The notes below the pieces were generated by a model. The model was not told where the DNA came from. It searched no databases and saw only the letters and a list, made by a program, of their open reading frames with translations. From positions 1-22,976 of the forward strand of contig CAZJUB010000008.1 in assembly GCA_964549075.1 (NCBI GenBank): a stretch of DNA of 22,976 nucleotides, written 5' to 3'. The position numbers and the translations under genes were made by a program. Each line of letters begins with the position of its first letter. Position 1 is the first letter of the stretch. Source of the DNA: an uncultured archaeon (GTDB taxonomy: Archaea; Asgardarchaeota; Heimdallarchaeia; Heimdallarchaeales; Heimdallarchaeaceae). Shown piece after piece: positions 1 to 22,976 of the stretch.

Positions 1-575
1 ATACCTAAAACAAAAATTGTTCTCATTATATTTATTATTGCAAGTAACAGAAAAAACACACTAAAAACAATTCTTGGTATCATATCGTTATAATTTGAAA
101 CTCCTACTGATATAGCGGTTATCTCCCCCACCGAAGTTTCGAACAAACTTGTCAAAGAATTTTGAGGTTTAGAAATCAAGAGAATTTTATCCGCTAACCA
201 ACTAAATGGTAAGAAACCAACTAGAAATCCACTAACAAATATGGGAATTCCAGTAAAAGTGTATTTAACAGATTTTTGAAAAGCTGTTCTCTTATCTTGA
301 GCAATGAATCTATCTCTTTTCCTCCACACCACATGAACAATTGTCAACCCACCTAACATAGCAAAAAATGAACCTATAAATGGGAGATATGGTTCAACAA
401 CAGATAGCCATGTTACACTTGGGAAGAATCTAGGTAACATATTAAATAAAAATAAGACAATAATTGTTCCAAGCGAAATAAGTATAACTTGAAGTAAGTA
501 GAGTTTAAGAATAAAGTTAGGTTTATCTGGTAAATGTTCAAGCATTTCTCTTTTTCCCGTTAGTTGCATAAGCAT
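1..575 (-). CDS. Partial multi-pass membrane protein, possibly isoprenylcysteine carboxyl methyltransferase/PEMT-like family (runs off window edge)
   Basis: Not in ORF track. Manual translation from ATG 575 (or 569) is open to position 1: MLMQLTGKREMLEHLPDKPNFILKLYLLQVILISLGTIIVLFLFNMLPRFF...RIVFSVFFLLLAIINIMRTIFVLG, with about 4 hydrophobic segments. The family guess rests on overall resemblance; the catalytic C-terminus would lie outside the window. Confidence 0.6.
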   Translation of the reverse strand, partial: MLMQLTGKREMLEHLPDKPNFILKLYLLQVILISLGTIIVLFLFNMLPRFFPSVTWLSVVEPYLPFIGSFFAMLGGLTIVHVVWRKRDRFIAQDKRTAFQKSVKYTFTGIPIFVSGFLVGFLPFSWLADKILLISKPQNSLTSLFETSVGEITAISVGVSNYNDMIPRIVFSVFFLLLAIINIMRTIFVLG

Positions 576-668
576 CACATAATACAGCTATTTACCTAAC
601 TTGCTCTTAAGATTTTAAGAAATTTTGTTCAAGTCCAAAACAATATAAAAAACAAACAAAAAATCAAA

Positions 669-1466
669 GTGATACAAATGGATAATATGAAGGAGTTGCC
701 ATTAAAATTGGAACAAATAATAGAAAAGAGTCTTTGGGAAAACAAAACATTCGGACATTCAGGAACACATGTATTCAAACTAACTAAAAATCAAAAAACT
801 ATGTATCTAAAGATAAATCAGATTAGCTCAGAATTTAATCTTGAAAAAGAGAAAGTAATTCTTGAGTGGTTATCTGGAAAATTGCCTGTACCCTCAGTTA
901 TCTTCTTTGACATTAAGAATGAAACAGAATATCTTTTGATATCAGAAATACCAGGCAGATGTTCTCACACTTTTGAAAAAGATACTGAAAGAGTAAGAAA
1001 TATTGAGATTTTAGCTGCTGGCCTTCAACAGATACACTCAATTGATATCAAGAATTGTCCATTAAATAACAATCCAGATATGCTACTACAACTAGCAAAA
1101 TTACGATTGAAAAGTGGAGGAATTAATCCAAAACAATTTGATAATAGATGGCAAGATAAGAATCCGATGGAATTTTTAAATGAGGTTTTAAAACTCAAAC
1201 CAACAAAATATGATCTGGTTTTCTCTCACGGAGACTACTGTCTTCCCAATGTACTAATAAATAATAAACAACTAGGTGGATTTATCGATTGGTCATATGG
1301 AGGCATAAATGATAGGTATTTTGATTTTGCTGCTGTTGCATGGAGTATTGGATATAATTATGGGGAGGAATATATTCTGTTATTCTTTGAGAAATATGGT
1401 TTAGATAATGTCGACTGGGACAGAATTAAATTTTTTCAGATGCTGAACGAATTTTTTCAACAATAA
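669..1466 (+). CDS. Aminoglycoside 3'-phosphotransferase (APH(3'))-family kinase
   Basis: GHSGTHVFKL, YLK (ATP-binding Lys), catalytic HGDYCLPNV, GFIDW, DRYFD and C-terminal LNEFF all match APH(3'). Start is GTG 669 or ATG 678/687; TATA-like AATATAAAAA about 20 nt upstream. Confidence 0.85.
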   Translation: MIQMDNMKELPLKLEQIIEKSLWENKTFGHSGTHVFKLTKNQKTMYLKINQISSEFNLEKEKVILEWLSGKLPVPSVIFFDIKNETEYLLISEIPGRCSHTFEKDTERVRNIEILAAGLQQIHSIDIKNCPLNNNPDMLLQLAKLRLKSGGINPKQFDNRWQDKNPMEFLNEVLKLKPTKYDLVFSHGDYCLPNVLINNKQLGGFIDWSYGGINDRYFDFAAVAWSIGYNYGEEYILLFFEKYGLDNVDWDRIKFFQMLNEFFQQ

Positions 1467-1514
1467 AAGTTTCAAGACAATTACATTTATTTGATACCTT
1501 GAAAATCTTTCATC

Positions 1515-3128
1515 ATGAGTTTACGTTTTAACAGCTATCGGGCACCAGTTTATGGGAGAAGAGGGATAGTTGCATCTAGCCAACCTTTAGCCTCTGAAGC
1601 AGGAATGAGAATACTACAAAAAGGGGGGAATGCTGCTGATGCTGCTGTAGCTACAGCTGCAGCACTCAATGTAACTGAACCTTGTTCAACTGGAATAGGT
1701 GGAGATTGTTTCTGCTTATTCTTTAATAACGAAACAAAAAAAGTATCAGGTTTGAACGGAAGTGGGAGAGCGCCTAATGATCTTAATCTTGATGTTCTTA
1801 AAGATCAAGGAATCGTAGGTACATTACCTCCACTTAGCATTCACACAATTACGGTTCCAGGAGCTGCTGCTGGTTGGGTTGACACCATAATGAAGTTTGG
1901 AACTATGAAATTAGAAGAAATCCTACAACCGGCGATTGAACTTGCCGAAGGAGGATTTCCCGTATCACCTTTTACTGCCCTTGCTTGGAATAGGAGTGAA
2001 ACTTTAATTAAGAAGGGCCCTTATGGAGAAGAGATTCTTATAAATGGTAGAGCTCCACAAGAAGGACAAATAATGAAAAATCCAACTCTCGCTCAAACTT
2101 TTAGAGCTTTAGCAGAGTATGGGAAAAGTGGTTTCTATGAGGGACGTATTGCTAATGCTATAATCGATTTAATCCAATCAATGGGAGGAGTTATGTCTTT
2201 GAATGATCTTAAAAATCATCATTCTACTTTTGACAATCCCATTTCAACCAACTACAGAGGTGTTGACGTATTTGAAATCCCTCCGAATGGACAAGGAATA
2301 ACAGCATTAATTGGGCTTAATATTCTAGAAGAATTTGATATAACTAATATGAAACATTCATCTGTTGAACATCTACATGTCATGATTGAAGCCATGAGGA
2401 TTGCATTTGCTGATACGAGATGGTATGTTGCAGATCCAGCAACAACAGAAGTACCTATTCAAAAGTTGATATCAAAATCATATGCAGAAGAAAGAAGAAA
2501 ACTAATTAATCTCGCAAAAGCTACAGTTGATGTTCAGAAAGGTTCGCCTTTTGCTGGTTCTGATACAGCTTATTTCTCAGTTGTAGATGGAGAAGGTAAT
2601 GCCTGTAGTTTCATTAATTCAAATTATATGGGATTTGGAACTGGATTAGTTCCTAAAGGTTGTGGATTCACTTTACAAAATAGAGGTGCGAATTTTACAT
2701 TAAATCCTAATCATCCGAATGTTCTTGAACCAAACAAAAGACCATATCATACCATTATTCCTGGAATGGCAACTAAAGAAGGAGAGCTCTATGCTAGTTT
2801 TGGCGTAATGGGAGGTTTCAATCAACCTCAAGGACATGTACAAGTTATGTTAAATATGATAGATTTTGGAATGAATCCTCAAGAAGCACTGAATGCGCCA
2901 AGGTTCTGTATAAGAGATGGTACAGGTGGGGGAAAAGTTGCTTTAGAAGAAGGAATAGAAGTAGAAACAATGAGCACACTAAGTAGAATGGGTCATGAGA
3001 TTATTCCTACTTCTGGCGTTGCAAGAAGTATATTTGGAAGAGGACAAATAATAACAAGAAATCCAAAAACTGGTGTCTTATGTGGGGGATCTAGCCCCCG
3101 AGCTGATGGACTTGCAATTGGTTGGTAA
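1515..3128 (+). CDS. ggt: Gamma-glutamyltransferase family Ntn hydrolase (cytoplasmic YwrD/HpxW-like type)
   Basis: GGNAADAAVA, TGIGGDCF, TVPGAAAGW, PPNGQG, nucleophile Thr in DTAYFSVVDGEGN, LQNRG, KRPYHTIIP, GVMGGFNQPQGH; no signal peptide. Confidence 0.93.
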   Translation: MSLRFNSYRAPVYGRRGIVASSQPLASEAGMRILQKGGNAADAAVATAAALNVTEPCSTGIGGDCFCLFFNNETKKVSGLNGSGRAPNDLNLDVLKDQGIVGTLPPLSIHTITVPGAAAGWVDTIMKFGTMKLEEILQPAIELAEGGFPVSPFTALAWNRSETLIKKGPYGEEILINGRAPQEGQIMKNPTLAQTFRALAEYGKSGFYEGRIANAIIDLIQSMGGVMSLNDLKNHHSTFDNPISTNYRGVDVFEIPPNGQGITALIGLNILEEFDITNMKHSSVEHLHVMIEAMRIAFADTRWYVADPATTEVPIQKLISKSYAEERRKLINLAKATVDVQKGSPFAGSDTAYFSVVDGEGNACSFINSNYMGFGTGLVPKGCGFTLQNRGANFTLNPNHPNVLEPNKRPYHTIIPGMATKEGELYASFGVMGGFNQPQGHVQVMLNMIDFGMNPQEALNAPRFCIRDGTGGGKVALEEGIEVETMSTLSRMGHEIIPTSGVARSIFGRGQIITRNPKTGVLCGGSSPRADGLAIGW

Positions 3129-3131
3129 AAG

Positions 3132-4565
3132 TTAATGTGAGAAAATTAATGATTTTACTACTACAGGAACTACTTGACCTCCCACTTTAGGTTTATCGAT
3201 ATCAATAAAATCTCCTTCCTCAACATTTATTTCATCTACAGATATGATGTTCTCTCTAGCTTCAGTTTCTCTTTTCATTACGTTACCTACAGAATTACCA
3301 ATATCTCTGTCGAAAATCATTATAATAGGGAGCGAGCTTTCAATAGTATTGGGAATTGCACTTACAACTCCTTTTACAAAAGTGGTTAAACCTGCATAGG
3401 AACCTCCAATTGCGCCTTTAAAAGAAAGTGCAACAGAGTGTTCTCCTTCAACCACATCAAAAAGGTTGAAACTTTTTAGTATAGCTTTTTTCACACTTTC
3501 AGATGTAATATTTTTAGTATCTAATTTGGGCTCTAATACAGGTATATTATGAATAGGGAGTATCTCAGTATCAGAAATATGAGTTGTTACTCCTGACACT
3601 TGTAAGGTATACTGTCCTGCCCCTATAACTGTAGCGCGTATCATTTCTTGTGGTTCATGTAATTGGATTTTCTGTGTTTTTACGATTTTCCTAATTTCTT
3701 CGCCAAGATATTTTCCCAAATCCCCAAATTCCTCATCGGTTTTATTGTAAATATATTCAGCGACACCACCTGAAAAAATCATCTCGTCAATTTTGCCTTC
3801 ATACTCAATAGGATTAGTCATAAGAAGTTTTCGTGCTACTTCTGTTTTGATACTTTTATTCAGTACTTCAAACAAACTTTCCGCAAGAATCTTAGAAATA
3901 GTTTTCTTTTGATCTTCTGTGATAACCATATCATAATCAAATTTTACACCAATCTTTTCTTCTAAATTTCTTATCGGAGCTTCAATTCTAATAATTCTGT
4001 TCTCTCTATCAAAGGCTATTAATCGACCACCAACATTGACACATGCTGCATCTATTATATCGCCATCTTTAGCGATAGCGATATTAGAAGTACCGCCCCC
4101 TATATCTATATTAATAACTGTTTTCTTCGATTCTTTTGAATAAAGAGCTGCTCCAGAACCCATGGCAGCAATAACTGATTCAAAATTTGGACCAGCTGCA
4201 GCACACACAAATTTTCCTGCTTTGTGAGCAAGAGATTTAACTAATTCTTCAGCATTCTCTTTTTTCGCACTTTCACCTGTAATTATAACTGCGCCTGTAT
4301 CAATATCATCAATGGAAACATTTGCTCTATTATATTCGTCTTTTATGAATTCAACTAGATTTAGATAATCGATGTTTGACCCATCAATTAGTGGAGTTAA
4401 CATTATACGACTCTTATACAGAATTTCCCTTTCCGTTACTTCAAATTTAACACCTCTTTGTGTAAATACTTTCTCAAGTTTTAGTTTTGAAAAAATCAGA
4501 TGAGATGTAGTGGTTCCAACATCAATTCCGCAGCTGGTCAATGTTAAAGTGTGTTCTTCAGTCAT
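3132..4565 (-). CDS. eutA: Ethanolamine ammonia-lyase reactivating factor EutA family (ASKHA ATPase)
   Basis: GIDVGTTTSHLIFS, IDTGAVIITGESAKKENA, FVCAAAGPNFESVIAAMGSGA, NIDIGGGTSN, FSGGVAEYIY, IRATVIGAG, C-terminal VPVVVKSLIF. Confidence 0.88.
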   Translation of the reverse strand: MTEEHTLTLTSCGIDVGTTTSHLIFSKLKLEKVFTQRGVKFEVTEREILYKSRIMLTPLIDGSNIDYLNLVEFIKDEYNRANVSIDDIDTGAVIITGESAKKENAEELVKSLAHKAGKFVCAAAGPNFESVIAAMGSGAALYSKESKKTVINIDIGGGTSNIAIAKDGDIIDAACVNVGGRLIAFDRENRIIRIEAPIRNLEEKIGVKFDYDMVITEDQKKTISKILAESLFEVLNKSIKTEVARKLLMTNPIEYEGKIDEMIFSGGVAEYIYNKTDEEFGDLGKYLGEEIRKIVKTQKIQLHEPQEMIRATVIGAGQYTLQVSGVTTHISDTEILPIHNIPVLEPKLDTKNITSESVKKAILKSFNLFDVVEGEHSVALSFKGAIGGSYAGLTTFVKGVVSAIPNTIESSLPIIMIFDRDIGNSVGNVMKRETEARENIISVDEINVEEGDFIDIDKPKVGGQVVPVVVKSLIFSH

Positions 4566-4706
4566 ATTTAATCCTCAAAGCACTACAATCTTCAAAAAAT
4601 CATACACTTAAAGCATTTTGGTTGAAGCATTTCTTTTAACGTAAGTTTTTCATCATGGAGAGAAAAGATTTAAAATGTTTATTGTAAAGAGCAAAATGAA
4701 ACCATT

Positions 4707-5693
4707 ATGGCATCCAATGGAACAAAAGTTAAAGAAAAAAGTATTCAGACAACAGAATTAGGTCCCAGAACACAAAAGGAAGTTTGGCGAGATTGGTCTC
4801 TAGCATCTTTAAAATATGTTTTTAAGAAGATAAACTCACCTTTTGGAATTTACCTTTTGAGTACTTGGTTCATCAGTTTTCTAATAATGGGAATAACAAA
4901 TACTTTGAGAGGAGGAAAATTCTTTGAAGGACCAAGCTACTGGATAGATGTTTTTCTAACTTATGGTCTGAACAGTGGTCAAGATTCTACACTTCGATTT
5001 GTAGCAAAACCATTTTTAGTCTGGTTTTTTGCCCCAATGGTTGTACTGATACTTGGATGGGGATTGTTTCTCTTAGCAGATAGTGGTTTCTTAAGAAATG
5101 GTGCATTACCAGTTGCAGAGAGGGATTTTAACGAATTACAAAGATTCTTCAGCTATGATAATATTTGGGGACAAAAATTAATCAACCCAGCAAGACCTAA
5201 ATGGACACAAACCTACATCTGGTTAGTTTTCATGCCTATTCTCCTCGGTGCTACGGTGTCAGGCTTTTACAATTTTATTGTGTTTAAGAAAATTAAGAAA
5301 ACCAGATATCTTCCAAAAGCTGGAAAGTTCTTAACAGTAATTGCCATAAGTTGTCTGATTATAGGAGTTGAAATGGCTCTTATGACTGGGAATATAACCT
5401 TGGATTTTATTGGTTTATTCTATTCTTTGTTTGTGGATAGAACGCTTAACAAATTTATCATATATGGTACGCAATATACAATAGCAGGCGGTAAAGTACA
5501 TCCAGGACAATACCACCCAATTGGAGTTGGTTTAACGATGTGGTTACTTTACATCGTTCCTTTCTTGGTAACCTATGGTATATTCTTGATAATTGGAAAT
5601 CTTGATAATTTGTGGAAAAACAAAGATTTTGCTTATAGATGGGTTAAGAATTTCATTGTTTCAAGGAGAGAACCAGATCTTAGACTAGACTAA
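4707..5693 (+). CDS. Hypothetical multi-pass membrane protein
   Basis: 328-aa ORF with about 5-6 hydrophobic helices; TATA-like TTTAAAA near 4669; no family recognised. Confidence 0.75.
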   Translation: MASNGTKVKEKSIQTTELGPRTQKEVWRDWSLASLKYVFKKINSPFGIYLLSTWFISFLIMGITNTLRGGKFFEGPSYWIDVFLTYGLNSGQDSTLRFVAKPFLVWFFAPMVVLILGWGLFLLADSGFLRNGALPVAERDFNELQRFFSYDNIWGQKLINPARPKWTQTYIWLVFMPILLGATVSGFYNFIVFKKIKKTRYLPKAGKFLTVIAISCLIIGVEMALMTGNITLDFIGLFYSLFVDRTLNKFIIYGTQYTIAGGKVHPGQYHPIGVGLTMWLLYIVPFLVTYGIFLIIGNLDNLWKNKDFAYRWVKNFIVSRREPDLRLD

Positions 5694-5695
5694 TG

Positions 5696-5730
5696 TGAGA
5701 GTAAAAAAACTCTTATCATTTTTTATCTTT
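5696..5730 (+). terminator. Hairpin plus T-tract terminator
   Basis: TGAGAGT-AAAAAA-ACTCTTA (one G-U pair) immediately after the stop at 5693, followed by TCATTTTTTATCTTT. Confidence 0.5.
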
Positions 5731-5834
5731 GTTAATAGTTGTTTGTTTAGAAAAATATGAGATAAAATAATTTTCTCAGATTTAGATAGATGAACAATTT
5801 TATTAGTGTTCAAAATAAGAGAGTATCGTTAAGA

Positions 5835-6866
5835 ATGGCTACTACTTCGCAATCTCCTCAAGAAAATCTATCCATCAATGATGAAAACGAAGACATACCA
5901 TTATTATTAGCTGAAGATGTTATCAAAATTTATCAAACAGGTAAAATTGAAACACAAGCTCTTAGAGGTGTATCTTTTAAGGTTTATCCAAGAGAGAAAG
6001 TGTTTCTTATTGGACCAAGTGGTTCTGGTAAAACTACACTAGTAAATACAGTCGCTGGGATAATAAAACCAACATCTGGCAAAGTATTTTGGAAAGACTT
6101 GTCTAAAGACATTACAAAATCTACACTGGAGGAGATAATTAAAGCAAGACGTTCTTTCGCTGGTGTGATATTCCAAGATAGTAGATTACTTTCACATTTG
6201 ACTGTAAAGGAGAACATTGAACTAGCAGGTCATTATGCTGGAATTAATCCAAAGGTAATAAAACAAAGAACTGATTTTCTTCTAAGATTTCTAAATATAT
6301 GGGAAAAACGCGATAAAAGAGAAGATACTTTATCTGGTGGGGAGAAAAAACGTGCAGCAATCGCCACATCATTAATCACTAATCCACGTATTTTAATTGG
6401 TGACGAACCTACAGGAGATTTAGACATTGTAACAGCAGAAAACATACTTGATCTATTTGACAGGATCAATAAGGAACTTGGTATTGCTCTCTGTATTGTA
6501 ACTCATTCTCAACAAGTAGCTTCTAGAGCAGATAGAATACTGGAGTTGCGTGATGGTATAATTATAGGTCGTCATGGCAAGGAGATAGTTCTGAGAAATC
6601 TTGAGGAAAGCAGATTACTGGAAATCGACAGACAAGATAGGATTGCAATACCTAAATCTATCTTAAATGTGGTTAATGATCCTAAACATTTTGCTATTTC
6701 GACAAAAGGCAAAAATATAATTCTTACTCCTGTCTTTGACCCAAACCTTTACAATAATGGACAAGAAGTTGTAACTTGCGCAATGTGCGGAAGAAGAGTA
6801 AGTCCGACTGCAAAATTCTGCCCATATTGCTCCGAAACGATTACTCACACAAAGGGTACAAAATGA
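5835..6866 (+). CDS. ABC transporter ATP-binding protein (LolD/MacB-like) with C-terminal AbrB-like hairpin and zinc ribbon
   Basis: Walker A GPSGSGKT, signature LSGGE, Walker B ILIGDEPTG, H-loop VTH; tail EIDRQDRIAIP...KNIILTP and CAMC-x10-CPYC. ATG 5835 preferred over 5790. Confidence 0.88.
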   Translation: MATTSQSPQENLSINDENEDIPLLLAEDVIKIYQTGKIETQALRGVSFKVYPREKVFLIGPSGSGKTTLVNTVAGIIKPTSGKVFWKDLSKDITKSTLEEIIKARRSFAGVIFQDSRLLSHLTVKENIELAGHYAGINPKVIKQRTDFLLRFLNIWEKRDKREDTLSGGEKKRAAIATSLITNPRILIGDEPTGDLDIVTAENILDLFDRINKELGIALCIVTHSQQVASRADRILELRDGIIIGRHGKEIVLRNLEESRLLEIDRQDRIAIPKSILNVVNDPKHFAISTKGKNIILTPVFDPNLYNNGQEVVTCAMCGRRVSPTAKFCPYCSETITHTKGTK

Positions 6867-7327
6867 ATCAGGTAAAGAAACCTTGGCTTGAAAAAGAAGT
6901 TGAAGAAATTGTACAAGACGGAGATAAAGAAAGTACAACTCAAATCATTAAAGTAAATTGGAGTAGAATAATACTTCTTGGATTCCTATCATCTGTAGTA
7001 TTTGTTTTAATAAATGTGTTTATATTTTTGATTTTCTACTTTGGTTTTGGTTCCGAAACCTTAGTTATCTTATATTTTATGCAGTATTTCTTCTTTGGTG
7101 AAGCAGGATTAGTAATCTTCATAGGAGCTTGTCTTGGTAATTTTGGTCAATCAGCTTTTATCTCAAATCTCAAAGAACGATTCATCGGCTCAGATCCTTT
7201 GACACAAGATAGTTTTAGAGAAGCTACTTTCAATTCATTTACTTATTATTTAGGTGGTATATTTTTACTATTTTATGGTTTGGTTCTCTTTGGAATTATA
7301 AGATTAATTGTCTTACTACCTTCATAA
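6863..7327 (+). CDS. Hypothetical membrane protein (about 3 TM)
   Basis: ATG 6863 overlaps the ATPase TGA (ATGA overlap), suggesting translational coupling; preferred over the track's TTG 6776. Three hydrophobic stretches. Confidence 0.75.
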   Translation: MNQVKKPWLEKEVEEIVQDGDKESTTQIIKVNWSRIILLGFLSSVVFVLINVFIFLIFYFGFGSETLVILYFMQYFFFGEAGLVIFIGACLGNFGQSAFISNLKERFIGSDPLTQDSFREATFNSFTYYLGGIFLLFYGLVLFGIIRLIVLLPS

Positions 7328-7473
7328 AAAATGCAGTAAAAATTCTGTTTTAATTTTGTAAATTTTATTCAAAAGGCATGCAGCTTTTAAAATTTCAACT
7401 TGAGAAAATAGAAACAAATTCAGTCCAATTATTAGAATGATAAAAAGCGCCCTAATTATTAAAATCAACACCC

Positions 7474-7556
7474 AAAACACTTATTAACATGTGACACCAC
7501 TTTTTTCTTGCTTCCACTAGCATGCAAAACATATGGTGGAATTTTGAAAAGGTGAA
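7474..7556 (+). promoter_or_regulatory. Putative BRE/TATA, 5'-UTR hairpin and Shine-Dalgarno for the SBP gene
   Basis: AAAACACTTATTAA at about 7474-7487; stem TTCCACTA/TGGTGGAA at 7512-7541; GGTGA at 7551-7555, 8 nt before ATG 7564. Confidence 0.45.
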
Positions 7557-7563
7557 TAAAATA

Positions 7564-9330
7564 ATGAACAAAAAAGCACTTTTAGGCGCAAGCCTACTAT
7601 TTCTGTTTGCTTTATCAGCTTTCATTGGGCAAGTACAAGCCCAAGATACTGAAGTAGCAGAAGTATTTTCATTGAACTTACTATCACCAAACACAAGTGC
7701 CGCAAGAAATCAATGGTCACTACTTATGGAAAATCAATTACCAAAAATTGGTATTGGTGTAGACTTCCATGAATCCACTGGATGGGGAAACATTGGTCCA
7801 AGAACCTGGTCCTATCCTTTGATTGACTATGATTATATTCCAACATACGCAGAGGGTGGTTTCGATATACTCTTTGTAGGTTGGTCTTGGGGACTTGATT
7901 GGGATCCAACTGGTCTTTTTGACTCAGGAAGTATAGTTCCTTATGGAGATAACTTCTATCAATACATCAACCCAACTTATGACGGGTTACTGAACGACTA
8001 TCTAACTGAATTAGATCAAGAACAACAGATTCTTTATGGACAACAACTGCAACAAATCCTCTATGAAGATTTACCAAACATTGTCCTAGTCTATCCAAAA
8101 TCCCTCTTTGGTTTCAAGGAAGGACTGACTGGAATTGATCCTCTTCTATTAGGAGCTGGTGTACCACGATATGAATTCTGGGATGATCCAGAAGATCATA
8201 TAATCAAATATGCTATTCCTGCAAATCTTGCAGAATGGAACACATATGTCCAAGAATCATTCTATGATACTTTATGGATGCAAGGAGTTTATGGTGCTCT
8301 ATATCAGAGACAACAAGATTCTCACATATATGAGCCTCAGATTGCTGCAGATTTACCAACTTATACAGATGATTTGATGAGTATGTCTGTAGATATCGAC
8401 CCCTCAGCTACTTTCAGCAATGGAGATCCAGTACTCGCTGAAGATGTTGTATATTCATTACATCTACACATGACACCAGCAGTAGGTTCTTCAAGCTACA
8501 GTTACTTCAACACATGGTTTGCCTCAAATGCATCTGTTTATGCAGCTGATACAGACACAGTTTGCTTCAACATGACAGATGTTAATGCTTTTGCACTAGG
8601 AACAATTTCCTACTCAATTATCGACAAAAGCACTGTTGAACCATTAATCTCCTCATACGGTTACAGTATCTTCAATGAAGTACCTCTAACTGGTAATGTA
8701 GGTGATGGTTTAGTAATGTCCTGTGGTCCTTTCATGTTAGATGACTTTGATTCTGTTAGTAGTACAGTAACACTTGTACCAAATCCAGAATATGGAGGAA
8801 CCGCTCCTTCACTTACTCAATGGATTTTAACATACATATCGGGTAAAGATACAGCTGTCTCTTCATTGATTGCTGGAGATGTTGATATTACTGATGGACA
8901 ATACTTCCCACAGATAGCAGACTTCACTCCATCAGGTGTAGAAGGTGTTCTAGTTAGTGACCCATCTGATCAAGAAATGGCATTGAACATGAGACATCCT
9001 GTCTTTGGTACCGGTGAATTGACACCCGTAGGAACTCCTGAAGCCGCTAAAGATGTAAGAAAAGCTATCAGCCACGCTGTTCCTCGTGATATCATCGTAT
9101 CCCAAATCCTTGAAGGACTTGGTGATCCAGGTGTAACAGTCTGTCCAAACGTAGCAGTATGTTTTGATTCATCACTACAACCATACGCTTATGACATTGA
9201 TACAGCTCTTGACTTTATGGAATTAGCCGGATTTGATGTAAGAGTATCTGCAACTGGAATATCAGGATTGATTTTCTTATCATTCCTAGGTCTTGCTTCA
9301 GTACTAGCATTCAGAAGATTTAGAAAATAA
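7564..9330 (+). CDS. Family 5 (Opp/Dpp-like) ABC solute-binding protein, circularly permuted, with signal peptide and C-terminal membrane anchor
   Basis: Signal peptide MNKKALLGASLLFLFALSAFIGQVQA; SBP_5 motifs ATFSNGDPVLAEDVVYSL, CGPFML, DVRKAISHAVPRD, YDIDTALDFMELAGF, GFDILFVGW; tail GISGLIFLSFLGLASVLAFRRFRK. Confidence 0.85.
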   Translation: MNKKALLGASLLFLFALSAFIGQVQAQDTEVAEVFSLNLLSPNTSAARNQWSLLMENQLPKIGIGVDFHESTGWGNIGPRTWSYPLIDYDYIPTYAEGGFDILFVGWSWGLDWDPTGLFDSGSIVPYGDNFYQYINPTYDGLLNDYLTELDQEQQILYGQQLQQILYEDLPNIVLVYPKSLFGFKEGLTGIDPLLLGAGVPRYEFWDDPEDHIIKYAIPANLAEWNTYVQESFYDTLWMQGVYGALYQRQQDSHIYEPQIAADLPTYTDDLMSMSVDIDPSATFSNGDPVLAEDVVYSLHLHMTPAVGSSSYSYFNTWFASNASVYAADTDTVCFNMTDVNAFALGTISYSIIDKSTVEPLISSYGYSIFNEVPLTGNVGDGLVMSCGPFMLDDFDSVSSTVTLVPNPEYGGTAPSLTQWILTYISGKDTAVSSLIAGDVDITDGQYFPQIADFTPSGVEGVLVSDPSDQEMALNMRHPVFGTGELTPVGTPEAAKDVRKAISHAVPRDIIVSQILEGLGDPGVTVCPNVAVCFDSSLQPYAYDIDTALDFMELAGFDVRVSATGISGLIFLSFLGLASVLAFRRFRK

Positions 9331-9369
9331 AGAGTTTAACTCTTTACTTTTTTTCTTTTTATTTTTCTT
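9328..9369 (+). terminator. Hairpin plus T-tract terminator
   Basis: TAAAGAGT-TTA-ACTCTTTA perfect 8-bp stem overlapping the stop codon, then CTTTTTTTCTTTTTATTTTTCTT. Confidence 0.65.
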
Positions 9370-9391
9370 AGAAGAGGGAAGAGTCTATATT

Positions 9392-12300
9392 TTAATCAAA
9401 CAATCTTAAAACTGTTTTACAATATGGACATCTTTCATAATTCTTTATCCAAGTAACTAAATGATCAAAGTGGAACAAATGCTCACAAACAGGACATTCA
9501 ATTGCATTCTCATATACAGGTTGAAAACACACCATACATTTCAATGAATCTTCTTCAGATTCTGTGATTTTCTTTCCTGTTACTAGTACTTTTTTCATCA
9601 CTTTCGCTATCTTTGAAATATTCTCAGCTACAACTGTAATCTCTTTTAACCTAGGTTTTGTTTCTATTGTTTCTTGAGATATAACTACTGCACTTTTTTG
9701 CAAATAGTCAATATATTCTCCTAGTACTTTCTTATCAATTTGAGGATCACCAATTACAACTAATTTCTTTTTAGCTCTGGTAATTGCAACATTCAATCTT
9801 CTCGGATCAGAGAAACCTCTACTACCTTCAGAGATATTTTCAGTTAATGAAAGAAGAATAAATTCCCGATCACTTCCTTGAAATCGATCTACTGTATCAA
9901 CAACTGTCTTTGGTGGCAATGAACGTCGTAGTTCCCCTACTTGACCTCTATAAGGGCAAATAACGCCTATTTGATCTGATTTCAATCCTAATTCCATAAA
10001 TTTTTTTATTATTTCACTTGCAGTCTTAGCTTCTGCTAAATTTATTTTATTTTCAGGATTGAAAATACCACTAATTGGAATATAAACGAGAGGAGTTTTT
10101 GGATCATAAATTTTAGAGTGTTTAAAATTAACATATTCACCAGTGAAGTTTGCTAACTCTGTTAAATTCTGAAAACGGACCAAATCATCAAAGGATTCAA
10201 GTTTATTCTTATAAAAAACCTGATTTGAGAACTCCATTAGTTTCTCGTTCATCCTGAATTGATGAGTAAGAAGATGAATTGAATCTGGCGAATTATCAGC
10301 TAATCTTTCAAATAATGAAACACCCATACCTTCTTTTTGAGCTTTAGGACTTTGAACTACTGGAGGGAGTTGTTTATGATCTCCAACGAGGATAAATCTA
10401 TTCCCTTCAAGTAAAGCAGACAAAACAGTAGGTTCAGTCATTTGGCTAGCTTCGTCTACTATAATTGTTCGAACTCCTAATCGTTCATAAACAGGATTAG
10501 AAATAGTAGAGGTTGTAGCAACAATTATCGAAAAACCAGTTATTATTTCCTTTGCTGATTTCTCTGGATTTTGTTTTTTATATTCAGGTAAGGTATAATC
10601 TTTTAATTCAGGTTGAATAGCATGTGGAGAACCCAATCTTATGAATTGTTTAAATTGATTATCAAGAAGATATTTGCACATGTTGTCTACTGCTCTATTT
10701 GTAAAAGCAGTAAGTAACACTTTATCCCCTTTTTTAGCTAATTCAATAGCTGCTTTTGCTATTACATAGGTTTTACCTGTTCCAGCGGGACCTTGAATTA
10801 AACAATAATTTTCTGTACCTAAAATTTTACTAACTGCTTCATTTTGGACGGGATTTGTGAGAATATATTTTCCTTCTACAGGTTTTATAATCGATTTCTC
10901 CCCTTTTACAACTAATTCTCTAAAAGTATTTTTTCTGAAGATGATATTATAAAGCCCTCTTTGTTGACGTCTAAAGCCAACATCAATTGAATATAGATCT
11001 ATAACAGAAACGGAGCCTTGAATGGATCTAGTTTCGACTTCTACAGAGGTTTCAGAAATATTAGAGATTACTCCCGTACTGACAAAACCTTGAACAAGTT
11101 GTCCATCACTTAGGATAACAATGTCTCCCTCTCGTATTTCACTATTATTCTCACAAGAGAAAAGTAATCTGGTTTTAATACCGTCACTGATTTCATTCTC
11201 AAGTTTTAAATTTTTGATAGCTTTTCCTTTTGAAACCCTCTGATCTACGGAAAGTTTCCATAAGTCGGTAAGATTTTGCGATGATTCAGACTTCTCTGAA
11301 TAAATCCAATTTGAGAATTTACGAAAATATTCTTGATGTTCGTTGGGAAGAGCTTTCTTGCTGCATAAGGTTTCATGAGGACATGTTGAACATCTTCGTT
11401 CTTGATACAATCCAGCACATAATGCAGCACAGAAGAATTTGACTGAACATTTTTCACATTTCTTTATTTGAGATTCAGGAAGAATTGGTGGTACATAACC
11501 TAGATTAGATATACGATAAGCTATATTCCTTTTTTCCATCCCAAATCGTAAAAGTCCCCAACTTGGACTTGCTGTTTTTAAAATAACTTCATTTGTACCA
11601 ACATAAATAACAGTTCCATCTTGTTGTTGAGTATTATCGATTTTAGATTGGATGCCATAATTATACAATGAAACTTGAAGTAAATCAGAAAAGCGTATCT
11701 CTTTCTCTTCAGAAACTTTTGCTGTTTTCAACTCGTAAATTGTGTTCTCATCAAAAAGATCGATCCTACCACGTATTCCGAAATAAGGAGAAAGAAATAG
11801 CATCTCAGGTAAAGTATCAGAACCCAAGGTAGAAACAAAAGAATCTAGACTCTCAGTCATCTTCCTAACATCTTGATAGACTGTTTCTTTGTTATATCCA
11901 TGATATTCGTATTGCAACGAGAATGAATCTAATACTTGAGGTAAAACATCCGAAGGTTTAGATTTGGTTGCAACCGCTAATCCTAAACTGTCATGAACGA
12001 TAGAACCTCTAATCGCTATGTAAGGAGAGGGAGTTTCTCCAATGATTTCGTTGAGATAATAACTTCGAGGACAATAAGAAACACTATTTATTGACGTCGC
12101 ATTTAGTAAGACATCTGGATCGACAACGACAATAGACTGTTTTCCAGCTGAAAAATATGTTGAATCATCCTCAGTTATTTTATCTACATTAAAGATTTTC
12201 AAAGGAGTAAAAGCAGGTAGATAGTCAACAATATCATTCCAAGGAGACCATAAATTAACGATAAAATGAGTTTTATTTACATCGACAAGAATTGTCGAAA

Positions 12301-12397
12301 GAGGATTATCTCCGTCTTTTGATGAAACGAATTTGAGAAAAACACAATCTAGATTCTGCATGGTCAATAGATTATCTGGAAAATGATAAATAAACAT
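9392..12397 (-). CDS. Dna2-like nuclease-helicase (Cas4/PD-(D/E)xK Fe-S nuclease plus UPF1-like SF1 helicase) with C-terminal RING finger
   Basis: Nuclease: LNATSINSVSYCPR, RGSIVHD, GIRGRIDL, YELKT, QVSLY, CEKC-x5-C. Helicase: QGPAGTGKT, TAFTNRAVDN, DEASQ, VGDHKQLPP, QFRMN, CPYRGQ, TVDRFQGSD, RLNVAITRAK. RING: CMVC...CPVCEHLFHFDHLVTW...CPYC. Start may be ATG 12361. Confidence 0.88.
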   Translation of the reverse strand: MFIYHFPDNLLTMQNLDCVFLKFVSSKDGDNPLSTILVDVNKTHFIVNLWSPWNDIVDYLPAFTPLKIFNVDKITEDDSTYFSAGKQSIVVVDPDVLLNATSINSVSYCPRSYYLNEIIGETPSPYIAIRGSIVHDSLGLAVATKSKPSDVLPQVLDSFSLQYEYHGYNKETVYQDVRKMTESLDSFVSTLGSDTLPEMLFLSPYFGIRGRIDLFDENTIYELKTAKVSEEKEIRFSDLLQVSLYNYGIQSKIDNTQQQDGTVIYVGTNEVILKTASPSWGLLRFGMEKRNIAYRISNLGYVPPILPESQIKKCEKCSVKFFCAALCAGLYQERRCSTCPHETLCSKKALPNEHQEYFRKFSNWIYSEKSESSQNLTDLWKLSVDQRVSKGKAIKNLKLENEISDGIKTRLLFSCENNSEIREGDIVILSDGQLVQGFVSTGVISNISETSVEVETRSIQGSVSVIDLYSIDVGFRRQQRGLYNIIFRKNTFRELVVKGEKSIIKPVEGKYILTNPVQNEAVSKILGTENYCLIQGPAGTGKTYVIAKAAIELAKKGDKVLLTAFTNRAVDNMCKYLLDNQFKQFIRLGSPHAIQPELKDYTLPEYKKQNPEKSAKEIITGFSIIVATTSTISNPVYERLGVRTIIVDEASQMTEPTVLSALLEGNRFILVGDHKQLPPVVQSPKAQKEGMGVSLFERLADNSPDSIHLLTHQFRMNEKLMEFSNQVFYKNKLESFDDLVRFQNLTELANFTGEYVNFKHSKIYDPKTPLVYIPISGIFNPENKINLAEAKTASEIIKKFMELGLKSDQIGVICPYRGQVGELRRSLPPKTVVDTVDRFQGSDREFILLSLTENISEGSRGFSDPRRLNVAITRAKKKLVVIGDPQIDKKVLGEYIDYLQKSAVVISQETIETKPRLKEITVVAENISKIAKVMKKVLVTGKKITESEEDSLKCMVCFQPVYENAIECPVCEHLFHFDHLVTWIKNYERCPYCKTVLRLFD

Positions 12398-12483
12398 GTG
12401 GGTAAAATATAGCCATCTTAAAGATTAAATCTAAAAAAATGAAAAAATGAAGTTTTTCTTTTTTCTTTTAGATAAGGAAATAA

Positions 12484-12558
12484 TGGAGCTAACATCTACT
12501 ATAGTGGTAGTAACGAGAAAATCTCTAGTAATGAGAGAGATTGCTATTGTTAGCTCCA
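12484..12558. ncRNA. Candidate structured small RNA or MITE-like element (75 nt, 11-bp terminal inverted repeat)
   Basis: TGGAGCTAACA (12484-12494) / TGTTAGCTCCA (12548-12558) enclose two internal hairpins, CTACTA-tag-TGGTAG and AATCTCT-n9-AGAGATT. Confidence 0.4.
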
Positions 12559-12620
12559 ATAATATAAATGGTTTTGACTTTTAAAACTACAAAAAAATAA
12601 TTAGAAAAAGAGATGTTGTC

Positions 12621-12794
12621 CTATTCAAAATCTATACATTCGTTAGGACATTCATCTATACAAAGACCACAATCTGTACAATCTTCTTTTCTTGTTGTTA
12701 CTGCTACATCTTCTAGGTCATATACATTTTCTGGACAGATATCAATGCATGCACCACAAGCAATACAACAATCAGCATCTACTACTGTTGGCAT
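12621..12794 (-). CDS. fdx: 2[4Fe-4S] ferredoxin (57 aa)
   Basis: Not in ORF track. MPTVVDADCCIACGACIDICPENVYDLEDVAVTTRKEDCTDCGLCIDECPNECIDFE* has two CxxCxxCxxxCP motifs; SD AGGTGA upstream; T-tracts downstream on the minus strand. Confidence 0.95.
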   Translation of the reverse strand: MPTVVDADCCIACGACIDICPENVYDLEDVAVTTRKEDCTDCGLCIDECPNECIDFE

Positions 12795-12914
12795 TCTGTT
12801 AATTCACCTAGGTATTTGATTTTTCTTTTTTTACTTCTCCTTTTAAACTCTTCTCTCCCTACCTACTCTATCTTCTATAGCTAATATAAGTGCCAAAAAT
12901 TTCAGTTTTTATGA

Positions 12915-13577
12915 ATGAAAAATAGAGTCTATGCCTCTTTTTATTGCTCTCTACTTTTATTCCAATTATTCTTTTCTTCATTCGTTTTCTCTGATGTACC
13001 AATTGTTTATTCTAAAATATCTAAAATCAGTTAGCCATTTGAGTTAATTTCTGATCCTGAAGATTCTTTCTCTATCTTTTGTTCTGAAATGACCTTCCAA
13101 CTTATAAATCCATCTCTTGAAAATGTAACTGCTACCAACAGTAATTCAAGAATCTTTTTCCTCAATATATCTGCAGAACTACTAAAAGAGAACATTAGTG
13201 TCAGTATTGACACAACAGGATATGGCATTGTCACATCTATGGATATTGTTTCAGGAACAATTAACATTACAGAAGCAACATGTATTTTTTTCCACAAATC
13301 GAATCTTTCTGGTTTTCCATTAGGAAATTATTCACTTTCTTATCCATTACTTAGAAATGGTAATTTCATCTTCCACCCTTACAAACTATATATGGAGGTT
13401 ACAAATGATTACGTCCACATATTTCAAGAAGATCAAAGTTTTGATATTACTATTTATAACGATACTGGAGTCTCTGAAACTTCGGATTTGTTCGCGACTC
13501 TCCCTTTTTCATTATTTTTAGATTTTATACTACTAGCTACACTTAGTTTCCTCAATAAGAAAAAAAGAAAAAGATGA
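12915..13577 (+). pseudogene. Secreted, C-terminally anchored surface protein gene interrupted by an in-frame TAG at 13032-13034
   Basis: ATG 12915 gives MKNRVYASFYCSLLLFQLFFSSFVFSDVPIVYSKISKIS*PFELISDPEDSFSIFCSE, in frame with track ORF 13089..13577, which has several N-x-S/T sequons and ends in a hydrophobic helix plus KKKRKR. Confidence 0.6.
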
Positions 13578-13594
13578 TAAATAATTTTTTCAAA

Positions 13595-15838
13595 TTATTT
13601 TACTTGTGTTGACCTTCCTCTTGCAAAATCAGCTATGACTATATAAGAGACTAATTTTGCAAATTCTGTTGAACTACTTAATATTCCCACCACTTGTTGT
13701 GTTGCTTCATCAGTTGCTGCTATAAGAACCTCTTCATTTTCTCTTTCTACACCAATAAATTGTGGTAATTCAACTCCTGTTCCCACATCTCTGAACTTTC
13801 TTACTTCTACATTTGCCTCAGCTGCATAAGCTGAATCTATCCAATCTCGGTTTATCTGTTCATCTAGATTTGTCACGATGGTAACTCTCACTGTTGAAGG
13901 TAAGGATTTCACTGCATCTAGTGGAACATATTGAGGTTTTGGAGACATAATAGTTACACTTCGTTTTGCATCTCTTACTATTCGATCAATATGGCTTATT
14001 GTTGCATCAAGCCCTATAATAGAAGTTGTTTCCACCTTCGGAACTGGTGATTCTTTTGTTGTTGCTTCTAAAGTTCTGAAATCGTTTTTGAGTTTCATTG
14101 TTAGAGTTGATAAAGAATTAGCAGTATCATTATATTTTCCACCTGTTTCTTCTAAGAAACTTGTTGCTGCATTCACTTCCTCATTTATCTCTCCAGAGAC
14201 GAGTTCTTTACTTTCACTAATTTGCTTTTTGGAGGAGTTAACTAAATCATTTGTCACTTGCAAAGATGATTCAAGTGTTTGATTGAGATAGTTACTTAAA
14301 TCAGAAGCAATTGTAGCAGTTGTTGCTCCTATCATGTTGATTGATTCTTGGTATTTCTCGTTTATCTTTGCCTCATTCTCTTGTGTTAATGTTTCAATTT
14401 GATTCGACAAATTCGACCATTTTTCTTTCAACCCATCTGTCTCGGATCCTAATGTTTGTCGTATATTATCATTAAGCTGCTCAGAGACTTCTCTGAATAG
14501 TTGAATATGCTCATTCATACTATCAAAAATAGAAGTTGTGATTCCATTGAATTGGTCTGTTAAAGATTTTTTGAATGAACTCAATCTCATTCTTGCTGTT
14601 TCTTGGATTTCAGCTATCTTTTCATTATAATTCTTTATTGTTTCATCATAATGTGTTTCGAGTTTCTGAGCAAACATGTCGCGTTCGCTTACTAGATTAT
14701 TTCTTTGGGTTTGTTCACTATTTTGCAAATTTGTAAATTTCAGGTTCATATCTCCCTTAATTTGAGAGATAGTTCCAGAAATAGCCTGATTTCTTTGTTG
14801 TTCAAATTCTTCTGATAAATTCGTCTTGATTTCTGATACTTTCTCATTCAAAGAGTTGATTGCCTCTTGAACTTGAAGAGAGAGTTCTTCTACCTTTCTA
14901 TTCAGAATCATTTCTAGAGAAGTATTTAATTCTCCGAGAGAACCCGTTACAGTCTCAGTTAAACCATCTATTGTTGCTTCTGCGCTTCTAACGGTCCCAG
15001 TCGAAAAGCTGACATATTTTTCTGTTTGGTCTCTATTAAAAGTTCTAACATCTAATTTTGTTGTATCAATATTTTGTTTAATAACTTCTGTAATTTCATT
15101 AAGATGATTCAAGTAATTTTCTTCAAGCATATCAATTTTTGGAGTTAAGGTTTGAGAGATCTCATTGATCTTTTCTTTGTGTTGTCTAGTATTTTGATCA
15201 ACATTTGATATGGAAGATATTATAGCTTCAGAATTTGAAGATATGATGCTTTCTAAACTTGTATCAACGGACATTTTTGCAGCAGACAAAATATCTAGAT
15301 TGTCATGTGAGACTTCGTTAATAGAGTCTCCAATGAATTGTTTTTGCTCCTTTTGTATATCTGAGAGTTTTTCTTTTATTATGTTGGACTTGCTTTCTAG
15401 ATTTTCTCTTCTTTGATTAGTAAGAGTTTGAAGATTAGCTGAAATGCTGGAGTACTGTTGGTCTAGCTCTTCTTCCTTTTGCACTAATGAAGAATTGAGC
15501 CGATTTAAAATGGTAGTCCTTAACTGATTGAATTCAGCCTTTTTATTTTGAACAAATGAATTAGTACCATCTAAATTCTCTTTGATACTAGTATTGATTT
15601 GGTCACTTGTTTCAGCGAGATATTCTAAAGGAATTCTAACAAAATATTTTCTCACATAACCCTCTGAAACACCTACAGCACCTTTAGCAGCAAGTGAATT
15701 CAGAGCACCTTCTACTTTGGAAAAATGAAGCTTACCATGTTCAGCAATTTCAAATGCTGTTAGCTGTCCTGTTCCTAGAAGTAATGAATAAACTTGTTTT
15801 TCCTCTGGACTTAATTGTAATCTTTCTATAAATGACAT
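13595..15838 (-). CDS. TrmB-like protein: N-terminal wHTH, very long coiled coil, C-terminal TrmB effector/PLD-like domain
   Basis: LQLSPEEKQVYSLLLGTGQLTAFEIAE...KVEGALNSLAAKGAV...RKYFVRIP (TrmB HTH); about 530 aa of Pro-poor, E/Q/N/K/S/L-rich helical sequence; IIGLDATISHIDRIVRDAKRSVTIMSP...VRVTIVT...ERENEEVLIA. ATG 15838 with AGGTGT upstream preferred over TTG 15859. Confidence 0.75.
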   Translation of the reverse strand: MSFIERLQLSPEEKQVYSLLLGTGQLTAFEIAEHGKLHFSKVEGALNSLAAKGAVGVSEGYVRKYFVRIPLEYLAETSDQINTSIKENLDGTNSFVQNKKAEFNQLRTTILNRLNSSLVQKEEELDQQYSSISANLQTLTNQRRENLESKSNIIKEKLSDIQKEQKQFIGDSINEVSHDNLDILSAAKMSVDTSLESIISSNSEAIISSISNVDQNTRQHKEKINEISQTLTPKIDMLEENYLNHLNEITEVIKQNIDTTKLDVRTFNRDQTEKYVSFSTGTVRSAEATIDGLTETVTGSLGELNTSLEMILNRKVEELSLQVQEAINSLNEKVSEIKTNLSEEFEQQRNQAISGTISQIKGDMNLKFTNLQNSEQTQRNNLVSERDMFAQKLETHYDETIKNYNEKIAEIQETARMRLSSFKKSLTDQFNGITTSIFDSMNEHIQLFREVSEQLNDNIRQTLGSETDGLKEKWSNLSNQIETLTQENEAKINEKYQESINMIGATTATIASDLSNYLNQTLESSLQVTNDLVNSSKKQISESKELVSGEINEEVNAATSFLEETGGKYNDTANSLSTLTMKLKNDFRTLEATTKESPVPKVETTSIIGLDATISHIDRIVRDAKRSVTIMSPKPQYVPLDAVKSLPSTVRVTIVTNLDEQINRDWIDSAYAAEANVEVRKFRDVGTGVELPQFIGVERENEEVLIAATDEATQQVVGILSSSTEFAKLVSYIVIADFARGRSTQVK

Positions 15839-15966
15839 AATTACACCTTGATTCTTCAAAGTTCAATGTCTCAATCCGAAATATTAAGCTTTCTTCTAGT
15901 GCAATTTAGCATGATCATATCAATAAAATTTTTAACAATCTCTTCCTTGTACTTTTTGTGATATAG

Positions 15967-16578
15967 ATGGAAGATTATGAGATAGTCTCTTGGGATCAAA
16001 GCTACCAAATGACATTTTATTTATTTGAGAAAATAACTAAAGATAAATTCTTTCCTGATGTAATAGTTGGCATTGCAAGAGGGGGTTGGATTCCCGCGAG
16101 ATTACTAGCAGATTTTTATGGAAACAGAAGAACTGCCAATATCAAAATTGAATTTTATGATAATACATCTAGAGCTTCTGAAAATCCGATAATCACTCAA
16201 GAAATTTCTGAGGGAGTAGAAGGAAAAGCTGTGTTAATAGTTGATGATGTTGCAGACACTGGAAAAAGTCTTCTTGCAGCTGTCGAACATATTAAAGAAA
16301 TGGGTGCAAAAAAAATCAAAACAGCAACATTATATTATAAAAAACACAGTGCTATTAAACCAGATTACTATATTAAAGAAACTGAATCATGGATAGTCTA
16401 TCCATGGGAATATGGTGAATTTGCTGCATTTCAGTTTAAAACTAATAGCAATAAAATGTCCTGCGAAGAAATAAAAAAGAAACTAAAAGACATAGGAATA
16501 CCTCCATCACTAGTTGATACCTATTTCTCTTTGGTTTTATCAGATAAAAAATTAAAAGAGATGACTAACAGTGAATAA
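15967..16578 (+). CDS. Type I purine phosphoribosyltransferase (Gpt/HPRT-like)
   Basis: PDVIVGIARGGWIPARLLAD, PRPP loop VLIVDDVADTGKSL, KPDYY, WIVYPWE. Confidence 0.9.
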   Translation: MEDYEIVSWDQSYQMTFYLFEKITKDKFFPDVIVGIARGGWIPARLLADFYGNRRTANIKIEFYDNTSRASENPIITQEISEGVEGKAVLIVDDVADTGKSLLAAVEHIKEMGAKKIKTATLYYKKHSAIKPDYYIKETESWIVYPWEYGEFAAFQFKTNSNKMSCEEIKKKLKDIGIPPSLVDTYFSLVLSDKKLKEMTNSE

Positions 16579-16894
16579 TAAAAACACAAGTAATGATGAT
16601 ATTGAGTTACCTAATGATGTAATTGATAGAGTTAATGTAGGTGTGGTTGCAGTGTCTCTAAGTTTGTATGAAGAAGGAATGAGCTTAGATGAGTTAATAG
16701 AGGTTACTGGAATTAGAAAGAAAGATGTACTAAAGAGTCTAGAATTTCTTATTCAAAATAGAATGGTAAGAAAAAAGGCTGGTTCTAATGGGTATGTAGT
16801 TTCAAATTTTAAGAAGATGTTACAATTTCTCCTCTCTTCTGGACTTATGTTTCCACTCGGAGAACAGATATCAAGAACAAAAGAAGACAAGTAA
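16571..16894 (+). CDS. Small winged-helix DNA-binding protein
   Basis: GMSLDELIEVTGIRKKDVLKSLEFLIQNRMVRK...GYVV wHTH pattern; GTG start overlaps the PRTase end by 8 nt. Confidence 0.7.
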   Translation: MNNKNTSNDDIELPNDVIDRVNVGVVAVSLSLYEEGMSLDELIEVTGIRKKDVLKSLEFLIQNRMVRKKAGSNGYVVSNFKKMLQFLLSSGLMFPLGEQISRTKEDK

Positions 16895-16898
16895 AAAG

Positions 16899-18392
16899 CT
16901 ATTTCTTTTTAATAAAACTCTCTAAAGAAGATTGAGATTTTTTCTTTGAATCTTTCTTTTGAGTTTTATCCTCTTCAGGAATTATCTTCTGTTCCTCTTG
17001 TTTTTTGGTTGGAGGAGGAGATTTTTTTATGTGAGCACTTTTTTTCTTCTCTGCAAATTCATTGTAAAACAAAATACTTTTTTCTGCTTTTTTTGCTTTT
17101 TCCATCCAATTCTCTGCCATAAGAACATAAGCTTCTTCTGCATATTCTTTGATTTTCTTTATCAACCTACTTGATCCTTCAGTGAGAAAATCCAGATCAT
17201 CATCACTATATTGGAACCAAGTAGCAAGTCCTCCAGCCATTTTTGGATCTGTATTGAAGATTATTCGAATGAAAGGATAATATTCAGTCTGAAATTCTTT
17301 ATTTGAGCAATGTAATCTTCTGGTACTCTTTTCAGCTAAATTCTTGATACTTGCATTTTTTCTCCTTAATCTTGCCATTAGTGACCAATAACTAGGAAAA
17401 CCATATTTAGTAAATTTGAAAGAAGAAGATTTAACCAACCCAACAGAGGAAATGAATGTAAAAAAGTATTTTAGAAATTTCCAATCTTGTTTAATGTAAC
17501 ATTGTGATAAATAGAAATCTGCTAAAGCGATTAATTCGTACATATTGAATTGCTCTGAAGAATTCTCAGATTGCTTCCAAGCGTGTTCATACACATAAGT
17601 CAGTAATTCCCTATAATCTACATCTACCCCATCCAAAGCGGCTTTTGCTTCATCAAAATTTTTTACTTGGAAAATCCTGTTTAAAGCATCATCAAGATTG
17701 TGTTGCTGGTTTCTTGGAGCAAATCTCGTCTTTGTATTCAATGTTCCAAAAGCTGCTCCTTCTAGATCATTTATTGCTGATCTAGCATCTCCACCACAAT
17801 TTTTAGTTATTGCAATAAGAGTTTCCTCATCAATCTTCAAACCTTCTTTTTCAGTAATTTTTTCTAGAAGCAATAGAATTTCATCTTCTTTTAACCGATG
17901 AAATTCAATAACCTTCATGCTTTTTTTCGCAGATTTCAATGAGTCTGCTGAAGGATCATTTGCTGTACAAATTATGGGGATTTTAGTAGAAGTGACAGCT
18001 TTTCCGAGGGCACTCCCCCCACCCCTATCTTCATTTCCAAATAAACCATCAGCCTCATCTACCAAAATTAATTTTCGAACTTTAGCTCCTTGGAGAACAG
18101 TTCCTTCAGTAGATGATTTACCTACAAGCAATTCTACAGCTTTTTTGTTTCTCTTGTCACTTGCATTAACTTCAACAAATTCGTATTTGTATTTTTTAAT
18201 TAAATAATGTACTACACTTGTCTTTCCAACACCAGCAGGACCTGCGAGTAAAGCGACTTTCTTTCTCTGTTGATTCCATGTCCTCAGCCATTTTTCCAGT
18301 TCTTGAACAGAATCTCTATTACCAACAAAATCAACTAAATACTCAGGACGATATTTCTCTACCCAAGGAATTGCCAAGGTTTGACTAGTCAT
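16899..18392 (-). CDS. rfcL: Replication factor C large subunit
   Basis: PWVEKYRP, GPAGVGKT, EVNASD, LVDEADGL, GDARSAINDL, charged tail ending in PIP box QSSLESFI. ATG 18392 preferred over TTG 18401. Confidence 0.93.
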   Translation of the reverse strand: MTSQTLAIPWVEKYRPEYLVDFVGNRDSVQELEKWLRTWNQQRKKVALLAGPAGVGKTSVVHYLIKKYKYEFVEVNASDKRNKKAVELLVGKSSTEGTVLQGAKVRKLILVDEADGLFGNEDRGGGSALGKAVTSTKIPIICTANDPSADSLKSAKKSMKVIEFHRLKEDEILLLLEKITEKEGLKIDEETLIAITKNCGGDARSAINDLEGAAFGTLNTKTRFAPRNQQHNLDDALNRIFQVKNFDEAKAALDGVDVDYRELLTYVYEHAWKQSENSSEQFNMYELIALADFYLSQCYIKQDWKFLKYFFTFISSVGLVKSSSFKFTKYGFPSYWSLMARLRRKNASIKNLAEKSTRRLHCSNKEFQTEYYPFIRIIFNTDPKMAGGLATWFQYSDDDLDFLTEGSSRLIKKIKEYAEEAYVLMAENWMEKAKKAEKSILFYNEFAEKKKSAHIKKSPPPTKKQEEQKIIPEEDKTQKKDSKKKSQSSLESFIKKK

Positions 18393-18471
18393 AAAGTTCA
18401 AATGAGTTATAATTTTTCAATATAAAAAACATGTGTATTTAATACAAGAAAGATGAAATAGAGGGTTACCT

Positions 18472-19098
18472 CTAGCTTTCTTCTGTATCTTCATCTTTAG
18501 TTTTGGTTGAGTCATCCTCTTTTATCTTTATTTTTGTAAAAAGCATTTTACCTAATATACCACCGATAATACCACCAGCTAAGCCTAGTACTGGTATAAC
18601 AAAGAAAGATCCTAAAACCATAGGTGCGAAGAAATTAATAATAAATATTAAGAATCCTCCAGTGGGATCTTCTACTAAGGAAGCAGAAATTGTTGCAAAT
18701 AAGAAACTGAGCAATAGATAGGAAAATACTGATGACCACAATCCTGACCTTAATCCACCTCTAGATGCTAAACCACCAGCAAAAGAACCAATTAACCAAA
18801 TACCTAAAATAAGAATAAATGCTCCAACACCTACCATGTCTTTTATTTCTCCAGTTACGCCAACTACCGGTAACACTTTGAAGTTTAGAAATATACTTGG
18901 ATTGAGAAGCATAAGTAATATAATCCAGAAGTGTCCTCCAGCACCATAATTATCCTGAAAAGTAGTATTTAGATTTGTTAAAGCCACAAATTTTGGGTCG
19001 TAAAAGGTTGGCCATAGAAGAAGCATCAATACGACTACAACAACAAAGCAAGTTACAAATCCTATTAGAGTTTTATATATACGTTTGAAGAATAACAT
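18472..19098 (-). CDS. Hypothetical multi-pass membrane protein
   Basis: About 5-6 TM helices with Gly-rich motifs (GSFAGGLASRGG, GLAGGIIGG). ATG 19098 avoids overlap with the upstream DDAH gene. Confidence 0.75.
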   Translation of the reverse strand: MLFFKRIYKTLIGFVTCFVVVVVLMLLLWPTFYDPKFVALTNLNTTFQDNYGAGGHFWIILLMLLNPSIFLNFKVLPVVGVTGEIKDMVGVGAFILILGIWLIGSFAGGLASRGGLRSGLWSSVFSYLLLSFLFATISASLVEDPTGGFLIFIINFFAPMVLGSFFVIPVLGLAGGIIGGILGKMLFTKIKIKEDDSTKTKDEDTEES

Positions 19099-19169
19099 AT
19101 CAATCAAAAAAGATATGGTAAACGAAATATTTAGAGTTTTGCTTTTAAATTCCGAAGAAAGTTTGGTTT

Positions 19170-19925
19170 TTAAAAGAGAAGTGAGAGACAAGTTAACGAA
19201 GCTTGACATTTTTCAAACTCACTCATATTTAGAGATACCACTTCAAAACCAGCATCTTTTACTATTTCTTGGGCATATTCATATTTATCAGACATAATTA
19301 CAGTATCATTTACAGACAAACAGTTAATTGAGTAATATTCTTCTTTTGGAATTATAAGTAAGCGAAAATTACTAATTAAAGGGTGATTCTCATACTCTTT
19401 TGAAGTAATTAATGTGTTTTTATCAAGATATTTCATATAGCTTTTTAGATGAACAATATTAGGATTTTCGATGGTATCTACCTGAACTTTTAACCAATCC
19501 CTCATTTGTTCAACTCCTAACTTGTTTGTTCTTTGAGATATTCCACAAATTAAACGGGTTGGTAAATGTACTACATCACCTCCTTCTATAGTTGCAGGTT
19601 TAATAGCCTTTGAAATCTTAAAATATTGCTTTAAAACCAGTTCAACATCTTCTTCTTCTCCCCGACGACTTTCAATCCCCATTCGTGTAATAAAAGCTTT
19701 ATCTGCATAGATTACAGCATTATCTTCAACAAAACAAGCATCTGGATATTCATCCTTAGGTGGTAATTCTATTAAATCAAGTCCTAATTCTTTCAAAATA
19801 GTACAGTATTCTTTATGTTGTCTAAAAGCAAGTTCAAGACTTACCGTGTGTCCTAGAGGATGGGAAGTTACACATTTCATATAACTTTTACTGGGTTTTC
19901 GAACCAATGCTTTTCCTGCTTTCAT
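19170..19925 (-). CDS. Dimethylarginine dimethylaminohydrolase (amidinotransferase/pentein family)
   Basis: QHKEY, PDACFVEDNAV, SRRGEE, IEGGDV, GISQRTN, HLKS and C-terminal catalytic Cys in SLTCLS. Confidence 0.9.
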   Translation of the reverse strand: MKAGKALVRKPSKSYMKCVTSHPLGHTVSLELAFRQHKEYCTILKELGLDLIELPPKDEYPDACFVEDNAVIYADKAFITRMGIESRRGEEEDVELVLKQYFKISKAIKPATIEGGDVVHLPTRLICGISQRTNKLGVEQMRDWLKVQVDTIENPNIVHLKSYMKYLDKNTLITSKEYENHPLISNFRLLIIPKEEYYSINCLSVNDTVIMSDKYEYAQEIVKDAGFEVVSLNMSEFEKCQASLTCLSLLF

Positions 19926-19954
19926 AAGTATCTGTTCTTAGATATAGGAATGAG

Positions 19955-19962
19955 TTTAAATA
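19955..19962. promoter_or_regulatory. Possible shared bidirectional TATA box
   Basis: TTTAAATA sits centrally in the 59-bp gap between divergent starts at 19925 and 19985. Confidence 0.4.
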
Positions 19963-19984
19963 TTTCTCCCCTATACACTGAATC

Positions 19985-20812
19985 ATGGTTTTAATTGGGC
20001 AAACTATTCAAACTTACAAAGGTTTAGAATGCGAGCATGTTATTAAATTTGCTAAAACACTAGGAATAGAATCCGGGGAGATTAATCCTCAAGGAGTAAA
20101 TCTAAAAAATGTCAACCAAATAATTGATGTCCTTAACGGTATGAAAACTACTTTCCATCTCCCTGTTGCGGAAATAGATGGATTTGATTTTTCATTTACT
20201 GAAAGTAAGAAGGAAATTGATGGTGTAATTAAGCTTCTCAATAATTATGGTGAAAAATTGAATGTTATTCTAGCTGTATTTCATCCAGTTGAAATCCATG
20301 GTGATTACGAAACTTTAGTGAAGAACTTGAAAGAGCTTAAAATACCTCTTGTTGTAGAAAACATTTTTCATATGTCTGATGAAGACTTCATTGAATACTA
20401 TAAAAAACTCAAAGAAGAACTAGGTTCTCAGTTAAAAGGTTGGTTATTTGATGTTGCACATTCTTATCTATTAAATGGTACAGATAGTTACATGGATTTG
20501 TTGGATAAGATGCCTTTTGATGAATTAGAAGAGATTCATCTATCGGATTGTACTGAAAGGGAAGATTCACACTATTCTTTTGGAGCTGGGGTGCTTCCTG
20601 TTGATAAAATCCTTAAAGAGATTAAACATAGAGGATTTAGAAAGATAATTGTTAATGAGATTAGTGCTTACCCAAGCATTTGGAGTACTGTTGATTCGTA
20701 TCAAAAAGTTGCAAGATTTTTCAAAAAAGGTTTGTTTGTTAAAGTTGCTTTTCGAAAATTGTTAATGAAACCATTAATTCAGAGTAAACTGAAAAAAGCT
20801 GGTATTAGTTAA
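19985..20812 (+). CDS. Xylose isomerase-like/AP endonuclease 2 TIM-barrel metalloprotein
   Basis: TFHLP, VFHP, VVEN, FDVAHSYL, EIHLSD, DSHYSFGAG, IVNE metal-ligand pattern. Confidence 0.8.
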   Translation: MVLIGQTIQTYKGLECEHVIKFAKTLGIESGEINPQGVNLKNVNQIIDVLNGMKTTFHLPVAEIDGFDFSFTESKKEIDGVIKLLNNYGEKLNVILAVFHPVEIHGDYETLVKNLKELKIPLVVENIFHMSDEDFIEYYKKLKEELGSQLKGWLFDVAHSYLLNGTDSYMDLLDKMPFDELEEIHLSDCTEREDSHYSFGAGVLPVDKILKEIKHRGFRKIIVNEISAYPSIWSTVDSYQKVARFFKKGLFVKVAFRKLLMKPLIQSKLKKAGIS

Positions 20813-20828
20813 GCAAGCCTATTATAGG

Positions 20829-21107
20829 TCAAGGTTTCTTTGTGTTATCAATATACTCTAAAAGCTGTTCGGATAGATTTATCCACTTCAGAAAAGAATT
20901 TGATGCTGCTCTAGCAGAAACAGAGTCAGCAGCTTCTATGTTAACAATTAGATTTGAATTTTCGAGCTCAATTGTTGTTGTTGCTCTTTCATTTGGATCA
21001 TAATTTGATTCAAGCATTAAAGAATCGTAGATTTGCTTTGAAATGTTCTCATTTTTAAAATCAAATTTCATCGAGATTTTAATTTTATTAATTACCATAT
21101 TTTCCAT
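20829..21107 (-). CDS. pcc1: KEOPS complex subunit Pcc1
   Basis: IYDSLMLE...ERATTTIELENSNLIVNIEAADSVSARAASNSFLKWI; conserved position downstream of rpl37ae/Brix. Start is ATG 21107 or 21098 rather than 21179. Confidence 0.85.
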   Translation of the reverse strand: MENMVINKIKISMKFDFKNENISKQIYDSLMLESNYDPNERATTTIELENSNLIVNIEAADSVSARAASNSFLKWINLSEQLLEYIDNTKKP

Positions 21108-21117
21108 TCTTATCATC

Positions 21118-21684
21118 CTAATCAAAAACAGAGTCTTCAACTTCTCTGTCCACTGTTCGTAATTTGATTCTTGGACCAATTTGACTGTTTTCTTTGTCTA
21201 GAAACTCCACAAAAATTAATCCTTCATCTTTATCTAAGTAATCAGCATATACAGTTACATATTCACTTTTTTCTAGTTTATCTATAGAAACATTTGATAT
21301 TCCCAAAAATCTTTTAAGAATTTCTTCATCTTTTTGATTATTCAATGTCGAAATCATTATAGAATAAGAAGGTCTCTTTCTTTTTCTATCATCACTACAA
21401 TAATCTCGAAAAAGGCTTAAACCTCTGATCTTTATTGCATAAGGAAGCTCACTTATTTTGGATGATAGATCGAAGAATCTAATAAAGTTTGGATTACCTT
21501 TTACAGAATTAATAATTACTGCAGTTCCTATACCTTGATTTTTCATTGAATTTAATCCATAATTTAAAGAAGTTGAACCTCTTACAATCCGTTTGGATTG
21601 TGGTACGACAGAAACTAAATCATGAATAAATGATCTTGTCTTCTTTGATGGATCACGAGATGTAGTATAACCTATTTTATTCAT
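21118..21684 (-). CDS. Brix-domain (Imp4-like) ribosome biogenesis protein
   Basis: YTTSRDPSKKTRSFIHDL, RGSTSL, VKGNPNFIRF, IGPRIKL; exosome operon context. ATG 21684 preferred. Confidence 0.85.
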   Translation of the reverse strand: MNKIGYTTSRDPSKKTRSFIHDLVSVVPQSKRIVRGSTSLNYGLNSMKNQGIGTAVIINSVKGNPNFIRFFDLSSKISELPYAIKIRGLSLFRDYCSDDRKRKRPSYSIMISTLNNQKDEEILKRFLGISNVSIDKLEKSEYVTVYADYLDKDEGLIFVEFLDKENSQIGPRIKLRTVDREVEDSVFD

Positions 21685-21755
21685 TAAAAGAAGATAACCT
21701 ATGAATTTTAAAATGTAAGCATTCAAAACAAAAAGAAAAATAAAGAATGAAGAGG

Positions 21756-22037
21756 TTATTGTTCTTCCTTTAATCCTTCAGAAATACGAGTAACTCTTCG
21801 ATTGATACTTCTTCCAGCACTTGTATTAGGTTCCCATGCGCCACCTGCAATTTTCTCACCGCATTTAGTGCATTCCCAAATACCTAAACCAGTTCTTTTT
21901 AGAGTTTTCATAAAACAAACAGGACACTTATAAGCTACTTTACTTTTTTCTTCAATTTGTCTAACTCGTTTTCTTACTGTACTACCATATCTAGTGCCAT
22001 ATCTACCTGTTGTTCCTACTTTTTTTGTTTTTGGCAT
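21756..22037 (-). CDS. rpl37ae: 50S ribosomal protein L37Ae (eL43)
   Basis: KKVGTTGRYGTRYGSTVRKR, CPVC...GIWECTKC, AGGAW; SD GAGGTG upstream. Confidence 0.97.
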   Translation of the reverse strand: MPKTKKVGTTGRYGTRYGSTVRKRVRQIEEKSKVAYKCPVCFMKTLKRTGLGIWECTKCGEKIAGGAWEPNTSAGRSINRRVTRISEGLKEEQ

Positions 22038-22052
22038 TAATTACACCTCTTC

Positions 22053-22883
22053 TTACTTCGAAATCGCTTTCATCAGCTCTTTCCTTAAACTTTTCGATAC
22101 ATTCAAACATTCTCGTACTTGAGTTTTAACTTCTTCAGGAGTATATATACCTAATTTACCTTTCTGCATTGAAACTATTCGATCTTGTTCATCAAAACCA
22201 AATGTAATTCTTGCATCACTAATCTGATCTTCTTTGAGGTTTGGATCAAAAATATTGTATTCACCTATTTTATAAGTAGTTACAGCAACTGTGTAATGAT
22301 CAATTTTTAGAGGTTCTAGCTCTTCCTCAAGAATTTCAGTCTCAAGAGGTTCTTCACTTATTATTTTTACTTTTGGTATTTTAGTTGTTGCAAGAGCTGC
22401 CATTGATGCCAAGGTTGCAGCATCAAACAGATTCCCATCGTCATTTAGTACATACATATCAATAAAGAGTATCCATACTAATTTTCCAGGGACTATACAA
22501 AGTTTCGATAAATCGATTGCATGTGATTCTCTGATTGCTCTATCTGTCACACGAGCTAGTTCAATTGCATCTTCTGCTGGAGGACCACTTTCGAAGTATG
22601 GTGATGCCAATGGTGATAGTTCAGCACTAGTAGTTATGACTCCACTATCAGGCGTATCTGGAAAAGGACTTCCTAAGGTAGCCTTAATACCTGCAATTAT
22701 CTGTGTATCACCGATTGATACCACTGCTGAACCCTCTGCTTTTTGAACATAATTGGTCTCAATTGCTATTTTTCTGAATTCTGATAAAATTCTACCATCA
22801 GCACGTTTATTCTGTTCTAAAAGAAATTGTATGTGATGTTTTTCTATTTCACTTATAACATAATCGTCACCCATTTTACTCAT
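22053..22883 (-). CDS. rrp42: Exosome complex component Rrp42
   Basis: RADGR, KAEGSAVVSIGDTQ, PFPDTPDSG, FESGPP, ELARVTDRAIRES, DDGNLFDA, DARIT. Alternative start ATG 22874 has a better spaced GGAG. Confidence 0.95.
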   Translation of the reverse strand: MSKMGDDYVISEIEKHHIQFLLEQNKRADGRILSEFRKIAIETNYVQKAEGSAVVSIGDTQIIAGIKATLGSPFPDTPDSGVITTSAELSPLASPYFESGPPAEDAIELARVTDRAIRESHAIDLSKLCIVPGKLVWILFIDMYVLNDDGNLFDAATLASMAALATTKIPKVKIISEEPLETEILEEELEPLKIDHYTVAVTTYKIGEYNIFDPNLKEDQISDARITFGFDEQDRIVSMQKGKLGIYTPEEVKTQVRECLNVSKSLRKELMKAISK

Positions 22884-22976
22884 CTCCTTTCTTAGGTTCC
22901 TCTTTCTTAGGTTCCTCTTTGACTTCCTCTTTCTTAGGTTCCTCTTTGACTTCCTCTTTCTTAGGTTCCTCTTTGA
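22876..22976 (-). CDS. 3' end of upstream gene, probably exosome Rrp41, with low-complexity charged tail
   Basis: Reads KEEPKKEEVKEEPKKEEVKEEPKKEEPKKGDE* with TAA at 22876-22878 beside the rrp42 start. Identity is inferred only from the conserved rrp41-rrp42 order. Confidence 0.6.
   Translation of the reverse strand, partial: KEEPKKEEVKEEPKKEEVKEEPKKEEPKKGDE
22888..22976. repeat. Coding tandem repeat built from 15-bp (CTTAGGTTCCTCTTT) and 12-bp (GACTTCCTCTTT) units forming a 27-bp period
   Basis: Nucleotide-perfect units are directly visible up to the window end; all unit lengths are multiples of 3. Confidence 0.9.

What the first reader, a model, noticed from the sequence alone, without database searches (positions are those of the whole stretch)
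9392..12397. Dna2-like nuclease-helicase fused to a C-terminal RING finger (candidate DNA-processing E3 ligase)
Seen: intact RecB/Cas4-type nuclease motifs, full UPF1-like SF1 helicase motifs, a roughly 45-aa charged linker, then C-x2-C-x10-C-x2-C-x-H-x2-H-x2-H-x3-W-x6-C-P-x-C (9419-9538). Known: eukaryotic Dna2 has this Fe-S nuclease plus helicase layout without a RING; RING-helicase fusions such as Rad5/HLTF/SHPRH use SF2 motors; Asgard archaea encode ubiquitin, E1, E2 and RING proteins. The RING keeps the Trp and the terminal CPxC Pro that typically contact E2. Inference: one polypeptide may couple flap or end resection to ubiquitin-like tagging, for example of replisome or repair factors, or in anti-mobile-element defence. 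I do not know of a characterised protein with this architecture.
Basis: partly seen in the sequence, partly recalled or inferred. Interest (0 to 1): 0.82.

Follow-up and report, generated by a model that had tools for sequence, protein, structure and literature searches.

The report
Dna2 nuclease-helicase with RING tail
A Heimdall-group archaeon's Dna2-type DNA-cutting and DNA-unwinding enzyme ends in a ubiquitin-ligase-type RING finger, a conserved fusion not found in the other Dna2-like proteins examined, which hints that ubiquitin tagging may have been linked to DNA processing before eukaryotes arose.

Summary
ORF 9392-12397 (-) encodes a 1001-aa protein with Dna2 architecture: OB fold, PD-(D/E)XK nuclease with four Fe-S cysteines, barrel, SF1B helicase. 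Its AlphaFold model matches mouse Dna2 over about 1040 columns (TM 0.74). A 66-aa linker leads to a RING at aa 953-996.

The RING is real. All 16 diverse C-termini scanned hit Pfam zf-RING_2. Their profile hits RING-H2 ligases in the PDB (Arkadia, E 8e-11). The conserved ligand set is C4H2C2; H973 is not conserved.

The fusion is not a chimera. Every complete orthologue has it, across four family-level groups of Heimdallarchaeia. All 19 RING-bearing sequences form one clade in a tree of 56. Haloarchaeal and bacterial Dna2-like proteins lack it. Contigs from other runs bridge the junction.

The genome encodes ubiquitin, E1, two catalytic E2s and 11 other RING matches. E3 activity remains an inference: the E2-RING complex prediction gave only weak support. 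One clade (f5) lacks the CPxC proline and the basic linchpin, and some of its genomes lack the gene altogether.

Asgard Dna2 homologues are in print. I found no description of the RING fusion. Verdict: new variant of a known kind, interest about 0.6.

The parts
9392..12397 (-). Whole ORF, 1001 aa plus stop (P0001). The likely true start is M13 at nt 12361.
   Evidence: Orthologues begin at the residue aligned to M13. aa 1-11 have pLDDT below 50.
12122..12364 (-). N-terminal beta-rich domain (aa 12-92), OB-fold-like as in Dna2.
   Evidence: Pfam Dna2 PF08696 covers aa 42-191. The model shows strands 12-92. The full-length Foldseek alignment to mouse Dna2 5ean spans 1042 columns.
11408..12118 (-). 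PD-(D/E)XK (RecB/Cas4-type) nuclease domain (aa 94-330) with Fe-S cysteines C109, C314, C317, C323 and catalytic D213, E222, K224.
   Evidence: Pfam PDDEXK_1 covers aa 98-323 (E 1.2e-9) and Dna2 scores 1.2e-11. TIGR00372 cas4 covers aa 178-324. All listed residues are invariant in 37 sequences.
10898..11350 (-). Helical stalk plus beta-barrel (aa 350-500) between nuclease and helicase.
   Evidence: Secondary structure of the model. Aligned within the Dna2 structures.
9740..10864 (-). SF1B Upf1-like helicase (aa 512-886): Walker A G536-T543, DEAxQ 648-652.
   Evidence: Pfam AAA_11 and AAA_12 score 4e-36 and 8e-43. Mouse DNA2 5eaw scores 2.1e-60 over aa 515-906. The motif residues are invariant.
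9542..9739 (-). Linker (aa 887-952): one helix, two short strands, then a Lys/Glu-rich stretch that is disordered at aa 940-947.
   Evidence: pLDDT 49-79. It is the least conserved region, 0.51 against 0.72-0.76 for the domains. See also the alignment.
9410..9541 (-). RING finger (aa 953-996). Conserved ligands are C954, C957, C968, C971, H976, H979, C990, C993. E2-facing residues are V956, W983, P991, K994.

Best explanation
This is the Heimdallarchaeial orthologue of Dna2. It is a single-copy enzyme that threads a 5' single-stranded DNA tail or flap through an Fe-S-stabilised PD-(D/E)XK nuclease and is driven 5'-3' by an SF1B motor. A RING-H2-derived finger has been added through a flexible linker of about 66 aa.

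The most likely working model is that the RING docks a charged E2~ubiquitin. The best candidate is the highly conserved UbcH5-like E2 encoded at G000:C2. Dna2 engaged on a flap or DNA end would then ubiquitylate itself, giving self-limiting turnover of a dangerous nuclease, and/or proteins sitting on the same DNA.

Shown: the domain architecture, intact catalytic and metal-binding residues, RING homology and fold, conservation and single origin of the fusion, and presence of Ub/E1/E2.

Inferred: E2 binding, ligase activity, the substrates, and the role in flap processing or resection.
For: Architecture and enzyme core:
- Pfam, NCBIfam and PDB sequence hits.
- The full-length AlphaFold model has pLDDT 85.3 and pTM 0.86. 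Its best Foldseek hits are the three mouse Dna2 entries: 5ean, E 1.1e-53, TM 0.74/0.71, 1042 columns.
- Nuclease, Fe-S and helicase residues are invariant in 37 homologues of 33-95% identity.

RING identity:
- All 16 of 16 C-termini hit zf-RING_2. Only 2 of 16 hit PHD.
- The profile's best PDB hits are RING-H2 E3s (Arkadia 8.4e-11, RNF165, AMFR, synoviolin, RNF38, RLIM), and nearly all of the 60 shown are RING proteins.
- The domain model (RING part pLDDT 87-95) has RING/U-box ligases as its top Foldseek matches, e.g. 3lrq with rmsd 1.5 A over 54 columns.
- C954, C957, C968, P969, C971, H976, H979, W983, C990 and C993 are invariant.
- The RING is as conserved as the catalytic domains: 0.75 against 0.72-0.76, with the linker at 0.51.

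E2-facing residues:
- V956, W983 and K994 correspond to I30, W58 and R69, which are needed for activity of the Caldiarchaeum RING E3 (PMC5654768, passages read).
- They are kept in the Heimdallarchaeaceae and f3 sequences.

Ubiquitin system in the same genome:
- 4 UQ_con matches. Two have H-P/A-N plus a catalytic Cys and two are Cys-less UEV-like.
- 2 ubiquitin matches and 3 ThiF matches. Two Ub-E1 gene clusters.
- The C2 E2 is found in 58 of 61 genomes of the class.

Complex prediction of E2 with RING:
- Verdict: weak support. Score 0.42, best of 3 controls 0.00.
- The mark was reached by 58 of 80 solved complexes and 2 of 110 mismatched pairs. At 0.60 or under it was reached by only 7 of those 80 solved complexes and by both mismatches that passed.
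- The runs agree in at least 97% of contacts and the partner's pLDDT is at least 80.
- My own alignments were used, so the counts hold only roughly.
- RING-E2 complexes are solved, so the pass may reflect likeness to them.

Fusion is real and old:
- 24 of 24 genomes of the genus have a match (20 on one contig end to end) and 28 of 28 of the family; f2 1/1, f3 9/11, f5 11/21.
- All 21 of 21 fetched Dna2 loci carry the motif.
- All 19 RING-bearing rows form one clade, SH-aLRT 95, in a 56-row tree.
- Contigs of two runs not flagged as the possible source bridge the helicase-RING junction with 0 differences: X6 at 9305-10137 and X9 at 9145-9808.
- Dna2 is the only one of the genome's RING proteins with a recognisable enzymatic domain. 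The other 10 scanned have none.
Against: - No ligase activity, E2 binding or substrate is shown. The complex prediction is only 'weak support' for a textbook pair.
- In the f5 clade, whose proteins cluster with ones labelled Candidatus Hodarchaeales, the CPxC proline and the basic linchpin are replaced (C-V/A-T/I-C-Q). The Kariarchaeaceae-labelled sequence lacks the Trp. Whatever function is common to all clades does not need these residues.
- The gene is not linked to Ub/E1/E2 genes in any locus examined.
- Five f5 genomes of 91-96% completeness have no Dna2 at all, so the protein is dispensable there.
- No canonical PIP box was found.
Confidence: 0.5

Rival explanations
1. Same Dna2 enzyme, but the RING-like finger is not a ubiquitin ligase. 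It would be a zinc-stabilised interaction or regulatory module, for example binding a partner protein or DNA, dimerising, or docking back on the helicase, with no E2 involved.
For: - The features invariant across all clades are the eight metal ligands and, in all but one sequence, W983. The E2-activating Pro and linchpin are lost in f5, and the Trp is lost in the Kariarchaeaceae-labelled sequence.
- The ligand pattern C4H2C2 is non-canonical.
- There is no genomic linkage to Ub genes.
- The E2 complex prediction is only weak.
Against: - Sequence profile and fold point specifically to E3-type RING-H2 domains, not to PHD, FYVE or zinc ribbons.
- In the window's own family and in f3, all four E2-facing positions are kept.
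- The genome has a full Ub/E1/E2 set, and the same C4H2C2 RING type recurs in its other RING proteins.
Confidence: 0.3
2. The protein is the nuclease-helicase effector of a restriction-modification-like or other anti-mobile-element system, not a replication or repair Dna2. The RING would be used for regulation or for tagging invader proteins.
For: - In f5 the gene is followed on the same strand, at gaps of 2-28 bp in the four closest cases, by an Eco57I/TaqI_C-type N6 DNA methyltransferase in 8 of 9 loci. Two more methyltransferases (N6_N4 and DUF1156-type) lie next to it in 6 of 9 loci.
- The gene is found in only 11 of 21 genomes of that genus. It is precisely missing between the methyltransferase and ydjM-like genes in others.
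- The helicase half resembles Mokosh MkoA (E 2e-64) and other defence helicases in PADLOC.
- Dna2-nuclease-containing defence proteins exist, e.g. Prometheus (PMC13700489, passage read).
Against: - All 9 f5 loci come from one genus in which unrelated housekeeping neighbours are equally syntenic, so they are not independent.
- No methyltransferase or defence gene flanks the gene in the window, in Heimdallarchaeaceae, in f2 or in f3. Neighbours there are transporters, ATP synthase, glutamine synthetase and RFC.
- The gene is single copy and present in 28 of 28 genomes of the window's family, with normal GC.
- PADLOC matches cover only the generic helicase or Cas4-like parts.
- The whole-length best structural match is eukaryotic Dna2.
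Confidence: 0.12
3. Artefact: an assembly or gene-calling chimera that joins a helicase gene to a separate small RING gene.
For: None found. The only formal reason to consider it is that the genome is a 217-contig draft.
Against: - One uninterrupted frame.
- The same fusion occurs in 21 of 21 fetched orthologous loci from other genomes, including closed ones.
- It is present in 43 of the first 46 proteins of the homologue list including the query. The 3 without it are fragments.
- Contigs from other runs bridge the junction.
Confidence: 0.01

Closest known systems
Eukaryotic Dna2 (mouse DNA2, PDB 5EAN/5EAW/5EAX)
   Same: Same order of domains: OB-like N-terminus, Fe-S PD-(D/E)XK nuclease, barrel/stalk, SF1B helicase. 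Foldseek gives TM 0.74 over about 1040 columns. The helicase scores 2e-60 by sequence. Pfam Dna2 PF08696 is hit.
   Different: No solved or listed Dna2 has a RING. Here 66 aa of linker plus a RING follow the helicase. Identity is only 22-23%. Specific sisterhood to eukaryotic Dna2 was not resolved in my tree. [quoted passage not shown]
Haloarchaeal and bacterial Dna2-like nuclease-helicases (e.g. P0049 Natronomonas, P0056 Halodesulfurarchaeum, P0136 Sericytochromatia, P0199 Desulfomonilaceae)
   Same: Same nuclease plus SF1B helicase core, 28-35% identity over about 85% of the query.
   Different: They end right after the helicase. None of the 133 non-Heimdall-clade proteins among the best 150 representatives has a RING-like motif.
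RING-H2 E3 ligases (Arkadia/RNF111, RNF165, AMFR/gp78, synoviolin/HRD1, RNF38) and the Caldiarchaeum subterraneum small RING finger protein
   Same: Profile E down to 8.4e-11. RING fold. Hydrophobic residue before ligand 2, Trp in the helix, CPxC and a basic linchpin, as in the archaeal srfp whose I30, W58 and R69 are needed for activity (PMC5654768).
   Different: The ligand set is C4H2C2 instead of C3H2C3: ligand 6 is His, and C968 is conserved where the canonical ligand-4 His is not. The domain is fused to a 950-aa DNA enzyme instead of being a small or membrane-anchored protein.
Rad5 / HLTF / SHPRH (helicase-like proteins with an embedded RING)
   Same: One polypeptide combines a DNA motor and a RING (recalled knowledge, no call).
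   Different: Those are SF2 Snf2-type motors with the RING inserted inside the ATPase, and they have no nuclease. Here the motor is SF1B, a nuclease is present, and the RING is a C-terminal appendage.
Upf1 (SF1B, same Upf1-like family) with its N-terminal CH domain; also ZNFX1 and IGHMBP2 with zinc-finger appendages
   Same: The helicase core is the closest family after Dna2. From recall, Upf1's CH domain is RING-like and has been reported to support E3 activity.
   Different: Upf1 is an RNA-surveillance helicase, has no nuclease domain, and its finger is N-terminal and of a different type. This comparison rests on recall for the CH domain.
Defence nuclease-helicases (Mokosh MkoA, Hhe, Prometheus/ProA)
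   Same: Share the Upf1-like helicase: MkoA 2e-64, ProA 2e-14 and Hhe 2e-9. Prometheus has a DNA2-type nuclease domain (PMC13700489).
   Different: Matches cover only parts of much longer proteins (1100-1900 aa). There is no DUF4011 and no defence neighbours in the window. Scores are far below the NCBIfam cut-offs.

Membership tests
Dna2 nuclease-helicase family | PD-(D/E)XK (RecB-type) nuclease with catalytic D...E-x-K | tested here: met
   Pfam PDDEXK_1 and Dna2 are hit above their cut-offs. D213, E222, K224, Q241 and Y245 are invariant in 37 sequences.
Dna2 nuclease-helicase family | Four cysteines of the Fe-S cluster bracketing the nuclease (C...C-x2-C-x5-C) | tested here: met
   C109, C314, C317 and C323 are invariant. 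Cluster binding itself is not testable here.
Dna2 nuclease-helicase family | C-terminal SF1B (Upf1-like) helicase with intact ATPase motifs | tested here: met
   AAA_11 and AAA_12. Mouse DNA2 2.1e-60. Walker A and DEAxQ are invariant.
Dna2 nuclease-helicase family | Whole-protein fold like solved Dna2 (OB, nuclease, barrel, 1A/2A) | tested here: met
   Foldseek best hits are 5ean, 5eax and 5eaw, E 1e-53 to 1e-51, TM 0.73-0.75, about 1040 columns. Model pLDDT is 85.3.
Dna2 nuclease-helicase family | Orthology with eukaryotic Dna2 in a rooted phylogeny | tested here: inconclusive
   The quick LG+G4 tree of 56 rows puts the one labelled eukaryote (P0235) on the other side of the central branch. 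Few rows could be named and there was no outgroup. PMC12680538 reports a relation.
Dna2 nuclease-helicase family | ssDNA/5'-flap nuclease and 5'-3' helicase activity | not testable with these tools
   Needs biochemistry.
RING-type E3 ubiquitin ligase | Eight Zn ligands with cross-brace spacing | tested here: met
   C954, C957, C968, C971, H976, H979, C990 and C993 are invariant. The spacing is C-x2-C-x10-C-x2-C-x4-H-x2-H-x10-C-x2-C. This is a variant C4H2C2 set. The geometry was not inspected because no coordinates are available.
RING-type E3 ubiquitin ligase | Sequence and fold homology to RING rather than PHD or other treble-clef fingers | tested here: met
RING-type E3 ubiquitin ligase | E2-facing residues: hydrophobic before ligand 2, helix Trp, CPxC Pro, basic linchpin after ligand 8 | tested here: met
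   V956, W983, P991 and K994 in the window protein. They are kept in Heimdallarchaeaceae and f3. Pro and linchpin are not kept in f5, and Trp is not kept in f2.
RING-type E3 ubiquitin ligase | Cognate ubiquitin, E1 and catalytic E2 in the same genome | tested here: met
   Two E2s have H-P/A-N plus Cys. There are two Ub-E1 clusters.
RING-type E3 ubiquitin ligase | Binds E2 | tested here: inconclusive
   Complex prediction gave weak support: score 0.42 against a best control of 0.00. This is a textbook pair, so the pass may reflect likeness to solved complexes.
RING-type E3 ubiquitin ligase | Stimulates ubiquitin transfer | not testable with these tools
   Needs reconstitution.
Restriction-modification-like / defence nuclease-helicase | Conserved linkage to a methyltransferase or other defence genes, and patchy distribution | tested here: not met
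   Met only in f5 (8 of 9 loci, one genus). Not met in the window, f1, f2 or f3. The window's family has the gene in 28 of 28 genomes.

The most novel reading that the evidence does not exclude
Heimdallarchaeial Dna2 is a DNA-structure-coupled E3 ligase. When the nuclease-helicase is loaded on a 5' flap or a resected end, its tethered RING recruits the conserved UbcH5-like E2 and ubiquitylates itself and neighbouring replisome or repair proteins such as SSB/RPA, PCNA or Mre11-Rad50. Ubiquitin signalling at DNA lesions and Okazaki flaps would then predate eukaryotes, first as a cis-fusion and later as separate E3s.
Probability: 0.2. Interest if true: 0.85.

Novelty: new variant of a known kind. 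Interest (0 to 1): 0.62.

Why it matters
In eukaryotes, ubiquitin and SUMO control DNA replication and repair through stand-alone ligases. When and how this coupling arose is unknown.

Here a complete Dna2 enzyme and a ligase-type RING sit in one polypeptide. The fusion is conserved across the archaeal class usually placed nearest to eukaryotes, in genomes that also encode ubiquitin, E1 and E2. That gives a compact, directly testable system of four or five recombinant proteins plus DNA. It can ask whether archaeal ubiquitylation is targeted to DNA-processing machinery, and whether DNA binding gates ligase activity.

If the RING is not a ligase, it is still a lineage-specific regulatory appendage on a key nuclease and a marker of a single evolutionary event.

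Tried and rejected
- The look-up of sequencing runs listed no RNA holder, so nothing can be said on expression.
- A canonical PIP box (Q-x2-[ILMV]-x2-aromatic-aromatic) was sought in 10 orthologues. None was conserved and none is in the window protein.
- A conserved operon partner was sought. Synteny holds only within the family. f2 and f3 neighbours are unrelated housekeeping genes.
- tRNA and Rfam scans of the window found nothing.
- Dna2 remnants in the empty f5 sites: none found, so loss and gain cannot be told apart.
- Phylogeny: only 7 of the 30 representatives asked about carried a name themselves or through a listed cluster member. The tree was a quick LG+G4 search without an outgroup. 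I therefore draw no conclusion on a Heimdall-eukaryote sister relation.
- Literature searches for 'archaeal Dna2' and 'PLuB system' gave 0 papers. I do not know what the NCBIfam 'PLuB system helicase-like protein' model (E 1e-75, far below its cut-off) stands for.
- The Haloferax review PMC7776575 has no occurrence of Dna2.
- The PHD reading of the C4-H-x2-H spacing was rejected.
- Paper supplements were not opened. Supplementary tables of PMC12680538 might list domain architectures of the Asgard Dna2 homologues.


Full report
**Observation**

The window holds one long ORF at 9392-12397 on the minus strand, 1001 aa with an ATG start. It translates without interruption (P0001).

The Cys/His residues of the tail are C954, C957, C968, C971, H973, H976, H979, C990 and C993.

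The likely true start is M13 (nt 12361). Orthologues begin at the aligned Met, and residues 1-11 are predicted disordered.

GC content is even across the window, 0.30-0.39. No tRNA or Rfam family is present.

**The enzyme core**

Pfam finds the following:
- Dna2 (PF08696, aa 42-191, E 1.2e-11)
- PDDEXK_1 (aa 98-323)
- the Upf1-like helicase pair AAA_11 / AAA_12 (E 4e-36 / 8e-43)

By sequence, the closest solved proteins are the three mouse DNA2 entries (E 2e-60 over aa 515-906). IGHMBP2, UPF1 and Sen1 follow.

An alignment of 37 homologues of 33-95% identity (A1) shows these residues invariant:
- nuclease: D213, E222, K224, Q241, Y245
- Fe-S cysteines: C109, C314, C317, C323
- Walker A: G536-T543
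- D648, E649, A650, Q652

AlphaFold2 on that alignment gives mean pLDDT 85.3 and pTM 0.86. Low confidence is confined to aa 1-11 and 940-947.

Foldseek places the model on mouse Dna2 over about 1040 columns: 5ean E 1.1e-53, TM 0.74/0.71. The next hits, IGHMBP2 and UPF1, cover only the helicase half.

So the Dna2 layout is met in every feature I could test. Activity is inferred.

**The C-terminal domain**

In the full-length scan zf-RING_2 scores 21.5 bits, below its cut-off of 27.3. Scanned alone, the last 75 aa score 27.8 bits. All 16 of 16 diverse orthologous C-termini (20-79% identical to the window's) hit zf-RING_2 at E <= 0.01. Only 2 of 16 hit PHD.

A profile of these 16 sequences hits 135 distinct PDB sequences at E <= 1. 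The best are RING-H2 ligases: Arkadia 8.4e-11, RNF165, AMFR/gp78, synoviolin/HRD1, RNF38 and RLIM.

The invariant residues are C954, C957, C968, P969, C971, H976, H979, W983, C990 and C993. H973 is replaced by K, Q, Y, N or others in many orthologues.

The HMMER alignment to Arkadia puts C971 at ligand 3, H976 at ligand 5 and H979 at ligand 6. The conserved set is therefore C4H2C2. The upstream C968 (a CPxC knuckle) seems to replace the canonical ligand-4 His, and His stands in for Cys at ligand 6. I could not read model coordinates, so this ligand assignment is an inference from conservation.

The same C4H2C2 layout recurs in most of the genome's other RING proteins. It is the local RING type rather than a peculiarity of this gene.

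**E2-facing residues**

In the reconstituted Caldiarchaeum cascade, the small RING protein needs I30, W58 and R69 (PMC5654768, passages read). The equivalent positions here are V956, W983 and K994, plus P991.

- They are kept in all Heimdallarchaeaceae-type and f3 sequences.
- In the f5 clade the last knuckle reads C-[VA]-[TI]-C-Q.
- In the single f2 sequence the loop is shorter and lacks the Trp.

Column conservation of the RING is 0.75 within the 28 closer rows and 0.64 over all 37. That equals the nuclease (0.72 / 0.63) and helicase (0.76 / 0.69). The linker is lower at 0.51 / 0.42.

**Is the fusion real, and how old is it?**

In the genome collection the window is G000:C8.

- All 24 sampled genomes of the genus have a match; in 20 it runs on one contig to about aa 1000, and in the other 4 it is cut by contig ends.
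- In a 301-genome sample of the phylum at E <= 1e-40, matches occur in f1 28/28, f2 1/1, f3 9/11 and f5 11/21.
- They do not occur in f4 (0/3), f6 (0/11) or any other family. The exceptions are two helicase-only matches, in f11 (1/76) and f23 (1/6).
- All 21 of 21 fetched Dna2 loci carry the motif. These include the five f3 loci whose tblastn match had stopped near aa 890.
- In the protein database, 43 of the first 46 proteins (the query and its 45 best hits) have the motif. The 3 without it are fragments of 573-892 aa. The next 14 printed are mostly haloarchaeal, end right after the helicase, and have none.
- Among the best 150 of 31,449 representatives, 17 carry the motif. None of the other 133 has any RING-like pattern.
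- In a quick maximum-likelihood tree of 56 Dna2-like rows, the 19 RING-bearing rows form one clade with SH-aLRT 95. This indicates a single acquisition.
- Source labels in that clade are Candidatus Heimdallarchaeaceae, Heimdallarchaeum aukensis, Hodarchaeales and Kariarchaeaceae.
- Contigs of two sequencing runs not flagged as the possible source bridge the helicase-linker-RING junction without a difference: X6 at 9305-10137 and X9 at 9145-9808.

**The ubiquitin system in the same genome**

UQ_con matches four places. Two encode canonical E2s with H-A/P-N and a catalytic Cys (C2 and C22). Two are Cys-less UEV-like proteins. One of those lies on the window's own contig at C8:31240-31917, outside the window.

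Ubiquitin matches twice and ThiF three times. Two gene clusters exist:
- E2, RING, Ub, E1 on C22
- Ub, E1, UEV-like on C18

zf-RING_2 matches 12 places including this gene. The 10 other RING proteins that I scanned have no recognisable catalytic domain. Dna2 is therefore the only enzyme-RING fusion seen in this genome.

The C2 E2 keeps the loop-4 Phe and the loop-7 Pro-Ala of UbcH5-type E2s. It is found in 58 of 61 genomes of the class and is 92-96% identical within the genus.

**E2-RING complex prediction**

- The verdict was weak support: score 0.42, best of 3 controls 0.00.
- The mark was reached by 58 of 80 solved complexes and 2 of 110 mismatched pairs.
- At 0.60 or under it was reached by only 7 of those 80 solved complexes and by both mismatches that passed.
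- The runs agree in at least 97% of contacts and the partner's pLDDT is at least 80.
- My own alignments were used, so the counts hold only roughly.
- RING-E2 complexes are solved, so the pass may show likeness only.

**Genomic context**

In the window the gene is monocistronic. It lies between a convergent solute-binding protein gene and a 630-bp upstream spacer. An RFC large-subunit gene lies 4.5 kb away.

Synteny is kept within the family. In a closed Heimdallarchaeum-type genome the RFC gene is the convergent neighbour. In f2 and f3 the neighbours are unrelated housekeeping genes: A-type ATPase, glutamine synthetase, and transporters with Ogt and DinB-family genes nearby. No locus links the gene to Ub, E1 or E2 genes.

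**The f5 clade**

- In 8 of 9 loci an Eco57I/TaqI_C-type N6 methyltransferase gene follows on the same strand. The gaps are 2-28 bp in the four closest cases.
- In 6 of 9 loci an N6_N4 methyltransferase and a DUF1156-type methyltransferase sit beside it.
- Five genomes of the same genus, 91-96% complete, have no Dna2 homologue at E <= 1e-10 with an f5 query.
- Those genomes keep the Eco57I-like methyltransferase. In three of them it lies next to the ydjM-like gene with only 170-420 bp between. No remnant is present.

So the protein is dispensable in part of that genus, and a restriction-like role cannot be excluded there. All nine loci come from one genus in which unrelated neighbours are equally conserved. 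Nothing similar is seen in the other three clades.

**Literature**

A 2025 paper on Asgard replisomes built a Dna2 tree. [quoted passage not shown] Its main text has no occurrence of RING, ubiquitin or zinc finger (PMC12680538, passages found; supplements not seen).

Searches for Dna2 with Asgard/RING, Heimdallarchaeota, 'archaeal Dna2', Asgard RING helicase E3, and Hodarchaeales/Heimdallarchaeia terms turned up no description of the fusion.

A Dna2-nuclease-containing defence protein, Prometheus, is reported in some Asgard lineages (PMC13700489, passage read). The window protein matches the ProA and Hhe models only over about 90 aa of the helicase.

**Verdict**

The architecture is real, ancient within Heimdallarchaeia and under selection. 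It is a Dna2-family enzyme (membership met on all testable features) with a bona fide but variant RING-H2 domain.

The ligase function is the best-supported mechanism for the window's own clade. It stays unproven, and I give it about 0.5. The rivals are a non-ligase zinc module at about 0.3 and a defence role at about 0.12.

It is a new variant of known kinds rather than a new kind of system. It is a clean entry point for testing whether archaeal ubiquitylation is aimed at DNA-processing machinery.

Noticed in passing
L023:6351-8066 (-), and the equivalent genes in L025 and L068-L074 except L070: In one genus (f5, proteins cluster with Hodarchaeales-labelled ones) the Dna2-RING gene is followed, at gaps of 2-28 bp in the four closest cases, by an Eco57I/TaqI_C-type N6 DNA methyltransferase. 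It is flanked by N6_N4 and DUF1156-type methyltransferases. Genomes of the same genus that lack Dna2 keep the methyltransferase.
   Followed up: partly
G000:C2:31622-32086 (+) = L028:1501-1965: A UbcH5-like E2 (H-A-N, catalytic Cys, loop-4 Phe, loop-7 Pro-Ala) is present in 58 of 61 genomes of the class. It is 92-96% identical within the genus, far more conserved than Dna2 (58-80%).
   Followed up: partly
G000:C8:31240-31917 (-), same contig but outside the window; also G000:C18:34924-36333 (-): Two UBC-fold proteins lack the catalytic Cys (UEV-like). The 470-aa one sits next to a ubiquitin and an E1 gene and has a long coiled-coil tail, reminiscent of ESCRT-I Vps23/TSG101 (recalled resemblance).
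   Followed up: no
G000:C22:28344-34081 (+): A gene cluster of E2, a 374-aa multi-pass membrane protein with a C-terminal RING-like finger (ligand 6 looks replaced), a ubiquitin-like protein with an acidic N-terminal extension, and E1.
   Followed up: no
window 13595-15859 (-): A 754-aa protein with an N-terminal TrmB-type HTH followed by about 550 aa of coiled-coil-like sequence (weak apolipoprotein/SF-assemblin hits). It is conserved next to the Dna2 gene within the family.
   Followed up: no
window 16899-18401 (-): Replication factor C large subunit (AAA, Rad17, RFC lid). In a closed genome of the same family it is the immediate convergent neighbour of the Dna2-RING gene (L022).
   Followed up: partly
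window 5790-6866 (+): An ABC-type ATPase with a C-terminal zinc ribbon (DUF7575 / Zn_Ribbon_1). The next ORF overlaps it.
   Followed up: no
window 12361-12397 (-): The first 12 codons of the called ORF are probably not translated. Orthologues start at the Met aligned to M13.
   Followed up: partly
G000: C13, C19, C7, C1, C5, C72: Most RING proteins of this genome share the same C-x2-C...C-x2-C-x4-H-x2-H...W...C-P-x-C-[KR] layout at their C-termini and have no other recognisable domain. This looks like a lineage-specific expansion of one RING type.
   Followed up: partly
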